This document shows, in pieces, positions 1 through 53,767 of a DNA stretch of 53,767 bases (position 1 is the stretch's first letter; every line of letters begins with the position of its first letter). Source of the DNA: a virus (taxonomy: Duplodnaviria > Caudoviricetes); the IMG/VR virus record IMGVR_UViG_3300021963_000162, positions 1-53,767 of that record; one strand, given 5' to 3'. A model generated the notes under the pieces. That model was not told where the DNA came from and did no database searches. It was given only the letters and a program-made list of their open reading frames with translations. The position numbers and the translations under genes were made by a program.

Positions 1-1
1 T

Positions 2-121
2 GATAAAGATGAAATTGTGAAAGTTGGATTACAGGTTGCTGTATTTGAACATGATAATTATGGTGGCAGACAATTGCGCCAAGATTTTGTTGATGTTGAA
101 CGAGTGAAAATTAAATTATGA
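2..121 (+). CDS. 3' end of a hypothetical protein (partial; ...DKDEIVKVGLQVAVFEHDNYGGRQLRQDFVDVERVKIKL*)
   Basis: Open frame from the window edge to TGA at 119-121, overlapping the next ATG (ATGA coupling). Confidence 0.6.
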   Translation, partial: DKDEIVKVGLQVAVFEHDNYGGRQLRQDFVDVERVKIKL

Positions 122-675
122 ATATCTTTTATCTCCACAATGACCCAAAAGTGTGTGCAGAAATGCACAATGATAAACATTGCATTAAGATGATCCTTGA
201 ATATGCTCAATTACTTTCTACTGCTCATCGTGTCCTTGATGGTACTCTTACCGTTGGTCTCTCAACATCTGGACGCAAAAAAACTTCATATGTGCTTATG
301 GATCAGCGTGACTCTGTTCTTTACTCTGCTACTCATATCAATCATCCTTCTGCTATTTGGGTGAGACATTCATATGAAAATTATGAATGGCTGTATAAAA
401 TGTTCATTGCATTGATGAACGAATATACCTATCGTTATGGTAAAAATCACGCCTGTGAAAAATTGATTGATGCTCTGTATACACCACCAACACATATACC
501 CAAAGGCGTTGGTTTCACAGAACCTACACCAGCAATGCCTGATGATGTAAAGATTGCCGGTGATTCAATCAAGTCATATCGTAATTACTATATAAATAAT
601 AAGACACACCTTGCTTCATGGCGAGGCAAAGTCAATTCTCGTAATACTCCGGAGTGGTTCAATGCCGTCATATGA
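118..675 (+). CDS. Pyrimidine-dimer DNA glycosylase / endonuclease V-like protein
   Basis: N-terminus MNIFYL..DP..CA..H.DKH..KMILE.AQLLSTAH and H.NHPS..W motif, characteristic of this phage family. Confidence 0.75.
   Translation: MNIFYLHNDPKVCAEMHNDKHCIKMILEYAQLLSTAHRVLDGTLTVGLSTSGRKKTSYVLMDQRDSVLYSATHINHPSAIWVRHSYENYEWLYKMFIALMNEYTYRYGKNHACEKLIDALYTPPTHIPKGVGFTEPTPAMPDDVKIAGDSIKSYRNYYINNKTHLASWRGKVNSRNTPEWFNAVI
591..598 (+). promoter_or_regulatory. T4-type late promoter TATAAATA
   Basis: Exact T4 gp55 consensus upstream of the ATG at 662. Confidence 0.6.
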
Positions 676-940
676 TTTTCGTAACAAAGAGACAGGTGAA
701 ATTACAGAACACCGTATGTCCTACACAGTCCTTGACCAATTCAAGGCTGACAATCCACACCTAGAACAATACCATTCAGCAGAAAATCTACCGATTATGT
801 CTGATGCTACTCGTATGTCAGTTCCAGGTACTAAACGCAACGATTCAGCATTTGAAAAATATGTTATCAATCGTATCAAAGAAAAAGTACCACAGAACAC
901 ATTAGCAGGCCACAAAACCGCAGGCAGTCGTGAATGGTAA
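662..940 (+). CDS. Conserved T4-like small protein, FmdB-like N-terminus lacking the Zn cysteines
   Basis: MPSYDFRNKETGE start at ATG 662; usual position upstream of phoH in T4-like phages. Confidence 0.65.
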   Translation: MPSYDFRNKETGEITEHRMSYTVLDQFKADNPHLEQYHSAENLPIMSDATRMSVPGTKRNDSAFEKYVINRIKEKVPQNTLAGHKTAGSREW

Positions 941-1083
941 AACAAATCCCCGCATTATTTCTTCCAAAGAGAGGTGACGATGAGCAAAAGACCTCCGTGA
1001 AACAAACTTCAAAAAAGCGAATGTTTAATAAGAAACAAGAGCAAAAGAAAAATAAAAAGGAAGCATTTCTTTTGCAAGTATAA
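934..1083 (+). CDS. Small basic hypothetical protein (49 aa, MVKQIPALFLPKRGDDEQK...AFLLQV)
   Basis: ORF read manually; fills the gap between the FmdB-like gene and phoH; below the ORF-track length cutoff. Confidence 0.4.
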   Translation: MVKQIPALFLPKRGDDEQKTSVKQTSKKRMFNKKQEQKKNKKEAFLLQV

Positions 1084-1100
1084 AAATAACAGGGGTATTG

Positions 1101-1865
1101 ATGGTAACCAAAAAAATGCCAGCTCGTTCTAGAGCTGAGATAATCGAAAATGAAGAACAAGTAACTAGACACCAACCATCAGTTTCTAACTCATTAAAAA
1201 TAAAATTAGACCACTTAAAAACTTTTGATGCTCTGACAAACAATCAACAAAAGTTCTTTGATGCATACAAAACAGGTGATTACTTTATAGGTCTATTTGG
1301 ATCACCAGGCGTAGGCAAGACATTCTTAGCAATGTATCGTGGCCTAGAAGAAGTCCTAGATAAAACCAACCCATTTAAACAAGTCGTTGTAGTTCGTTCA
1401 GCGGTACAAGTTCGTGACCAAGGTTTCGTTCCTGGTACATTGGATGAGAAGATGGAGATATATGAAACACCTTACAAAGAAATCTGTGAAACTTTGTTTG
1501 GTAGACCAGATGCATGGGATAGGTTAAAGGAACAAGGTCACGCTAGGTTCATTTCTACCACGGCAATTCGTGGTATTTCTATTGATGATGCTATCATTTT
1601 GGTGGATGAATCACAGTCAATGACATTCCATGAGTTATCGTCAGTTATTTCCCGTGTCGGACATAGGTCTAAAATCATTTTCATCGGTGACCTGAAACAA
1701 AATGACCTAATTAAATCTAAGAATGATGTTTCTGGTCTGAAAGAATTTTTGAATGTTGCAAGACATATGACCGAATTCACTGAGATTACATTCACTCCGG
1801 ATGATATTGTTCGTTCTTCTTTGGTTAAATCCTTTATCGTGGCCTGTGATAAGTTAGGAATTTGA
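1101..1865 (+). CDS. phoH: PhoH-family ATPase
   Basis: Walker A GSPGVGKT, GFVPGTLDEK, IRGISIDD, VDESQ and GDLKQND motifs. Confidence 0.92.
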   Translation: MVTKKMPARSRAEIIENEEQVTRHQPSVSNSLKIKLDHLKTFDALTNNQQKFFDAYKTGDYFIGLFGSPGVGKTFLAMYRGLEEVLDKTNPFKQVVVVRSAVQVRDQGFVPGTLDEKMEIYETPYKEICETLFGRPDAWDRLKEQGHARFISTTAIRGISIDDAIILVDESQSMTFHELSSVISRVGHRSKIIFIGDLKQNDLIKSKNDVSGLKEFLNVARHMTEFTEITFTPDDIVRSSLVKSFIVACDKLGI

Positions 1866-1867
1866 CG

Positions 1868-1875
1868 AATAAATA
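1868..1875 (+). promoter_or_regulatory. Late promoter-like AATAAATA
   Basis: TAAATA core in the intergenic gap, followed by a GGAG SD and a virion-type gene. Confidence 0.55.
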
Positions 1876-1908
1876 CTCTATAAAGTCTTTTATACGGAGA
1901 ATAATTAA

Positions 1909-2286
1909 ATGGCAACAAAGATGGTAAACGCAGGAATAACTTTTCCTGATGGGACAACACAAGCAACTGCGGCTACAAGTTCCGGCCTCGGTGTGGTTGG
2001 TTATGGGCAAACATGGGCAAGCCAAACCAGATCCCTTGGTACCACATATACAAACAGCACAAGCAGGCCAATTATGGTTCTTATCACCATTTCGGTTCCA
2101 TCACAAAATAATAGTTATGTATATTTTCAAATTAATGGTGTCACTGTTGGTGGATTTGGTGAAACTTCAGCATCACAACCAGCAATGATTAGTTCACATT
2201 CTTTTATTGTTCCAGCTGGAGCAACATATGCTGCAGTAAAACAAGTCGGTGCTCCATCAATTTGGGCTTGGTGGGAACTTCGTTAA
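1909..2286 (+). CDS. Stand-alone tail-fibre tip-like protein
   Basis: GITFPDGTTQ N-motif plus GYGQTW...TYTNSTSRPIMV...SFIVPAGATY...WWELR, a common tail-fibre C-terminal domain. Confidence 0.65.
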   Translation: MATKMVNAGITFPDGTTQATAATSSGLGVVGYGQTWASQTRSLGTTYTNSTSRPIMVLITISVPSQNNSYVYFQINGVTVGGFGETSASQPAMISSHSFIVPAGATYAAVKQVGAPSIWAWWELR

Positions 2287-2295
2287 GGATAAAAC

Positions 2296-2574
2296 ATGAA
2301 ACACTATAAAGATTTAGATAACAACATTTATGCTTATGAACTTGATGGTTCACAGGATCATATTATTCCAACACATTTTATACAAATTACTGATGCTCAA
2401 GCAAAAGAAATTTTGAATGAAAAGGATAAGAAAAACCAACCTGTATTGACATATGCAGATAAAAGAAAATTAGAGTATCCACCTATTGACAAACAGTTGG
2501 ATACCTTGTATCATGGTGGTTATGATGTGTGGAAAGCATCAATCAAACGAATCAAAGATAAGTATCCAAAATAA
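2296..2574 (+). CDS. Putative tail-fibre assembly chaperone-like protein
   Basis: MKHYKD..N.IYAYE.DGSQD and R..EYP.I..QLD.LYH...IKDKYPK motifs; directly follows the fibre tip gene. Confidence 0.55.
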   Translation: MKHYKDLDNNIYAYELDGSQDHIIPTHFIQITDAQAKEILNEKDKKNQPVLTYADKRKLEYPPIDKQLDTLYHGGYDVWKASIKRIKDKYPK

Positions 2575-2589
2575 AATTATGAAAATATT

Positions 2590-3243
2590 ATGTTCAATTA
2601 TTGTCCTCCTATAAAATTACCAGACTTAACATCACAAACATTCCCAGACGGCAAACGATATTATGTAACGCCAGCTGGTTCAAGGTTGCCTTCTGTAACC
2701 ACAGTCATTGGTGCCCAAAAGAAAGCATCAATCATGGCTTGGCGCAAACGAGTTGGTGAAGAAGCAGCCAACAAAATCTCCAGACAGGCATCATCAAGAG
2801 GTACAAATGTTCATACATTATGTGAACGGTACCTAAATAATGATAAACTTGGCGATATTATGCCAGATGCTAAAGAAATGTTTGTTGCTTTGGTACCATA
2901 TCTGGACAGAATTGACAATATACATTATCAGGAACAGGCCTTGTGGTCTGAACAATTAGGGTTGGCTGGTCGTGTTGACTGTATTGCTGAGTTTGATGGT
3001 GTTCTATCAGTCATTGACTTTAAAACATCAAAAAGAATCAAACAGCGTGACGATATTTTAGATTATTTTTGGCAAGAAACAGCATACGCTTTGATGTATG
3101 AAGAATTGGTTGGTACACCTATCCACCAATTAGTTACTATCATGGCAATTGATAATGAACCGCCTGGATTGTTTATTGAAAAAACGGAAGACCACATAGA
3201 TGGTCTAGTAAAAGCAATACAATTTTACAAAGAACAAAAATGA
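2590..3243 (+). CDS. PD-(D/E)xK exonuclease (conserved in T4-like phages)
   Basis: PSVTTV, RGT.VH...E.YL, AGRVDCIAE, IDFKTS and Q..AY motifs. Confidence 0.85.
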   Translation: MFNYCPPIKLPDLTSQTFPDGKRYYVTPAGSRLPSVTTVIGAQKKASIMAWRKRVGEEAANKISRQASSRGTNVHTLCERYLNNDKLGDIMPDAKEMFVALVPYLDRIDNIHYQEQALWSEQLGLAGRVDCIAEFDGVLSVIDFKTSKRIKQRDDILDYFWQETAYALMYEELVGTPIHQLVTIMAIDNEPPGLFIEKTEDHIDGLVKAIQFYKEQK

Positions 3244-4145
3244 CAACTCCTGCAACAGGTCCAATATCTCTACTAGACTTACAAAATGAATTTGGTGGAA
3301 CCGCACCTATAAGTTTTAGTGAATACTATAGAGGTGGTGTATTTGTCAATCCACTTGTTTCTGGAGTACCTGCATCCGGTACTTTAGACTTAAATGCGTA
3401 TCGAGGTAAGCAAAAAATCACGGGAGGAAACAGTGGCATTTTAACATCAGGCACTTCATACACATTACCAATAACCAGTGGCACATCTATTAATGTTCTT
3501 GTAATTGGTGGCGGCGGTGGTGGCGGTGGCGGATCTGCTCGCCGAACAAACGCTGGATATTCGACTGGTGGCGGTGGCGGTGGATCAAGTACAGCTATGT
3601 ATGTATTAAATATTCCTGTGACGCCTGGTCAAACAGTCAATTATGTAATTGGTGCTGGAGGTGGCGGCGGCGGTGCCAGAGATGGAAGGTATACTTCAGG
3701 TTCAAATGGTGGCGCAGGTGGACTTACATCGTTTTCTGTGAATGGAGTAGTAAAAGCATCATCAGCAGGCGGCAGCGGAGGTATAAATTCACCAACAGGT
3801 ACTGGCGGTGCCGCAGGTAGTGTTGGTAGTAGTGTCGGAGTTGTGGCACGTGCTGGCACAGCAGGATATAATGCAGGTTCTGGCACAACAATAGGTGGCC
3901 AAGCTGCAAAAGGATTTACAATCACCGACACAGTTGGTTTAACAAGTATAACTTCGATTGTTGGATATGGTGTTGATGGTACTTTAGGTGGCAGATACGC
4001 TTCTGGTGTGCGTGGAACATCCGGTACAATTTATGGTGCTGGAGGTTCAGGTGGTGGCACTGCTCAAAGTGATGTTGAAAATTTCACAAATATGTATTCC
4101 AGTGCTGGTACAACAGGGGCAGTATTCATCTGGTGGGGTGTTTGA
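3240..4145 (+). CDS. Glycine-rich receptor-binding adhesin-like protein
   Basis: N-terminal GPISLLDLQNEFGG..PISFSEYYRGG fibre-attachment-like motif; many poly-Gly tracts; ends GAVFIWW. Confidence 0.65.
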   Translation: MTTPATGPISLLDLQNEFGGTAPISFSEYYRGGVFVNPLVSGVPASGTLDLNAYRGKQKITGGNSGILTSGTSYTLPITSGTSINVLVIGGGGGGGGGSARRTNAGYSTGGGGGGSSTAMYVLNIPVTPGQTVNYVIGAGGGGGGARDGRYTSGSNGGAGGLTSFSVNGVVKASSAGGSGGINSPTGTGGAAGSVGSSVGVVARAGTAGYNAGSGTTIGGQAAKGFTITDTVGLTSITSIVGYGVDGTLGGRYASGVRGTSGTIYGAGGSGGGTAQSDVENFTNMYSSAGTTGAVFIWWGV

Positions 4146-5737
4146 TGGCATTACCAACAGGTCAAATTAAATTCAGTGATTTAAATAGAGAACTCGGTAA
4201 ATCACTATCAACTACAATCAACCTAAATGATTCTATCGTCCAAGTGGTGGAGGGAAATCCATCCGATGGTGTTAGCATGTCCCAGTTGCGTGGAAAATCA
4301 AAAACTTATACCTCACTTATCGCAACAAATCAAAAAAATTTAAATATTTACAATACTTTGGTTGCACAAGGATGGGACAAACAATCGTATGTTACATTCA
4401 TAATAGAAAATGGTGTTTACATTTGGAGTGATAATATATCATTACCTGCTTTGACTTCTGGTGGCCCTTTTCCAAATGGATTGACTATAGTTAATAAAGG
4501 TTATATCATGGGTAAAGGTGGTGCCGGTGGTGGTCCAGCTGCTGCCGGTGAATCGGGAGGACCTGCAATATCTATAACTACAAATGTTATTATAGACAAT
4601 ACATACGCCAGTGCTTATATTGGTGGTGGAGGCGGAGGTGGTGGGTCTGGTGGTTATGGAGCATATAATTATGCCGGTGGCGGCGGCGGTGCTGGTGGCG
4701 GTGTTGGTGGTGCTGGGTTTGGATCGACCACATATGCAGGTGGATCTGGCGGCGCAATTGGTCAAGTTGGCGCAAATGGAGTTAATGGACAATCAACAAT
4801 ACGAGCGCAACAATCATATGGTGGTGGTGCTGGTGGTGGCGGCGGTTATCAACGAGTAGGCGGTGGCGGTGGTGGCCGAATTTTCCCTGGTACTAGTGGT
4901 GCAGGAGGTTATGAATACGCTCCAGTTAGTGCGCCAACCAAATACACCTATGCGGGTAAGGGTGGTGCCAGCAATCTGCCAGGAGAAAATTCTTATTTGG
5001 TTAATGGTGGAACCTCAGGATATTTGTCTGCTGGTGGCGGTGGTGGTTGGGGTGCTGCAGGCGGTCAAGGTGTTGCAGCAGGCGGTGCAGGCGGCAAAGC
5101 GGTTGAAACTAATAGTTATACTGTTACTTGGGTTAATAATAATACTACAAGAGTTTATGGTTCTGTTGGTGGAGTGTTCAAAAATCCATTTTCTTCATAT
5201 AGTTTTACTACATCTGGTGTCGATGCTGGTGGTGGTGGACCAATATCAGCACCAGGAAAAATTAAGCCTACATCAGGAAGTTTTGTAGGCCAGTCAGTTT
5301 CTGTTCCTGTTGCGTTAACACTGACAAGTTATTGGGCTGATAGTAATGCTGGATCACAAACATATAATTCACCAAGAGATTCGGTTTTTGTGTCTTCTAC
5401 AACAAACTGGACAGTTACAGACCTTATCAATTTGGGAATTAATCATACCAATGTTCACACAACATCAACTACCAGAACAGTAAGTCTTGTATTTGACGTA
5501 GACGAATCTATGAATGCTGGATATTATATTATTACTAGGTCAGGCGCAGTCACATCTATATCTCTGTGGGCCACTGGTACATATACAGGGGTATACTCAA
5601 CACGACAAGTTGCTGGCGGCCGTCAAAGAAATATATCTGGTTCTTGGACATTGCCAATATTAAATGATAATCAACTTTTAGTGCCTGCTTGGGGTGATGG
5701 TACTGGCACAAATAACCTTAGATGGTCAATAACCTAA
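4145..5737 (+). CDS. gp38-type (T2/T6-like) polyglycine adhesin with an extra C-terminal domain
   Basis: N-terminal I.FSDLN.ELG...SMSQLRGKS; LTIVNKGYIMGKGGAGG, GGPAI, IGGGGGGG and GGGGGWGAAGG motifs; about 185 aa extension after RVYGSV. Confidence 0.7.
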   Translation: MALPTGQIKFSDLNRELGKSLSTTINLNDSIVQVVEGNPSDGVSMSQLRGKSKTYTSLIATNQKNLNIYNTLVAQGWDKQSYVTFIIENGVYIWSDNISLPALTSGGPFPNGLTIVNKGYIMGKGGAGGGPAAAGESGGPAISITTNVIIDNTYASAYIGGGGGGGGSGGYGAYNYAGGGGGAGGGVGGAGFGSTTYAGGSGGAIGQVGANGVNGQSTIRAQQSYGGGAGGGGGYQRVGGGGGGRIFPGTSGAGGYEYAPVSAPTKYTYAGKGGASNLPGENSYLVNGGTSGYLSAGGGGGWGAAGGQGVAAGGAGGKAVETNSYTVTWVNNNTTRVYGSVGGVFKNPFSSYSFTTSGVDAGGGGPISAPGKIKPTSGSFVGQSVSVPVALTLTSYWADSNAGSQTYNSPRDSVFVSSTTNWTVTDLINLGINHTNVHTTSTTRTVSLVFDVDESMNAGYYIITRSGAVTSISLWATGTYTGVYSTRQVAGGRQRNISGSWTLPILNDNQLLVPAWGDGTGTNNLRWSIT

Positions 5738-5742
5738 GGCTG

Positions 5743-5771
5743 TTGCCAAAATTTATAATTTAATGTATAAT
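5743..5771 (+). promoter_or_regulatory. sigma70-type promoter for the tmRNA
   Basis: TTGCCA-17 nt-TATAAT immediately upstream of the acceptor piece. Confidence 0.75.
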
Positions 5772-5777
5772 GTGAAG

Positions 5778-6082
5778 ATATGGTTGTATGAAGCAACTAG
5801 AAATGTGTTCTGGACGCCGGGGCAGTGCCGGCCAGGTCCACCAAAAGAACTTTTGCATTAGCCACACCAGTAATGCAGTATGTGGGGGGAATGTTAGTCA
5901 ATAGTTCTTTTGATGGGCCTGACACAGTTTCGACAGGGCAAATAGTACAGAAGTGGACAACTCACCAGAGTAGGTGTAAAAACTAAATCAAGTAAACGCA
6001 AACGATGAAAAGTTCGCATTGGCAGCCTAAACGCTGACTAGGGTTTTTGGTAGTTTATCCTCGTAACAGAATTAAACTACTA
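5778..6082 (+). ncRNA. ssrA: Circularly permuted two-piece tmRNA (acceptor piece ~5778-5843, intervening segment 5844-5914, coding piece 5915-~6082)
   Basis: T-arm GCCGG-GGCAGTG-CCGGC then CAGGTCC-A-CCA (5833-5843). The 5' strand GGGCCTG (5915-5921) pairs with it and gives the G3-U wobble. Tag ANDEKFALAA* at 5998-6030; 3' pseudoknot with an AACAGAA loop at 6065-6071. Confidence 0.93.
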
Positions 6083-6103
6083 CAGAATAATGATTTTCGC
6101 TAC

Positions 6104-6133
6104 TTGACATTTCATATCTTTTCAATATATAAT
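6104..6133 (+). promoter_or_regulatory. Consensus sigma70 promoter for pqqA
   Basis: TTGACA-18 nt-TATAAT, followed by an AGGAG SD before ATG 6175. Confidence 0.8.
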
Positions 6134-6174
6134 CCAGTTGCAACATTTCGTTGTGACATTATAGGAGAACTAAT

Positions 6175-6249
6175 ATGAAATGGTCTACACCTGCAGCAAG
6201 CGATATGCGTTTTGGTTTTGAAATCACTATGTATATTGCTAATCGTTAA
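6175..6249 (+). CDS. pqqA: Pyrroloquinoline quinone precursor peptide PqqA (MKWSTPAASDMRFGFEITMYIANR)
   Basis: 24-aa ORF with the W..P...D.R.GFE.TMY..NR signature, including the E-x3-Y pair that becomes PQQ; strong SD; absent from the ORF track. Confidence 0.95.
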   Translation: MKWSTPAASDMRFGFEITMYIANR

Positions 6250-6257
6250 AAGAGTTT

Positions 6258-6295
6258 TGATGGGTTTACTCTAAAAGAAACCCATCATTTTGTTT
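6258..6295 (+). terminator. Intrinsic terminator after pqqA
   Basis: TGATGGGTTT / AAACCCATCA 10-bp stem followed by TTTTGTTT. Confidence 0.7.
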
Positions 6296-6313
6296 AACAA
6301 CTAGGAGTTAATT

Positions 6314-6856
6314 TTGAAAAAATTGAGTTTATTTTTGGCCACTTTGGTCGTGAGTGTTTCAGCAATGGCACAAGGTTATGCATCATTGGAGTATTCTGAT
6401 GAAACTAATCGTGCAACAGACGCATCTAACATTAAAGAAGCGTTGGTTGTAGGTAATAAAGTTGGTTCTACTGACTATAGCCTTAAAATGGAAAACAGCC
6501 AAACTGCATTTGGAAGTGGTTCACTTTCACAAGGTTTGGAAGTTCGTGTAAAACAATCTATCGGTGCTTTCTATGTTGGCGGCCGTTTGGGTGAAAAAGT
6601 TTCTAGTTCATCACACTTCAGCCACTATGCAGTTGATGCTGGTGTTAAGTTCCCATTGGTTGCTGGTTTTACTGGTGATGTTGGTGGTCGTTACCGCAAC
6701 GCATTTGATACTGCAAATGAATATCAAACAACCCGTGTTCATGCAGCAGTTGGTTACGATTTAACCAAACAAGACAAAGTTGCAGTTCGTTGGAGCCGTT
6801 CATACGGTGACGAAGAAAAAGATGCATGGCGTCTACAATATACTCGTAGTTTCTAA
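6314..6856 (+). CDS. Outer-membrane beta-barrel (porin-like) protein with signal peptide
   Basis: AGGAG SD with TTG start; MKK plus hydrophobic core plus AMA signal peptide; alternating beta-strands; C-terminal WRLQYTRSF beta-signal. Confidence 0.75.
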   Translation: MKKLSLFLATLVVSVSAMAQGYASLEYSDETNRATDASNIKEALVVGNKVGSTDYSLKMENSQTAFGSGSLSQGLEVRVKQSIGAFYVGGRLGEKVSSSSHFSHYAVDAGVKFPLVAGFTGDVGGRYRNAFDTANEYQTTRVHAAVGYDLTKQDKVAVRWSRSYGDEEKDAWRLQYTRSF

Positions 6857-6859
6857 TCG

Positions 6860-6892
6860 ACTAAATAAGTATATGGGTTCGGTGGAACCCAT
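6860..6892 (+). promoter_or_regulatory. Late promoter-like ACTAAATA followed by a 5' leader hairpin
   Basis: ACTAAATA at 6860-6867; ATGGGTTC-GGTG-GAACCCAT stem-loop at 6873-6892. Confidence 0.5.
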
Positions 6893-6936
6893 TCAAAAAA
6901 CCACCGCTACACTTACACATTACACAGGAGAAAACT

Positions 6937-7215
6937 ATGTCAAACATGACACCTTTTGAAATTCGTCTTGAACTATTAAAAATGGCTAGAGACATGTTAT
7001 ATGATTCTTATAACGCAGAACGAGACCGTCTATCACAAGACTGGAACATCAAATGCGATACGGCAAAGGCCAAAGGTGAAACACCACCTGAACATCCACC
7101 ACTGCCAACAATCCCCTCAGAACAAGACATTATCAACAAGGCACAAACCTTGAATGGATTCGTGTCTAATATTTCTACAGCACCTGAAGTCAAGGTCACC
7201 AGAAAAACTACCTGA
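6937..7215 (+). CDS. Conserved hypothetical T4-like phage protein
   Basis: AGGAG SD; PFEIRLELLKMA.DML...II.KA..LNGFVS motif common in T4-like phages. Confidence 0.8.
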   Translation: MSNMTPFEIRLELLKMARDMLYDSYNAERDRLSQDWNIKCDTAKAKGETPPEHPPLPTIPSEQDIINKAQTLNGFVSNISTAPEVKVTRKTT

Positions 7216-7220
7216 GGGTT

Positions 7221-7238
7221 AAGGGGGTTCACCCCCTT
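7221..7238. other. GC-rich intergenic hairpin (terminator or processing stem)
   Basis: AAGGGGG-TTCA-CCCCCTT. Confidence 0.5.
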
Positions 7239-7259
7239 TAACACACACAAGGAGAACAG

Positions 7260-7748
7260 ATGAACAAGTTATTGTCATCAATAATACTTTCAACTTTAGT
7301 TTTTTTACCTTTAACATCACAACAACAAACATTTTCGTTTGAATCTGCCATATCACAAGACATAGGAAAACAAGTACTATGCATGGCAAAAAATATCTAC
7401 TATGAAGCCGCAAGTGAATCCTTTGAAGGCAAACTCGCTGTAGCACAGGTTACAATGAACCGTGTAAATAGTAATAAATTCCCATCTAATGTTTGCGATG
7501 TTGTTTACCAAAAAACAGGCAGCACATACCAATTCAGTTGGGTTGGTGAAAATGTTAGTCCTGTTAGAAACAAATATGCATGGGAAGAATGCCTAATTGT
7601 TGCAAAAAAGGCCTTGACAGAAAAACGCCTACATGATACAATCTACAAAACAAAGTCAATGTACTATCACAACACATCGGTAAATCCGGCGTGGAAGTTA
7701 AAGTATGTTGCAAAGATAGGTAACCATTTATTTTATACGAGAACTTGA
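7260..7748 (+). CDS. Cell-wall hydrolase, SleB / Hydrolase_2 family
   Basis: CMAKNIYYEAASE..EGKLAVAQVTMNRV, C.VVYQ, QFSW and IGNHLFY motifs. Confidence 0.9.
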   Translation: MNKLLSSIILSTLVFLPLTSQQQTFSFESAISQDIGKQVLCMAKNIYYEAASESFEGKLAVAQVTMNRVNSNKFPSNVCDVVYQKTGSTYQFSWVGENVSPVRNKYAWEECLIVAKKALTEKRLHDTIYKTKSMYYHNTSVNPAWKLKYVAKIGNHLFYTRT

Positions 7749-7749
7749 A

Positions 7750-7974
7750 ATGCCAACAAAGAATGAGATTAGTGAATTCAGTGAAATGATTGAAAAGAAG
7801 TTTACAACTGGTAATGATGTAAATATTATGGACACAATCGTTCACTACTGTGAAACAACTGGTATGGAAATTGATGTGGCTTCTACTCTAATATCTCCTG
7901 CATTAAAGGCCAAGATTAGAGAAGAAGCCGAAAACTTGAACATGATGAAAAAGAGTGCTAAACTACCACTATGA
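7750..7974 (+). CDS. gp33: Late transcription co-activator gp33
   Basis: 74 aa, MD.IV.YCE..G.EID....LIS..LK.KI..EA..LN motif; synteny with gp59 and gp32. Confidence 0.85.
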   Translation: MPTKNEISEFSEMIEKKFTTGNDVNIMDTIVHYCETTGMEIDVASTLISPALKAKIREEAENLNMMKKSAKLPL

Positions 7975-8552
7975 TTGAATTAGTTGAAGTAATAACACCA
8001 GAACAAAAATTGTTGGTGAAGAATATTATTGAAAACAATCATTCTTATGTACCAACAAATTCATCTGTTGGTCGCAGGATTGATTGGTTAATTTACCACG
8101 ATGATGGTTCATCTTTATTTCCTGAATGTATTGGTATGATAGGCATTGGTTCATCGGTCTACCCACCACCAAAAGATATATTGAGATATCTTGGTCTATC
8201 TAAGGAAGAATACAAAAATAAATTCAATTCAATTGCCAATAATTGGCGGTTCTGTTTCAGTAAATCTATTAAGAATGCTGGAACACAAACACTCAAACAG
8301 TTGAGGTTAAAGTCAGCTGATGCTTGGAAAAGAAGATATGGTGATGATTTAACACACATCATTACCTTTGTTGGTGCAGGTAAAAATGGAGCAGTTTATC
8401 TAGCGGATAATTGGAGTCAAATAGGTGAAACTGCCGGTTTACCAAAACATAAATCTTCTTCCATGAAATGGAACAACAGCACCGAATTGAAAGAACTTTT
8501 TGTTAAACCTACAGGTGAAAATAAAAAGATAATTTTTATTAAAAAGATTTGA
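7971..8552 (+). CDS. DUF4338 (Druantia DruA / Mom-like GNAT-fold) domain protein
   Basis: HSYV...VGRR..WLI, IGMIGIGS, ANNWRF, W..RYGD....ITFV, GAVY.ADNW..IGETAG and KIIFIK motif series. Confidence 0.7.
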   Translation: MIELVEVITPEQKLLVKNIIENNHSYVPTNSSVGRRIDWLIYHDDGSSLFPECIGMIGIGSSVYPPPKDILRYLGLSKEEYKNKFNSIANNWRFCFSKSIKNAGTQTLKQLRLKSADAWKRRYGDDLTHIITFVGAGKNGAVYLADNWSQIGETAGLPKHKSSSMKWNNSTELKELFVKPTGENKKIIFIKKI

Positions 8553-8559
8553 GTATCTT

Positions 8560-9294
8560 ATGCCAAGTAAAGAATATTATGAAGGACATGATATGGAGAA
8601 AAACAACATTCTCCATAAACACCTAGTTGAATTTTTTAAATTCGATGAAATAACTACAGATGGTTCAACTAGAACTAAGTCAGATATTATCGGGTTAAAA
8701 AATAAAAAAAGAGTCAACATATCTGTAAAAAATGCCTCAGGTAAAAATACACAGGTACATTTAACGACATTGAAAAAACTTGCAGAAGATTTGAGTATGC
8801 CTAAAGGTGTTGTTTCTAAATTAACTCTTTGGTTTGGTACAAATGATTTTGAAGAATTTAAAAGTTGGTCAAAAGATATACAATTAACAGAATATGAATA
8901 TGACCATGCCCGACTATGTAGTGAGAATATTCCAAATTGGAAAAATGTTGAAACTTGGTTCAATGAAAACAATAAAAACATTTCCAGTTTACTATTGGAA
9001 AGTTTAAGTGGTGATGAAAAATCAGAATACTTGGTTTGGGTAAACAAGCGCCAGAAAAATGTTCAAATAGTTAGTATACCTAAATTGATTAAATATATTG
9101 AAGAACATTGTGTTTGGATAACTATGCCAAGTGGAACAATTCTAAGGTGTATTACACCAAACAATAAAGCAATAATGTGGTTACAAATGAAAGGTAATCG
9201 CACAGATGATGGTTACAATAGATGTCCACAATTTCATTTGGTAGAAAATTGGCCGGAAAATCTTATATTAAATAAAGATATTATAAACCTATGA
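8560..9294 (+). CDS. Type II restriction-endonuclease-like PD-(D/E)xK nuclease
   Basis: TKSDI-x10-ISVK-x6-TQVH and LQMKG...QF motifs, reminiscent of MspI/HinP1I-like enzymes. Confidence 0.55.
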   Translation: MPSKEYYEGHDMEKNNILHKHLVEFFKFDEITTDGSTRTKSDIIGLKNKKRVNISVKNASGKNTQVHLTTLKKLAEDLSMPKGVVSKLTLWFGTNDFEEFKSWSKDIQLTEYEYDHARLCSENIPNWKNVETWFNENNKNISSLLLESLSGDEKSEYLVWVNKRQKNVQIVSIPKLIKYIEEHCVWITMPSGTILRCITPNNKAIMWLQMKGNRTDDGYNRCPQFHLVENWPENLILNKDIINL

Positions 9295-9911
9295 GTTTCA
9301 CTTTTGAGGAAGGGTCTGGCTTTTCAGCCTATGCTTTATTCAATGCAGTCAAATTACATTTTACCTCTGATAGTTATGATTATTTTAAGTATGGCGGTAA
9401 AACCAATGTTTCAAGAGACAACTTTGCCCAGCGAAAAGATAAGTATACCTTCTACAGGTTATCCCGCAATTACAAACTAGATGAGTTACGGGATTTCTAT
9501 GTTGCCAATTTTCTGGTTAAATCTGTAAACTGGATTGGCGATATTGCCAATGCAGAAGGTGAAGAAAACTACAAAAACTGGCAAAAAAGAAACCAGAGCT
9601 TGACATATCAGTTCGAACAAGATATAATGGGACTACTTAACGCAACACAATCACCAAATGAAATGTTGATGGTTGAAAATGGACAATACCCATTGTTGTT
9701 GAGAGAAGTGATGCAAGGCACTATCAATATTGAAACGATGGTTATACTGAATGATATTATGAATTTCTTTCCAATGTGGTCAAAAAAGATATCAGATACG
9801 ATTGTCTGGCCAGAATATGAAAAGAAATGTTTGAGTTATCAACCATTCATCAATTACGATAAAAATAAATTTGTAAGTATTTTGAAAGAAAGTATCAAAG
9901 ATTATGCATAA
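9291..9911 (+). CDS. gp59: Helicase loader gp59
   Basis: AY.LF.AVKLHFTSDSYDYFKYGGK, F..RKDKY.F motifs; synteny. Confidence 0.9.
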   Translation: MSFTFEEGSGFSAYALFNAVKLHFTSDSYDYFKYGGKTNVSRDNFAQRKDKYTFYRLSRNYKLDELRDFYVANFLVKSVNWIGDIANAEGEENYKNWQKRNQSLTYQFEQDIMGLLNATQSPNEMLMVENGQYPLLLREVMQGTINIETMVILNDIMNFFPMWSKKISDTIVWPEYEKKCLSYQPFINYDKNKFVSILKESIKDYA

Positions 9912-10395
9912 ACAATTTATTAAGACCATTTACTTGGACATGGATGGTGTGATTGCTGACTTTGAGAAACGATACAAAGAATTGTATCAAATAGAACCTC
10001 ATCAAGCAGAAAGAAAAAAACAGTTCGGCAAACTCTTTAATGACTTTATTGAGACTAGGCAATTTGCAACACTTGATATGATGCCTCAGGCTGAACAGTT
10101 GATTAGTTTCTTAAAAGGTATTGATATACCAACAAAGATTCTTTCTTCTACTGCAAGTCAGGAAAGACATGAATTTATTGCACCACAGAAAGAAGAATGG
10201 CTTGATGCACATGGCATTACTTTTGAACGCATCTTTGTACCTGGCAAAAGTCTCAAGTACAAGTATGCAGATTCCGAATCACTAATTATTGATGATACTG
10301 TAAGTGTTATTGATGATTGGCGTAGAAATGGTGGACATGCAATTTGGCATAACAATGTGCCAGCCACCTTGGCAATGTTGAAACTTTATGTTTGA
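9904..10395 (+). CDS. HAD-superfamily 5'(3')-deoxyribonucleotidase
   Basis: YLDMDGVIADF motif I, K..WL and LIIDD motif. Confidence 0.85.
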   Translation: MHKQFIKTIYLDMDGVIADFEKRYKELYQIEPHQAERKKQFGKLFNDFIETRQFATLDMMPQAEQLISFLKGIDIPTKILSSTASQERHEFIAPQKEEWLDAHGITFERIFVPGKSLKYKYADSESLIIDDTVSVIDDWRRNGGHAIWHNNVPATLAMLKLYV

Positions 10396-10420
10396 CAACG
10401 CCTAAATAAAAGTATATAAT
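10392..10420 (+). promoter_or_regulatory. Consensus sigma70 promoter with a nested late promoter for gp32
   Basis: TTGACA-17 nt-TATAAT, with CCTAAATA at 10401-10408 inside the spacer. Confidence 0.75.
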
Positions 10421-10480
10421 GCATAATGTGGACAATCCGTTTTAAAATTTTATATTCCGTTTATACTAGAAAGGTAAATT

Positions 10481-11359
10481 ATGGTAGATTTCTCTAAATT
10501 GAAAACCGGTTCAGGCAATCTGGACAAGTTGAAAAAATCAATCGAAGCTCTTAACGCTTCATCAGGCGATGCCTCCGACAAAGAAAAATTCTGGCGACCA
10601 GAAGTCGATAAAGCAGGCAACGGCATGGCAACAATCCGATTCTTACCCGCAGCACCAGTAGATGGTGACGATGGTTTGCCTTGGGTTAAAATCTTTGGTC
10701 ATGGTTTTCAGGGACCAGGCGGTTGGTTAATCGACAACTGTTTGACAACTAAGAACCAACAATGTCCAGTTTGTGAACACAACAACAAATTGTGGAACTC
10801 TGGCATTGAAGCAAACAAAGATATTGTACGCAAACAAAAGCGTAAACTAAACTATATCTGTAATGTGTATATCGTTTCTGATCCTAAGCATCCAGAGAAC
10901 GAAGGACAAGTTAAATTGTTCAAGTTCGGTGCCAAGATTTTTGAGAAGATTACAGAGGCAATGAACCCTCAGTTTGAAGATGAAACACCAATCAATCCAT
11001 TTGATTTGTGGAAAGGTGCTAACTTCAAGTTGAAGATTACTAAAGTTGCAGGTTATCAGAACTATGATAAGTCTGAATTCATGTCTCCATCACCATTGTC
11101 TGACGATGATGCGGAACTTGAAAAGATTTGGAAGTCTGAAAACTCTTTGGCTGAGTTGGTTGCTGACAAAGAATTCAAATCATATGATGCTTTGAAAGAC
11201 CGTTTGGAAAAGGTTCTTGGCTTGAATGGTGATGCTCCTGCTGCAAAAACAACAGTCGAACAATTGAAGGCTGCACCTAAGAAAACAGTTGCAGAACCTG
11301 ACCTTGCATCAGAAGATGATGACGATATGGCATACTTTGCGAAGTTAGCCGAAGAATAA
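10481..11359 (+). CDS. gp32: Single-stranded DNA-binding protein gp32
   Basis: FW.P..DKAGNG.A.IRFLP, HGFQGPGGW, CPVCE, NYDKSEF and an acidic tail. Confidence 0.97.
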   Translation: MVDFSKLKTGSGNLDKLKKSIEALNASSGDASDKEKFWRPEVDKAGNGMATIRFLPAAPVDGDDGLPWVKIFGHGFQGPGGWLIDNCLTTKNQQCPVCEHNNKLWNSGIEANKDIVRKQKRKLNYICNVYIVSDPKHPENEGQVKLFKFGAKIFEKITEAMNPQFEDETPINPFDLWKGANFKLKITKVAGYQNYDKSEFMSPSPLSDDDAELEKIWKSENSLAELVADKEFKSYDALKDRLEKVLGLNGDAPAAKTTVEQLKAAPKKTVAEPDLASEDDDDMAYFAKLAEE

Positions 11360-11390
11360 ACTAAAGCTCCTTTCTCAGAACTTAGTTTGG

Positions 11391-11414
11391 ACCCCGCCTA
11401 GTGCGGGGTTTTTT
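11391..11414 (+). terminator. Intrinsic terminator between convergent units
   Basis: ACCCCGC-CTAGT-GCGGGGT followed by a T run. Confidence 0.85.
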
Positions 11415-11419
11415 ATTGC

Positions 11420-12904
11420 TTAGACTACTCTTGTGGAGTTAATTATCATTCGTTGGAATGAGTCCTCCAAGTTCCTAACAGAAGGTATAGGAATCTTTTT
11501 AGAACCACTTCTTTGTGGTGTATTAATTACCTTATTTACCGATGCATCTTGTAATGCTTTGTCTGTGGTATTGCTTGGTAAATTCAAAGAAACATTCTCT
11601 TTAGTTACAGTATTCAATACTTCACTCTTTGGTGGTTGATTTACAACTGGTGGAGTAACAATAGTTGGTTCAGGTACCTTTGGCATCTGTGTGTCCAACC
11701 TTCTTGGATCGTAGGTTGCATTTCTTTGACCTGGTACTTGATTGCCTTGTTTCATCAGGTTGTTGTCTGCCATCTTCTTATCAGCATACGCCTGTGCTTC
11801 ATCCCATGTCTTTTTGTCAGGTCTTTCACCCGTCAACATATTCTTATAATTCTTGTTTCCAGTGTTATCATAGAAACGCTTAGAATTCATATATTCATCA
11901 AGGAATCTTTTTTCAGTTTTAGGTCTTAGTCCTTCATCTTTCTTCTCAATATCTGTCAAAGCTTGTTTTGCAGGTTCAGCACCAGACTTAGCAGCCTTGT
12001 TTAAATAATATCGTACTTCATCATCAGGATTAACATATAGTTGCGCTTCACCTGATTGTGTATCTTCAATTTTCTTTTGCAATCCTTGAACATCACCTTT
12101 GGCCGCAAGTTCTTCTTTTTCTTTTTCTGTGTCTTTAAGTAACTTATAAACACCATATAAAGTTGCAACACCTATGGCAGCTGCAAGGAAAAGTGGGTTG
12201 CCTAATAAACCTAATATACGGAAAGCAGCAGAAATTCCTACACTTTTAAATACACTGAATAGATTTTTTGAAAATTCAAGCACATCTTTGATACCATCAA
12301 TAAATGATGTTAATTGATTTTTTAAATCATTAATCATACTCAAAATGCCAGATAAGAACCCATTACCACTTTCTTTTACTTTGGTTGCAGTACCAGTAGT
12401 TTTTACATTAGCACCCAAAGCTTTCAATAAATCTTTATGTCTCCTATCATCAGCAAGTTTATTGCTTTCTCTAAGGTTATTTTCTTTTTCACGGAGAATC
12501 ATATCATCTTCATGACTCTTATTTAAGAAAGTCAATATTTGATTCAATACTGCTTTCATTCCAGTGGTATCTTCACCACTAGTTGAAGGCAATGCACCTA
12601 TTCTTTTTTCTCTTGAACCTATTGCTTTTGCACGACCAGTAAAGTATTCAATATCTTTTCTGGAACGACCAAAAAGTCTGCCATATAATGCAGGACCTAA
12701 ACGAGAACCAAATGTCAGAAACTTTACAATGTTTAAAGGATCAAATTTTTCTTTGATACCTTTGACTCTTGCCTGTGTTCTTAAACTAATTGCACCACCA
12801 ATGGCACCACCAATACCTTTACCACGAATCAACTCATCCGCAATAAGGTCCTTTAAGGATGTGTTTCTAACACCTTTTGCTTGTTGGTAATTTAATTTAT
12901 CCAT
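11420..12904 (-). CDS. Tape-measure / baseplate-hub-region protein (gp29-position)
   Basis: Helical, low-complexity protein with a central hydrophobic segment; located downstream of gp26/gp51. Confidence 0.45.
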   Translation of the reverse strand: MDKLNYQQAKGVRNTSLKDLIADELIRGKGIGGAIGGAISLRTQARVKGIKEKFDPLNIVKFLTFGSRLGPALYGRLFGRSRKDIEYFTGRAKAIGSREKRIGALPSTSGEDTTGMKAVLNQILTFLNKSHEDDMILREKENNLRESNKLADDRRHKDLLKALGANVKTTGTATKVKESGNGFLSGILSMINDLKNQLTSFIDGIKDVLEFSKNLFSVFKSVGISAAFRILGLLGNPLFLAAAIGVATLYGVYKLLKDTEKEKEELAAKGDVQGLQKKIEDTQSGEAQLYVNPDDEVRYYLNKAAKSGAEPAKQALTDIEKKDEGLRPKTEKRFLDEYMNSKRFYDNTGNKNYKNMLTGERPDKKTWDEAQAYADKKMADNNLMKQGNQVPGQRNATYDPRRLDTQMPKVPEPTIVTPPVVNQPPKSEVLNTVTKENVSLNLPSNTTDKALQDASVNKVINTPQRSGSKKIPIPSVRNLEDSFQRMIINSTRVV

Positions 12905-14445
12905 TATTGTTTAGCCTTCTTGTTCATTGGACTTCTATCATCTTCTTTTTCTACATTAGGTGAAGCACCAGATGGTATATTGTTAATTACAATTGTATTG
13001 TTTCTTGTTGTTTGTGATTGAGCATTTAATTCTTTTTTCATTTGAGCATTTTCCTCAGAAGAAGATTTTAATGAACTGCCAGTTTTATTTGAAGAATGTG
13101 GTACATTAGTTCCTTTTTTAACACGCTCTGCCAATACATTTTCAAAATTTGAAGCCTTAATTTTTTTTAGTTCTTCATTGGTTTTACCATGTACTGGATC
13201 CGGCAATTTAGCGTCAATTAATGCTTGTTGTACAGTCATATCAGTATTTCTTCTGACATAAATTGCTTTAGCTCCACCTGCGCCAATATAATGAGCCATA
13301 TACTCATAACCAGGAGTAATTGGCACACCCAATCTTTTTAATGTTGCAATATCTTGTTCATGCAACTTCTTGTATAATTCTTCTTGTATATCTGGTGTGA
13401 ACTTTGTAGTTTTCATATCATAACCTTTTTGTTGCACCAGGCCTGGTTTGCCTTTGCTTCCAAATAAGGTTGAATTCATAAACTGATATTTACCCATAGC
13501 GCTAGTGCTAGGAGAAACTTTATTTCTTTCTTTGCCCAACATATCTATTTCTTCAAGTGTTAGGTCAGTCAAATCTCTTCCATTAAATCTTTTTTCTGGA
13601 CTAAGATTTTTACCACGAATTACTTTACCATTTTTATCTATTGAATCACCAAAAGTTATATTGTATTTTCCACCAGATTCTGCTGCGCCGATGCCAACAG
13701 AAGTTGCACCAGCAACTGCACCAACCGCAGCAACTTTAGGAATTATTGATGTTGGTGTTGCAACTGGCGGTGTTGGTGCAGGTGGTGTCGGTGCAGTTGT
13801 TACTGGTTTTGCAGTTGCAACTGGTTCATTTGTAATTTTTTTATTTGGTTTAGTTGCTGGTTTTTTAATTGCAGTATTAGGTTTTTTCGGTGATTCAACT
13901 GTTTTTGCTGGTTGGCTAGGTTTCTCTGGTATTTTTGTTGGTTGGCTAGGCTTTGCTGGTGGTTGAACAGGTGTACTAGGCTTTGCTGGTGGTTGAACAG
14001 GTGTACTAGGTTTTGCTGTTGATGTTACAGGTTCACCGCCTTTTGTTGGAGTTGTAGGTTGTTCTTTACCAGGTTCTTTTTTAAACCTACCTTTTTCATC
14101 ACGATAGACTTGACGAATTTCTTTTTTTGTTTTTCTACCAGTTAATGCTTTAATGATTTCCTGGTTTCTTTTATTTTTTTCCAGTTCTTCTTCTTCTAAA
14201 AAACTGTTAGCCATTTCATGGTTGAGTTTCTTATCCTCATCCATTATTTTCATCATCTTGTATATTTTACCTAAGACTTCAACTGGCGTTTCCTTTTCGT
14301 CAGCAACAAACTCTGATGTTGGTGTCTTAGTAATCAATTTCTTAACGGCTGAGAAAGACTTTTTAACACCAGTAAACGCAAGTTTGGCACCACTCATTGC
14401 CATTTTACTAACGGTACTTTTTGTTTCTTCTGATGGTGTTGCCAT
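12904..14445 (-). CDS. Tape-measure-region protein with Pro/Thr linker and lysozyme-like (lytic transglycosylase) domain
   Basis: AESGGKYN...SAMGKYQF...TL...F.P..QE...YMAHYIGAGGA motifs. Confidence 0.65.
   Translation of the reverse strand: MATPSEETKSTVSKMAMSGAKLAFTGVKKSFSAVKKLITKTPTSEFVADEKETPVEVLGKIYKMMKIMDEDKKLNHEMANSFLEEEELEKNKRNQEIIKALTGRKTKKEIRQVYRDEKGRFKKEPGKEQPTTPTKGGEPVTSTAKPSTPVQPPAKPSTPVQPPAKPSQPTKIPEKPSQPAKTVESPKKPNTAIKKPATKPNKKITNEPVATAKPVTTAPTPPAPTPPVATPTSIIPKVAAVGAVAGATSVGIGAAESGGKYNITFGDSIDKNGKVIRGKNLSPEKRFNGRDLTDLTLEEIDMLGKERNKVSPSTSAMGKYQFMNSTLFGSKGKPGLVQQKGYDMKTTKFTPDIQEELYKKLHEQDIATLKRLGVPITPGYEYMAHYIGAGGAKAIYVRRNTDMTVQQALIDAKLPDPVHGKTNEELKKIKASNFENVLAERVKKGTNVPHSSNKTGSSLKSSSEENAQMKKELNAQSQTTRNNTIVINNIPSGASPNVEKEDDRSPMNKKAKQ
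13946..14010. repeat. Perfect 30-bp tandem duplication encoding (PSTPVQPPAK)x2
   Basis: 13951-13980 is identical to 13981-14010. Confidence 0.95.
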
Positions 14446-14446
14446 T

Positions 14447-14641
14447 TTACTTTCTCATTCGTTCTTTTATCTTTTGGTTTTCTTCCTCAATATATTGTAT
14501 CAACATTGCAACATAAATGTCCCTTTCCCATGGCATCATATTGTCTAATTCAAACAAACTATACTTATGGTGTTGCATCAATGAGAAATTCGTCACATAA
14601 TAATTTCTCAAATTGTCATGGCGAAAGGTTATCCGAAAAAA
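14447..14641 (-). CDS. gp51: gp51-like baseplate hub assembly / chaperone C-terminal ORF (first ATG at 14578; frame open through the gp26 slippery site)
   Basis: Manual translation RITFRHDNLRNYYVTNFSLMQHHKYSLFELDNMMPWERDIYVAMLIQYIEEENQKIKERMRK*; the HKYSL.E..NM.PWER..Y motif is typical. Confidence 0.8.
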   Translation of the reverse strand, partial: FFRITFRHDNLRNYYVTNFSLMQHHKYSLFELDNMMPWERDIYVAMLIQYIEEENQKIKERMRK

Positions 14642-15354
14642 CTTTCTAGGCCTTCTACATTAATCTCATGGTGAAAACCACATTTGCTGCAAGTCATTTC
14701 AACTTTCTCTTTTAACTTTGGTAAGTTATTAAAGAACTTTTCAATTTTTTCAAATTGTGCTTGATTTAAATTCTCAACAAACTCTACCATTTCTTCAATC
14801 GGTGTTTCGTGTGCGTAATAAAACTGGTCACCATCATAAATGTGTTCTATACTGCGAGCCAACATATTGAAGGTAATTTCAGTTTCATCTTCAATATTGA
14901 TTGAATCTTTAACAATAGAAAATTCAGGATACTTCATCTTAATTGAAAGTTTGTCTGTCAACTTAATGTCAGGTGAAATACTATCATCCATTTGAACTTT
15001 AATGTTTGTCAAATCAACTTTAGATTCCATTGTGTTACCACATTCTTTACCGTCAACTTCATTGTTGCAACGATACTTTGAATCAATCATTTCACCAACT
15101 GATTTTGCTCTCAAGTTGATAAAGTAATATTCTATGTCAACAATTGGTAATTTACCAATATCCACATTTTCAGTCAATGTACAATTATTTAAAATGTCAC
15201 TAATTGCATTGTGTACTGAACCAGAATCAGATGATTCCATGGCCATTAAAAGGTTTCTTTGTTCTTTAACTAGAAACGGACGAAATTTAATTTTCTTCTT
15301 TGAAACTGGTAAATCCAATTCATATGTTGGCACATCAATTTTTGGTAAAGCCAT
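14629..15354 (-). CDS. gp26: gp26-like baseplate hub subunit / assembly chaperone
   Basis: MALPK..VPTY.L.LP, RPFLVKE, LRAKSVGE, C..CG and GL.SFF motifs. Confidence 0.88.
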   Translation of the reverse strand: MALPKIDVPTYELDLPVSKKKIKFRPFLVKEQRNLLMAMESSDSGSVHNAISDILNNCTLTENVDIGKLPIVDIEYYFINLRAKSVGEMIDSKYRCNNEVDGKECGNTMESKVDLTNIKVQMDDSISPDIKLTDKLSIKMKYPEFSIVKDSINIEDETEITFNMLARSIEHIYDGDQFYYAHETPIEEMVEFVENLNQAQFEKIEKFFNNLPKLKEKVEMTCSKCGFHHEINVEGLESFFG

Positions 15355-15374
15355 AATAACTCCTTATAGTAAAA

Positions 15375-15890
15375 TCAGTTTTGTTCCCATCGTGTGTACG
15401 CAAATGTCACAGCCAATTTATGGTAACCATCGGAACTCCAATCTAAATCAAGTTGATTGATAGATATTGGGTAAGCTTGAATAATACGAGCTGAGTAAGT
15501 CAGCCTATTAGTCAAATCATATTGATTAATCAACAAATCTGTTGAATATTCTTCTTTGTATTTGTAATTGTTAGTACTTTTTGGATTGATATATTCAAAC
15601 CAATCATCAAAAAAATACTTTTCAGCCATATCACCACTAACAATAAAAGTCAAATCTAAGTCATTGTATGTGGTAAGATATGGAAATTTTTCAACTGGAC
15701 CATATGTTCTTTGGTCCGCTGTGGCAAAGGTGCGACCTGGAAGTTGAGCAGCCTCACAACGATATGCCAATTGAACCATATTGTAGATTGAACCTAGGCC
15801 TGCTGGCGGAAACAAATAAACATCAAAACGATTAGGTCTTGATAGTTCTGTCCTGAAACTTGATTTAAAATTATCTAAACTCTTGAACAT
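15375..15890 (-). CDS. Tail tube initiator / tube-like protein (gp54-like)
   Basis: RPNRF.V, CE...LPGR, AYP.SI...L.W and VTFAY..W motifs. Confidence 0.75.
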   Translation of the reverse strand: MFKSLDNFKSSFRTELSRPNRFDVYLFPPAGLGSIYNMVQLAYRCEAAQLPGRTFATADQRTYGPVEKFPYLTTYNDLDLTFIVSGDMAEKYFFDDWFEYINPKSTNNYKYKEEYSTDLLINQYDLTNRLTYSARIIQAYPISINQLDLDWSSDGYHKLAVTFAYTRWEQN

Positions 15891-16510
15891 TAATTTTTCC
15901 TTATTTCTGCAACCGATTCTTTCCAGACCGTATTAACTGGTGTTTTCTTGAATTGTTGTACTGGCAAGTATGTTGCAATGTCCCATTCGTTTGGTTGAAC
16001 CGCAAGAATTCTTGATTTTATATGTGTATACAGATACTTTTTAATACAAGGTCTGAATTCTTTATATCTACTAGATGCGTTCAAAATTGGATATGTGATA
16101 CGAATTCTTTTAATTTCATCTTCATCATTGTATAATGCTAATGGCATTAACTTACGCAAAAAATTCACTCTATATTTGATTGGCAAATAATGTAAGTTTA
16201 AACCAAGAAAACCATCAGCCTCTCTTTTCAATGGCATCACTAAAGGAAAACGGTCATAATATGGTAATTCATTTTTTCCTAGTGGGTCATATACAAAATA
16301 ATATAAACCACCCATTAAAAACTTCTGACGGTCTGACGGCCTTGTAAATCTGGTTTTTTCTTTGGTTATAGGAACAATCAAACGAGTTGGGTTACGCAAC
16401 TCAGCAACTTTTTTAGTCAACCAAAGTGCAGATTCACGGCTCATCGTCTGCATATCTTTTGCAGATTTTTCCCCGGCCAGGCTTGTAAGTATAGATGGTT
16501 TTATTGTCAT
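15890..16510 (-). CDS. gp2: DNA end protector protein gp2
   Basis: YDP..K..LPYYDRFPLV, GLNLHYLP and CIKKYL motifs. Confidence 0.92.
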   Translation of the reverse strand: MTIKPSILTSLAGEKSAKDMQTMSRESALWLTKKVAELRNPTRLIVPITKEKTRFTRPSDRQKFLMGGLYYFVYDPLGKNELPYYDRFPLVMPLKREADGFLGLNLHYLPIKYRVNFLRKLMPLALYNDEDEIKRIRITYPILNASSRYKEFRPCIKKYLYTHIKSRILAVQPNEWDIATYLPVQQFKKTPVNTVWKESVAEIRKN

Positions 16511-16514
16511 GGTC

Positions 16515-16522
16515 TATTTAGT
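16515..16522 (-). promoter_or_regulatory. Late promoter-like ACTAAATA, 4 nt before the gp2 ATG
   Basis: Minus strand reads ACTAAATA-GACC-ATG, embedded in the inverted repeat GGTCTA...TAGACC. Confidence 0.55.
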
Positions 16523-16956
16523 TATAGACCTAGGTGGTCTTCCGTGATAAGTTTGAATTCCCAGCCACGATCCAAACAATATTCTGTGGCCGCCTTGAAT
16601 TTGGCCTGATTGACACCCCATGTAGTAACTTCTGTGATGTATCTTTTAGTAACTCGCCTTTGTGGTATTGGTGGTTGTGTTTGTTTCTTTGGTTTGACTT
16701 CTAACATCATGGTTCTAAGTTGACCGTTTTTGTCTTTAACTTTAACAACGAAATCTGGAAAGTATCTGTGCCAACGGCCATCAACTGGAGAAATATACGG
16801 AATGATAATTTCCTCTGAAGCCCAAGAGACAATATTTGGATTTTTGTCGAGCCAATTCATCACTCTAGCTTCCCAACTTGAGCGATAAATGATGTTTTTA
16901 TAATCCCCAACATATTTTTGTGGGTTTGTGGGCTTGAATGTTCCTGAATATGCCAT
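16522..16956 (-). CDS. gp4: Head completion nuclease gp4 (TnsA-like)
   Basis: MAYSG.FKP.NP.KY.GD, YRSSWE, HRYFPDF, EVKP..QT and N.AKF.AA motifs. Confidence 0.95.
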   Translation of the reverse strand: MAYSGTFKPTNPQKYVGDYKNIIYRSSWEARVMNWLDKNPNIVSWASEEIIIPYISPVDGRWHRYFPDFVVKVKDKNGQLRTMMLEVKPKKQTQPPIPQRRVTKRYITEVTTWGVNQAKFKAATEYCLDRGWEFKLITEDHLGL

Positions 16957-16991
16957 AAATACTATATATAACTTTTTTCAACAGGAAAAAA

Positions 16992-18020
16992 ATGGCAACA
17001 CCACAATTAGTTGAATCCGGCGAACAAATGGTAAATAATACCAATGCCAGTATTTTATCGGCGGTAACTACTGGACCAACTTCTGCTTTGTACAAAAGCA
17101 AGTACAATACATTCAATTTAAAATATCCAAGAGATTTAGATTCTTCAACCAAAGGACACTCTGTGAGGTTTGATATCTATGAATCTTTGCCAGCAGACTT
17201 AACTGCTTTGAAAGAAGGTTTCAATAAAGCTGTTAGTTATGGTTTAAATACAACAGGGGCAGAAGCAACATCAGACCTTGGCAACGTTGCCACCAAAGCT
17301 TGGGATGCAACTAAAGAAGCCTACAACCAAATAGGTGGAAATCTACAAAAAGCCATTAATTCTGGAGATCCAGGTGGTGCTTTAGGTGAAACTGTAAGTA
17401 GTGGATTAAATAGTGCCGTAGGTTTTGTAAAAAGAAATGTATCAAAATCTTCTGTTGGAGCAATCACACTTTATATGCCAGAAACACTTGAATTTAATTA
17501 TGCTGCACAATATAATAATTTAAGTTTGGCAACTGCTGCAGAATCAGTGAGTGGTGTTGCTTCTGCTTTAACTTCTATTTTAAATAGAGGTGCAGTAAAA
17601 TTAGGTTTAAATTATGCGGGTTATGTTTTTAACCCACAAGAACAAGTGTTGTTTGAAGGTATAGACTTTAGAACTTACAATATGTCTTTTACATTTACAC
17701 CATACTCACAACAAGAAGCAGAAGAAGTTAGAAACATCATTAAGAATTTCAGAAAATATGCTGCACCAGAGTTGATTACAAAATCAGCAGGTTTCTTTAT
17801 GACACCTCCAGCAATTTTTCAAATAAGTTTTCTCAACCGAGGTCAAGAAAACGCAAACATAAACAAATTGAAACAAAGTGTATTACAAAATATTGATGTT
17901 AATTATGCACCGAACGGATGGTCTGCACATGAAGATGGTGCACCAGTACAAACAACATTAACACTACAATTCAAAGAAATTGAACTAGTAGATAAAGCAG
18001 CAATTGATAGCGGATACTAA
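16992..18020 (+). CDS. gp48: Baseplate tail-tube cap gp48
   Basis: LYMPE, NP....LF.G..FR...F.F.P, VNYAPNG and L.F.E.E motifs; CATAAATA at 16954-16961 upstream. Confidence 0.85.
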   Translation: MATPQLVESGEQMVNNTNASILSAVTTGPTSALYKSKYNTFNLKYPRDLDSSTKGHSVRFDIYESLPADLTALKEGFNKAVSYGLNTTGAEATSDLGNVATKAWDATKEAYNQIGGNLQKAINSGDPGGALGETVSSGLNSAVGFVKRNVSKSSVGAITLYMPETLEFNYAAQYNNLSLATAAESVSGVASALTSILNRGAVKLGLNYAGYVFNPQEQVLFEGIDFRTYNMSFTFTPYSQQEAEEVRNIIKNFRKYAAPELITKSAGFFMTPPAIFQISFLNRGQENANINKLKQSVLQNIDVNYAPNGWSAHEDGAPVQTTLTLQFKEIELVDKAAIDSGY

Positions 18021-18021
18021 A

Positions 18022-18621
18022 ATGAAATATTTTGAAACATTACCAAAAATAGTCGTTACTGAAAATAAAGTATCTAAAGTATTCACAAACCTTTTGGCAA
18101 GAACAAATGTCATTCAAGGTTTGATAAACAACCCACTGTTGTTTTACACATATGACATTCAGGAATCAGATACTCCTGAAATAATTGCTCACAAATACTA
18201 TGATGATATTGATAGGTATTGGATTGTTCTACTGGTCAATCAAATATTCGATCCACAATGGAACTGGCCATTAACACCAACTAATTTTGACAAATATGTT
18301 TTAGCTAAGTATGATGGTTCACTGGACAATATACATCACTATGAAAAAATCGTAACAAAAACAAACAGGAGTCCATTGGGATCAACAATAACTGTTGACA
18401 CCGAAATAATTTCTGAAGAAACTTACGATGATTTACCATACAATTCTGACAATACCTATACAATAGGTTCTGAAATTGTAGATGTTAACATCAAAACTAA
18501 AATTGTGACAATTCGTGAATATGAACTTGAATTAAATGAATCAAAGAGAAATATAAAATTGTTGAATGTAGACTATGTTCAAAAAATCGAAAGTGAATTG
18601 TTTAATTTGATGAGTAGGTAA
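18022..18621 (+). CDS. gp53: Baseplate wedge subunit gp53
   Basis: YF...P, TPE.IA.KYY, YWIVLL.N...DP...WP, IHHYE and NE.KR.IKLL motifs. Confidence 0.9.
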   Translation: MKYFETLPKIVVTENKVSKVFTNLLARTNVIQGLINNPLLFYTYDIQESDTPEIIAHKYYDDIDRYWIVLLVNQIFDPQWNWPLTPTNFDKYVLAKYDGSLDNIHHYEKIVTKTNRSPLGSTITVDTEIISEETYDDLPYNSDNTYTIGSEIVDVNIKTKIVTIREYELELNESKRNIKLLNVDYVQKIESELFNLMSR

Positions 18622-18622
18622 T

Positions 18623-19921
18623 ATGGAAGATATAGATAGAAATTTATTTCCCCAGTCGATAAGTGTTAATGACTTAACCATATATCCGGCGAATAAACAA
18701 CCACAAAATATTAAATCTCTTTTGGTCGATTTGTCTTATTTTGAGGACATTTATAGTTTTGCAATTTCTGGTTATGTAAAATTAAGAGATGCAACAGGCA
18801 TTATTGAAAAACTAAATTTGTCTGGAAACGAAACAATATCTTTATCTTTTGACACATCAAGCACTGGTACACGAAAGAAACAGTTTTTTAAATTGTATAC
18901 TATCCCTAGTAGACAACCTATTGGACCAATGAACAGTGAGTTTATTAAATTGTATTTTTGTTCGGAAGAATTGTTGTTGTCTGAACAAATAAAGGTAACA
19001 AAAGCATATTCAACAGAAATATCCAATATTGTTAGAAATATATTGAGTGAAAAATTAAGGGTTCAAAAACCCATGTTTATAGATTCCACAACAGGAACCT
19101 ATAACTTTAACATACCGACATTGAAACCATTTGAAGCAATTAGTTGGTTGTCAATCTATGCACGACCAACATATAATAATTTGATTGGTGCAGATATGTT
19201 ATTCTATGAAAATAAAGATGGGTTTTATTTCAAATCTTTAAGTAACTTATATCAACAACAAATATATAGAACATACAAATATCAACAACAAAATGTAAGC
19301 AAATCAACTTTACCTGAATCCAGCATCACTGTTTTGGATTTTGAATTCGTTAAAGCATTTAACTCGTTGGAAGATATTGAAGCAGGAACTTTTGCAAATA
19401 GGTTGATTACTTTAGACCCATTGACGAGAAAAGTGAATGTCAAAGATTTTAAATATAGTGATTATGGCGGTAAAAAATTAAATGAAGGTACTGTTTTAGA
19501 AGAAACACAAAACAGATTAGGAAAAACGCAAAGTGAAGCCGTGACAGGAAAAATTAAACTTGCAATATCCAATTCAGACCAAAGAAAAAAGTCTTGGGCT
19601 CAAAATGCACAAAACAATAGTGTGGCACCTGACATTTTTGTTGAAACATTCATTCCTAATAGAACCGCACAAATGGCTTTGGCAAATTACACATTGGTCA
19701 AAATAAAAATACCTTGTGACCCAGGTTTAAAAGTTGGTGATGTAATTAACTTTCAATTACCATCTATTTCCAGTAAAGAATTAGATATGACTTATTCTGG
19801 CAGATATTTGGTGACCGCAATACGACACATTATAAGGTCAGAAGGTGGTTCCGAATCTGTATTGGAAATAGCAAAAGATAGTGAAACAAATAGAATTGTA
19901 GCAAACAACCCCTTAGGATGA
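18623..19921 (+). CDS. Baseplate hub protein (gp27-like)
   Basis: Size and position between gp53 and gp5; FYEN..GF.FKS and SGRYLVTAIRH motifs. Confidence 0.7.
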   Translation: MEDIDRNLFPQSISVNDLTIYPANKQPQNIKSLLVDLSYFEDIYSFAISGYVKLRDATGIIEKLNLSGNETISLSFDTSSTGTRKKQFFKLYTIPSRQPIGPMNSEFIKLYFCSEELLLSEQIKVTKAYSTEISNIVRNILSEKLRVQKPMFIDSTTGTYNFNIPTLKPFEAISWLSIYARPTYNNLIGADMLFYENKDGFYFKSLSNLYQQQIYRTYKYQQQNVSKSTLPESSITVLDFEFVKAFNSLEDIEAGTFANRLITLDPLTRKVNVKDFKYSDYGGKKLNEGTVLEETQNRLGKTQSEAVTGKIKLAISNSDQRKKSWAQNAQNNSVAPDIFVETFIPNRTAQMALANYTLVKIKIPCDPGLKVGDVINFQLPSISSKELDMTYSGRYLVTAIRHIIRSEGGSESVLEIAKDSETNRIVANNPLG

Positions 19922-19928
19922 TTAGAAG

Positions 19929-20246
19929 ATGCAAAACTTTTTAGGAAAAGATAGTTTTATATGGTGGGTGGGAGAAATAGTGGACCGTATGGATCCATTG
20001 GGATTAGGCCGTTGTAAGGTTCGTATCTTTGGTTGGCATACAGACGGTTCTGAAACATCCAAGATAGAAATAAAAGTAGAAGATTTACCTTGGGCGATGC
20101 CTTTGTTGCCATTGAATAACAGAAATTCTTTTTCTTCACCTTTAGTTGGTGACTGGGTAGTTGGATTTTTCTTTGATGGTGAAGCAGGACAATTTCCAGT
20201 TATGATGGGTGTGTTACCTGCGTTCAATCCAAACACACAAAAATGA
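19929..20246 (+). CDS. gp5 N-terminal OB-fold domain as a separate 105-aa protein
   Basis: WWVG....R.DP..LGRCKVRIFGWH, LPWA, G.WV.GFF.DG...Q.P.MMG motifs. Confidence 0.88.
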   Translation: MQNFLGKDSFIWWVGEIVDRMDPLGLGRCKVRIFGWHTDGSETSKIEIKVEDLPWAMPLLPLNNRNSFSSPLVGDWVVGFFFDGEAGQFPVMMGVLPAFNPNTQK

Positions 20247-20253
20247 GGACAAA

Positions 20254-21153
20254 ATGGGATATTCAACATCAGTAAATTTAGGCGATACCGAAATTATCAA
20301 TTTTAAGGTGGTGGAGAGATTTTCACCAAATTCACCTTTTGCAGCATTGTCAAAAAGACCAGATGTACAGACAACACCACAGTTGGCCAGAGGGTATATG
20401 CCTGGTTCTTCAATTGATTTATTAAATAATAATCTGTCTCATGTTTGTGATTTTAAATTTATATTTAATTTACAAGGTAACCTTAGTCTAGGCATATTGA
20501 GTCCTGTTGAAGCTTTACAAAAGGCTATTAGAGGTGCAAAATTAAAGGCAGCAAATACACTAAGAAGTCTAGTACAAGATGGAGTTCAAGCCTTTAGAAA
20601 AGCATTAGATTTCATCATTAAAGCTTTAGGTTTGGATCCAAGTGGTGAGATATCTTATTATTGGTCATTGGGTAAAGACATAGTAAGAAAAATCAATGAA
20701 GTTATAGAATTCATTGCAGAAAAAGTTGAAATTGTTTTGGAATATATATTTTTGGCTCAACAAATTAAAGAATTAGTTGAATGGATTTTGAGTTTACCAG
20801 ATAAATTAAAAGCATTGTTAGCGGAATGTATTAAAAATTTTACAAATTCAATTCAACAAGTTGCAACAAGCATTGGTTCTATACCAGAACAAATTGCGAG
20901 TTTGACTGAAGCGCAAACACAATCAATTGCCAACGAATTCACACAAGCATCAAATTTACTATTAACTTCTGTCACAGAATCACAGAGCACTTCGGGTATA
21001 CCACCAGCAGTTTCAATGGCACTAAGTAAAGGCACAACGGATCCTGAACATATTGGTTTAATCAATAAATATATAATTGATTCCACACCTAGTGCAGATA
21101 GTCTTACATCAAATACGACTTCTTATCAATTCTCAACATCGCAATCACCATAA
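20254..21153 (+). CDS. Hypothetical helical baseplate-region protein between the gp5 pieces
   Basis: GAGGA SD plus ATG 20254; amphipathic helices; HVCD motif. Confidence 0.65.
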   Translation: MGYSTSVNLGDTEIINFKVVERFSPNSPFAALSKRPDVQTTPQLARGYMPGSSIDLLNNNLSHVCDFKFIFNLQGNLSLGILSPVEALQKAIRGAKLKAANTLRSLVQDGVQAFRKALDFIIKALGLDPSGEISYYWSLGKDIVRKINEVIEFIAEKVEIVLEYIFLAQQIKELVEWILSLPDKLKALLAECIKNFTNSIQQVATSIGSIPEQIASLTEAQTQSIANEFTQASNLLLTSVTESQSTSGIPPAVSMALSKGTTDPEHIGLINKYIIDSTPSADSLTSNTTSYQFSTSQSP

Positions 21154-21155
21154 TT

Positions 21156-22001
21156 ATGACAACTAAACCGAGTTTTGTTACCGCATGGACTGAACCAGAA
21201 TCAGCAGCGAACACAAATTACCAACCAGTATACCCTTATAATAATGTTACCCAAACTGAGGGTGGTCATTCTTTTGAGATGGACGATACTCCTACAAGAG
21301 AGCGTGTACGCATACAACATGGTAAAGGAACATTCTTGGAAATGCATCCTAATGGTGATGAGGTGCATAAAATCATTGGTGATGGTTATACAATTACCTT
21401 GGGTGACCATAATATTGCTATCGGTGTTGATGACGGTAAACTTGCCAAAAAATTGAACATTACCGTTTATGGTGACGCATACTTCAATGTCAAAGGTGAT
21501 AAGATTGAAGAAATTGATGGTAATTTTGAACAACATGTAAAGGGCAATTACACACAAACAGTAAATGGTATTAGTACCGTTTCTTCTTTAGGTGATATGC
21601 GAATATTTGCAGGTTCGGGTATTGCAGGAAAATTGGTTATTAATGTGCCAGACCATGTTCGCATCAATGGTGATTTAAGTGTTTCTGGTGAAGCCAAAGC
21701 CGATAAGATAACATCTACAACAAGAATTGATGCAGGCACAGGAGTAAGAGCTGGTAAATTAGGATTTGTAACTGTAACTGGTGGTTTATCTGTAGGTTTG
21801 CCAATTGCAATTCCTTTGCAAATTAATTGTGCAGGACCAATCAACTCACTTACAAGTATGTCAGCGCCACTTGGAAGTTTTGGTATTATGGGTGCAATTC
21901 TTGCTGGTGATATTGTAAACGAAACGATTCGTGCATTTCACAATCATCCAGCACCAGAGGGTGTAACAGGTTCACCATTCCAGAAAGAATTGAGGGCATA
22001 A
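21156..22001 (+). CDS. gp5 C-terminal beta-helix spike protein
   Basis: YPYN.V..T.GGH.FE.DDTP..ER....H..GT..E..P.G followed by V.G repeats; ends with HNH (HxH tip motif). Confidence 0.85.
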   Translation: MTTKPSFVTAWTEPESAANTNYQPVYPYNNVTQTEGGHSFEMDDTPTRERVRIQHGKGTFLEMHPNGDEVHKIIGDGYTITLGDHNIAIGVDDGKLAKKLNITVYGDAYFNVKGDKIEEIDGNFEQHVKGNYTQTVNGISTVSSLGDMRIFAGSGIAGKLVINVPDHVRINGDLSVSGEAKADKITSTTRIDAGTGVRAGKLGFVTVTGGLSVGLPIAIPLQINCAGPINSLTSMSAPLGSFGIMGAILAGDIVNETIRAFHNHPAPEGVTGSPFQKELRA

Positions 22002-22002
22002 T

Positions 22003-22845
22003 ATGAGTAGTATATACGCAAGGCTTGGTTTTAACTCATCAGACCCATTGACCAAATCAACAACACAAGATTTATCAGCAAATGTTAAAACTCAATTGAA
22101 TATGTTGCCTGATTTACTAACACCTTGGCAAATTCAAGATGTTGCAACATCCAATACATCAGGATATTATGTAAATCCAGTCGCCAATATCATATCTTAT
22201 ATTACAACAACTGCAAGCAATATGCTGAGTATTGCTGGAGGAGTATCTGGAACAACAAATGCTATAACTCTTTTAATAAGAAATACAGCGAATGTGTCTA
22301 ATACAATCATCCAAAGCACAGCACCAGGTTTCTTATATCACACAAATAGGTTATCAAATGTGATACCACCAGATACTAATATGGATGAAGTACACTATCA
22401 AACAGCAATTGGCACAGGTAAAATTATGGTATACATTGTCAGTCAATCTGACGGCATACAAAATAATTCACCAATTATGGGCAATTTCACAAGTCTATAC
22501 ACATCCAATACACTAACGCAACAAAAAATAACTGTAGATGATTGGGCTGTTACATTAAATAATAGTATAACCATCACTCAAAGGTTGGTTGATGGAAATA
22601 CAGTGATTGACAAAGATTCAAGTTTGAGTTTATCACAGGCACAAAGTATGTACGACAGTGTTTCTGCATTAAATCAAACCATGGTTAATTATAGAAATCA
22701 AGATAATACATTTTATCAAAATTCCAAAGCAGTATTAGACGATTTCAATAAAGTTAGAGATTTTTCAAAACTTGGGCAATCCGAAACCGACATGATAATG
22801 AACGCCATCGGTTCCGACAAGATTAAACAAAGGTTGAACTCATAA
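22003..22845 (+). CDS. Hypothetical virion protein
   Basis: 280-aa ORF tightly coupled within the baseplate operon. Confidence 0.7.
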   Translation: MSSIYARLGFNSSDPLTKSTTQDLSANVKTQLNMLPDLLTPWQIQDVATSNTSGYYVNPVANIISYITTTASNMLSIAGGVSGTTNAITLLIRNTANVSNTIIQSTAPGFLYHTNRLSNVIPPDTNMDEVHYQTAIGTGKIMVYIVSQSDGIQNNSPIMGNFTSLYTSNTLTQQKITVDDWAVTLNNSITITQRLVDGNTVIDKDSSLSLSQAQSMYDSVSALNQTMVNYRNQDNTFYQNSKAVLDDFNKVRDFSKLGQSETDMIMNAIGSDKIKQRLNS

Positions 22846-22940
22846 AATGGAAATTTCGAATTTTTGCGTTCCGGCCCAAGAATTTTCTCCCACAGCTTCA
22901 AGATTCCAAAAAAGCGTTTTACTCCTACGATAAATAAAGA

Positions 22941-23333
22941 ATGGCAACCTTAACTAAAATATACTCTGACATAGACTTCACCTTCACCAGAAAACCGGTG
23001 ACGAATGATGTTGCCCTTAGTTATGATGCACAGGCCGTAGCAAGGTCTATAAGAAATTTATTGTCTTGTAAACACTATGAAAGACTTTGGAACCCGGATT
23101 TAGGTTCAAATATTGAAGCTATATTGTTTGAACCAATTTCACCTTCTTCAAAATCTTCTTTAGAAAATGAAGTTAGAGAAATGATTGACAAGTATGAACC
23201 TAGGGTAAATTTAAAAAGTGTAGTTGTAACATCTAGTCCAGACTCAAATTCATACAGTATATCTATAACTTATTATCTGGTAAATGCAACGATTCCGACA
23301 ACAATAACAATTCTTTTAGAGAGAAACAGATAA
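22941..23333 (+). CDS. gp25: Baseplate wedge subunit gp25
   Basis: YSDID..F, SIRNL....YER...P..GS, LFEP and YEPRV motifs. Confidence 0.93.
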   Translation: MATLTKIYSDIDFTFTRKPVTNDVALSYDAQAVARSIRNLLSCKHYERLWNPDLGSNIEAILFEPISPSSKSSLENEVREMIDKYEPRVNLKSVVVTSSPDSNSYSISITYYLVNATIPTTITILLERNR

Positions 23334-23334
23334 A

Positions 23335-25416
23335 ATGGCTGGTGCTAATTCAAACATTCAAATGACAGAATTGGACTTTAATGCAATAAAGAACAATCTG
23401 AAAACCTATTTACAATCACAAGATACTCTAAAAGATTACAACTATGATGGTTCTGCATTATCTGTTCTCTTAGATATTTTGGCGTATAATACACAGTACA
23501 ATGCATATTACTTGAATATGATTGGCAACGAAATGTTTTTGGACACTGCAATACAAAGAAATTCTGTGGTTTCACAAGCTAAGATGTTAAATTATGTACC
23601 AAAAAGTGCAATTGCACCGGTCGCTACAGTTAATTTGACCGTAAACCAAGTTACTGATTCGTCTTTGACATTACCAAAATTTACAAGTTTCATGTCAGAG
23701 GCCGTTGATGGAGTCAACTATACTTTTGTGACAACAGACGCAACAACAGTAAATGTTGTAAATAATCAAGCAGTTTTTAATAATCTTTCAATCAGACAAG
23801 GCAATCCAACAACAATGTCTTATGTTGTTGACTCAACGACTAACCCATCATACACATTCAAAATACCAAGCACAAATATAGATACAACCACTCTAGAAAT
23901 TAGTGTTCAAACTTCTTCAACGAACAATTCAACTGAAATTTATGAATCAGCATCAGATTTTCTGACAATTAGTAAAGATTCTGCTGTTTACTTCTTGCAA
24001 GAAGGAATGGACAATTACTATGAAGTATATTTTGGTAAAGGTGTATTAGGTAGAAAATTAAATGATGGTAATATTGTCAGAATGACATATTTGACCACAT
24101 CAGGCACAGCAGCATATCAGGCTAATAGTTTTGTTTTGATGGATTCAATTAATAGTTACTCAAATACCACCACACAATCAGTTGTGGCGGCCACAAAAGG
24201 TTCAGCAAAAGAATCAATTGACTCTATCAAATTTCATGCACCTAAATCATATGCAGCACAAAAGCGTGCAGTTACTAAAGAAGATTACATCAACGCAATT
24301 CAGCAAAACAAATTAGGATATTCTTTTGATGCAGTAAATGTTTGGGGTGGGCAAGAGAATTCATCACCAGTTTATGGTCAGGTATTCATTTCTGTTAAAC
24401 CATCTGGTGCATATACATTAACAGACACACAGAAACAAAAGATGATTAATGATATCATCAAACCAATTTCTGTGATGACAGTTGAACCTACTTTGGTTGA
24501 TCCAGACTATACTTACATACAAATTACAGCAAATGTTTTGTATGATGCAAAGAAAACCACATATACATCTGGTCAAATTCAATCACTAGTTAAGACTGCA
24601 ATTGCCAACCTGGCTGCGTCTTCATTGAACACATTCAATTCAACATTTAAAGCTGCCGATTTCAATAATGTTATCAATGGTGTAGATAAATCAATCATTA
24701 CCAACGAAATTAGTTTGCAGTTGCAGAAAAAATTCTTACCAGTTTTGACCAATGCAACAACATACAATTTATATTATGGTGCACCACTCAAAAGAGGTAT
24801 CAACCTAAGTGGTGTAAATAGTTCACCATCTGTTATTTACAGAAGTCCAACAAACATTGATTTAACTATTGATAATGTATACCTTGATGAAATGCCAGCA
24901 CAAACTGGAGGAGTAGAATCAATCACTGTTTTAAATCCAGGATTTGGTTATTCTTTAACTTCACCACCAACAGCAACAATTTTAGGTGACGGAACTGGTG
25001 CCACAGCTAGCGTATTATTGGATGGTAACGGATCAATCAAGTCTATTACTGTCACAAATGCTGGAACAGGATACACCAGTGCAATAGTAAAGATAACCAA
25101 TTCATCTAGTGATACAACAGGTTCTCTTGGTGCAGGTGCAGTTACTTTACAAGGTCGTTATGGAACATTAAGAACCTACTACAACAATACTGAAAATGTA
25201 AAAAGTCTTTTGAACTTGAATATGGGTACTATAGATTATCAAGAAGGTATATTGACATTAAATTCTTTTGCACCATTGGGTGTTAATAATGATTTGGGAC
25301 AACTAACCGTTTCTGTTAACCCAGCATCAACAATACTATCTTCTTCATATAATAGAATCATAACTGTTGATCCTTTCGATTCAAATGCAATTATTGTTAA
25401 TGTAACTGCAAAATAA
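23335..25416 (+). CDS. gp6: Baseplate wedge subunit gp6
   Basis: LDF..IK.NLK.YL, LLDILAYNT.YNAYY, Q.RAVT..DY and VWGG motifs. Confidence 0.93.
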   Translation: MAGANSNIQMTELDFNAIKNNLKTYLQSQDTLKDYNYDGSALSVLLDILAYNTQYNAYYLNMIGNEMFLDTAIQRNSVVSQAKMLNYVPKSAIAPVATVNLTVNQVTDSSLTLPKFTSFMSEAVDGVNYTFVTTDATTVNVVNNQAVFNNLSIRQGNPTTMSYVVDSTTNPSYTFKIPSTNIDTTTLEISVQTSSTNNSTEIYESASDFLTISKDSAVYFLQEGMDNYYEVYFGKGVLGRKLNDGNIVRMTYLTTSGTAAYQANSFVLMDSINSYSNTTTQSVVAATKGSAKESIDSIKFHAPKSYAAQKRAVTKEDYINAIQQNKLGYSFDAVNVWGGQENSSPVYGQVFISVKPSGAYTLTDTQKQKMINDIIKPISVMTVEPTLVDPDYTYIQITANVLYDAKKTTYTSGQIQSLVKTAIANLAASSLNTFNSTFKAADFNNVINGVDKSIITNEISLQLQKKFLPVLTNATTYNLYYGAPLKRGINLSGVNSSPSVIYRSPTNIDLTIDNVYLDEMPAQTGGVESITVLNPGFGYSLTSPPTATILGDGTGATASVLLDGNGSIKSITVTNAGTGYTSAIVKITNSSSDTTGSLGAGAVTLQGRYGTLRTYYNNTENVKSLLNLNMGTIDYQEGILTLNSFAPLGVNNDLGQLTVSVNPASTILSSSYNRIITVDPFDSNAIIVNVTAK

Positions 25417-25419
25417 AAA

Positions 25420-28206
25420 ATGACAGCAGATAACCACAAAACATCTCTACTGATAAAGTCACAATTACCTGAGTACATTCGTGACAATCCTGATTATAAC
25501 AATTTTGTTTTGTTTCTAGAAGCTTACTATGAGTGGATGGAACAAAACAATAATGTCTTAAACAGAACCAAAAATTTATTAAATTACAAAGATATTGATA
25601 ACACAACAAATGAATTTTTGGATTACTTTACAAATGAATTCTTACCTTATTTTCCAAAAGACACACTATTAAGTAAAGAAGAAACAATTAAAGTTGCTCG
25701 TGAATTATATCAATCAAAAGGTACACCAGCTTCTTACAAATTTCTATTCAGAATACTTTTCAATTCAGATGTAGATATTTTCTACACTAAAGATGCGGTG
25801 ATGAGAGCATCAGGTGGTGCATGGTATATACCAAAGAGTTTAAAGTTAGCCACAAGCAATGTCAACTTCAGAAATATAAAAAATCTAAGGTTGTTTGGTG
25901 AAACTACCAAATCAATTGCAACAATCGAATCCTCAGTTTTGGCTGGTACAAAGACAGAAGTTTTCATCTCAAATATTGAACGACTGTTTCAATCAGGTGA
26001 ATTTGTTCGTGTTGTTGATTCACAAAACCAAGATTATTTGGTAAACGGCCAACCACTTAGAGCAAAAATTGTTGGTCAAATCAGTCAAATCAAGATTGAT
26101 CCAAAAAATCGTGGACTATTGTACAAAGTTGGAGATCCTGTTGTTGTTACTGGTGGGTTGAACTATGCAAACAGTATTAGTGCAACGGCCGCTGTCAGTG
26201 ATGCAACAAGAGGATCAATAAGAAAAATTGAAGTTGTTGATGGTGGATTAGGTTACAGACTTTCACCAAATACAAATTTGGAAATCTCAGGTGACTCTGG
26301 TGCAAATGCAATTGTAGGCACAATCTATAGTAGTGCCGATCCAAGGTCAATGAATGTTTCTAACATTCCAACTGATACAATTCAATTAAAAAGAAACATC
26401 ACAATAGGAAATACTTCTTATAATTTTAGTAATTTATTAACTGCAAATGCAAATACTAAGTTATCGGATGCATTTACTTTTACTTCTTTCTACACTGCAC
26501 CAATTTCATCTGTAATTATTATGAATTCTGGTGGTGGTATCACAGAAGTACCAACAATAACTCCACATTCAAATTATAATAATGACCTTTATAGTACTGC
26601 CGAACTTTCTTCTTTAGGTATACTTGGTCCAGTACTGATTCAGAATGGTGGCCACGGTTATGTTGTTGATGATGAGGTATTAATTTCTGGTGGAACAGGT
26701 CGTGGTGCCAAAGCCAAAGTAACAACTGTGTCTGCTAGTGGTGCAATCACAAAGGTGACATACTATAATGATAATCTTTATCCAACAGGTGGTATGGGAT
26801 ACAGCAATCAATATTTACCAACCGTAACAGTTGATTCTGCGAATAATCAGGCAGCAAATGCATCACTATATGTAACAGGTACCTTAGGAACTGGTGCTGA
26901 CTTTGATACATTTCTCGACCGTGTTGGTTCAGTCACAACAATTAAGGTCATGGAAACTGGTGAAGATTATATCTCAACACCAAATGTTTCATTAAAGGTA
27001 CAGGATATCATCGTATCTAATGTGTTTATTGCAACACCACCTGTAAAGGGCGATGTAATATATCAAGGTGACGATCCAAACAACTCAATATATCTTGCAA
27101 AAGTAGATTCAAGTTACTTGTTGTCTGCTAATGCAGAACCTACATCTTCATTGTATAATTTACGAGTTTATGATTACACATCTTTACCTAATACAAGCAT
27201 TGAATTAAAAATTGTAGATAAGAATATCAATTTAGTTCCTGCAAATACCAATATAAATTTCACCAGTAGTTACAATAAAAATGGTGTCAAAACATATGGT
27301 GATGGTACCGCCAAGGCAACCGCAACATTCTTAAATGGTTTGGTTGTTGGCCAAGGACAATACCTATCATTACAAGGACAAGCAAGTTCATTTGATGTGT
27401 TGCAGAACGATGTTTACAATAACTTTACATATCAAATTACAGTTGAAAAAGAAATTGCAAAATACAGAGATGTATTGTTAAGTCTATTACATCCAACTGG
27501 TATGAAAGTCTTGGGTCGTTATGCGTTGAAATCGAAAAACAAATATGATTTCCACGGTTTGGAAGCGGTAAACCAAGGACATACATTAGATTACTATACT
27601 GGTTATCCTGCGTCAAAGGCAGTAATCAAAACAGATTTCACAACCAAGAGTAATAACACAGTAACATTTGAGAATTTGGTTGGTGCTGATATTACCACTT
27701 TCATATTTGAGGGTGATTTAATCACTATGAGAAATGCTAATAACAATGTTATTAGTTCAAAGGTGAATGAAGTAATTTCAAATACACAAATTGTAATTGA
27801 CGAAACACCTTGGTTAACATATTCAAATGTGGCAACTGTAACTGCATTGGCCAATTCGAACACTATAAATATAACATCATTGACTGATGCCTATAATATC
27901 ATTAACAATGGAGCATTTAGTAACACTGATTACCCATTGAAAGATATTGTATATGCTGGAGATAATGTTTTAGTTGCCAATAATACAAGTAAGAAAGTTA
28001 AGTCAGTTGATTATGAAAATGGTATAATCACTTTAACAAGCAACCTATCATCTAATGCAAATTCATATTTGACTGTGAATAGAACTTTCGAAGCAACAGA
28101 TGTAACAATTTTCGGACCAATTGGTTTACAATATATTCCAGAACTCATCACAGAAAATGGTGAATCATTAACAACAGAAGATAACAGAATCATCCTATTG
28201 GGGTAA
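25420..28206 (+). CDS. Baseplate wedge initiator (gp7-like)
   Basis: QLPE.IR, FLEAYYEWME, Y.SKGT..S..FLFR.LF and LLHP.G motifs; lies between gp6 and gp8. Confidence 0.75.
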   Translation: MTADNHKTSLLIKSQLPEYIRDNPDYNNFVLFLEAYYEWMEQNNNVLNRTKNLLNYKDIDNTTNEFLDYFTNEFLPYFPKDTLLSKEETIKVARELYQSKGTPASYKFLFRILFNSDVDIFYTKDAVMRASGGAWYIPKSLKLATSNVNFRNIKNLRLFGETTKSIATIESSVLAGTKTEVFISNIERLFQSGEFVRVVDSQNQDYLVNGQPLRAKIVGQISQIKIDPKNRGLLYKVGDPVVVTGGLNYANSISATAAVSDATRGSIRKIEVVDGGLGYRLSPNTNLEISGDSGANAIVGTIYSSADPRSMNVSNIPTDTIQLKRNITIGNTSYNFSNLLTANANTKLSDAFTFTSFYTAPISSVIIMNSGGGITEVPTITPHSNYNNDLYSTAELSSLGILGPVLIQNGGHGYVVDDEVLISGGTGRGAKAKVTTVSASGAITKVTYYNDNLYPTGGMGYSNQYLPTVTVDSANNQAANASLYVTGTLGTGADFDTFLDRVGSVTTIKVMETGEDYISTPNVSLKVQDIIVSNVFIATPPVKGDVIYQGDDPNNSIYLAKVDSSYLLSANAEPTSSLYNLRVYDYTSLPNTSIELKIVDKNINLVPANTNINFTSSYNKNGVKTYGDGTAKATATFLNGLVVGQGQYLSLQGQASSFDVLQNDVYNNFTYQITVEKEIAKYRDVLLSLLHPTGMKVLGRYALKSKNKYDFHGLEAVNQGHTLDYYTGYPASKAVIKTDFTTKSNNTVTFENLVGADITTFIFEGDLITMRNANNNVISSKVNEVISNTQIVIDETPWLTYSNVATVTALANSNTINITSLTDAYNIINNGAFSNTDYPLKDIVYAGDNVLVANNTSKKVKSVDYENGIITLTSNLSSNANSYLTVNRTFEATDVTIFGPIGLQYIPELITENGESLTTEDNRIILLG

Positions 28207-28209
28207 ACA

Positions 28210-30270
28210 ATGTCAACAGTAAAAATTTCACAATTAGCACCTATTCCATCAATTCGTGCCAATACTTCCAACACCATAATGATAGGTGTGGATATTCCAA
28301 CGGGTGTAACAGGTAGATTCACCGCAAGAACATTAGCTCGTGACCTATACGCAAATGATTTATTGAATGTTGGTAACAATGCAACTGTTTTACCTAATAC
28401 GGTGGCACAATTTGCATTGTCAGGTAATTCATACATTCAAACCAACCTTGTAAATTCTAATGATGGTGGTACTGCCGACATGGTAATTACTGCCAACACA
28501 GGTACAGATACAACATACTTTGTTGATTTTGGTTTTGCAAATAAAGATTTTGTACCTGGCACAGAATATAATAGTCTAGGCACCGCAATTTATCCGTTAG
28601 ATGCATACATGTATGTACAAGGTGATGAAGGAGAACTTGGTGGTAACTTAACAATAGGTACAACCACAAGCAATACAGAAATTAAATTTATTGCAGGTGG
28701 TGGTGCATCAGGAAATGTTGTTGCAAAGATTAAACATGGCGGTTTTTATTTGGTAAATGACCATGCAATTACATTCTCTGATGGTACAGTACAGGATACA
28801 TCACCAGCGGCAGCAGGTTTATCTGCCAATGCAGCATTCTCAAAAGCAAATTCATCTTATCAATCACAGAATACTACAGGAACATATGCAAACTCAGCAT
28901 ATGCATCTTCAAACTCTGCATCATTGTATGCCAACAGTGCTTTTGTTCAATCAAACGCAGCTTATTTGCAAGCAAATACACCAACTCATGTAGCCAATTC
29001 TGCGGCCTTATATGCAAATAATTCTTTTGTTCAATCAAATGCGGCATTCATTTACGCCAACTCAGCATATGCAATGGCAAACTTGGCATATACTAATTCA
29101 GCAGACGCAGCATTTTTACAATCTAATGCATCATTCTTAAAGGCCAATTCTGCATATGGCAGCCAGAATACAACTGGAATTTATGCCAACTCTGCATATG
29201 CTCAGGCAAATACTGCAACTTCTGATGCCTCTGGTGCTTCTCTGTATGCTAATACTGGATTCAACTATGCAAACTCTGCATACACTAAGGCCAATTCTGC
29301 ATACACTATTGCAACATCGGCAAACGGTCAATTAGCAATAATTACTCCAATCGCACAACAAGCATACACATGGGGTGAAGGTGCATTACAAAATACTTCA
29401 GGTACATTTGCTGGTTCTTTGGCAATCACAGGCAACTTATCATTATTGAATGGTTCATTATCATCATCAGGAAATATGACTGTTAATGGTACGATTGTTA
29501 TGGCCAACTCCAACTTCTCTGCAACAGAGGCGGCACTAACAATCAAAGCAACTGCAAATGTGGCACTACCATCCAACGATGGTTATATGTTACATATTTC
29601 CGGTAAACAAAACACTGCATCACGTATTGTATTTGATTCTTATAGTGTGACAGGTAATGCTTACTCTGTTATTGCTGGTCGTACTGCAAGAGGTACAGTC
29701 GATGCACCACTACCAGTGGCCAATGGCGACATTCTGATGCGTGTTTCTGGTAATGGTAGAGGTAATACAGATTGGCAACAATTTGGTGTTGCTCGTATAG
29801 ACATTGTTGCAACAGAAGATTATACGGATGCACACCGTGGTTCTCAGATTCAATTATGGAATTGTCCAATCGGTTCAAACACACTACAAAAAATTGCATC
29901 ATTTAATGGTGACGATGTTCATTTTGCTGGTGTGGTTAATCCTGCAAAAGGTTTTATCTATACACCTAGAATTTTACAAGGCGCTCAGACTGCGATTACA
30001 ATCGACTTTACAACCGACTCTATGATTCGTGGCACATTCTCAGCAACAGTAACAAATTCTTTCTCAAACTATGTTGCAGGTAAAGTCGTTGAAATGTGGT
30101 TGACCAATACCGCAGGTAACGGACAAACTGTTGTGCATGGATGTTTGGCAAACAACTCAACTATTGGCGCAACATCATTGTCGGTTGCATCTGGTCGTTC
30201 AGTCTACTTAAAGTACTTTAGTGTTGATGGTGACCAAGCAAATACTTTTGTTGCAGTAACATACGCTTAA
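28210..30270 (+). CDS. Fibre-like virion protein with ANSAY coiled-coil repeats
   Basis: VKISQL N-motif; repeated YANSAF.QAN heptads. Confidence 0.6.
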   Translation: MSTVKISQLAPIPSIRANTSNTIMIGVDIPTGVTGRFTARTLARDLYANDLLNVGNNATVLPNTVAQFALSGNSYIQTNLVNSNDGGTADMVITANTGTDTTYFVDFGFANKDFVPGTEYNSLGTAIYPLDAYMYVQGDEGELGGNLTIGTTTSNTEIKFIAGGGASGNVVAKIKHGGFYLVNDHAITFSDGTVQDTSPAAAGLSANAAFSKANSSYQSQNTTGTYANSAYASSNSASLYANSAFVQSNAAYLQANTPTHVANSAALYANNSFVQSNAAFIYANSAYAMANLAYTNSADAAFLQSNASFLKANSAYGSQNTTGIYANSAYAQANTATSDASGASLYANTGFNYANSAYTKANSAYTIATSANGQLAIITPIAQQAYTWGEGALQNTSGTFAGSLAITGNLSLLNGSLSSSGNMTVNGTIVMANSNFSATEAALTIKATANVALPSNDGYMLHISGKQNTASRIVFDSYSVTGNAYSVIAGRTARGTVDAPLPVANGDILMRVSGNGRGNTDWQQFGVARIDIVATEDYTDAHRGSQIQLWNCPIGSNTLQKIASFNGDDVHFAGVVNPAKGFIYTPRILQGAQTAITIDFTTDSMIRGTFSATVTNSFSNYVAGKVVEMWLTNTAGNGQTVVHGCLANNSTIGATSLSVASGRSVYLKYFSVDGDQANTFVAVTYA

Positions 30271-30280
30271 TAAATAAACC

Positions 30281-31681
30281 ATGTCAAATAAAAATACTAT
30301 CACATACGGTGCCAAAGTATCACAAATAGAACAGGTGTATTACGGGCCTGTTTCTGTGATTCCACCTTCAACTACAATACCAGTGACAACAACATATTGT
30401 TTTTTGTCTAAGGCAGAACCTTGGGAAGATGATTTAAATCCACCTGTACCAAATTCAGACCAAAAGGCAATCAAACAAATCTTTAAAAATATGTTTGTTG
30501 CCAAGAAAATTAAGTCAAATGATATTTCTCCTGTGATTGAGAGAATTGATTGGTCTAATGGTACAATATACGATATTTACCGTGATGATATTGATGTTTT
30601 AGAAAAAGATGTAAATGGTTATGTAAGATATCATTTTTATGTTAAGAACTCTTATGACCAAGTTTTCAAATGCCTTTGGAATAACAATGACGATGAGTCA
30701 ACTGATGAACCTTATTTTGAACCAGGTTCTTATGACACAAACAACATATTCAAAGGTTCGGATGGTTATAAATGGAAATACATTTACACAATTGATCCAG
30801 GTAAAAAAGTAAAATTCATGGATTCAGAATGGATGCCAGTGCCTGTTGGTGCAAATACTCCAAACCCATTAGTTACCAGTGCAGGTGCAGGAAGTATAGA
30901 CTCCATTAATGTGATTAATGGTGGGTCAGGATACGATCCAGGTAACTCCGTTATTACAGTTGTTGTAACTGGTGACGGAACAGGTGCGGCTGCCGTAGCC
31001 GACATATCTGGTGGTGTAATACAAGATATTTTAATAACAAATCCTGGTACTAATTACACATATACCGAGGCTCACATCAGTTCAACTACTGGTTCAGGTG
31101 CAGTATTGCAAGCCAATTCTTCTCCTATTGGTGGCCATGGGTTCGATCCTATTTCTGAATTGGGTTGTGCTCATGTAATGTATACTTGTGAATTCAATGG
31201 TGATGAAGATGGTGCCATACCAACCGATATAGATTTTCACCAACTTGGGTTACTAATCAACCCAACAACGCAAAGCAGATATTTGGATGCCAAAAACGAT
31301 TTATCACCAACACCATATCCAGCAAATGGTGATATATATAGAACAACCACAGATGTGATTGTTGCACCAGGTTTTGGAGAATATGAAAGTGATGAGTTTG
31401 TTTATCAAGGTGGATTAACAATAGAAACAGCCACATTTACAGCAAGAGTTTTAAGTTTTGACACCTCAAGCAATGTGGTTAAGTTGATAAATATATCTGG
31501 AAGTCCAATTACAAACGCACCACTTTTCAGCAATACATCTAAAACAACAAGAACATTACTAACAACTAGTGAACCAAATTTTACAATACATTCAGGATAT
31601 ATTTCCTTTATTGAAAACAGAACTGGTGTCACAAGAAGCGCTGACGGAATAGAACAAATTAGATTTGTATTAGGTTACTAA
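30281..31681 (+). CDS. gp8: Baseplate wedge subunit gp8
   Basis: R.DW..GT.YD.Y, FYV.N....VFKCL.N, DGYKWKY.YT, GGHG.DP..ELG and ENR....R...EQI motifs. Confidence 0.9.
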   Translation: MSNKNTITYGAKVSQIEQVYYGPVSVIPPSTTIPVTTTYCFLSKAEPWEDDLNPPVPNSDQKAIKQIFKNMFVAKKIKSNDISPVIERIDWSNGTIYDIYRDDIDVLEKDVNGYVRYHFYVKNSYDQVFKCLWNNNDDESTDEPYFEPGSYDTNNIFKGSDGYKWKYIYTIDPGKKVKFMDSEWMPVPVGANTPNPLVTSAGAGSIDSINVINGGSGYDPGNSVITVVVTGDGTGAAAVADISGGVIQDILITNPGTNYTYTEAHISSTTGSGAVLQANSSPIGGHGFDPISELGCAHVMYTCEFNGDEDGAIPTDIDFHQLGLLINPTTQSRYLDAKNDLSPTPYPANGDIYRTTTDVIVAPGFGEYESDEFVYQGGLTIETATFTARVLSFDTSSNVVKLINISGSPITNAPLFSNTSKTTRTLLTTSEPNFTIHSGYISFIENRTGVTRSADGIEQIRFVLGY

Positions 31682-31690
31682 AGGAAAAAA

Positions 31691-34600
31691 ATGGCTATCA
31701 ATTTTAATGTCAAACCGTACCACGATGACTTTGATCCTTCAAAGAATTTTCATAGAATCTTATTCAAACCAGGTTCTGCGGTTCAGGCTCGTGAATTAAC
31801 TCAATCACAAACAATACTACAAAGTCAAATTTCTAAGTTTGCTGATAACATTTTTTCACAAAATACACCAGTAACTGGTGGTAAAGTTACAACAAACTTA
31901 AATTGTAGTTACATTAAGTTAAACAAACAACAAAACAATATTGATATTGTTGCGTCAGATTTTAAGAATAGATTGATTCAAGATGCTAGTGGCACTATTC
32001 TTGCAAAGGTTGTTGCAACTGCTGAATCAATTGGCACAGATATTTCTTCTACTGAACCACCAACTTTGATTGTTAACTATCTGTCTGGTGTTCAGTTCAC
32101 AGACAACATGACTATCTATACAGCTGATGATTCTAATTACACTGCAACAACAATTGGTGTTGATGGTGAAACAACATGCACTGGGTTGGCATCAGTATCA
32201 TCCATTTCAGAAGGTGTTTTCTATGTTAGAAATGGTTACTACTCATCTCCAACACAAAATGAAGATGGTACATATAGCAAATATTCTATTGGTAATTTTG
32301 TTTCAGTTCAACCACAGACAACTATATTAAGCAAGTATAGTAATACACCTTCATTCCGTATTGGTTTACAAATTTATGAAACAATTGTGGACTATGTTGA
32401 TGATTCTTCATTATTGGATCCAGCAATTGGTGCATCAAATTATCAAGCACCAGGTGCAGACAGATATCAAATCAATTTAATATTGACCGCATTACCATTA
32501 ACAGTTGGTAATGATGACCAATTCATTGAGTTAGTTCGTATTGATAATGGTAAGATTGTTAAACAAGTTGACGGTACGGTTTATTCTGTAATTGATGATT
32601 ACTTTGCAAAGCGTGATTATGAATCCAATGGTGACTATATTGTTACTGAATTTAAAATTACACCATCAACAAACACAATCAATTCTTCTACATATGATTT
32701 GGGTATTGGAAAAGGCCTTGCATATGTACACGGTTATAGAATTGAAAATCAATCGAATCTTGTTCTTACAAACGACAGAGCTAGAACAACAGATAGTATT
32801 TTAAACAATGCCATCTTTATTGATTATGGTAGTTATTTGACCGTCAATAGTGTAAAAGGTACTTTTGATGTTACTACAATGCCAAAAATTGATTTGCATT
32901 GTGTTGGTAACTCAGGTATCTCTACGGCAAATACAACAACATATAATTCGACATTGGTTGGTTCTGCTAATATTAGAAACTTACAATATGTAAGTAGCAC
33001 CTCTGATAGTAATACCGCAACATATGTTTACAGAGCATACATCTCTGATGTTAGCACAACAACATTAACTGGTACTGCTGTGACTGGTACTGCAACAACC
33101 ATTTCATTGCCAGTTACTGCACAATTCTCTACTGTAACTGATGCATATTATGGTGCATCTATCACAGTCAATACTTCTGGTACAATAGATACTAGAAAAA
33201 TTACTGCATATAACGGTACAACTAGAGTTGCCACTGTTGATTCAGCGTTTACAATTAATCCAACAAATTCAAGCACCTTTACAATATCATTTTCTACCTC
33301 AACAGTAGAATCTATTGTTCGTAGAAACTCAAGTGATGTTATTATTTCAACTGCAAACATTGATTTGTCTGGTAAAAGAAATGGACTTGTTACTGGTGAT
33401 ACGATTCTAGAAAATCCAAACACACCTGAGTTGGTATTCCCTATTGGATACTCATACATAGCTAATGTATCCAATAGTAACTATGTTTCCACAAAAGTAT
33501 ATCGTGACCAAACAATCTCCGGTGGTGAATTATCAATTGCAATACCATCAGGAACACCATATACATTCTTAGGTACTTCTGGTGCATTATCATCTGATGT
33601 TAAAAAACAAAACTTTATTGTTATTGATAGAACATCAGGCCAAATTTTAGATTTTATTTCCAGTGGAAATACAATATCTCTTTCATCAGATAAAAAGACA
33701 GCAACATTTGCATCAAGCACTTATTCGGGTTATAATGTAGATGTTATTTGTGATTTGAATGTTTCAAATGCTGATAACACAAGCAGTATTTTGAAAATTA
33801 AAAACCTAGTTGAAGGTAACACAGGTGGTGTTCACATCAACGGCACACTTGTAAATACAAATTTCTATGTTGATTTAACCAACGGCCAAACATATATCAA
33901 AAGAGCTGGCATAACTAAAACAACCAGTTTATATGTGTCTGATGTTAAACAAATTGTTAAAATTATTGACACTAAGGATCCTACAGTCGATCCAACAGTT
34001 GCAATGTTAACTGATGCATCATATGATGTAACAAATCTATTCACATTGGATAATGGTCAAAGAGATAATTATTATGACCATGCATCGGTTAAATTAGTTT
34101 CTGGTGCAAATCTTCCAAAAGGTAACTTATTGGTCATATATGATTTCTACTCACACTCTGGTGGTGATGGTTACTTCAGTATCAAATCTTATTTGTCACC
34201 AAATTCTTCCTCTCCAGAAGTTTATCAAGAAATACCTACTTTCATAAGCAGACGAGGAACCAAATATAAATTATCCGACTGTGTTGATTTCAGACCAGTT
34301 AGAAAAAATGCTGTATCAACTTTAACATACAGATATACAGGAAACCCAACTGTTGACGATTCTGGTATTATGTTACCACAAAACTTGAATGAATATGTTA
34401 GTGATTATAGTTACTATCTTGGCAGAAAAGATAAATTGGTTTTGACCAAGGATCGTTCATTTAAAATTATTAGTGGCACACCTTCTGTAACGCCAGTATA
34501 TCCAACAGAACCTGATGGTTCATTGGTGTTGGCAAAATTAGACCACAATCCATACACTGCATTTATTCCAGGTGAAATTAGTGGACAAATCAACTCAGAC

Positions 34601-37084
34601 TTGTCTATTGAGAAAGTACTTCACAAAAACTGGGTCAAACGAGACATTACTGATTTGCAGACCAGAGTTAACAACCTTGAGTATTATTCATCATTGAGTT
34701 TGTTGGAATCTAATGCACAATCATTACAAGTACCAGATGTTAATGGTTTGAATCGTTTCAAGAACGGTATTCTTGTTGATGACTTCTCATCATACTCAAC
34801 AGCCGATACAGAAAATGCAGACTATGCTGCTAAAATTAATGTAAGAACTAAACAACTTACACCATTGACTTTGGTTGACAACTTCCAATTGCAAAACCCA
34901 ACTGTGTTGAATTCTTTAGGAACATTAAAGAAAACAAACAACTTTGCAATTTCAAGCATTTCTGGTACTAACACGAATGTATTTACTCTACCTTACACAA
35001 GTTCAAATGTTGTTATTCAACAACTAGCATCAAGCACAGTTAGTTTGAATCCATTTGGTGTTGCCATTTATGAAGGTGTTGCTAGACTTAACCCTCCAAT
35101 GGACAATTGGGTTGATAACACTCAAGCACCAGCCATTGTTGTGGTTGATCCTTCTATCGAAGTATACCAAGAAACAAATGGTGTAAACATTTTAAATGCT
35201 GGAGATTTTGCAACAATTCCAGGAACTTCTAGTTCATCATCAAGTTCATCTACAAGTGGACGAACAGTAACAACTACCACAAAAAATTATGCTGACCAAC
35301 TGAGAAATATTACTTCAGGAAGTTATTCACAAGTTTCTTCTACAATTGGAAGTGAGAATGGTTATCTGACCAATATTGCTGTTCTTCCATATATCAGAGC
35401 ACAACAAATTGTTTTCAAAGCTAAAGGCCTATTGGTTAACACTCCAGTAAACGCATACTTTGATGGTCAAGATGTTAGCCAATACATTCAAACACCAAAT
35501 ACAATTGAGTTGAAAGATGTTACTGGTACATTCAATGAAGATGATGTTGTTGGATTCTTTTACACAAATAAATTTTATCCAACAGCTCGTGTAGTTTCAA
35601 CATACAAATATCCAAACACAACAAAAGTTAGATTGTATGTTGCTAACTTACTTGGTGCACCAAATTATTCACCAACAAACTCCATTAGAAATGCTACATT
35701 CGATTCAAGTGGTGTTTATAGTGGCACAACCGCAAATGGTACAATTGATGATTCTGTTATTCCTTTATCAACATCGGGTGTAATTAGTGGCATTGGTGGA
35801 AGTTACACTGCTAACAATGAGCCTAATTTACAAATCTATAGGGTAAAAAACAGTCATGATTGGGGTACATTCTTAAATCAATATGGTGTTTGGGGTGATT
35901 TAAAACACACTGCAAGTTATTCAGCTTCATTTGTGTATGCACCACCAGAAACAGGAACATATACAATTCAATGTTCTTCAACAGGATCAGCAACTGTTAA
36001 ATCTAATACAACCACAATTGTTACATCTAGTGATCCAAAAACTGTAACTACCGCAACATTAAATATTACTAATTTAAATACTAGAACATTGTCTTGGACT
36101 GTTACTGGTTCAAATACAGGTTCTTCTGGATTTGCTTTGGTTATTAAAGATCCAAAAGGCAAAATTGTATTCCAGTCAACAAATCCTCCAAATTTAAATT
36201 ACGATTCAGTTGCACAGGAAATTATTTTGCCTCAAGGTGGTGCTTGGTTTACTGGTGTGACTAGATTGAAATTAGATTCACGAGCAACAAACATTGATGA
36301 TTATTATGTTGGTGCAAAAATCAATATAACAAGTAAATTCATACAAGAATATATTACCGAAACAGCCACATATGTTGCACCTAAAGCATCTAGTGGTGGT
36401 GGAGGTGGCGGCGGTTCAAATTGCTTTACATCAGAAACTATTGTTGATACCATAACTGGTAAAAAGAAAATTGTTGATATTAAAATTGGCGATAAAGTGT
36501 GGAACAAAAACAAAACTGAATTGAATACAGTTACTTTTGTCGAAAAAGCTTTGGATACAAATTTTGGTTCACTGTACACACCATCAAAAGATTTTGAACC
36601 GTTTGCGACTATCGAACATCCTTTGTATATTGATGGTAAATTGTCTGCTGTTGATCCTAAGGTGGTAGAAAATTATTATCCATGGTTAGGTAAAATGGAA
36701 AAAATTGATCCAGTGAAAGTTTCTCCGTCAGAAGGCAAAATGGTTTATAACCTATGGACCGATGGTGATGGAACATATACAGTTAATGGATATGGAACAA
36801 CAACAATCATTGGTGATGGTGGGGTGTTGAGATTGATGTTAGAAAAAGAAGTTGTGACTAACGATATTGTCGAAACGGTATTGAACACATGTATTTCTGC
36901 CGGAAAAGATACATCATATGGTGCTTATCTAATAAACAACACATTCGGCAAATTGAATGTCAGTCTTGTGAATAATTTACTGGTCAAAGCATTCAAAGAT
37001 GATACAAGTCCAAACACACGAAAAACTGTGATGACAATATTTAAACTGGTTGGAAAAATTGCTTGTATTATCAACAATAAATAA
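31691..37084 (+). CDS. Large virion structural protein (VrlC/DUF4815-like), N-terminal part, ending in a Hint domain
   Basis: NFNV.PY.DDFD..KNFHRILFKPG..VQARELTQ.Q, APGADR and NRFKNG..VD.F motifs; poly-Gly linker, then CFTSET...TIEHP...VYNL. Confidence 0.85.
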   Translation: MAINFNVKPYHDDFDPSKNFHRILFKPGSAVQARELTQSQTILQSQISKFADNIFSQNTPVTGGKVTTNLNCSYIKLNKQQNNIDIVASDFKNRLIQDASGTILAKVVATAESIGTDISSTEPPTLIVNYLSGVQFTDNMTIYTADDSNYTATTIGVDGETTCTGLASVSSISEGVFYVRNGYYSSPTQNEDGTYSKYSIGNFVSVQPQTTILSKYSNTPSFRIGLQIYETIVDYVDDSSLLDPAIGASNYQAPGADRYQINLILTALPLTVGNDDQFIELVRIDNGKIVKQVDGTVYSVIDDYFAKRDYESNGDYIVTEFKITPSTNTINSSTYDLGIGKGLAYVHGYRIENQSNLVLTNDRARTTDSILNNAIFIDYGSYLTVNSVKGTFDVTTMPKIDLHCVGNSGISTANTTTYNSTLVGSANIRNLQYVSSTSDSNTATYVYRAYISDVSTTTLTGTAVTGTATTISLPVTAQFSTVTDAYYGASITVNTSGTIDTRKITAYNGTTRVATVDSAFTINPTNSSTFTISFSTSTVESIVRRNSSDVIISTANIDLSGKRNGLVTGDTILENPNTPELVFPIGYSYIANVSNSNYVSTKVYRDQTISGGELSIAIPSGTPYTFLGTSGALSSDVKKQNFIVIDRTSGQILDFISSGNTISLSSDKKTATFASSTYSGYNVDVICDLNVSNADNTSSILKIKNLVEGNTGGVHINGTLVNTNFYVDLTNGQTYIKRAGITKTTSLYVSDVKQIVKIIDTKDPTVDPTVAMLTDASYDVTNLFTLDNGQRDNYYDHASVKLVSGANLPKGNLLVIYDFYSHSGGDGYFSIKSYLSPNSSSPEVYQEIPTFISRRGTKYKLSDCVDFRPVRKNAVSTLTYRYTGNPTVDDSGIMLPQNLNEYVSDYSYYLGRKDKLVLTKDRSFKIISGTPSVTPVYPTEPDGSLVLAKLDHNPYTAFIPGEISGQINSDLSIEKVLHKNWVKRDITDLQTRVNNLEYYSSLSLLESNAQSLQVPDVNGLNRFKNGILVDDFSSYSTADTENADYAAKINVRTKQLTPLTLVDNFQLQNPTVLNSLGTLKKTNNFAISSISGTNTNVFTLPYTSSNVVIQQLASSTVSLNPFGVAIYEGVARLNPPMDNWVDNTQAPAIVVVDPSIEVYQETNGVNILNAGDFATIPGTSSSSSSSSTSGRTVTTTTKNYADQLRNITSGSYSQVSSTIGSENGYLTNIAVLPYIRAQQIVFKAKGLLVNTPVNAYFDGQDVSQYIQTPNTIELKDVTGTFNEDDVVGFFYTNKFYPTARVVSTYKYPNTTKVRLYVANLLGAPNYSPTNSIRNATFDSSGVYSGTTANGTIDDSVIPLSTSGVISGIGGSYTANNEPNLQIYRVKNSHDWGTFLNQYGVWGDLKHTASYSASFVYAPPETGTYTIQCSSTGSATVKSNTTTIVTSSDPKTVTTATLNITNLNTRTLSWTVTGSNTGSSGFALVIKDPKGKIVFQSTNPPNLNYDSVAQEIILPQGGAWFTGVTRLKLDSRATNIDDYYVGAKINITSKFIQEYITETATYVAPKASSGGGGGGGSNCFTSETIVDTITGKKKIVDIKIGDKVWNKNKTELNTVTFVEKALDTNFGSLYTPSKDFEPFATIEHPLYIDGKLSAVDPKVVENYYPWLGKMEKIDPVKVSPSEGKMVYNLWTDGDGTYTVNGYGTTTIIGDGGVLRLMLEKEVVTNDIVETVLNTCISAGKDTSYGAYLINNTFGKLNVSLVNNLLVKAFKDDTSPNTRKTVMTIFKLVGKIACIINNK
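36422..36805 (+). other. Hint (intein/Hedgehog-like) autoprocessing domain lacking the terminal His-Asn
   Basis: Block A CFTSET (Cys1578), I.DIKIGDKV, block B TxxH (TIEH), block F VYNL...TYTVNG; block G reads YGTTT. Confidence 0.8.
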
Positions 37085-37105
37085 TAGATTACTTGGAAAA
37101 AATAA

Positions 37106-39295
37106 ATGGCATATACATACAAAATATCACCAGCACAAATTATTCAAAGTGTTTCGACCTACACAGCTAATGTAACAGCTTACGATGCAGATACTGGTAT
37201 AGTCACACTCGACAAAGGTGTGAATATATCACTAGGCCACAATGAATCTGTTGGTGACTTAACCTCACAATACAGTTTAATTGGTAACATCACGAATGTC
37301 TCTAGTGCTATTAAAAATGGAACAGGATTACCTCAATTGTCTACAGATGAGGGTGGTAATTTTGTTGGTATCTTTAATGTACCATCAGGTGTATTTCAAA
37401 CAGGACAAAGAGTATTTCGTGTAGATAATAGAAGTGTTCCATCTCAACCAACAACTGCAACGACTTTTGCAGAAGCAACATTTACTGCATCTGGACTTGC
37501 AACAACTTCTCAAAAATTAGAATTTTCACCATCAATTGATTCTGCTGCATCTTCTTTTACGCAAGTTGGTCAAAGAAACAATCAATTAATAAGCACAACA
37601 GTGATTACAAGGCAACTTCCTGGAGATCCTGTTGCACAGTCTTTCATTATACAAAAAGACAATTTCCCAAATGGTCTTTTCCTTAAATCAATCAAAGTAT
37701 TTTTCTATTCTAAACCAACAACAGATGTACCAGTTAAGTTATCTATTGTTAATACATTGAATGGTTATCCTAATGGTCAAAGATTGGATCATTCAACAGT
37801 TGTTTTAAGTTCAAGTCAAGTTGTTACATCTAAAACACCACACTATTTGGATTCTTCCACATATACTGAGTTTGTTTTTGAAGCACCAGTATACATTCAA
37901 CCTGGTATATTGTATGCATTTATGTTGGAAACCAGTTCACCTGATTACCAAGTTTACTATGCACAACAAAATTCAACAGCTGTTTTATCAACAGCAAAAG
38001 AGAAACCAACCGATGCAAATCCAACAAACCCAACAAAAATTGGTGCTTCACCATATGTTGGTGCATTATTTGAATCACAAAACTCAATAACATGGACTGC
38101 TGACCAAACAAAAAATATGATGTTTGTTATTGATAGATGTGTATTCGATACATCTAAAAATCCAACAATTGATTTCACATTACAAAAAGGTTTACCATAT
38201 AGAAAAATTGGTTCAAATGACATTCAACATTTATTGGATGCAAATAATGTCAGCAATTTGCATGGCAATTTCTCCGACACTACTTGGTCTGACGCAGTTA
38301 ATTTGACCACAACAGATTTCACACCTGCTGCGACAGGAATTAACTATAGTTACTCAGCAACACTTGCAGAGGACAATTCTGTTATAGGACCATTTGAAGT
38401 ATCTCCTGGAAAATTAGGTTCGCCAACACCTGAGAACATAGATTTTGATGATGGACAAGGACAAAGAGTATTCTTGAAAGAAAGTAATACTTCATTTAAA
38501 TTATCAGCATCACTATTATCAACTGATGACAGTGTAACTCCAATCATTTCAGATGATGGTGTATCTGTATACAATATTCGTTATATTATTAACAATATGG
38601 AAATACAAAATAATGTAATTTCATTGGTTGAAGTTGGTGCAGGTTATGATGATGCAGCAAATACAATAGCAGAAATTTCTGCACCAGATATTGGATCAAA
38701 CCAAGCAACATTGGGTGTAAATGTTGCAAACAACGGAACATCAAATGTTGTTTCTTCCTTATATGTTATTAATCCAGGTTCTGGTTACATTACAACACCA
38801 ACAATTACCATTTATGGTGCCAATACAACACAGGCTACTGCGGTTGTATTTGGTGAAACATCACCAAAAGGTGGTAATTCTTATGCCAAGTATTTCACTA
38901 AGAAAGTTGTGTTGACTCCAGAAAATGATTCTGGTGATTTGAGGGTGTTCTATACCGCATACAAACCACTAGGCACAAGAGTGGATGTATATTACAAAAT
39001 TCTAAATCGTAACGACACACAAGATTTTGATGATGCAAATTGGAACTTGATGACTCAAGTTGGAAACCAAAACGCATACTCACAATCAAAAACAAATTTG
39101 ATTGAGTTTGAGTGTGCGCCAGGAACTTTAGGTAAGGCTGATAATTTCATTTCTTACACAAGTGAAACTGGTGAAACATATAGTCAATTCAGTCAGTTTG
39201 CAATCAAAGTTGTAATGTCTTCCGCTGATAGTACTATTATTCCTATAATAACAGACATTCGTGCATTGGCATTACCAGCTGGAACAGGCATTTGA
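37106..39295 (+). CDS. Large virion structural protein, C-terminal part
   Basis: F.TG.R.FR, DPVAQSF, GLFL.SI..FF..K, GALF.SQN..TWTADQ and FAIKVVM...P.I.D.RA.A motifs, normally the C-half of the same protein; AATAAATA at 37076-37083 upstream. Confidence 0.85.
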   Translation: MAYTYKISPAQIIQSVSTYTANVTAYDADTGIVTLDKGVNISLGHNESVGDLTSQYSLIGNITNVSSAIKNGTGLPQLSTDEGGNFVGIFNVPSGVFQTGQRVFRVDNRSVPSQPTTATTFAEATFTASGLATTSQKLEFSPSIDSAASSFTQVGQRNNQLISTTVITRQLPGDPVAQSFIIQKDNFPNGLFLKSIKVFFYSKPTTDVPVKLSIVNTLNGYPNGQRLDHSTVVLSSSQVVTSKTPHYLDSSTYTEFVFEAPVYIQPGILYAFMLETSSPDYQVYYAQQNSTAVLSTAKEKPTDANPTNPTKIGASPYVGALFESQNSITWTADQTKNMMFVIDRCVFDTSKNPTIDFTLQKGLPYRKIGSNDIQHLLDANNVSNLHGNFSDTTWSDAVNLTTTDFTPAATGINYSYSATLAEDNSVIGPFEVSPGKLGSPTPENIDFDDGQGQRVFLKESNTSFKLSASLLSTDDSVTPIISDDGVSVYNIRYIINNMEIQNNVISLVEVGAGYDDAANTIAEISAPDIGSNQATLGVNVANNGTSNVVSSLYVINPGSGYITTPTITIYGANTTQATAVVFGETSPKGGNSYAKYFTKKVVLTPENDSGDLRVFYTAYKPLGTRVDVYYKILNRNDTQDFDDANWNLMTQVGNQNAYSQSKTNLIEFECAPGTLGKADNFISYTSETGETYSQFSQFAIKVVMSSADSTIIPIITDIRALALPAGTGI

Positions 39296-39296
39296 T

Positions 39297-39524
39297 ATGT
39301 TGGTTAAAGTTACAGGCACCCCTTTTGTTAGAGATAGCAACAGTATGGGACTTATTAACAATGATGACCATGCAAGAAATGATTACTATAATAAAGTCCG
39401 TATGATGAAATCACAAAAAGACGAAATAAATAAAGTAAAGACAGAAGTGGAAAGCATCAAGAATGATGTATCTGAAATCAAATCTCTGTTGTTACAACTA
39501 ATGGATAAAGGTTCAAATGGCTAA
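39297..39524 (+). CDS. Small conserved coiled-coil virion-region protein
   Basis: KV.G...VRD..S..IN and EI..IK.DV.EIKSLL motifs; conserved after the VrlC-like gene. Confidence 0.75.
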   Translation: MLVKVTGTPFVRDSNSMGLINNDDHARNDYYNKVRMMKSQKDEINKVKTEVESIKNDVSEIKSLLLQLMDKGSNG

Positions 39525-42500
39525 TACAGTTTCCTCATTAAGTTATGCCAATACATTTGGTGAATGGATGGTTGCAACGGATGCTCTCATTAATGAGAAC
39601 AATATTCTTGCAACCGACAATTACACCAAAGATTCTGGTACACTTTACCTTAACGAATCAACAGCAGTAGCACTACAGACAACAGGTTCGGTTGTCATAC
39701 AAAAAGAATTGTTGGTTCAAGGTGTTGGTTCATCTGCAACAATCGAAAATAACTTAACTGTTGAAGGCCAAGTATATTTCTCCAACACTGAATTAGGTTT
39801 AACAAATGCCGGTCAGGCAAACATCAATGGTTTGTTGGTCGCAAGAGGAAGTGGTATAGGTTTATCTGTTTCTAATAGTGCTTATATTGGTGGCAACACT
39901 ACTATAAAATATGATACAATTACAAATAACTTACAAGCCAACTCAAGTGTAAATACTGCAACCTTATCAGTAACTGGTAATGTATATACAAATACATTAG
40001 AAGCAAATGCACACATCAGTGCAACCACAGTTTCTGCTTCAGATTTCACACATACACATTACTTGAGAGCTAATATATCCACATCTACAGTAACATCAGT
40101 TGTTTCTGGCACAGCATACGCAAATGTTTTGCAAGCCAATACTTCTACCAATACTGGTAATGCTTCCATAACTGGTACAGTTTATACAAAAAATTTACAA
40201 TCAAACACATCAGTTAATACCGCAACATTGTCTGTAACAGGGAATACATTTACGGATTTATTGCAAGCAAATAGTTCAGTTAATACCGCTAATGCTTCCA
40301 TAACTGGTACAGTTTATACAAATATATTGGAAGCCAATACTTCCACAAATACTGCAACAGCTTCCGTAACAGGTACAACATACACTGATATATTAGAAGC
40401 AAATACAATTGTAAGTACAGTTGATTTAACTGCATCTGGTGCAATCATTTCAGATACTTTAGAGTCAAATACATCTATTGATTCACCATATATTTCAACA
40501 ACTAATTTAAATAGTTCTGATATTGTTTATGCAAATGTGTTACAAGCAAATACATCTACAAATACCAGTAATGCTTCTGTAACTGGAACTGTTTATACAA
40601 AAAATTTGCAAGCAAACAATACAGTTAACACTTCAACAATCTCTGTTACAAATGAAACTATAACTAATGTTTTAAGAGCTAATAGTAGTGTTGGTGCTGT
40701 TGATGTTCTTGGCACAAATATCACTGCCAATACAGTTGTAACTACACCAAAAATTACAATCACTGAGTTGATTGATGCGAATAATGCCAACTTGTTTGTA
40801 AACAACATAACATCTGAAGGCCAATTTTCTATTGGTGGTAATTTTGTTGTTAGAGGAACAACAGTTTATACCTCAGATTCATTTGCATTGAATTCTGACA
40901 TAGACCAAGCGGCAGATGCTGAGTACACAGTAGACCGTGGTGTCACAGGTACAGATGCTTCCATTCGTTGGAAAGAAACATCAAAGTATTTTGATATTAA
41001 AAATGTAACAAGCGGTATATATTACAGAATTCTTACAAATGAGCATTTAGATTCTACATTAACTTCTACAAGTACAACATCAGTTGCAACAGCCAGTGCG
41101 GCGAACAATCTGAATAATATTATAACCGCAGCAAATACATTCTTACAATCTGCGGTTGTTGCTGCTGGAAGTTATGCAAACTCATCGTTTGTTAAAGCCA
41201 ATTCAGCATTTGATGCTGCAAACAATGTTGGTCCACAAATTGCACCAACATTTACTAAGGCCAATTCTGCCTATGCACAAGCTAACACATCATCAAATAC
41301 ATTTGTTGGAACAACAGGTTCAGTTACTCCAAACGGTGGTGTAGTATCATTTACAAGTAACAATGGTGTTACTGTTGTTGCAACGACTGCTAATAATTTT
41401 GCAATCAGTACACCACAAGACTTACAAACAACTGCAAATGTAACATTTGCAAGATTACAATTAACTAATGCATTACCTATTAATCAAGGTGGTACTGGTG
41501 CAACATCAGCAACAGGTGCATTAACAAACTTGTTACCAACTGGTACAACCGCAGGTTATGTTCTAACAACTGGTGGTCCAGGTAACTTCTCTTGGGCTGC
41601 ACCAACAGGTGGTGGTGATGGCGGTACCGCACCAGGAACAACAATCAATTCTACAAGATTGACCTATTATGGTGATGATGCAAATACAAAATTCACCACA
41701 CCAACATTCAATAACACAACACAATTGAGAGCATACATTAATGGTTTGCGTCAATTTGAAGGCAATTATTCCGCAAATAGTTCAAACTCAACTATTATTT
41801 TCACTGAAGCACCAGATCCTGGTGATGAAATTTTGATTGAAGTTGATGGATATATTTTAAATCCATATTATGCAAACAATATTACATTTACTGCACCTTT
41901 TGGTAGCATTATTGGTTCTGCTAATACTATTCAATTGGCAATACAAGACTTAGAAACTAGAAAAGCTCCATTATCTGGAGGTGAATTTACTGGTACAGTT
42001 TATGGTTTAACAGCAGCAACAACTACAAATGATAACACATTTGCAACAACGGAATTTGTTAATAACCTATTAGGTTCTAGTCAAACATTTTCAATTAACA
42101 CTTCTGGTAATGCAGGATCAGTAACGAATGGTGTTTATAACAACGGCAGTTATTCTAATCCTTCTTGGATTACATCACTTGCAACCAGTAAACTTACTGG
42201 TACAATTTCTGCAACACAATTAGCATCAACAACTGTCACAGCAGCATCAAATGGTTCTGCAACTCATGTTCCTCGTTTCACAGTTGATGCACAAGGTCGT
42301 TTAACTTCTGCAAACTCTGTTGCAATTGCAATTTCTTATTCTGCTGTTTCTGGTTTGGCCACATCGGCAACTACAGATACAACCAATGCAAGTAATATTA
42401 CTACTGGTACATTGAATACTGCAAGATTAGGAACAACACAAGATGTTCAATTTGCAAACACATATGCGAAAGAAATAACTTCAAATACATCATCCACATC

Positions 42501-43242
42501 AGGTACTTTCTTCTTTGGTGATAGAAGTAAATTCATAAGATTTGATGGCACAAATTATTTAATGCCAGGTGCAAACCTATTTTCAAATGGAACACAAGTT
42601 GTTACTAATACAGGTACTTGGGGTATTAATATTTCAGGCAAAGCAGCAACTGCTGGTAATGCTGACACAGTAACTAATGGTGTATATACATCTGGCGCAA
42701 CACTTTCAAATGCATTTTATTTTACTTCAGGATTGTCAGTAGGATCAACATCAATATCAGGCAATCTTATTGCTTTGGGTAGTTCAACAACAGCTGCAAC
42801 CATGACTTTTAGAAGAAGTGATTTGTCTTCAGTAAATATGGGTTTAGATACTGATGGTACATTCCGTTTAGGTGGTGGAACTGACGGGGCAACCACTTAT
42901 AGATTTACTTCAGATACATCAGGTAACTTCGTTTCAAGAGGTAATGTAACGGCATACTCTGATGAACGAAACAAAACTAATTGGCAAGTTCTTCAGAATA
43001 ATTTTGTAGAAGAACTTGCTAAAGTTAAATCTGGTACCTATGATAGAGTTGATACAGGTGAAACTCAAGTTGGTGTTGGTGCTCAATCATTACAAAAACT
43101 TATGCCAGAAGCAGTTATGTCTGATGCAGAAGGCAATCTTTCTGTTGCATATGGTAATGCTGCATTAGCCGCATGTGTTAAAATGGCACAAAAAATTGTA
43201 GAACTAGAAGCCAAGATTGAAGAATTGACCAAAGGAAAATAA
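39517..43242 (+). CDS. Long tail fibre with C-terminal intramolecular chaperone (peptidase S74)
   Basis: NTF.EW N-motif; ~20-aa LQAN.S.NT...SVTG repeats; GNVTAY|SDERNK, GV.AQ and V.YG motifs, then a coiled coil. Confidence 0.85.
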   Translation: MANTVSSLSYANTFGEWMVATDALINENNILATDNYTKDSGTLYLNESTAVALQTTGSVVIQKELLVQGVGSSATIENNLTVEGQVYFSNTELGLTNAGQANINGLLVARGSGIGLSVSNSAYIGGNTTIKYDTITNNLQANSSVNTATLSVTGNVYTNTLEANAHISATTVSASDFTHTHYLRANISTSTVTSVVSGTAYANVLQANTSTNTGNASITGTVYTKNLQSNTSVNTATLSVTGNTFTDLLQANSSVNTANASITGTVYTNILEANTSTNTATASVTGTTYTDILEANTIVSTVDLTASGAIISDTLESNTSIDSPYISTTNLNSSDIVYANVLQANTSTNTSNASVTGTVYTKNLQANNTVNTSTISVTNETITNVLRANSSVGAVDVLGTNITANTVVTTPKITITELIDANNANLFVNNITSEGQFSIGGNFVVRGTTVYTSDSFALNSDIDQAADAEYTVDRGVTGTDASIRWKETSKYFDIKNVTSGIYYRILTNEHLDSTLTSTSTTSVATASAANNLNNIITAANTFLQSAVVAAGSYANSSFVKANSAFDAANNVGPQIAPTFTKANSAYAQANTSSNTFVGTTGSVTPNGGVVSFTSNNGVTVVATTANNFAISTPQDLQTTANVTFARLQLTNALPINQGGTGATSATGALTNLLPTGTTAGYVLTTGGPGNFSWAAPTGGGDGGTAPGTTINSTRLTYYGDDANTKFTTPTFNNTTQLRAYINGLRQFEGNYSANSSNSTIIFTEAPDPGDEILIEVDGYILNPYYANNITFTAPFGSIIGSANTIQLAIQDLETRKAPLSGGEFTGTVYGLTAATTTNDNTFATTEFVNNLLGSSQTFSINTSGNAGSVTNGVYNNGSYSNPSWITSLATSKLTGTISATQLASTTVTAASNGSATHVPRFTVDAQGRLTSANSVAIAISYSAVSGLATSATTDTTNASNITTGTLNTARLGTTQDVQFANTYAKEITSNTSSTSGTFFFGDRSKFIRFDGTNYLMPGANLFSNGTQVVTNTGTWGINISGKAATAGNADTVTNGVYTSGATLSNAFYFTSGLSVGSTSISGNLIALGSSTTAATMTFRRSDLSSVNMGLDTDGTFRLGGGTDGATTYRFTSDTSGNFVSRGNVTAYSDERNKTNWQVLQNNFVEELAKVKSGTYDRVDTGETQVGVGAQSLQKLMPEAVMSDAEGNLSVAYGNAALAACVKMAQKIVELEAKIEELTKGK

Positions 43243-43245
43243 TAA

Positions 43246-44601
43246 ATGACAACAAAAGTAACACCTTCGATGTTGGCCAATACGGCCGTAACAAGAGGTA
43301 CATATGGTGGTGCAACTGTCATACCAGTTGTTACTGTTGACCAACAAGGTAGGTTGACATATGCAGCCAATGCCACACCAAGTATTGCTAACACACAAAT
43401 TACTGGTAAAATTATTGCAACACAATTAGCAAACACAACCGTAACAGCAGGTTCTTATGGTTCACCAACTGCTTATCCAGTTATTTCTGTTGATGCTCAA
43501 GGTCGTGTCACAGGTGTAACAACACAAACTGTTACTACAGTTACCAATCAGACAACTTTTGGTGTTACATTAGAGTATGAATATTTTAATGGTACTGGTT
43601 CACAAACAATTTTCAACTTGTCTCGTTCAGTTTCTAGTGCAAATACAATTGGCATATATGTAAATGGAACCAAACAATATCCAACCATATTTTCAGCAAC
43701 AGGTGCTCAATTAACATTCACAATTGCACCGCCAGCTGGTACCAATAATGTGGTCGTAGAATATGTGATTCAACCAGGTGCTGTTGCACTTATAGACAGT
43801 GTTGCGGATACATCTGGTGTTTCTGATGGTCGTGCAGCAACACCAAACGCAGTTAAAAAAGCATATGATACAGGTATTGCAGCAGGTTCTTATGCCAATG
43901 CAGCATTCACTAAAGCAAACACCGCTTCATCACTATCAGGAAATGTTATTGGTGGACAAACAGGCACCGTGTTATATCAAAAAGGTACTGACCAAACCGG
44001 ATTCACAACAGTTGGCACAGCAGGTTATGTATTAACAAGTGGTGGTGCAGGCGCTCCAGTTTGGACTGCACAAACTTCTATGTTTGTTGCAAATTCATCA
44101 TATGCTACTACTGCTGGTTCTGCTGGCAGTGCTACTACAGCTGATAGTGCAACAACAGCAACAACAGCAACAACAGCAAATGGATTAAATACAAGTAACA
44201 ATTATCAAGTTAATTCTCTAGGTGTTGGTACTGCTGCATCAGGAACTGCTGGTGAAATTCGTGCAACAAACGATATCACTGCTTACTATACATCTGACAT
44301 TAGATTCAAACAAAATGTTCGTTCTATTCCAAATGCACTAGATACAGTCGATGCAATTGGTGGTAAATTGTTTGATTGGACTGACGAATATATTGATAGT
44401 CGTGGTGGTGAAGATGGTTACTTTGTTCGTAGAGAAGATTTTGGTGTTATTGCGAATGATGTACAGGCAGCATTTCCAATTGCCGTCAGAACAAAACCAA
44501 ACGGTACACTTGCAGTTGATTATGAAAAATTATGTGCGTTAGCATTTGAAGCCATCAGAGAATTGAAAGCGGAAATTGCAGAAATTAAAGGAAAAATGTA
44601 A
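43246..44601 (+). CDS. Tail fibre with C-terminal intramolecular chaperone (peptidase S74)
   Basis: VTVDQQGR repeats; GEIRATNDITAYYT|SDIRFK, GVIA and LAVDYEKL motifs. Confidence 0.85.
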   Translation: MTTKVTPSMLANTAVTRGTYGGATVIPVVTVDQQGRLTYAANATPSIANTQITGKIIATQLANTTVTAGSYGSPTAYPVISVDAQGRVTGVTTQTVTTVTNQTTFGVTLEYEYFNGTGSQTIFNLSRSVSSANTIGIYVNGTKQYPTIFSATGAQLTFTIAPPAGTNNVVVEYVIQPGAVALIDSVADTSGVSDGRAATPNAVKKAYDTGIAAGSYANAAFTKANTASSLSGNVIGGQTGTVLYQKGTDQTGFTTVGTAGYVLTSGGAGAPVWTAQTSMFVANSSYATTAGSAGSATTADSATTATTATTANGLNTSNNYQVNSLGVGTAASGTAGEIRATNDITAYYTSDIRFKQNVRSIPNALDTVDAIGGKLFDWTDEYIDSRGGEDGYFVRREDFGVIANDVQAAFPIAVRTKPNGTLAVDYEKLCALAFEAIRELKAEIAEIKGKM

Positions 44602-45761
44602 TGTCATTTAATCAGTTAGACTTTTCTTATTTGACAGGTAATGTATCTGCCAGCCAAATTGCAAACACAGCAGTAACACCAGGAACATATGGTGGTGTTG
44701 GTGTTGCACCAGTAATCACAGTAGACCAACAAGGTAGGTTGACATATGCAGCTAATGCTTCTCTGACACTTTCAAATACAAGTATCAGTGGTTTGATTAC
44801 CAATGCACAAATCGCAAGTGTTGCTACATCTAAATTAACTGGCAATATTTCATCAAGTCAGTTGGCAAATACAACAGTCACACCAGGAACATATGGCGGT
44901 TCAGGTAAAGTATCCGTTGTAACTGTAGACCAACAAGGTCGTATTACAACTGCTGCAAATGTTGCTTTAAGTAACACTGATATTATCAGTGCTTTAGGTT
45001 ACACACCAATATCAGCAGATGGTGGTGGAAGTTATTCAGGTCCCCGTTATCAATTATTTCAATCAGGTGGAACATTTACTGTACCTGCTGGTGTTTCAAG
45101 TGTTAAAGTTACCCTTTGGGGTGGCGGAGGCGGTGGTGGCGGTGGTACATATGGTGCTGGCGATACACGATATGGCGGCAACGGTGGCAATGGCGGTGCA
45201 GGACAAGCAATCGTATCTGGTCTTACACCAGGATCAACCATAAATGTCACAGTCGGTGCCGGCGGTGATGGTGGTTATGCGTCTAGTGCAGGTAGAATCC
45301 AAGGTTATAACGGTGGTTCCAGTTCATTCGGTAATTATGTTGTTGCATCTGGTGGTGTTGGCGGTACATTACGCAGTTCAAGTAATTTACCACCACCGTC
45401 AAATGGTGATGTTTATGTTACTGGTGCTGTACTATTATCTAAATTCTCACCAATTGGAGCAGGTACTGTTGGCAGTGTAGATATTCAACTAGGTGCTGGC
45501 GGTGCAGGCGGCGGCGGTCTTTCTGGCGGTGGTGCTGGTGGTACAGGTAACGGCACATTGACAAATTTAGGTGGTACAATCACCTGCGGATTAGGATTTG
45601 CAGGTTCAAGTTCAACATCAAATAATGCAACTGGTGGTGCAGGTGGTGGTATTTCAGGAGGTGCTGGTGGAAATGGACAAACATTATCAGTTGCACCAAA
45701 TACTGGTGTTGCTGGTGGTGGCGGAGGCGGTGGCGGCGGTGGTGTATTCGTTGAGTGGTAA
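44601..45761 (+). CDS. Short fibre with glycine-rich receptor-binding domain
   Basis: VTVDQQGR repeats, then SGGTFTVPAGV..VKV...GGGGGGG; ends GGVFVEW. Confidence 0.75.
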   Translation: MSFNQLDFSYLTGNVSASQIANTAVTPGTYGGVGVAPVITVDQQGRLTYAANASLTLSNTSISGLITNAQIASVATSKLTGNISSSQLANTTVTPGTYGGSGKVSVVTVDQQGRITTAANVALSNTDIISALGYTPISADGGGSYSGPRYQLFQSGGTFTVPAGVSSVKVTLWGGGGGGGGGTYGAGDTRYGGNGGNGGAGQAIVSGLTPGSTINVTVGAGGDGGYASSAGRIQGYNGGSSSFGNYVVASGGVGGTLRSSSNLPPPSNGDVYVTGAVLLSKFSPIGAGTVGSVDIQLGAGGAGGGGLSGGGAGGTGNGTLTNLGGTITCGLGFAGSSSTSNNATGGAGGGISGGAGGNGQTLSVAPNTGVAGGGGGGGGGGVFVEW

Positions 45762-45814
45762 ACTCTATTCCATTATTACTAAATAATGGATAACAATTTT
45801 AACAGTAAAAAACC

Positions 45815-46159
45815 ATGGCAGCTGGATATCAAGAATTATTTTTGGAACAAGGTACCGATTTTGTCACATCAATAACATTAGATGATGCAAACGGTAATCC
45901 TTTTGACTTAACTGATTTCGTTGCTAAAGGCCAAATCAGAAAATCATATTATTCCACCAATACAACCGGTGAATTTATAATTACTATTATTGAACCAGAA
46001 ACAGACGGAACAATATCTTTAGGTATTAGTTCTGCTAACACAGCAAACATACCAGCAGGACGATATGTATATGATGTTGCTATTAAAAGTTCATCAAATA
46101 ATGTGACTAGAGTTTTAGAAGGAATTGTAAACGTTTTGCCTAGAGTTACTGTATTTTAA
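45815..46159 (+). CDS. Conserved small Ig-like virion protein
   Basis: L.LEQG.DF, Q.RKSY.S, GRYVYDV and RVLEG.V.V.P.VT motifs; ACTAAATA upstream. Confidence 0.75.
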   Translation: MAAGYQELFLEQGTDFVTSITLDDANGNPFDLTDFVAKGQIRKSYYSTNTTGEFIITIIEPETDGTISLGISSANTANIPAGRYVYDVAIKSSSNNVTRVLEGIVNVLPRVTVF

Positions 46160-46168
46160 GGGTCTACT

Positions 46169-46702
46169 ATGACTAGAGTAACAGTAAATGCGCCAACTAC
46201 AATCAAAGTACGCACTGGTAGTCAACAGACAACCACGAAGGTACAATCAATCAATTACGGAACAACTAAATTAGCAGATGCTTCCGACTTAAGAATACCA
46301 CCATTCTCTCGTACTGGTGATTTTGTTGCGTACAATGCAAACACAAATGGGTTTGAAGTCACTCCAACACCAAAAATAAATGGTGATTTAGTTCCATCTG
46401 AAAATGAACTGTATGATTTAGGTGCACCAGATATGCGTTTTAAGTCTTTGTTTCTAAGTGGCAATACAATTACACTAGGAACAATGGCCATTAAAGCTGA
46501 TGCAACATCAGGTTCTATTGCATTTGTACCTCCAACTTCAATTGATGTTCCACATCCAACAGCAATCGTTATTACACAACAAGGTGGTATTACAACCGCA
46601 AATACAACTGATGGTGTATTGAATCCTGTTGTATTGCAACAAGTTATATCAAATTCAGTATCATATGTTGCCTTTACTGGTTCTGATTCAGGGTTCTTTT
46701 AA
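46169..46702 (+). CDS. Virion fibre-associated protein
   Basis: GDLVPS....YDLG....RFKSLFLSG.TI.LG fibre motif; ends DSGFF. Confidence 0.65.
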   Translation: MTRVTVNAPTTIKVRTGSQQTTTKVQSINYGTTKLADASDLRIPPFSRTGDFVAYNANTNGFEVTPTPKINGDLVPSENELYDLGAPDMRFKSLFLSGNTITLGTMAIKADATSGSIAFVPPTSIDVPHPTAIVITQQGGITTANTTDGVLNPVVLQQVISNSVSYVAFTGSDSGFF

Positions 46703-46911
46703 TGGCAAATACAACAATTCAGATATTAAGGTCATATGCTAACACGGCACCATTAAGTTTGGCTGACGGTGAATTGGCATATTCTTTTGTATCGAATCAA
46801 CTTTTCATTGGTAATAGTAATAATGCGGTTATACCTGTTGCAGGTAACGGATACATTACACAAATTGTTACAGAAACATTACCCGTAGAATTTGACGGCG
46901 GCAGTTTTTAA
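46702..46911 (+). CDS. 69-aa fibre connector-like protein
   Basis: MANTTIQILRS...L..GELAY N-motif and C-terminal DGGSF; TAATG coupling. Confidence 0.7.
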   Translation: MANTTIQILRSYANTAPLSLADGELAYSFVSNQLFIGNSNNAVIPVAGNGYITQIVTETLPVEFDGGSF

Positions 46912-46956
46912 TAAATACAGGATAATTATAACATCTAACCCTTATAAGGAAGAGAA

Positions 46957-48804
46957 ATGGCAAATACATCAATTTTAATTAAACGTTCTAGTAGTACAGG
47001 ACGTCCTAGTTCACTGAAAGCTGGTGAATTAGCGTATTCATACCAATCAAATACGTTATTTTTTGGTACAGCTGACGGTACTGGTGCCTTTAATATTGGT
47101 GGCCAATTCTATACATCCACTGTAGATTCTGCAACCGCAGCTAATGTTGCCTCAACATTAGTTAAACGGGATGAGAATAACGGTTTCTTTGGTGCATTAT
47201 ATGGTAACGCAAATAGTGCTACCAAATTATTAACCTCAAGAAACTTTGACATTTCAGGTGGTGATATTACTGCCTCAGCAGTTGGTTTTGATGGTACCGC
47301 TGCTGTTACATTAAATGCCTCTCTTAATACAGTTTCTGGTCTAAGTGCCGGCGTATATGGTGGTGCATCAGTTGTACCTATTGTTACTGTTGCAGCAAAC
47401 GGCCGTATTATGGCCATTGCCAACTCAACTACAATCTCTACTGCGTTGGGTATTGCTGGTGATTCTGGTACAGACACAGTTAACCTTGCATCCGACACAC
47501 TAACAGTTGCTGGCGGCGCAGGTTTAACATCAGCAGTTACAGATAACACAATTACAATTAATGTTGATAACACTGTTGTTCGTGCAAATACTGCTTCTTT
47601 GAATCAAACTATTGATGGTAACCTAACCGTCAGTGGTAACTTGAATGTTCTTGGTACAGAAACTATTGTTAATGTAAGCACATTCGAAGTTACCGACCCA
47701 TTAATTTACTTGGCTGGCGGAAACTATGTAAGTGATGCAGTCGATATTGGTTTTGTTGGTAACTACAACAACGGTTCTGCTAACCTACATGCCGGTTTGA
47801 TTCGTCATGCAGGTGATAAAGACTTCTACATTTTTGACAGTTACAATGTTGAACCAGATAGTAATGTTATTGACATTTCAGGTAATGGTTTCCATGTTGC
47901 AAACTTACATGCAAACATACTTGCTACAGCAATCACAACATCTACATTAGAAGTTTCTACTGTTGCAAAAATTGCTGAGTTGCAATTAACTACAGATTTA
48001 GCAGTATCACAAGGTGGTACTGGCGCAAGTTCATTCACAAATGGTGCAATTCTTATTGGTTCTGGAACAGGTGCATTATCAACACTTGCAAACAGCACAT
48101 ATACTGCAACAGGCAGTGGCGCATCAAACAGTACAGTTTCTTCTTTGACTGTTGACGATTATGGTCGTGTGACTGCTGCAACATTCAGTTCAATTTCCGG
48201 TCTAACAGTCAGCCAAGGTGGTACAGGACAATCTTCATTTACTGCTGGTCAATTAGTTATTGGTGATGGCACCAGCGGATTGAAACAGATTGCTAATGCA
48301 GGTTATACATTAACTGGTACATTAGGTGCTGCTAAGACAATTACTTCTCTAACAGTTGATGACTATGGTCGTGTAACAGCCGCAACTGCTGCTGACATTT
48401 CCGGTCTAACAGTATCACAAGGCGGTACTGGTGCATCATCATTGTCTGCTGGCCAGATGTTGGTTGGCAATGGTACTGGTGCAATTCAAACAGTTGCTAA
48501 TGTTACTTACACATTGACTGGTACATTAGGTGCTGCAAAGACAATCACATCATTGACTGTTGACGCATACGGCCGTGTAAGTGCTGCAACTGCTTCAGAT
48601 ATCTCTGGATTGACTGTTGCACAAGGCGGTACAGGTGCTTCTACATTTACTACAAACGGTATCGTTTATGGTTCAGGCACAAGTGCAATGGGTGTTACTG
48701 CTGCGGCCGGTACATCAGACCAAACATGGTCTAACCAGATACTTACAACAACCAATGCAGGTGTTCCAGTATGGACAACAACACTTGATGGAGGTCAATT
48801 CTAA
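46957..48804 (+). CDS. Tail fibre protein with 68-aa repeats
   Basis: MANTSILIKRS...L..GELAY N-motif; QGGTG and TVD.YGRV repeats; ends DGGQF. Confidence 0.75.
   Translation: MANTSILIKRSSSTGRPSSLKAGELAYSYQSNTLFFGTADGTGAFNIGGQFYTSTVDSATAANVASTLVKRDENNGFFGALYGNANSATKLLTSRNFDISGGDITASAVGFDGTAAVTLNASLNTVSGLSAGVYGGASVVPIVTVAANGRIMAIANSTTISTALGIAGDSGTDTVNLASDTLTVAGGAGLTSAVTDNTITINVDNTVVRANTASLNQTIDGNLTVSGNLNVLGTETIVNVSTFEVTDPLIYLAGGNYVSDAVDIGFVGNYNNGSANLHAGLIRHAGDKDFYIFDSYNVEPDSNVIDISGNGFHVANLHANILATAITTSTLEVSTVAKIAELQLTTDLAVSQGGTGASSFTNGAILIGSGTGALSTLANSTYTATGSGASNSTVSSLTVDDYGRVTAATFSSISGLTVSQGGTGQSSFTAGQLVIGDGTSGLKQIANAGYTLTGTLGAAKTITSLTVDDYGRVTAATAADISGLTVSQGGTGASSLSAGQMLVGNGTGAIQTVANVTYTLTGTLGAAKTITSLTVDAYGRVSAATASDISGLTVAQGGTGASTFTTNGIVYGSGTSAMGVTAAAGTSDQTWSNQILTTTNAGVPVWTTTLDGGQF
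48010..48636 (+). repeat. About three tandem 204-nt (68-aa) imperfect repeats
   Basis: The QGGTG codons start at 48010, 48214, 48418 and 48622. Confidence 0.85.
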
Positions 48805-48846
48805 CTTGACTATATAATTAATTATTCTACATAATAGGAGTTTGAA

Positions 48847-49494
48847 ATGGGTAATGAAAAATATTTGAATCATTATATTGAAACACTGACAAGTTCATTG
48901 ACTGATTGTGTTATTCGTAATGTTTCTATGCAAGCAAATGCAAAGGTCTCCGATGAAGTAATCGGGGACCTTTCTAAAAAACTTGAAGAATTGAATGGAG
49001 TTAAAGTAGAATTAGAAACTGCTCTCATTGAAGCTAGAAATAATAATAGCTTATCTGAAAGTAATCTAATTAAGGATTTAAAGGATAAAATTTCTGCACA
49101 CGAACAAACGATACAGAAATTAAATACCGATATATCCAATTTACAAAACACATACCGTGATTATGACAGTATCAAGAATCAGGCAACTCATGTTGACACA
49201 TTTAAAAGTGAGTTAATTAAAGCCCGAGAAGAAACTATGTCGGTTCGTAATGATTATGAGAAGAAAATTGTTGAGATTAGTTCACAAAATAATGGTAAAA
49301 TTGAAACACTAAATACACAACACAAAAATGTTGTTGATGGTTTACTAAAACAAATTGAAGAACTAAATTCAAAGATTGACTATTTACAATTACCTCCTGC
49401 CAAACGCAAAAAAATTGATGTGCTAAATAAATCAGACGAGACTGCAACTACAGTCACGGACTTAGGTATCATCAAAGATGGCGGAAGTTTTTAA
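48847..49494 (+). CDS. Coiled-coil protein ending in DGGSF
   Basis: AGGAG SD; heptad-rich charged sequence. Confidence 0.75.
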   Translation: MGNEKYLNHYIETLTSSLTDCVIRNVSMQANAKVSDEVIGDLSKKLEELNGVKVELETALIEARNNNSLSESNLIKDLKDKISAHEQTIQKLNTDISNLQNTYRDYDSIKNQATHVDTFKSELIKAREETMSVRNDYEKKIVEISSQNNGKIETLNTQHKNVVDGLLKQIEELNSKIDYLQLPPAKRKKIDVLNKSDETATTVTDLGIIKDGGSF

Positions 49495-49499
49495 AGTAA

Positions 49500-50480
49500 A
49501 TGTCAAACACCTCAATACAGTTAAAAAAATCAGGCGTAACAGGGAACACACCAACAAGTTTAACTTATGGTGAACTTGCTCTTAACTACGCCGATGGTAA
49601 ACTGTATTATAAGAATAGTGGTGGTGGTACATCTTATATCTCCAACCAATTCTCGTTTGACACAATCAACTCAAACAACTCCCTAATATTTGCAGGAAGT
49701 AGTTCAGACACCTTGTCTTTTGTTGCTGGTGATAACATAACAATCAGCACTAATACCACCACAAAAACAATCACAATCAATGCAACATCAGGTGGTGATC
49801 CTAGTTATGCTTTTAACAAAGCAAACGCAGCATTCACCAAAGCGAACAACGCACTTGCAAATACAAGTGGTACTACATTTGATGGTGATTTGTTAATTGG
49901 CAGTAGTGGTAAATTAACAGTATTGGCAGTTGGTGGTGATGAAGGTGGTGAAATACTTTTAGGTAAAGCTGTTAGTAATACGACTTTGAGTGGCACAGGT
50001 GTAACAATTGATGTATGGCAAAACAGATTAAGATTCTTTGAACAAGGTGGTAGTGCTCGAGGCGCATACATTGACCTGACTGCTGCGTCAGCGGGTGTCG
50101 GTAGTGATTTATTATCTGGTGGCGGTGGTGGTACAACAGACACGACTGCAAGAGCAAGTGCTGCAGCTGCATTTGAAGCTGCCAATTCAGCAGGTCTTTA
50201 TGCAAATGTGGCCTTCATTGCAGCCAATTCAGCATATGGTTCTCAAAATACTACAGGTACATATGCGAATGTATCATTTTCGTTTGCCAATTCAGCAGGT
50301 TCTTATGCCAATTCAGCTTATATTCAGGCCAATACAGCAACTAATGATGCCGCTGGTGCATCTTTGTATGCCAACAGTGCTTTAATTTTAGCAAATGCGG
50401 CCTATGCAAAAGCAAATACAGGAACAACTGCACTAGATGTAAATGCTGATATTGTTGCTTTCACAATCGCCTTTAGTTGA
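49500..50480 (+). CDS. Fibre protein with GELA N-motif and ANSAY repeats
   Basis: IQLKKS...L.YGELALNYADGKLYYK; GGDEGGEI; hydrophobic end IVAFTIAFS. Confidence 0.7.
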   Translation: MSNTSIQLKKSGVTGNTPTSLTYGELALNYADGKLYYKNSGGGTSYISNQFSFDTINSNNSLIFAGSSSDTLSFVAGDNITISTNTTTKTITINATSGGDPSYAFNKANAAFTKANNALANTSGTTFDGDLLIGSSGKLTVLAVGGDEGGEILLGKAVSNTTLSGTGVTIDVWQNRLRFFEQGGSARGAYIDLTAASAGVGSDLLSGGGGGTTDTTARASAAAAFEAANSAGLYANVAFIAANSAYGSQNTTGTYANVSFSFANSAGSYANSAYIQANTATNDAAGASLYANSALILANAAYAKANTGTTALDVNADIVAFTIAFS

Positions 50481-50509
50481 TGAAATAAATAGAGGATAAG
50501 GAAATTTAA

Positions 50510-50836
50510 ATGGCAAATACTTTTAAAAATCAACTACAAGCAGCAGTCGGAACATCACCAACTACCATCTACACAGCAGGTGTGGGTGTGTCTACCACTG
50601 TTATTGGTATGACAATCGCAAACATATTGAACACCAGTATAACTGCAAATGTTATAGTAACTTCTGGTGGTTCAGATTATTATATGGTGAAGATGGCATC
50701 AATTGATCCAGGCAATTCACTAATCACAATAGGTGGTGAACAGAAATTAGTTTTGGAAGCAAACGATATTATTAAAGTTTCAACCAGTGACACATCAGCA
50801 GCAGATGTTATTGTGAGTTTATTAGAAATAACCTGA
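50510..50836 (+). CDS. Small beta-sandwich fibre adaptor-like virion protein
   Basis: MANTFKN...IYT...TTVIG..IAN...KLVLE..D.I.V...S.LEIT motif. Confidence 0.7.
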   Translation: MANTFKNQLQAAVGTSPTTIYTAGVGVSTTVIGMTIANILNTSITANVIVTSGGSDYYMVKMASIDPGNSLITIGGEQKLVLEANDIIKVSTSDTSAADVIVSLLEIT

Positions 50837-50837
50837 T

Positions 50838-51533
50838 ATGAAGTTTACTTACATAGGCGACCAATCAAACAAAGAAGTAAGAACGGCAGGTTCTTATGCC
50901 AACTCGGCATACCTGACCGGAAACTCTGCATTTGTACAAGCCAACTCAGCCTATGATTCGCAAAATACAACCGGTTCTTATGCTAATTCATCATACGGGC
51001 AAGCAAATACAGCAACATCAAATGCAGCTGGTGCCTCTCTATATGCCAATGGTGCTTTTATACAAGCCAATACTGCTACAGATAATGCAGCAGGCGCATC
51101 TCAATATGCCAATGCAGCCTTTATACAAGCCAATGCGGCGTTTGCACAAGCAAATACAGGTAGTGCAGATGCATATGCTAGAGACACTGCAAATGCGGCA
51201 TTTGACAAAGCAAACACAACATATGGACTTGTATCAAATAATGCATTGTCGGTATACACAGACCAATTTACCGCAAATGGTTCTACTACAACTTTCACTC
51301 TAAGTGCAAACCCACCAGATGAAAATTTTGTCACTGCTATAGTTGATGGTATCACACAACAGAGAAATACATATACAGTAGCAAACAACATAATTACTTT
51401 TAATTCTACATTTGAAAATGGTGCAAGTGTTGAAGTAACTACATTAAGTGGAAATGCAGTAATAAATACTGTATCAGGTGGTGGAGTTTCCACAGGAAAA
51501 TCTATTGCAATGTCAATAATATTTGGCATTTAA
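50838..51533 (+). CDS. Fibre protein with ANSAY repeats
   Basis: Repeats, an F.ANG.TT.F.L domain and the end GKSIAMSIIFGI. Confidence 0.7.
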   Translation: MKFTYIGDQSNKEVRTAGSYANSAYLTGNSAFVQANSAYDSQNTTGSYANSSYGQANTATSNAAGASLYANGAFIQANTATDNAAGASQYANAAFIQANAAFAQANTGSADAYARDTANAAFDKANTTYGLVSNNALSVYTDQFTANGSTTTFTLSANPPDENFVTAIVDGITQQRNTYTVANNIITFNSTFENGASVEVTTLSGNAVINTVSGGGVSTGKSIAMSIIFGI

Positions 51534-51542
51534 GGAATAAAA

Positions 51543-51902
51543 ATGGCAAATCCAAACATAGTCAATGTATCAACAATCAGTGGAAATACAGCAGTACAAT
51601 CTATAACTACATCTGCAACAGCAATTGTTGAAAACCCATCATCAAGTGGTAAAGTTTACAAAATAAACACTCTAATTATTTCCAATATTGATGGCACAAA
51701 TGCATCGGATATTACCGTGGATTTATATAGAAATACAACTGCATACAAAATTGTAAGTACAGTTTCTGTTTTGGCCGACACATCATTCACTGCAATAGAC
51801 AAAACACTATCTTTGTATCTTCTAGAAGGAGATGCATTACGATTAACAGCAGGCAATAATAGTAGGTTACAAGCGATATGTTCGTTTGAGGAAATTTCTT
51901 AA
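51543..51902 (+). CDS. Small beta-sandwich fibre adaptor-like virion protein
   Basis: MANPNIVNV..I.G.T...KIN.....N.DG...YL.EGD...S.EEIS motif. Confidence 0.7.
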   Translation: MANPNIVNVSTISGNTAVQSITTSATAIVENPSSSGKVYKINTLIISNIDGTNASDITVDLYRNTTAYKIVSTVSVLADTSFTAIDKTLSLYLLEGDALRLTAGNNSRLQAICSFEEIS

Positions 51903-53767
51903 TGATTAATTCAGGTTCTAGAGGCAAGAGAGCCCGTGATGGTGTGGGTATTTTAGGTATTGGTGAACATTTCAATCAACAAACTTATCTAATACCAACA
52001 GTTACATCTTTTACTATCACAGATGGTTCTTATGTTCCATTGGATGATACATCTGTTGATCCAGCTGGCGGTCAAACTATTGTACTCAACGGTTCTGGTT
52101 TTTTACCAGGTGCAACAGTTCTTGTTGGTACCACAACCATATCAGTAGTAACATATATTGATCCAACGAGATTGTCCTTTACTGCACCTGCATTAGCATC
52201 AGGTAGTTACACCATTTATGTTAACAATGGACTTGGCAACATAGGTGTTTTAGTACCAGGTTTGGTATATTCTGGCCTACCAACATTCACTACAGCCGCC
52301 GGCTCGTTAGGTTCTGTTTATGAAACAACCGCAATCAATACAACGGTTGTTGCAACAGGTGATGCACCAATTACATATTCTTTGGCTTCTGGTTCTTTAC
52401 CATCAGGTTCATCAATAAGTTCTGGTGGTACTATTTCAGGTACTGCACCAGTCGATGGATCAAGTACAACATATTCATTTACAATAAAAGCAACTGATGC
52501 AGAAAATCAAGATTCAGTTCGTTCTTTTTCACTTACAATAAACACAGATGTTGTTTCTTTCTCCTCGCCAGCAAACAACACAACATACACTGTTGTTGGA
52601 AATACTGCAATATCAAATGTAACTTCTGTTGCAACATCAGCAGCAGGTTATGGTGTTTCATATTCATCTACTGGTTTACCTACCGGTTTAACAATTAATT
52701 CATCAACAGGTGTTATATCAGGAACACCAACAGTTGAAGGAAGTAACAGTTCAATTGTAACAGCAACATCAAACACAACAAATAGAACTAAACAATTATA
52801 TTTAAATTGGATTATTCAACTTGCAGATGTATTTTTCCAATATACTACATCATTATTGAGTGCTAATCCTAGCTTACAGAAAACAATTTTCACAAAAGAT
52901 GATAGTACAAACAACAGTTTATCAACTGTTTTTGGTTTAACCAAACCAAGTATTTTACACCCATACAATACAAATGGGTATTATAGTAATTATTTTGATG
53001 GTACTGGAGACCAAATAACGGTTGGTGCAACTGCTACTCAATGGGCAATGATGCATAATGGAAATGATTGGACTGTTGAATTCTTTATGTATTATTCCGA
53101 TATAACAACATCAACCATAATAGGCAATTCAGGTGCAACAAATAGTTATGGGTTTAGAATATTTGTTAACTCAGCGACCAATGATAAGATAGTTAATGTT
53201 AGACTTTACAATAATACAGCCTCTCCATTGAGTGAAGCATCTAGTGCTCATTTAGTGAGAAATGCATGGAATTATGTAGCAATAACATACACAGGAAGCA
53301 CAAAAACAATAGCGTTTTATATAAACGGACAATCTTCTGGTTCTAGTGTATCTGGATGGACACCCGCAACTAATGATGCTACGAATGCCACACTTATTGG
53401 ATATGGAGCAACTCCTCTATTAGGATATTTGTCAAACTTACGCATATCAACAAATGTAAGATATGTTTCTACACCTTCAATACCAAGTTCACCACTATCA
53501 TCTGATGGAAATACTTTCTTATTGACATGTCAGAGTAATAAATTTATTGATAACTCATCAAATGGGTTTACATTAACTGGTGCAGGTAATGCTGGTGTTT
53601 CACTTTCAAACCCATGGAATTACAATATTGATAGTAGTTATGGCAGTGGTTCTTTCAATGGCACAACAGATTATATAACATTCCCAGGAACAGGAAGCCC
53701 GTTTGCATTTGGCACAGGAAACTTCACTATTGAATGTTGGGCATACAGCACCTCTTTTGCTGGTGGT
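51902..53767 (+). CDS. Large virion protein with IPT/TIG, putative Ig and LamG/concanavalin-like domains (partial, runs off the window)
   Basis: Manual translation from ATG 51902 (TAATG overlap): GGQTIVLNGSGF (IPT), GSLPSG..ISGT and GLPTGL.I....G.ISGTP (Ig), YFDGTGD, WTVEF and GYLSNLRI (LamG). Confidence 0.8.
   Translation, partial: MINSGSRGKRARDGVGILGIGEHFNQQTYLIPTVTSFTITDGSYVPLDDTSVDPAGGQTIVLNGSGFLPGATVLVGTTTISVVTYIDPTRLSFTAPALASGSYTIYVNNGLGNIGVLVPGLVYSGLPTFTTAAGSLGSVYETTAINTTVVATGDAPITYSLASGSLPSGSSISSGGTISGTAPVDGSSTTYSFTIKATDAENQDSVRSFSLTINTDVVSFSSPANNTTYTVVGNTAISNVTSVATSAAGYGVSYSSTGLPTGLTINSSTGVISGTPTVEGSNSSIVTATSNTTNRTKQLYLNWIIQLADVFFQYTTSLLSANPSLQKTIFTKDDSTNNSLSTVFGLTKPSILHPYNTNGYYSNYFDGTGDQITVGATATQWAMMHNGNDWTVEFFMYYSDITTSTIIGNSGATNSYGFRIFVNSATNDKIVNVRLYNNTASPLSEASSAHLVRNAWNYVAITYTGSTKTIAFYINGQSSGSSVSGWTPATNDATNATLIGYGATPLLGYLSNLRISTNVRYVSTPSIPSSPLSSDGNTFLLTCQSNKFIDNSSNGFTLTGAGNAGVSLSNPWNYNIDSSYGSGSFNGTTDYITFPGTGSPFAFGTGNFTIECWAYSTSFAGG

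Follow-up and report, generated by a model that had tools for sequence, protein, structure and literature searches.

A mobile two-gene insert between gp33 and gp59 of a T4-like phage, and depletion of ACGT in genomes carrying its predicted restriction nuclease

The 53.8-kb stretch of DNA analysed here (the window) derives from an uncultured aquatic T4-like phage and carries, between the genes gp33 and gp59, an insert of 1320 bp with two genes (7975..9294, + strand), delimited by blastn, by an empty site and by a contig joint. The second of them, gene 2, is predicted from its structural model to encode a Type IIP restriction endonuclease of the monomeric HinP1I/MspI structural family, and genome composition indicates that the tetramer ACGT is most probably its target. 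The explanation that we consider probable as a whole is that gene 2 is an active, ACGT-specific nuclease residing on a mobile cassette, against which the phage is protected by the loss of sites from its own genome, and that the gp33|gp59 junction is a hotspot for mobile genes, the insert being accessory. When phages lack restriction sites, host enzymes are usually held responsible; in this case the absent site goes with a nuclease gene of the phage itself. If this explanation is true, a virus would discriminate self from non-self not by DNA modification but by clearing its own genome of the target, and the 244-residue protein is clearly predicted to cut ACGT. No description of a phage-borne solitary restriction enzyme coupled to the loss of its own site was found in the literature retrieved, mostly from open journals.

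All four ORFs of the locus lie on the + strand. The left flank is gp33, the late-transcription coactivator (7750..7974; Pfam Trans_coact E 1.4e-17; phrog_254), and the right flank is gp59, the helicase loader (9291..9911; Pfam T4_Gp59_N and T4_Gp59_C; phrog_269 E 2.2e-58); the wider neighbourhood is made up of a cell-wall hydrolase, gp33, gp59, a 5' nucleotidase and gp32. Gene 1 (7971..8552), of 193 aa, belongs to the DruA family (DUF4338) by Pfam and has a GNAT fold. It is separated by a spacer of 7 nt from gene 2 (8560..9294), of 244 aa, whose HinP1I/MspI fold was assigned by AlphaFold2, Foldseek and VIA-align and whose target ACGT is predicted from ACGT depletion. Stop and start codons overlap as ATGA both at gp33/gene 1 and at gene 2/gp59. 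As read in the sequence, the hexamer CTATGA occurs at both ends, each time composed of a final codon and an ATGA overlap: on the left (7969..7974, + strand) the codon is that of gp33, and on the right (9289..9294, + strand) it is that of gene 2, the overlap there being with the start of gp59. The first-pass annotation, made from the sequence alone, had described two genes splitting the gp33-gp59 pair with CTATGA at either end; the ORFs and the Pfam matches of the flanks bear out the former, and both hexamers are present. An antisense ORF of 156 aa (8577-9047) is nested entirely within gene 2. The contigs of metatranscriptome X21 give no cover over 7504-9315 and are uninformative either way.

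The annotation had further predicted that precise excision would restore a gp33/gp59 ATGA overlap, and this state exists in nature. Exactly the predicted empty site, CCACTATGAGTTT, is found in the relative L037, whose gp59 is 98% identical. When the window is compared to L037 by blastn, the left arm ends at 7974 (93.1% identity) and the right arm begins at 9289 (95.75%), so that the two alignments overlap by 6 bp, namely CTATGA. In addition, a contig from the public run X7 passes directly from 7968 to 9289 and so omits 1320 bases, 6 bases being ambiguous; contigs with the cassette are contained in the same run, which therefore has both alleles. The hexamer is not conserved, since in all three of the other cassette lineages compared the left and right ends share ATGA only (TTATGA/ATATGA in L041, ATATGA/CTATGA in L044, ATATGA/TTATGA in L104); the extra CT is therefore taken as a coincidence, expected about once in 16, added to two ATGA overlaps that are functional. 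Up to the junction the flanks of the window and of L037 are 93-100% identical, and neither a co-conversion tract nor a dip in identity beside the junction was detected in bins of 100 columns. In one further locus (L012), gene 2 has been lost by a deletion between the 9-bp repeats TAAACCAAT and TAAACAAAT.

Among 80 loci collected by using gp59 as a seed, the junction is empty in 51, contains both genes in 14, gene 1 only in two and other inserts in ten; in one more, gene 2 is present with its upstream side cut off, and the remaining two are uninformative. The insert is hence polymorphic for presence at a single intergenic site among close relatives, the closest of which are empty. Counted over distinct contigs, both genes are found in 23 contigs plus the window, gene 1 alone in 11, one of them a complete 176-kb genome that lacks gene 2 throughout, and gene 2 alone in four, which represent two lineages and have it between gp33 and gp59; the 65.8-kb contig among these four shows no gene 1 match. 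An obligate pairing is contradicted by this independent occurrence, which the annotation had itself named as evidence against its proposal. The other inserts at the junction include a 2OG-Fe(II) oxygenase and genes matching the homing endonuclease family phrog_314 (E 4e-27, 2e-21 and 2e-7); genes of the GIY-YIG homing type occupy it in L079, L080, L081, L098 and L108-L110. The 32-59 region of T4 itself also has a homing endonuclease gene. In the cultured phage S-PRM1, the same slot holds a 130-aa gene annotated as 'methyltransferase', which was considered as a relative of gene 1 and rejected (hhalign probability 0.2%); it has no PDB relative. In a search for relatives among cultured phages, the insert region, gene 1 and gene 2 gave no match in 50,697 phage records, a set from which the window's own record was possibly excluded.

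The AlphaFold2 model of gene 2 (pLDDT 90, pTM 0.87) displays, over the whole length of the protein, the two-sheet fold common to HinP1I and MspI (PDB 2fkc, 1ynm, 1sa3). Foldseek relates it to HinP1I with E 2.3e-10 and TM 0.66/0.66, the two proteins being similar in size (244 vs 247 aa). With VIA-align the match to HinP1I reaches Z 16.4 (rmsd 3.3, 208 residues aligned), followed by MspI (Z 11.3) and, third, by the PD-(D/E)xK homing enzyme I-Ssp6803I (Z 8.3). The nuclease core KSD-x-ISVK-x-Q noticed in the first-pass annotation is sustained by this fold and by conservation: it corresponds to K40-S41-D42 ... S55-V56-K57 ... Q65, or SD-X12-SVK, accompanied by the N-terminal E13. K40, D42, S55, K57 and Q65 are invariant across 35 homologues, and in 38 members of the broader family, down to 22% identity, K40, D42, S55 and K57 are still invariant and E13 is almost so; every carrier examined has an uninterrupted gene 2 frame. 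The residue preceding the lysine is non-acidic, and the core is close to the motif SD-X11-EAK of the related enzyme HhaI (PMC7026639). According to the same source, HinP1I (G^CGC) and MspI (C^CGG) act as monomers and cut at 4-bp sites; like theirs, the target predicted for gene 2 is a 4-bp palindrome with a central CG. Unlike them, gene 2 shows no detectable sequence similarity to solved proteins, comes from a lytic T4-like phage instead of a bacterium, has no adjoining methyltransferase and would recognise ACGT. No family was matched by gene 2 in Pfam (E<=1; R-HINP1I PF11463 and Endonuc-MspI PF09208 included), NCBIfam or PADLOC, and its sequence profiles (A1, A4) found nothing significant among PDB sequences, HinP1I not being reached; A4 matches to RuBisCO, with E above 1, were dismissed as chance. 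When 40 distant relatives were scanned, one passed the Pfam R-HINP1I threshold (26 bits, cut-off 25), two matched R-HINP1I and one matched MspI below threshold; the family link to R-HINP1I is therefore transitive, since just distant relatives match. A search for cellular relatives returned 26 pattern matches in 185,579 species genomes, none of them confirmed by tblastn.

A methyltransferase beside the cassette had been reported as absent, and neighbouring genes, window ORFs and a PF01555 search agree: none adjoins gene 2, none was found among the 41 other ORFs of the window, and the PF01555 search of the window gave no match. Partners of this kind do accompany distant relatives of gene 2. In L139, L140 and L141 (27-29% identity) the gene 2 relative runs into the beginning of an N6_N4 methylase gene (E ~1e-46), and in eight contigs (L130-L137, 41-47% identity) it directly precedes a conserved ORF of ~418 aa, in which FSPPYFD is present and weak methylase matches are found. 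The former, and probably the latter, are canonical Type II restriction-modification pairs on phage contigs, with a nuclease of the same family by profile search; in the window the place of the methyltransferase (N6/N4) is empty, and a GNAT gene lies upstream of gene 2. A tblastn search of the window with both partner types, methylase and ~418-aa ORF, gave no match. Every carrier contig covers just part of a genome (32% in the window, 39% in G001), so a methyltransferase, or in some a copy of gene 1, may be located elsewhere in the same genomes; G001 carries an N6_N4 methylase ~40 kb from gene 2. Type II nucleases with no adjoining methyltransferase are also known as the solitary restriction endonucleases of prokaryotic genomes, which, as described in PMC3488263, are cellular enzymes.

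Presence of gene 2 is accompanied by scarcity of ACGT. The median number of sites per kb is 0.00 in contigs with gene 2 only (n=4), 0.47 in those with both genes (n=23), 1.85 where gene 1 stands alone (n=11) and 1.45 in the remaining loci (n=63); as L125-L127 are nearly the same sequence, the four gene-2-only contigs amount to two lineages. Of 136 tetramers, ACGT separates carriers from non-carriers most strongly (Mann-Whitney p 2.4e-8, against 5.7e-5 for the runner-up), p-values which overstate independence because the loci are related. After masking the cassette and stratifying by backbone class, the medians of carriers and non-carriers are 0.40/1.47, 0.93/1.45 and 0.60/1.43, and none of 20,000 permutations of this stratified difference reached the observed value. 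Relative to expectation over whole contigs, the independent gene-2-only contigs contain 0/92 (G001) and 0/15.6 (G002) sites and the window 8/66, about 88% of the expected sites being missing; the figures are 38/70 for G005, 47/45 for G008 and 24/35 for G011, a carrier of both genes. The non-carriers G007, with an empty site, and G010 contain 45/61 and 495/510. The complete gene-1-only genome, G009, is depleted in the absence of gene 2 (119/379). The sequences of gene 1 and gene 2 themselves contain no ACGT in 37,410 bp summed over all copies.

Pairwise comparisons point to loss of individual sites. Over 4418 columns aligned to L037 (94.3% identity), the window has lost all six ACGT sites of L037 and acquired no new one, and the comparison to L039 gives eight losses out of eight sites. 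Against G007, the closest relative of the backbone, 9368 nt could be aligned, with one shared site, nine private to G007 and none private to the window; the p-value of this test, 0.0039, fails correction for 129 tetramers. Seven of the eight evaluable losses are synonymous. From the depletion in carriers it is argued that gene 2 is active and hazardous to the phage's own DNA, and self-protection would be achieved, at least partly, by loss of ACGT and not by modification. Activity, specificity and targets of gene 2, and any role of gene 1, are what we infer in the following terms. Gene 2, which shares the direction of transcription with the neighbouring replication genes, would cut ACGT-bearing DNA in the infected cell, i.e. 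the host chromosome and co-infecting relatives, with their 1.5 to 3 sites per kb; the carrier genome would escape largely by removal of ACGT through point substitutions, most of them synonymous. Gene 1 is a separate, widespread phage gene, a frequent companion of gene 2 but dispensable for it; it may be either a nucleic-acid modifier giving partial cover or a protein of unrelated function.

Two other readings concern gene 2 itself. The depletion could be due to host restriction systems and be unrelated to gene 2, which would be inactive or directed at another target. Avoidance of restriction sites by phages is classically attributed to host enzymes (PMC6286503), and here too a palindromic site is lost from a phage genome; the difference is that the avoided ACGT tracks a nuclease gene on the phage. 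Lineage-wide depletion certainly exists: CGCG, GATC and CATG are depleted regardless of the state of the cassette, a sign of strong pressure of the host type on palindromes. CGCG, absent from the window against 18 expected, was for this reason rejected as the target of gene 2, cassette-less loci being equally depleted (23/152), complete non-carriers nearly devoid of it (0/80 in G009, 1/90 in G010) and several carriers containing it; self-protection through absence of another 4-bp palindrome was also rejected, as all 16 are found in carrier loci. The depleted G009 and the mild depletion of G011, no lower than that of the empty-site G007, speak for host enzymes, and a second locus with both genes, L018, has 1.9 sites per kb; in such genomes an active cutter would need other protection, a recent arrival or a different specificity. 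Against this stand the facts that no tetramer except ACGT is strongly associated with gene 2, that the association persists in the three backbone strata with the cassette masked, that G007 keeps 10 sites to the window's one in the aligned 9.4 kb, that two distantly related gene-2-only contigs both have none, and that the catalytic-type residues and the frame of gene 2 are maintained; host restriction is an improbable explanation. Even less probable is a homing function, in which gene 2 would act as a free-standing enzyme on a rare, long target close to the junction in phages lacking the cassette and spread the insert by double-strand-break repair. Such a view would be consistent with the GIY-YIG genes at the same junction, the alternation of presence and absence among close relatives and within run X7, the lack of an adjacent methyltransferase and the rank of I-Ssp6803I among the structural matches. 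Gene 2 shares with the Seg/Mob-type homing genes of T4-like phages the condition of an optional insert between conserved genes, at the same junction, and, like theirs, a nuclease damaging rival genomes would favour its own inheritance. Unlike them, it has a restriction-enzyme fold, the size of HinP1I, no GIY-YIG, HNH or NUMOD modules and no additional DNA-binding module, and in its distant relatives a methyltransferase partner is present, as is usual for restriction enzymes. The flanks shared with L037 carry no co-conversion tract or protective polymorphism. Moreover, the bare tetramer is purged genome-wide in every flanking context, which suggests a short site and action over the whole genome, as opposed to the one long site of homing genes.

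The assignment of gene 1 to the DUF4338/DruA family, made in the annotation, is upheld by the Pfam profile DruA PF14236 (E 2.8e-9, 37 bits vs a gathering cut-off of 27), to which residues 3-128 align at profile positions 51-174 of 297 and which is matched by all 27 family members. The AlphaFold2 model has a pLDDT of 81, and among the Foldseek matches listed everything at E<=0.001 is a GNAT; DUF4338 is termed a GNAT domain in PMC10853773. The relation to the DNA modifier Mom of phage Mu (PDB 8bv8; PF25680) proved weaker than the annotation supposed. Mom is the nominal top match in VIA-align (Z 13.5, 151 residues aligned), but it is tied with other GNATs, the scores to RimI, AAC(6') and Naa50/60 being equal. 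Pfam Mom gives no match to gene 1 at E<=1, and five of 27 relatives match it below threshold only (best E 0.002, cut-off 27.1 bits). A weak hhalign alignment (probability 31%, E 5e-4, 89 columns) pairs Mom D149 with D125, Y159 with the invariant Y143, S124 with K101 and R151 with G135, so that of the residues described as essential in PMC13219725 (R111, S124, D149, R151) S124 and R151 would be unmatched, as far as so weak an alignment can tell. Gene 1 shares with Mom the GNAT fold, a phage origin and the motif GxxGxVYxA(D/S)N(W/F)xxIG, which includes Y159, and has a candidate counterpart of its late insertion: a conserved basic segment of 33 residues (154-186) lies between the strands 149-153 and 187-192. 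Its residues 161-181 have a pLDDT under 50, and the likeness to the Mom insertion (~175-209) is positional only. The gene 1 profile (A3) found nothing significant among PDB sequences, and PADLOC and NCBIfam scans gave nothing usable. Like DruA of Druantia type I, gene 1 passes the PF14236 cut-off; unlike it, it covers the profile partially, has phage replication genes as neighbours, gives no Druantia match in PADLOC and has no DruB-DruE nearby. In the literature found, mostly from open journals, no function is given for DUF4338/DruA, DruE and DruH being described and DruA merely named; the Phold preprint lists DruA-like proteins in six Synechococcus phages, without function. The name DruA denotes a component of a widespread bacterial defence system, and the phage relatives of gene 1 form at least 1064 protein clusters, to be compared with 37 for the gene 2 family. 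The family is widespread, its short form (~190-200 aa) is almost wholly viral, and members occur in other genome contexts without gene 2, with two copies in L035. In P0243 a gene-1-like domain and the tail of a C5 DNA methylase form a single in-frame fusion; P0244, the second of two fused forms, was set aside as it looks like a chimeric assembly.

What gene 1 does may be read in two ways, both of which we regard as tentative. The annotation had proposed a non-canonical restriction-modification pair, in which gene 1 is the modification half, a Mom-like GNAT shielding phage DNA from gene 2. The nuclease fold, the GNAT fold and the precise insertion or deletion all stand; on the other hand, each gene occurs without its partner, the Mom link is weak, and self-protection would come at least partly from site loss. 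A protective role remains compatible with the preferred explanation, site loss in response to an active nuclease, if protection is partial or transitional. The two genes are adjacent, with the same 7-nt spacing, in the 23 contigs and the window; an unprotected ACGT cutter would be self-destructive on entering a genome like G007, with ~2 sites per kb, and gene 1 is the only other gene of the insert. Mom modifies dA in SAS contexts and its insertion is essential (PMC13219725), and the fold, the Y159/Y143 motif, the insertion between the last two strands and the methylase fusion P0243 are consistent with a similar role. Both gene-2-only lineages have no ACGT, and no locus among the 23 with both genes is entirely free of it (minimum 0.12 per kb), a pattern that fits a protective gene 1 and also a longer residence of gene 2. 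Against the pair are each gene's occurrence without the other, the far larger gene 1 family, the doubtful equivalents of S124 and R151 with no Pfam Mom match, and the residual ACGT sites, which lack the flank bias expected from a context-dependent modifier (palindromic hexamers 44/148 vs 164/587, p 0.68); full protection by gene 1 would also remove the pressure to purge, yet the window has lost most of its sites. The other way is to see gene 1 as an ordinary GNAT, acting on proteins or small molecules, or as a decoy of a host Druantia DruA, sharing with gene 2 nothing but a hotspot. Equal scores to RimI, AAC(6') and Naa50/60, the breadth of an almost wholly viral family and the acceptance by the junction of many unrelated inserts, the S-PRM1 gene included, favour it. 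Less easily accommodated are the conserved basic insertion and Mom-like motif, which favour a nucleic-acid substrate, the P0243 fusion to a DNA methylase, and a conservation higher than that of gp59 (77-93% vs 60-75% identity across relatives) together with the company of gene 2 in 23 contigs; for a decoy, there is neither a Druantia partner gene nor a PADLOC match.

A more speculative extension, which we hold to be possible rather than probable, would make the four states of the junction stages of one cycle, the insert acting like a restriction-modification system that spreads itself and has a DruA/Mom-type GNAT instead of the methyltransferase. Gene 1 would shield ACGT well enough for gene 2 to enter a naive, ACGT-rich genome, and its imperfect cover would drive genome-wide loss of the sites. 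Once these are gone, gene 1 would become dispensable, leaving gene-2-only genomes with zero ACGT; if gene 2 were lost instead, gene 1 would persist alone and confer immunity to rivals that bear gene 2, which would account for the gene-1-only genomes, including the one that retains a partial depletion. Besides degrading host DNA, the nuclease would exclude co-infecting relatives. If gene 1 does protect DNA, the modification component of this restriction-modification analogue would be an acyl or aminoacyl transferase, and the four natural genotypes at one junction offer a handle on whether a DruA-family GNAT acts on DNA.

The relatives of gene 2 paired with methylase-like ORFs vary in their ACGT content, L130 (3/16) and L131 (3/21) being depleted and L135 (25/27) not. 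As to the eight sites remaining in the window, the site list and 5-kb bins show that four of them cluster at 46131..47056; the other four are located at 3848, 5496, 17284 and 29622.

Four ORFs, gp33, gene 1, gene 2 and gp59, lie head to tail on the plus strand between positions 7750 and 9911 of the window, a 53,767-base viral record of estimated 32% completeness derived from a T4-like phage. gp33 (7750-7974, +) matches Pfam Trans_coact (E 1.4e-17); gene 1 (7971-8552, +) and gene 2 (8560-9294, +) encode 193 and 244 aa; gp59 (9291-9911, +) contains both Pfam gp59 domains, matches phrog_269 (E 2.2e-58) and shares no more than about 40% identity with its counterpart in any cultured phage, cyanomyoviruses coming closest. 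Stop and start codons overlap in ATGA at the gp33/gene 1 and gene 2/gp59 boundaries, where the CTATGA described at both cassette ends in the first-pass annotation is indeed read. The hexamer is not conserved as a repeat, since in three other cassette lineages the ends have only ATGA in common. The 41 other ORFs of the window correspond to replication, baseplate and tail proteins; no methyltransferase was found among them, nor by a PF01555 search of the window, and the cassette has none adjacent to it, as initially stated. A 156-aa antisense ORF (8577-9047, -), entirely contained within gene 2, is probably spurious.

The neighborhood was mapped in the 80 viral contigs whose gp59 is nearest to that of the window (the best 80 of 589 confirmed). 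In this set gp33 directly adjoins gp59 in 51 loci, the spacing being -6 to +23 bp; gene 1 and gene 2 are both present in 14, and gene 1 occurs without gene 2 in two. One locus contains gene 2 but is truncated upstream of it, where the contig ends; ten contain other inserts and two are uninformative. The nearest relatives of the window within the same 80, L037 and L039 (gp59 98% and 97% identical), are both empty, the junction in L037 reading ...CCACTATGAGTTT... The window matches L037 with 93.1% identity as far as base 7974 and again, with 95.75% identity, from base 9289 onward, both alignments including the 6-bp CTATGA; the two sequences therefore differ by a clean 1320-bp indel, which bears out the precise excision and empty site that had been predicted. 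In the public run X7 one contig joins 7968 to 9289 and other contigs contain the cassette, so that both alleles are present in one community. In one metatranscriptome, no cover was found over the cassette.

The gp33|gp59 junction is a hotspot at which mobile and accessory genes insert. A 2OG-Fe(II) oxygenase (PF13759, E 5.9e-21) is among the other inserts there, as are three distinct homing endonuclease genes (phrog_314, E 4e-27, 2e-21 and 2e-7), one with a NUMOD3 motif. The cultured cyanophage S-PRM1 (L176) has a 130-aa gene annotated 'methyltransferase' (3094-3486) at this junction; that gene is not related to gene 1, and no relative of it was found in PDB. The next two junctions also hold optional inserts (about 750 bp and about 600 bp), namely gp59|5' nucleotidase (L012, L016, L020, L024, L056, L058 and others) and, in L008, the one between the 5' nucleotidase gene and gp32. 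The gp33-gp59-gp32 region in its entirety forms a mosaic of accessory slots. Elsewhere in the window, a 180-aa ORF (6314-6856, +) with a signal-peptide-like start, a C-terminal phenylalanine and no PHROG family looks, by eye, like a small outer-membrane beta-barrel protein.

Gene 2 found no family match in Pfam, NCBIfam or PADLOC. Its family is small, comprising 37 clusters in a set of 5.8 billion proteins and 88 representatives out of 1.84 billion in a profile search, and no relative was confirmed in the species genome collection. The model obtained by folding gene 2 with 35 homologues is confident (pLDDT 90, pTM 0.87) and resembles the restriction endonuclease HinP1I over the whole length (Foldseek E 2.3e-10, TM 0.66 both ways, 244 vs 247 residues; VIA-align Z 16.4, rmsd 3.3, 208 aligned residues). 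MspI follows in VIA-align (Z 11.3), and Holliday-junction resolvases and other PD-(D/E)xK nucleases score below both. Across 38 relatives with identity down to 22%, residues K40, D42, S55 and K57 do not vary and E13 hardly varies; together with the predicted HinP1I-like fold, they uphold the original description of gene 2 as a putative restriction-nuclease-like protein. According to PMC7026639, HinP1I (G^CGC) and MspI (C^CGG) are monomeric four-base cutters, and the motif of the related enzyme HhaI is SD-X11-EAK. The gene 2 core reads SD-X12-SVK. One of 40 distant relatives passed the Pfam R-HINP1I threshold, and three more gave sub-threshold R-HINP1I or MspI matches; as judged from the sequences, the link of gene 2 to these enzymes is transitive only.

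More distant viral relatives of gene 2 are accompanied by methylase or methylase-like genes. In L139, L140 and L141 (27-29% identity) the relative and an N6/N4 DNA methylase gene (E about 1e-46) overlap at the start of the latter, and in L138 the same methylase lies 1.2 kb upstream. In the eight contigs L130-L137 (41-47% identity) the relative is followed by a conserved ORF of about 418 aa, which gives weak methylase matches and contains FSPPYFD; SPPY/DPPY motifs are a mark of amino-methyltransferases. Gene 2 is therefore a member of a genuine restriction enzyme family, whose adjacent methylase has been lost, or was never present, in the lineage of the window. In L135 a 347-aa homing endonuclease gene (2894-3937; phrog_655, E 2.4e-46; NUMOD3) is located directly upstream of the gene 2 relative and its methylase-like partner.

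Among palindromes that the phage might avoid, ACGT behaves differently from CGCG, whose absence is lineage-wide. Per-locus median ACGT density is 0.00 per kb in the 4 loci with gene 2 only, 0.47 in the 23 with both genes, 1.85 in the 11 with gene 1 only and 1.45 in the other 63, which comprise 51 empty loci, 10 holding other inserts and 2 uninformative ones (L084, one of these two, is without its upstream side). Among 136 tetramers ACGT has the strongest association with gene 2 (Mann-Whitney p 2.4e-8, next 5.7e-5, on related loci). Because the loci are related, the test was repeated on cassette-masked loci in each of three gp59-identity classes, after exclusion of two loci that gave no gp59 match. 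Carriers had the lower median in every class (0.40 vs 1.47, 0.93 vs 1.45 and 0.60 vs 1.43 in non-carriers), and in 20,000 stratified permutations the observed value was never reached. Genes 1 and 2 themselves contain no ACGT in 37,410 bp, all copies summed.

On whole contigs, the carriers all being fragments, observed over Markov-expected ACGT counts are 0/92 in G001 (gene 2 only, 65.8 kb), 0/15.6 in G002 (gene 2 only, 12.9 kb), 8/66 in the window, 38/70 in G005 (gene 2, gene 1 side cut off) and 24/35 in G011 (both genes). The corresponding values are 45/61 in G007, the empty contig nearest to the window, 47/45 in G008 (empty), 495/510 in the complete empty genome G010 and 119/379 in the complete gene-1-only genome G009. 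The lineage of G002 is independent of that of G001, with 66-71% DNA identity and gene 2 proteins 54% identical. Comparison with close relatives revealed that all six ACGT sites of L037 and all eight of L039 are destroyed in the window, in the case of L037 by substitutions and with none gained; the flanking contexts of the lost sites are all different. Over 9368 bases aligned to G007, one site is shared and private sites number 0 in the window vs 9 in G007, a contrast which tops 129 tetramers, although its p of 0.0039 alone would fail multiple-test correction. Of eight losses that could be evaluated, seven are synonymous. Depletion is window-wide, except for four sites at 46.1-47.1 kb, and no flank bias was seen among residual sites.

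Gene 1, described at first as DUF4338-like, passes the Pfam DruA cut-off (37 vs 27 bits), its residues 3-128 aligning to positions 51-174 of the 297-position profile. All 27 relatives tested pass the cut-off too. The model of gene 1 is a GNAT fold (pLDDT 81). Foldseek gave 63 matches at E<=0.001, all acyl-CoA N-acyltransferases among the matches listed, with Mom (8bv8) at rank 8. VIA-align places Mom first (Z 13.5, 151 aligned residues), with AAC(6')-Ib and others less than one Z unit away. Profile comparison with Mu Mom gave a probability of 31% (E 5e-4), the common motif being GKNGAVYLADNWSQIGE vs GRAGVVYQASNFDFIGS. According to PMC13219725, Mom is a GNAT which modifies dA in SAS contexts using Gly-tRNA; R111, S124, D149 and R151 are essential, Y159 is important, and activity depends on an insertion at about residues 175-209. 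In the weak alignment to gene 1, Mom Y159 is paired with the invariant Y143, D149 with D125, S124 with K101 and R151 with G135; gene 1 has a conserved basic segment of 33 residues between its last two strands, modelled with low confidence. Of the proposed Mom relationship, the GNAT fold holds; the profile probability is low and the structural score is close to those of other GNATs. Gene 1 is classed under DruA, not Mom.

The gene 1 family is large (at least 1064 clusters), almost wholly viral, and also found in other replication-gene neighborhoods without gene 2. P0243 (344 aa, on a 3.5-kb contig, in a cluster of 20 member sequences) is an in-frame fusion between a C5 cytosine DNA methylase tail (Pfam positions 255-323 of 324) and a gene-1-like domain with 57% identity. 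Gene 1 may plausibly act on a nucleic-acid substrate. No paper on the function of DruA was found in the literature searched, most subscription journals lying outside it. The Phold preprint notes DruA-like proteins in six Synechococcus phages, giving no function, and PMC10853773 terms DUF4338 a GNAT domain. L035, a viral contig of 9.7 kb, has two DruA-family genes (22-912 and 3944-4705) alongside genes for UvdE, a clamp loader, a glycosyltransferase and a dUTPase. In BFVD, a domain structurally like the gene 1 model (E 1e-4 to 3e-3) occurs in several long proteins (399-713 aa) of Campylobacter phage CP21, Pseudomonas phage PA5oct and uncultured myoviruses, which bear the names 'endonuclease-like' or 'homing endonuclease'.

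The two genes had been taken as a candidate restriction-modification pair. Counted per distinct contig, both are present in 23 contigs and the window, gene 1 alone in 11 and gene 2 alone in 4 (L123 and the near-identical L125-L127), with one further contig in which the side upstream of gene 2 is cut off. A fixed pair is contradicted by these counts, and the association is not obligate: gene 2 is nowhere in G009 (176,024 bases, the contig of L022), and no gene 1 match was found in the 65.8 kb of G001, where an N6/N4 methylase lies about 40 kb from gene 2. Locus L012, in which the last four gene 2 codons form the end of gene 1, with the joint at a 9-bp repeat, shows how gene 2 can be lost. Conservation among lineages is higher for gene 1 (77-93%) than for gp59 (60-75%) and gene 2 (55-72%). 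Gene 1 of L033 (1920-2499) matches as two overlapping pieces, suggesting a frameshift, and gp59 of L024 (L024/L122, 2323-3020) is likewise split; these may be decayed copies or assembly errors.

Gene 2 is most likely an active four-base cutter of ACGT, an activity and specificity that we infer and that would fit the family, whose solved members cut GCGC and CCGG. What the data show directly is the predicted fold, the residue conservation, how the genes are arranged and the signal in base composition. A carrier would survive by having a genome without ACGT sites, while the host chromosome and co-infecting relatives would still bear 1.5 to 3 per kb. Cleavage could then free nucleotides from host DNA and exclude rival phages, favoring inheritance of the cassette, an advantage possibly similar to that of homing endonucleases. 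No paper tying a phage-borne solitary restriction enzyme to the loss of its own site was found in a search with most subscription journals outside it.

Some data fit an ACGT cutter poorly. Many sites are kept in G011 and in some both-gene loci, and G009 is depleted despite having no gene 2; it may once have had the gene, or may be attacked by phages bearing it. In addition, relatives with a methylase-like partner give mixed values (25/27 in L135, 3/16 in L130). The boldest explanation that would account for all these misfits, though a rather doubtful one, is a cycle in which partial cover by gene 1 would allow the pair to enter an ACGT-rich genome, sites would then be purged and either gene could afterwards be lost. 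A plainer alternative is that depletion grows with the residence time of gene 2, gene 1 being an unrelated neighbor in the hotspot.

CGCG was also considered as the gene 2 target and rejected: the window is CGCG-free (0/18), yet avoidance holds lineage-wide, with 0/80 in G009, 1/90 in G010 and near-absence irrespective of cassette state. In the window and in G007-G010, GATC and CATG occur at roughly 0.3-0.6 times their expected frequency, and depletion of the three palindromes probably reflects host restriction pressure.

What the first reader, a model, noticed from the sequence alone, without database searches (positions are those of the whole stretch)
36390..37130. Giant virion protein split in two, with the first half capped by a poly-Gly linker and a splice-deficient Hint domain
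Seen: ...SSGGGGGGGSN|CFTSET...TIEHP...VYNL...VNGYGTTT, then about 90 further residues and a stop. The remainder of the VrlC/DUF4815-like protein restarts 21 nt later with its own late-promoter-like AATAAATA. Known: Cys1 plus TxxH suffices for N-S acyl shift and N-terminal cleavage, but the terminal Asn is needed for splicing. Hedgehog-type Hints use a downstream module to transfer the N-fragment to a nucleophile. Inference: an autoprocessing module that cleaves off, or covalently ligates the virion protein to a partner (possibly the second half) or a small molecule.
Basis: partly seen in the sequence, partly recalled or inferred. Interest (0 to 1): 0.72.

Follow-up and report, generated by a model that had tools for sequence, protein, structure and literature searches.

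The report
Self-cutting Hint cap on split baseplate protein
A T4-like phage encodes its giant VrlC baseplate protein as two genes, and the first piece ends in a flexible glycine tether carrying a Hedgehog/intein-type domain plus a conserved helical tail that most likely cuts itself off; the same undescribed end-cap sits on many virion proteins of uncultured phages.

Summary
ORF 31691-37084 (1797 aa) and ORF 37106-39295 (729 aa) are the two halves of one VrlC/DUF4815 (phrog_358) baseplate protein. They lie in the same frame, separated by three in-frame stops. Unsplit orthologs of 2170-2398 aa exist. The first half ends in a Gly7 tether, a complete Hint fold (pLDDT 95; Z 14.7 to BIL2, 11.9 to Hedgehog) and a 91-aa helical tail. 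Cys1 and the His of TxxH are invariant in 127 of 127 relatives, and there is no terminal His-Asn.

The Hint+tail cassette occurs in 211 protein clusters and is always C-terminal. It is almost only viral and absent from 50,697 deposited phage genomes. It marks breaks at three or more sites in VrlC and in a second family (phrog_24848).

At this same break, related phages carry two unrelated Cys-initiated caps or no cap. The second half's N-terminus tracks phylogeny, not cap type.

Best reading (0.5): an optional self-cleaving end-cap, with the halves reassembling non-covalently. Ligation is not supported but not excluded. No paper describing it was found. This scan noted the same thing before on other DNA. 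No cleavage has been shown. The complex prediction never ran.

The parts
31691..37084 (+). First gene: VrlC/DUF4815 N-part plus end-cap (1797 aa, P0001)
   Evidence: ORF list and translation. PF16075 DUF4815 at E 3.3e-53. phrog_358 at E 5e-228, residues 2-1318 to profile 4-1275.
31691..35812 (+). Residues 1-1374, collinear with unsplit orthologs
   Evidence: BLASTP of P0001 3-1374 against P0073 2-1374 gives 49% identity.
35813..36235 (+). Residues about 1375-1515: inserted beta-rich domain, weakly PA14-like. Absent from the 2170-aa unsplit orthologs and present in the 2334-2398-aa ones.
   Evidence: No counterpart in P0073. PA14 at E 0.012, 15.9 bits, below the cutoff of 24. Aligned in L106, L096 and L115.
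36236..36382 (+). Residues 1516-1564: first strands of a small domain whose remaining strands are encoded in the second gene, ending in the ATYVAP motif
   Evidence: Weak match to P0073 1379-1411 (E 0.039). Collinear with unsplit L106, L096 and L115.
36383..36421 (+). Tether KASS-G7-SN. The predicted scissile bond is Asn1577|Cys1578.
   Evidence: Sequence. In 127 relatives, positions -13 to -2 are 33% Gly and 11% Pro, and residue -1 is Gly in 57 and Asn in 3.
36422..36808 (+). Hint domain, residues 1578-1706 (Cys1578, Thr1640-x-x-His1643, no terminal His-Asn)
   Evidence: Model pLDDT 95.4. Z 14.7, 13.6, 13.3 and 11.9 to BIL2, gp41-1 intein, C. thermocellum BIL and Hedgehog. C1578, F1579 and H1643 in 127 of 127, T1640 in 126 of 127.
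36809..37081 (+). Conserved helical tail, residues 1707-1797 (five helices packed on the Hint domain)
   Evidence: Helices at model positions 135-218, pTM 0.89 for the two-domain unit. Conserved with the Hint domain in relatives. Only generic helical matches, Z <= 5.3.
37082..37105 (+). Break: TAA TAG, 15 nt, TAA, all three stops in the frame of both genes
   Evidence: Read from the sequence. Gaps of 19-34 nt at the same break in relatives.
37076..37083 (+).
   Evidence: 8 copies against 7.98 expected. All on the + strand, 5-85 nt before ORF starts. TATAAATA occurs 2 times against 5.9 expected.
37106..39295 (+). Second gene: VrlC C-part (729 aa, P0002)
   Evidence: phrog_358 at E 2.9e-90, profile 1271-1615. 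51% identity to P0073 1455-2172. 932 deposited phage records hold relatives annotated VrlC-like or adsorption-associated tail protein.
37106..37159 (+). Head of the second half (residues 1-18), the other side of the interrupted loop
   Evidence: Collinear with the 45-50-aa loop of unsplit L106, L096 and L115. Head sequence types are shared between phages with different caps.

Best explanation
This is an optional, self-processing end-cap on the first half of a split VrlC baseplate protein.

Seen directly or computed here:
- VrlC is encoded as two genes, broken inside a long surface loop of a small domain.
- The first product carries, after a Pro/Gly tether, a complete Hint fold plus a conserved 91-aa helical tail.
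- The residues for the first Hint step (Cys1, Thr-x-x-His) are invariant across the family.
- The residues for intein step 3 (terminal His-Asn) and a C-extein nucleophile are absent.

Inferred:
- After folding, Cys1578 attacks the Asn1577 carbonyl (N-S acyl shift).
- The thioester is resolved, most simply by water. This releases the mature N-half ending at Asn1577 and discards the Hint+tail as a 220-aa fragment.
- The two VrlC pieces come together non-covalently by completing the interrupted small domain, giving a baseplate protein equivalent to the one-piece form.

The role of the helical tail is open. It may be an assembly or tethering aid before cleavage, or a Hedgehog-like helper that chooses the acceptor.

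The cap belongs to a set of interchangeable C-terminal cassettes that recombine among virion genes of uncultured phages.
For: Fold and residues:
- pLDDT 95.4 and pTM 0.89.
- 28 solved Hint chains at Z >= 8. Foldseek E 9.5e-7 to BIL2. Profile E 5e-6.
- C1578, F1579, H1643 and D1693 in 127 of 127, and T1640 in 126 of 127.
- The structural alignments to mini-inteins end at model residues 129-130 (Thr-Ile; family consensus Ser-Ile), where inteins have His-Asn.

Always a terminal cap:
- Of 144 proteins matched through query position 205, 143 end within 25 aa of the match.

General-purpose module, not VrlC-specific:
- 211 clusters at E <= 1e-3.
- Of 80 viral loci, 37 carriers are VrlC N-parts and 39 loci show neither a VrlC N-part carrier nor a VrlC C-part downstream. 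The carriers include phrog_24848 proteins, gp5-like hubs and Gly-rich proteins, and cargos of only 40-90 aa.
- A tree of the cap needs 10 carrier switches, at least 3 of them forced by well-supported branches.

Optional at this site:
- One-piece orthologs are collinear with N-half minus cap plus C-half.
- Two unrelated caps occupy the same break.
- Two split relatives, L141 and L160, end a few residues after a Gly run with no cap.

Chemistry precedent:
- Type B BILs lack block G and only cleave. Thr B:7 and His B:10 act at the N-terminal junction (PMC4031507, passages read).

Functional analogy:
- The next tail-fibre gene, 39517-43242, ends in a self-cleaving Peptidase_S74 chaperone.
Against: - No cleavage has been observed. 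Everything rests on conserved residues and a predicted fold.
- Hydrolysis as the fate of the thioester is assumed, not shown.
- A 91-aa tail that is as conserved as the Hint domain and packed on it suggests more than simple self-removal, as in Hedgehog.
- The long Pro/Gly tether would not be needed merely for cleavage.
- The repeated coincidence of the cap with gene breaks is not explained by a plain removable cap. There are three or more sites in VrlC plus phrog_24848.
- Residue -1 here is Asn, which is rare in the family (3 of 127), so its effect on cleavage is unknown.
- Non-covalent reassembly of the halves is inferred from collinearity only. The complex prediction meant to test it never ran.
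Confidence: 0.5

Rival explanations
1. Thioester transfer rather than hydrolysis. The Hint domain activates the C-terminus of the N-half, and the helical tail helps hand it to a nucleophile. That could be the free alpha-amine of the separately translated C-half, which would re-create a one-piece VrlC. It could also be a lysine of a neighbouring virion protein (isopeptide cross-link), or a lipid or small molecule, as in Hedgehog.
For: - The cap sits exactly at gene breaks in two protein families and at three or more VrlC sites.
- The break lies in a loop. The two loose ends (13 + 18 residues after the ATYVAP motif) would span a loop like that of the one-piece orthologs.
- The architecture cargo-G|CF-Hint-tail copies the Hog layout (PMC2362128, passages).
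- The best structural match, BIL2, makes a Lys-epsilon to C-terminus isopeptide (PMC8616854, section 2.4 passages).
- Type A BILs ligate by attack of a free amino group on the thioester, without a side-chain nucleophile (PMC4031507, passages). A separately translated second half would supply such an amine without Asn cyclisation.
- Near-invariant acidic residues (E1618 in 125 of 127, D1693 in 127 of 127) have no assigned role.
Against: - 39 of 80 loci have neither a VrlC carrier nor a VrlC second half. gp5-like carriers are followed by gp25- and gp6-like genes, not a second half.
- Unrelated non-Hint caps, and no cap at a nearby break, serve related split VrlC genes.
- C-half heads are shared across cap types. 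Their second residue is just small (A, S, P, G or T), with no conserved Cys/Ser/Thr.
- The tail matches no solved fold above noise, so no acceptor-binding site can be argued.
Confidence: 0.2
2. Selfish or neutral intein-derived cassette. A Hint+tail unit ending in a stop codon spreads by recombination into loops of virion genes and breaks them in two. It persists because the halves still assemble and precise loss is rare. Any self-cleavage merely limits the damage.
For: - Presence, absence and replacement all occur at one site among close relatives. The C-half tree needs 6 state changes on 49 rows.
- The cap has moved between carrier families: 10 changes, at least 3 forced.
- Tandem arrays of up to four canonical Hint copies precede the terminal cap in relatives such as P0018 and P0029.
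- The cap is nearly confined to viral contigs: 89 confirmed viral stretches, against 3 loci in one genome for each of 185,579 species.
Against: - No homing endonuclease or other mobility gene lies in or beside the cassette here.
- Cys1, TxxH and the whole tail show strong purifying selection across 127 sequences.
- The cap is always fused in frame through a tether, including to tiny cargos. This looks like a used module.
- The AU test does not reject a single origin of this break (p 0.396), so repeated invasion of this site is not demonstrated.
Confidence: 0.15
3. Permanent tethered domain. The cap is not removed. It stays on the baseplate at the end of its flexible tether and acts there, for example as a membrane- or surface-contacting knob. 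The conserved Cys/His would serve another purpose.
For: - The long Pro/Gly tether.
- The two alternative caps end in hydrophobic helices. For type 3, the median best 19-aa hydropathy is 1.76, and 27 of 35 sequences reach 1.6 or more. The model has a 36-residue terminal helix.
- The Hint tail ends in an amphipathic, basic helix.
Against: - The invariant residues are exactly the N-S acyl-shift set.
- The Hint tail itself is not membrane-like: window 1.08, and 5 of 32 sequences reach 1.6 or more.
- Every characterised Hint domain with Cys1 and TxxH processes its N-terminal junction (PMC4031507, passages).
Confidence: 0.08
4. Assembly artefact or dying pseudogene at the break.
For: The record is a single metagenomic fragment: 53,767 bases, CheckV completeness 32.
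Against: - The same break, with its own ATG and a 19-34-nt gap, is found on many independent contigs at 50-96% identity.
- There are three in-frame stops.
- Both halves and the cap are conserved.
Confidence: 0.01

Closest known systems
Hog domain of Hedgehog and Hedgehog-related proteins (Hint plus sterol/adduct-recognition region; PMC2362128, passages read)
   Same: - Extreme C-terminal position.
- Junction small residue | Cys-Phe (C and F in 127 of 127; Gly at -1 in 57 of 127).
- A complete Hint fold without a terminal Asn (Z 11.9 to 1at0).
- A conserved extension of about 90 aa after the Hint.
- The same module fused to many unrelated N-terminal cargos, some only 40-90 aa long.
   Different: - No sequence-level membership: Pfam Hint PF01079 at E 0.087.
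- Motifs J, K and L were not examined.
- The cargo is a cytoplasmically assembled phage baseplate protein, not a secreted signal.
- The tail has no detectable relation to any solved fold.
- No adduct is known.
Bacterial intein-like (BIL) domains, types A and B, including Tetrahymena BIL2 (PMC4031507 and PMC8616854, passages read)
   Same: - Hint domains without a C-extein nucleophile, in which cleavage dominates.
- Type B lacks block G, as here.
- Best structural matches: BIL2 at Z 14.7 and C. thermocellum BIL 2lwy at Z 13.3.
- Type-A-like copies ending in His-Asn stand in tandem in front of the terminal cap in relatives.
   Different: - The terminal Hint is welded to a conserved helical tail and always ends the protein.
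- It is nearly confined to phage contigs.
- It sits at gene breaks.
- No BIL-specific profile was available to test membership.
Fractured genes with split inteins in phage and metagenome DNA (for example gp41-1; Dassa et al. 2009, recalled and not read here; named in earlier scan notes)
   Same: A phage gene in two pieces with Hint sequence at the break. The gp41-1 intein is the second-best structural match (Z 13.6).
   Different: - The whole Hint fold is on the first piece.
- The second piece has no C-intein lobe. Its 18-residue head is collinear with the loop of one-piece orthologs.
- There is no His-Asn, no +1 nucleophile, and no endonuclease gene in the 21-nt gap.
Peptidase_S74 intramolecular chaperone of phage fibres and spikes (PF13884; PMC7824862, passage read)
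   Same: A self-cleaving C-terminal module on large phage tail proteins that is swapped between genes. The neighbouring fibre gene 39517-43242 has one.
   Different: Unrelated fold and Ser-Lys chemistry. A chaperone role for the Hint tail is only an analogy.
PT-HINT of polymorphic toxins (PF07591; PMC3482391, abstract and passages read)
   Same: This is the best Pfam hit. It is a Hint that releases whatever lies on one side of it at the end of a very large protein.
   Different: - The hit is sub-threshold: 24 bits against a cutoff of 27.7.
- What follows the Hint is one conserved tail, not a variable toxin.
- The next gene is the rest of VrlC, not an immunity gene.

Membership tests
HINT superfamily (fold level) | Disk-shaped Hint beta fold | tested here: met
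   Model pLDDT 95.4. 28 solved Hint chains at Z >= 8, top Z 14.7 with rmsd 2.5 over 125 residues. 27 Foldseek matches at E <= 1e-3.
HINT superfamily (fold level) | N-terminal Cys/Ser nucleophile and block B Thr-x-x-His | tested here: met
   C1578 and H1643 in 127 of 127, T1640 in 126 of 127. Cys and TxxH align with BIL2 in the profile alignment.
Pfam PT-HINT / Hint_2 / Hint (sequence families) | Score at or above the curated gathering cutoff | tested here: not met
   PT-HINT 24.0 bits against 27.7. Hint_2 17 against 28.4. Hint 12.8 against 29.7. Some relatives do carry precomputed Hint-family hits.
Class 1 intein | C-terminal His-Asn (block G) followed by a Cys/Ser/Thr C-extein in the same chain | tested here: not met
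   The structural alignments end at Thr-Ile (family consensus Ser-Ile). A 91-aa tail and a stop follow. Equivalence is judged from alignment ranges only.
Class 1 intein | Splices the flanking host sequences together | not testable with these tools
   Needs expression and mass spectrometry.
Split intein / fractured gene | C-intein lobe (blocks F and G) at the start of the downstream gene product | tested here: not met
   All Hint strands are in P0001. P0002 residues 1-18 continue the loop of one-piece orthologs, and residue 19 onward aligns to P0073 from 1455.
Type B bacterial intein-like domain | Hint with N-terminal nucleophile and no similarity to intein block G; cleavage uncoupled from splicing | tested here: inconclusive
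   The first two features are met. No type B profile or member was available for direct comparison, and cleavage was not tested.
Type A bacterial intein-like domain | C-terminal His-Asn without a +1 nucleophile | tested here: not met
   Not met for the terminal Hint of this window. Met by the upstream tandem Hints of relatives P0018, P0029 and P0033, which end in VHNK.
Hog domain (Hedgehog-type) | Hint followed by a C-terminal SRR/ARR extension, at the end of a cargo, with junction G|CF | tested here: met
   The architecture is met.
Hog domain (Hedgehog-type) | Sequence motifs J, K and L; transfer of the cargo to a sterol or other adduct | not tested
   The motifs were not compared. PF01079 scores only E 0.087. 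The chemistry needs experiment.
PT-HINT polymorphic toxin module | Variable toxin domain after the Hint and an adjacent immunity gene | tested here: not met
   The tail is conserved together with the Hint across 127 sequences. The next gene is the VrlC C-part.
VrlC / DUF4815 / phrog_358 baseplate protein (the carrier) | Profile match over the whole family length, and position after the gp8-like wedge gene | tested here: met
   PF16075 at E 3.3e-53. phrog_358 at E 5e-228 and 2.9e-90 on consecutive profile parts. The gp8-like gene 30281-31681 lies upstream. Same synteny in L002 and L004.

The most novel reading that the evidence does not exclude
The Hint cap is one half of a gene-level trans-ligation device. 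Because the second half is translated separately, it already has the free alpha-amine that type A BILs must first create by Asn cyclisation. Completion of the interrupted small domain would bring that amine next to the Asn1577 thioester, and aminolysis would rebuild a one-piece VrlC. More generally it would rejoin any virion protein broken by this cassette, without a C-intein, a terminal Asn or a nucleophilic side chain.
Probability: 0.12. Interest if true: 0.9.

Novelty: new variant of a known kind. Interest (0 to 1): 0.6.

Why it matters
Hint domains are known as inteins, Hedgehog/Hog modules, BILs and pre-toxin processors. If this reading holds, this is a fifth setting. It is a large family (211 clusters at 50% identity) with its own conserved helical tail, nearly confined to phages. 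It caps virion proteins and often sits exactly where their genes are broken in two.

It would matter in four ways:
- Annotation: giant marine and freshwater phage structural genes are being called as two unrelated ORFs.
- Baseplate assembly: VrlC is reported to replace T4 gp7 in pelagi- and cyanomyophages (PMC7029224, passages).
- The evolution of Hog-like architectures outside eukaryotes.
- Protein engineering: a compact module of about 220 aa that generates a C-terminal thioester after almost any cargo.

The finding that two unrelated Cys-initiated caps replace it at the same site points to a wider, unexplored class of swappable C-terminal cassettes on phage tail proteins.

Tried and rejected
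- **Complex prediction.** The job was the N-half tail (alignment A7) with the C-half head (alignment A2, residues 1-170). The job never ran, so there is no result either way.
- **Fold of the helical tail.** The best non-Hint matches were Z 5.3-4.5, to parts of SlrP, Mcf, SspH1 and IpaH. This is within the noise the tool states for helical bundles. No fold is assigned.
- **ESM Atlas look-up of the tail.** The best score was 0.91, to an unnamed viral cluster. The other hits were Hint-labelled clusters. Nothing usable came of it.
- **Single-sequence search of solved structures.** Only chance hits (E 0.47 and above).
- **NCBIfam.** No family for either half or the cap.
- **DNA search of deposited phages with 35500-38500.** No match.
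- **Homology between the three caps.** hhalign probabilities were 0.2-0.3%. Rejected at sequence level.
- **Nesting of one-piece genes inside the split clade.** The quick tree suggested it, but the AU test does not reject a single split clade (p 0.396). The claim is dropped.
- **PA14 identity of the inserted domain.** Only sub-threshold hits: E 0.012, 0.0057 and 0.022 in 3 of 3 proteins scanned. Kept as a lead only.
- **AATAAATA as a promoter.** Its count equals chance.
- **Split intein reading.** Rejected (see the membership test).
- **Literature.** Six searches and passages of seven papers turned up no description of this cap. Subscription journals are outside the library.


Full report
**What the window is.** The record is a 53,767-base linear viral fragment with CheckV completeness 32. 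It is AT-rich, at about 35% G+C around the finding. The region is the tail and baseplate block of a T4-like myophage:
- A gp8-like wedge gene at 30281-31681 (Pfam Phage-Gp8 E 3.3e-9; phrog_438 E 7.9e-79).
- The two ORFs of the finding.
- A tail-fibre gene at 39517-43242 ending in a Peptidase_S74 self-cleaving chaperone.

The carrier is a VrlC/DUF4815/phrog_358 protein (PF16075 E 3.3e-53). Relatives occur in 932 deposited phage records, all below 60% identity. They are annotated VrlC-like or adsorption-associated tail protein. A pelagimyophage study reports VrlC as a core gene next to gp8. It appears to replace T4 gp7 and is considered part of a two-layered baseplate (PMC7029224, passages read). 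That paper does not mention a split or a Hint domain ('intein' 0 occurrences).

ORF 31691-37084 (1797 aa) ends ...KASS-G7-SN|CFTSET...ATIEHP...VYNLW...YTVNGYGTTT, plus 92 residues. ORF 37106-39295 (729 aa) starts 21 nt later in the same frame. TAA (37082), TAG (37085) and TAA (37103) all lie in frame between them. phrog_358 matches P0001 residues 2-1318 to profile 4-1275, and P0002 residues 17-397 to profile 1271-1615. The two ORFs are therefore consecutive parts of one family protein.

**One-piece orthologs exist.**
- L002 and L003 (2173 aa) and L004 (2170 aa) sit in the same position, after a 458-aa gp8-like ORF.
- P0001 3-1374 aligns to P0073 2-1374 at 49% identity. P0002 19-728 aligns to P0073 1455-2172 at 51%.
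- A wider scan with a C-half alignment kept the best 80 of 574 confirmed stretches. In 68 of those 80 loci the C-part lies in the same ORF as an N-half match. Two loci are cut by the locus end. Ten are split.

**The break lies inside a domain.** The N-half ends with strands of the type YYVG-x-I-x-I-T-S and the motif ATYV(A/P)P. The C-half begins, after an 18-residue head, with Y-T-A-x-(I/V)-T-A-Y-D...ATL. An earlier copy of this small motif in the same protein has a short loop between the two parts.

Larger one-piece orthologs show what an uninterrupted version looks like. These are L106 (2334 aa), L096 (2359 aa) and L115 (2398 aa).
- They contain the extra beta-rich domain that the window has at residues about 1375-1515.
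- They are collinear with N-half minus cap plus C-half. In L106 the N-tail aligns to 1399-1590 (E 1e-34) and the C-head to 1617-1726 (E 2e-28).
- A 45-50-aa loop follows the (A/I)(T/I)Y(V/L/Y)PP motif.

That extra domain is only weakly PA14-like (E 0.012, 15.9 bits against a cutoff of 24).

**The cap is a genuine Hint domain plus a conserved tail.**
- Alone, the window's sequence is sub-threshold in Pfam: PT-HINT 24 bits against 27.7, Hint_2 E 0.0078, Hint E 0.087.
- An exhaustive HMMER search of 1.84 billion cluster representatives found 211 proteins at E <= 1e-3, 138 at <= 1e-10 and 89 at <= 1e-30.
- A profile of 32 short members hits solved Hint domains. BIL2 (6tmm/6y75) scores E 4.9e-6, with Cys1 and TxxH aligned. 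PI-SceI scores 3e-5, C. thermocellum BIL 1.4e-3 and Sonic hedgehog 0.018.
- The AlphaFold model has pLDDT 95.4 and pTM 0.89. Strands run to position about 128 and five helices span 135-218.
- Foldseek gives 27 matches at E <= 1e-3.
- VIA-align against 48,161 chains gives 28 chains at Z >= 8. BIL2 scores Z 14.7 (rmsd 2.5 over 125 residues), gp41-1 intein 13.6, C. thermocellum BIL 13.3, Vint 12.3 and Hedgehog 1at0 11.9.
- The tail has only generic helical matches, Z <= 5.3.

**Conservation picks out the first-step chemistry.** The alignment holds 127 sequences: the query plus 126 that match from position 1-2 through position 205.
- C1578, F1579, V1614, F1638, H1643 and D1693 are invariant.
- T1640, W1665 and N1612 are present in 126 of 127.
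- E1618 is present in 125 of 127 and N1699 in 124 of 127.
- The structural alignments to mini-inteins end at model residues 129-130 (Thr1705-Ile1706; family consensus Ser-Ile), where inteins have His-Asn. This equivalence rests on alignment ranges, not a residue-level superposition.
- Residue -1 is Gly in 57, Val in 21, Asp in 13 and Asn in only 3 of 127. Positions -13 to -2 are 33% Gly and 11% Pro.

According to the intein review, Thr B:7 and His B:10 act at the N-terminal junction. Type B BILs lack block G and only cleave. Type A BILs can ligate by attack of a free amino group on the thioester (PMC4031507, passages read).

**The cap is a general C-terminal cassette of phage virion proteins.**
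- I compared 211 proteins in a local search. Of these, 144 match through query position 205, and 143 of the 144 end within 25 aa of the match. The exception ends 26 aa after it. The other 67 match only partly. Two of them, P0196 and P0204, continue for 238 and 540 aa but match the Hint part alone.
- Carriers range from 209 to 2878 aa. Some have cargos of 40-90 aa. Others are Gly-rich proteins or peptidase S8 proteins.
- Relatives such as P0018, P0029 and P0033 carry four canonical Hint copies ending in VHNK, in tandem before the terminal cap.
- In viral contigs, 89 of 182 candidate stretches were confirmed and 80 kept.
- In one genome for each of 185,579 prokaryote species, only 3 loci were found, all in MAGs.
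- In 50,697 deposited phage records there were none.

**Link with gene breaks.** The 80 viral loci have 75 distinct carriers.
- 37 carriers match the VrlC N-part.
- 30 have a next ORF that matches the C-part.
- 26 show both.
- 4 show only the C-part. Three have short carriers of 394-449 aa and one carrier is cut by the locus end.
- 11 show only the N-part.
- 39 show neither.

Against the one-piece reference P0073, the breaks fall at three or more places:
- About 1380/1450 (this window's clade).
- About 1600/1607. Here the second gene starts MKPIGQTF. Examples are L014, L018, L022 and L030.
- About 1184/1213 (L078).

A second family shows the same thing. The L064 carrier matches phrog_24848 profile 3-394 of 799. 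The next ORF overlaps it by ATGA and matches profile 388-795.

The cap is not restricted to breaks. The gp5-like hub proteins L037 and L070 carry it and are followed by gp25- and gp6-like genes.

**Alternative caps at the same break.** The ten split loci divide as follows:
- One carries the Hint cap (L085).
- Four carry a 118-aa module starting (C/G)CV-x-AT, here called type 2.
- Three carry a 160-180-aa module starting IIC-x-KL-x-x-G, here called type 3.
- Two (L141, L160) end a few residues after a Gly run with no module.

Type 3 is itself widespread.
- 112 confirmed viral stretches were found and 80 kept, giving 81 ORFs.
- Cys is present at its position in 80 of the 80 that could be scored.
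- It always lies within 45 aa of the C-terminus.
- 25 carriers are VrlC N-parts, and 21 have a C-part downstream.
- In L203 it follows a canonical Hint ending in VHNK.

Type 2 was found in 10 loci, 9 of them on VrlC. The three caps show no profile similarity. The type 3 model is all-helical (pLDDT 87.2) with a terminal helix at 135-170. Its best 19-aa hydropathy has a median of 1.76, against 1.2 for the Hint tails and 1.08 for this window.

**Evolutionary pattern.**
- On a tree of 49 C-parts, the four states (one-piece, Hint, type 2, type 3) need 6 changes. Three is the minimum possible, the shuffled mean is 24.5, and 0 of 200 shuffles are as low. Caps have therefore been exchanged among close relatives.
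- The window sits in a clade of 7 Hint-capped genes (support 100).
- The quick tree puts four one-piece genes inside the split clade. However, an AU test does not reject all 28 split genes forming one clade (p 0.396). I therefore make no claim about repeated gain or loss of the break.
- A tree of 62 cap sequences (39 on VrlC, 23 on other carriers) needs 10 carrier switches, at least 3 of them forced by well-supported branches.

**Does the cap talk to the second half?** The heads of the C-parts follow phylogeny, not cap type.
- MSYNY-type heads occur with the Hint cap (L019) and with type 3 (L107, L209, L169, L090).
- MTT(L/Q)-type heads occur with Hint (L021), type 3 (L200 and others) and type 2 (L249 and others).
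- The second residue is small (A, S, P, G or T) in the rows printed. Across all break types it also includes Lys (MKPIGQTF), and there is no conserved Cys/Ser/Thr.

This argues against a cap-specific docking site on the second half. It does not exclude proximity-driven aminolysis.

**Mechanism.** I commit to a self-processing, removable end-cap at confidence 0.5. The proposed steps are an N-S acyl shift at Asn1577|Cys1578, resolution of the thioester (most simply by water), release of the mature N-half, and non-covalent completion of the interrupted domain with the C-half.
- Shown here: the split, the fold, the conserved first-step residues, the missing third-step residues, the terminal position, and the optional and exchangeable nature of the cap.
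- Inferred: cleavage itself, its acceptor, the reassembly of the halves, and any role of the tail.

Rivals:
- Thioester transfer or ligation (0.2). Precedents are BIL2 isopeptide formation (PMC8616854, section 2.4 passages) and type A BIL aminolysis.
- A selfish or neutral cassette (0.15).
- A permanent tethered domain (0.08).
- An artefact (0.01).

**Prior knowledge and novelty.**
- PHROG authors list phrog_358 as of unknown function with conflicting annotations (PMC8341000, passage).
- Six full-text searches found no description of a Hint+tail cap on phage virion proteins or of a split VrlC. Subscription journals are not covered.
- This scan has noted the same phenomenon before on other DNA. 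I consulted those AI notes only after my own analysis. They agree with it and are not independent evidence.
- I class the finding as a new variant of a known kind: a Hint autoprocessing module with Hog-like architecture, in a new setting.

**Limits.**
- No experiment has been done.
- The complex prediction never ran because the queue was full.
- The tail's fold remains unassigned.
- Residue equivalences to intein blocks F and G, and to the Hedgehog catalytic Asp, were not tested at residue level.

Noticed in passing
L090:7227-7769, L088:6951-7430, L107:8438-8971 and 80 loci L168-L247: A second widespread C-terminal cap, here called type 3. It is 150-180 aa long and starts (K/S)-I-I-C-x-K-L-x-x-L-G after a Gly run. 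Cys is present in 80 of the 80 ORFs that could be scored. The model is all-helical (pLDDT 87.2) and ends in a hydrophobic helix. It matches no Pfam family. It sits on VrlC N-parts (25 of 81 ORFs) and on many other carriers, and in L203 it follows a canonical Hint ending in VHNK.
   Followed up: partly
L091:7998-8351, L087:8600-8959, L089:7833-8183, L094:8623-8976; loci L248-L257: A third cap, here called type 2. It is about 118 aa long and starts (C/G)-C-V-x-A-T after the Gly run. It has a hydrophobic stretch near its end and matches no Pfam family. It was found in 10 viral loci, 9 of them at this same VrlC break.
   Followed up: partly
model m890b4fd83e07 residues 131-221 and model m5ef4e3d1480c residues 1-165: The Hint tail and the type 3 cap have no sequence similarity. 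Yet both have the same weak top structural hits: the same part of the NEL domains of SlrP (Z 5.3 and 5.2), SspH1 (4.7 and 4.9) and IpaH (4.5 and 4.8). This is within the noise for helical bundles, but the coincidence could mean the two caps share a helical fold.
   Followed up: no
P0018 (L010:473-7666), P0029, P0033: Relatives carry tandem arrays of four canonical Hint domains, each running from CF... to ...VHNK. The arrays lie between the cargo and the terminal Hint+tail cap. In P0018 this array sits at the same VrlC break.
   Followed up: partly
L064:5729-8952 (also L060, L065, L066, L080, L084): A second virion-protein family, phrog_24848, is split exactly at a Hint+tail cap. The carrier matches profile 3-394 and the next ORF, overlapping by ATGA, matches profile 388-795.
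   Followed up: partly
L037:5894-7663 and L070:6206-7696: gp5-like baseplate hub proteins (N-terminal hub domain only) end in the Hint+tail cap. They are followed by gp25- and gp6-like genes, so the cap sits where T4 gp5 has its lysozyme and beta-helix.
   Followed up: partly
window 1868, 21064, 30269, 37076, 39425, 46910, 50484, 51461: AATAAATA occurs at the chance count (8 against 7.98 expected). However, all 8 copies are on the + strand, 5-85 nt upstream of an ORF start. This may reflect a late-promoter-like or gene-end signal.
   Followed up: partly
window 39517-43242: The neighbouring 1241-aa tail-fibre gene ends in a Peptidase_S74 self-cleaving chaperone (E 1.7e-7). This phage therefore uses two unrelated self-processing C-terminal modules on adjacent tail genes.
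   Followed up: no
P0120, P0149, P0038, P0044, P0051, P0079, P0082: In some carriers a hydrophobic, membrane-helix-like stretch runs right up to the Hint Cys1, in place of a Gly tether.
   Followed up: no
L141 and L160 (upstream ORFs of 1414 and 1183 aa): These are split VrlC genes whose first half ends a few residues after a Gly run, with no cap at all. They could be cap-loss remnants.
   Followed up: no
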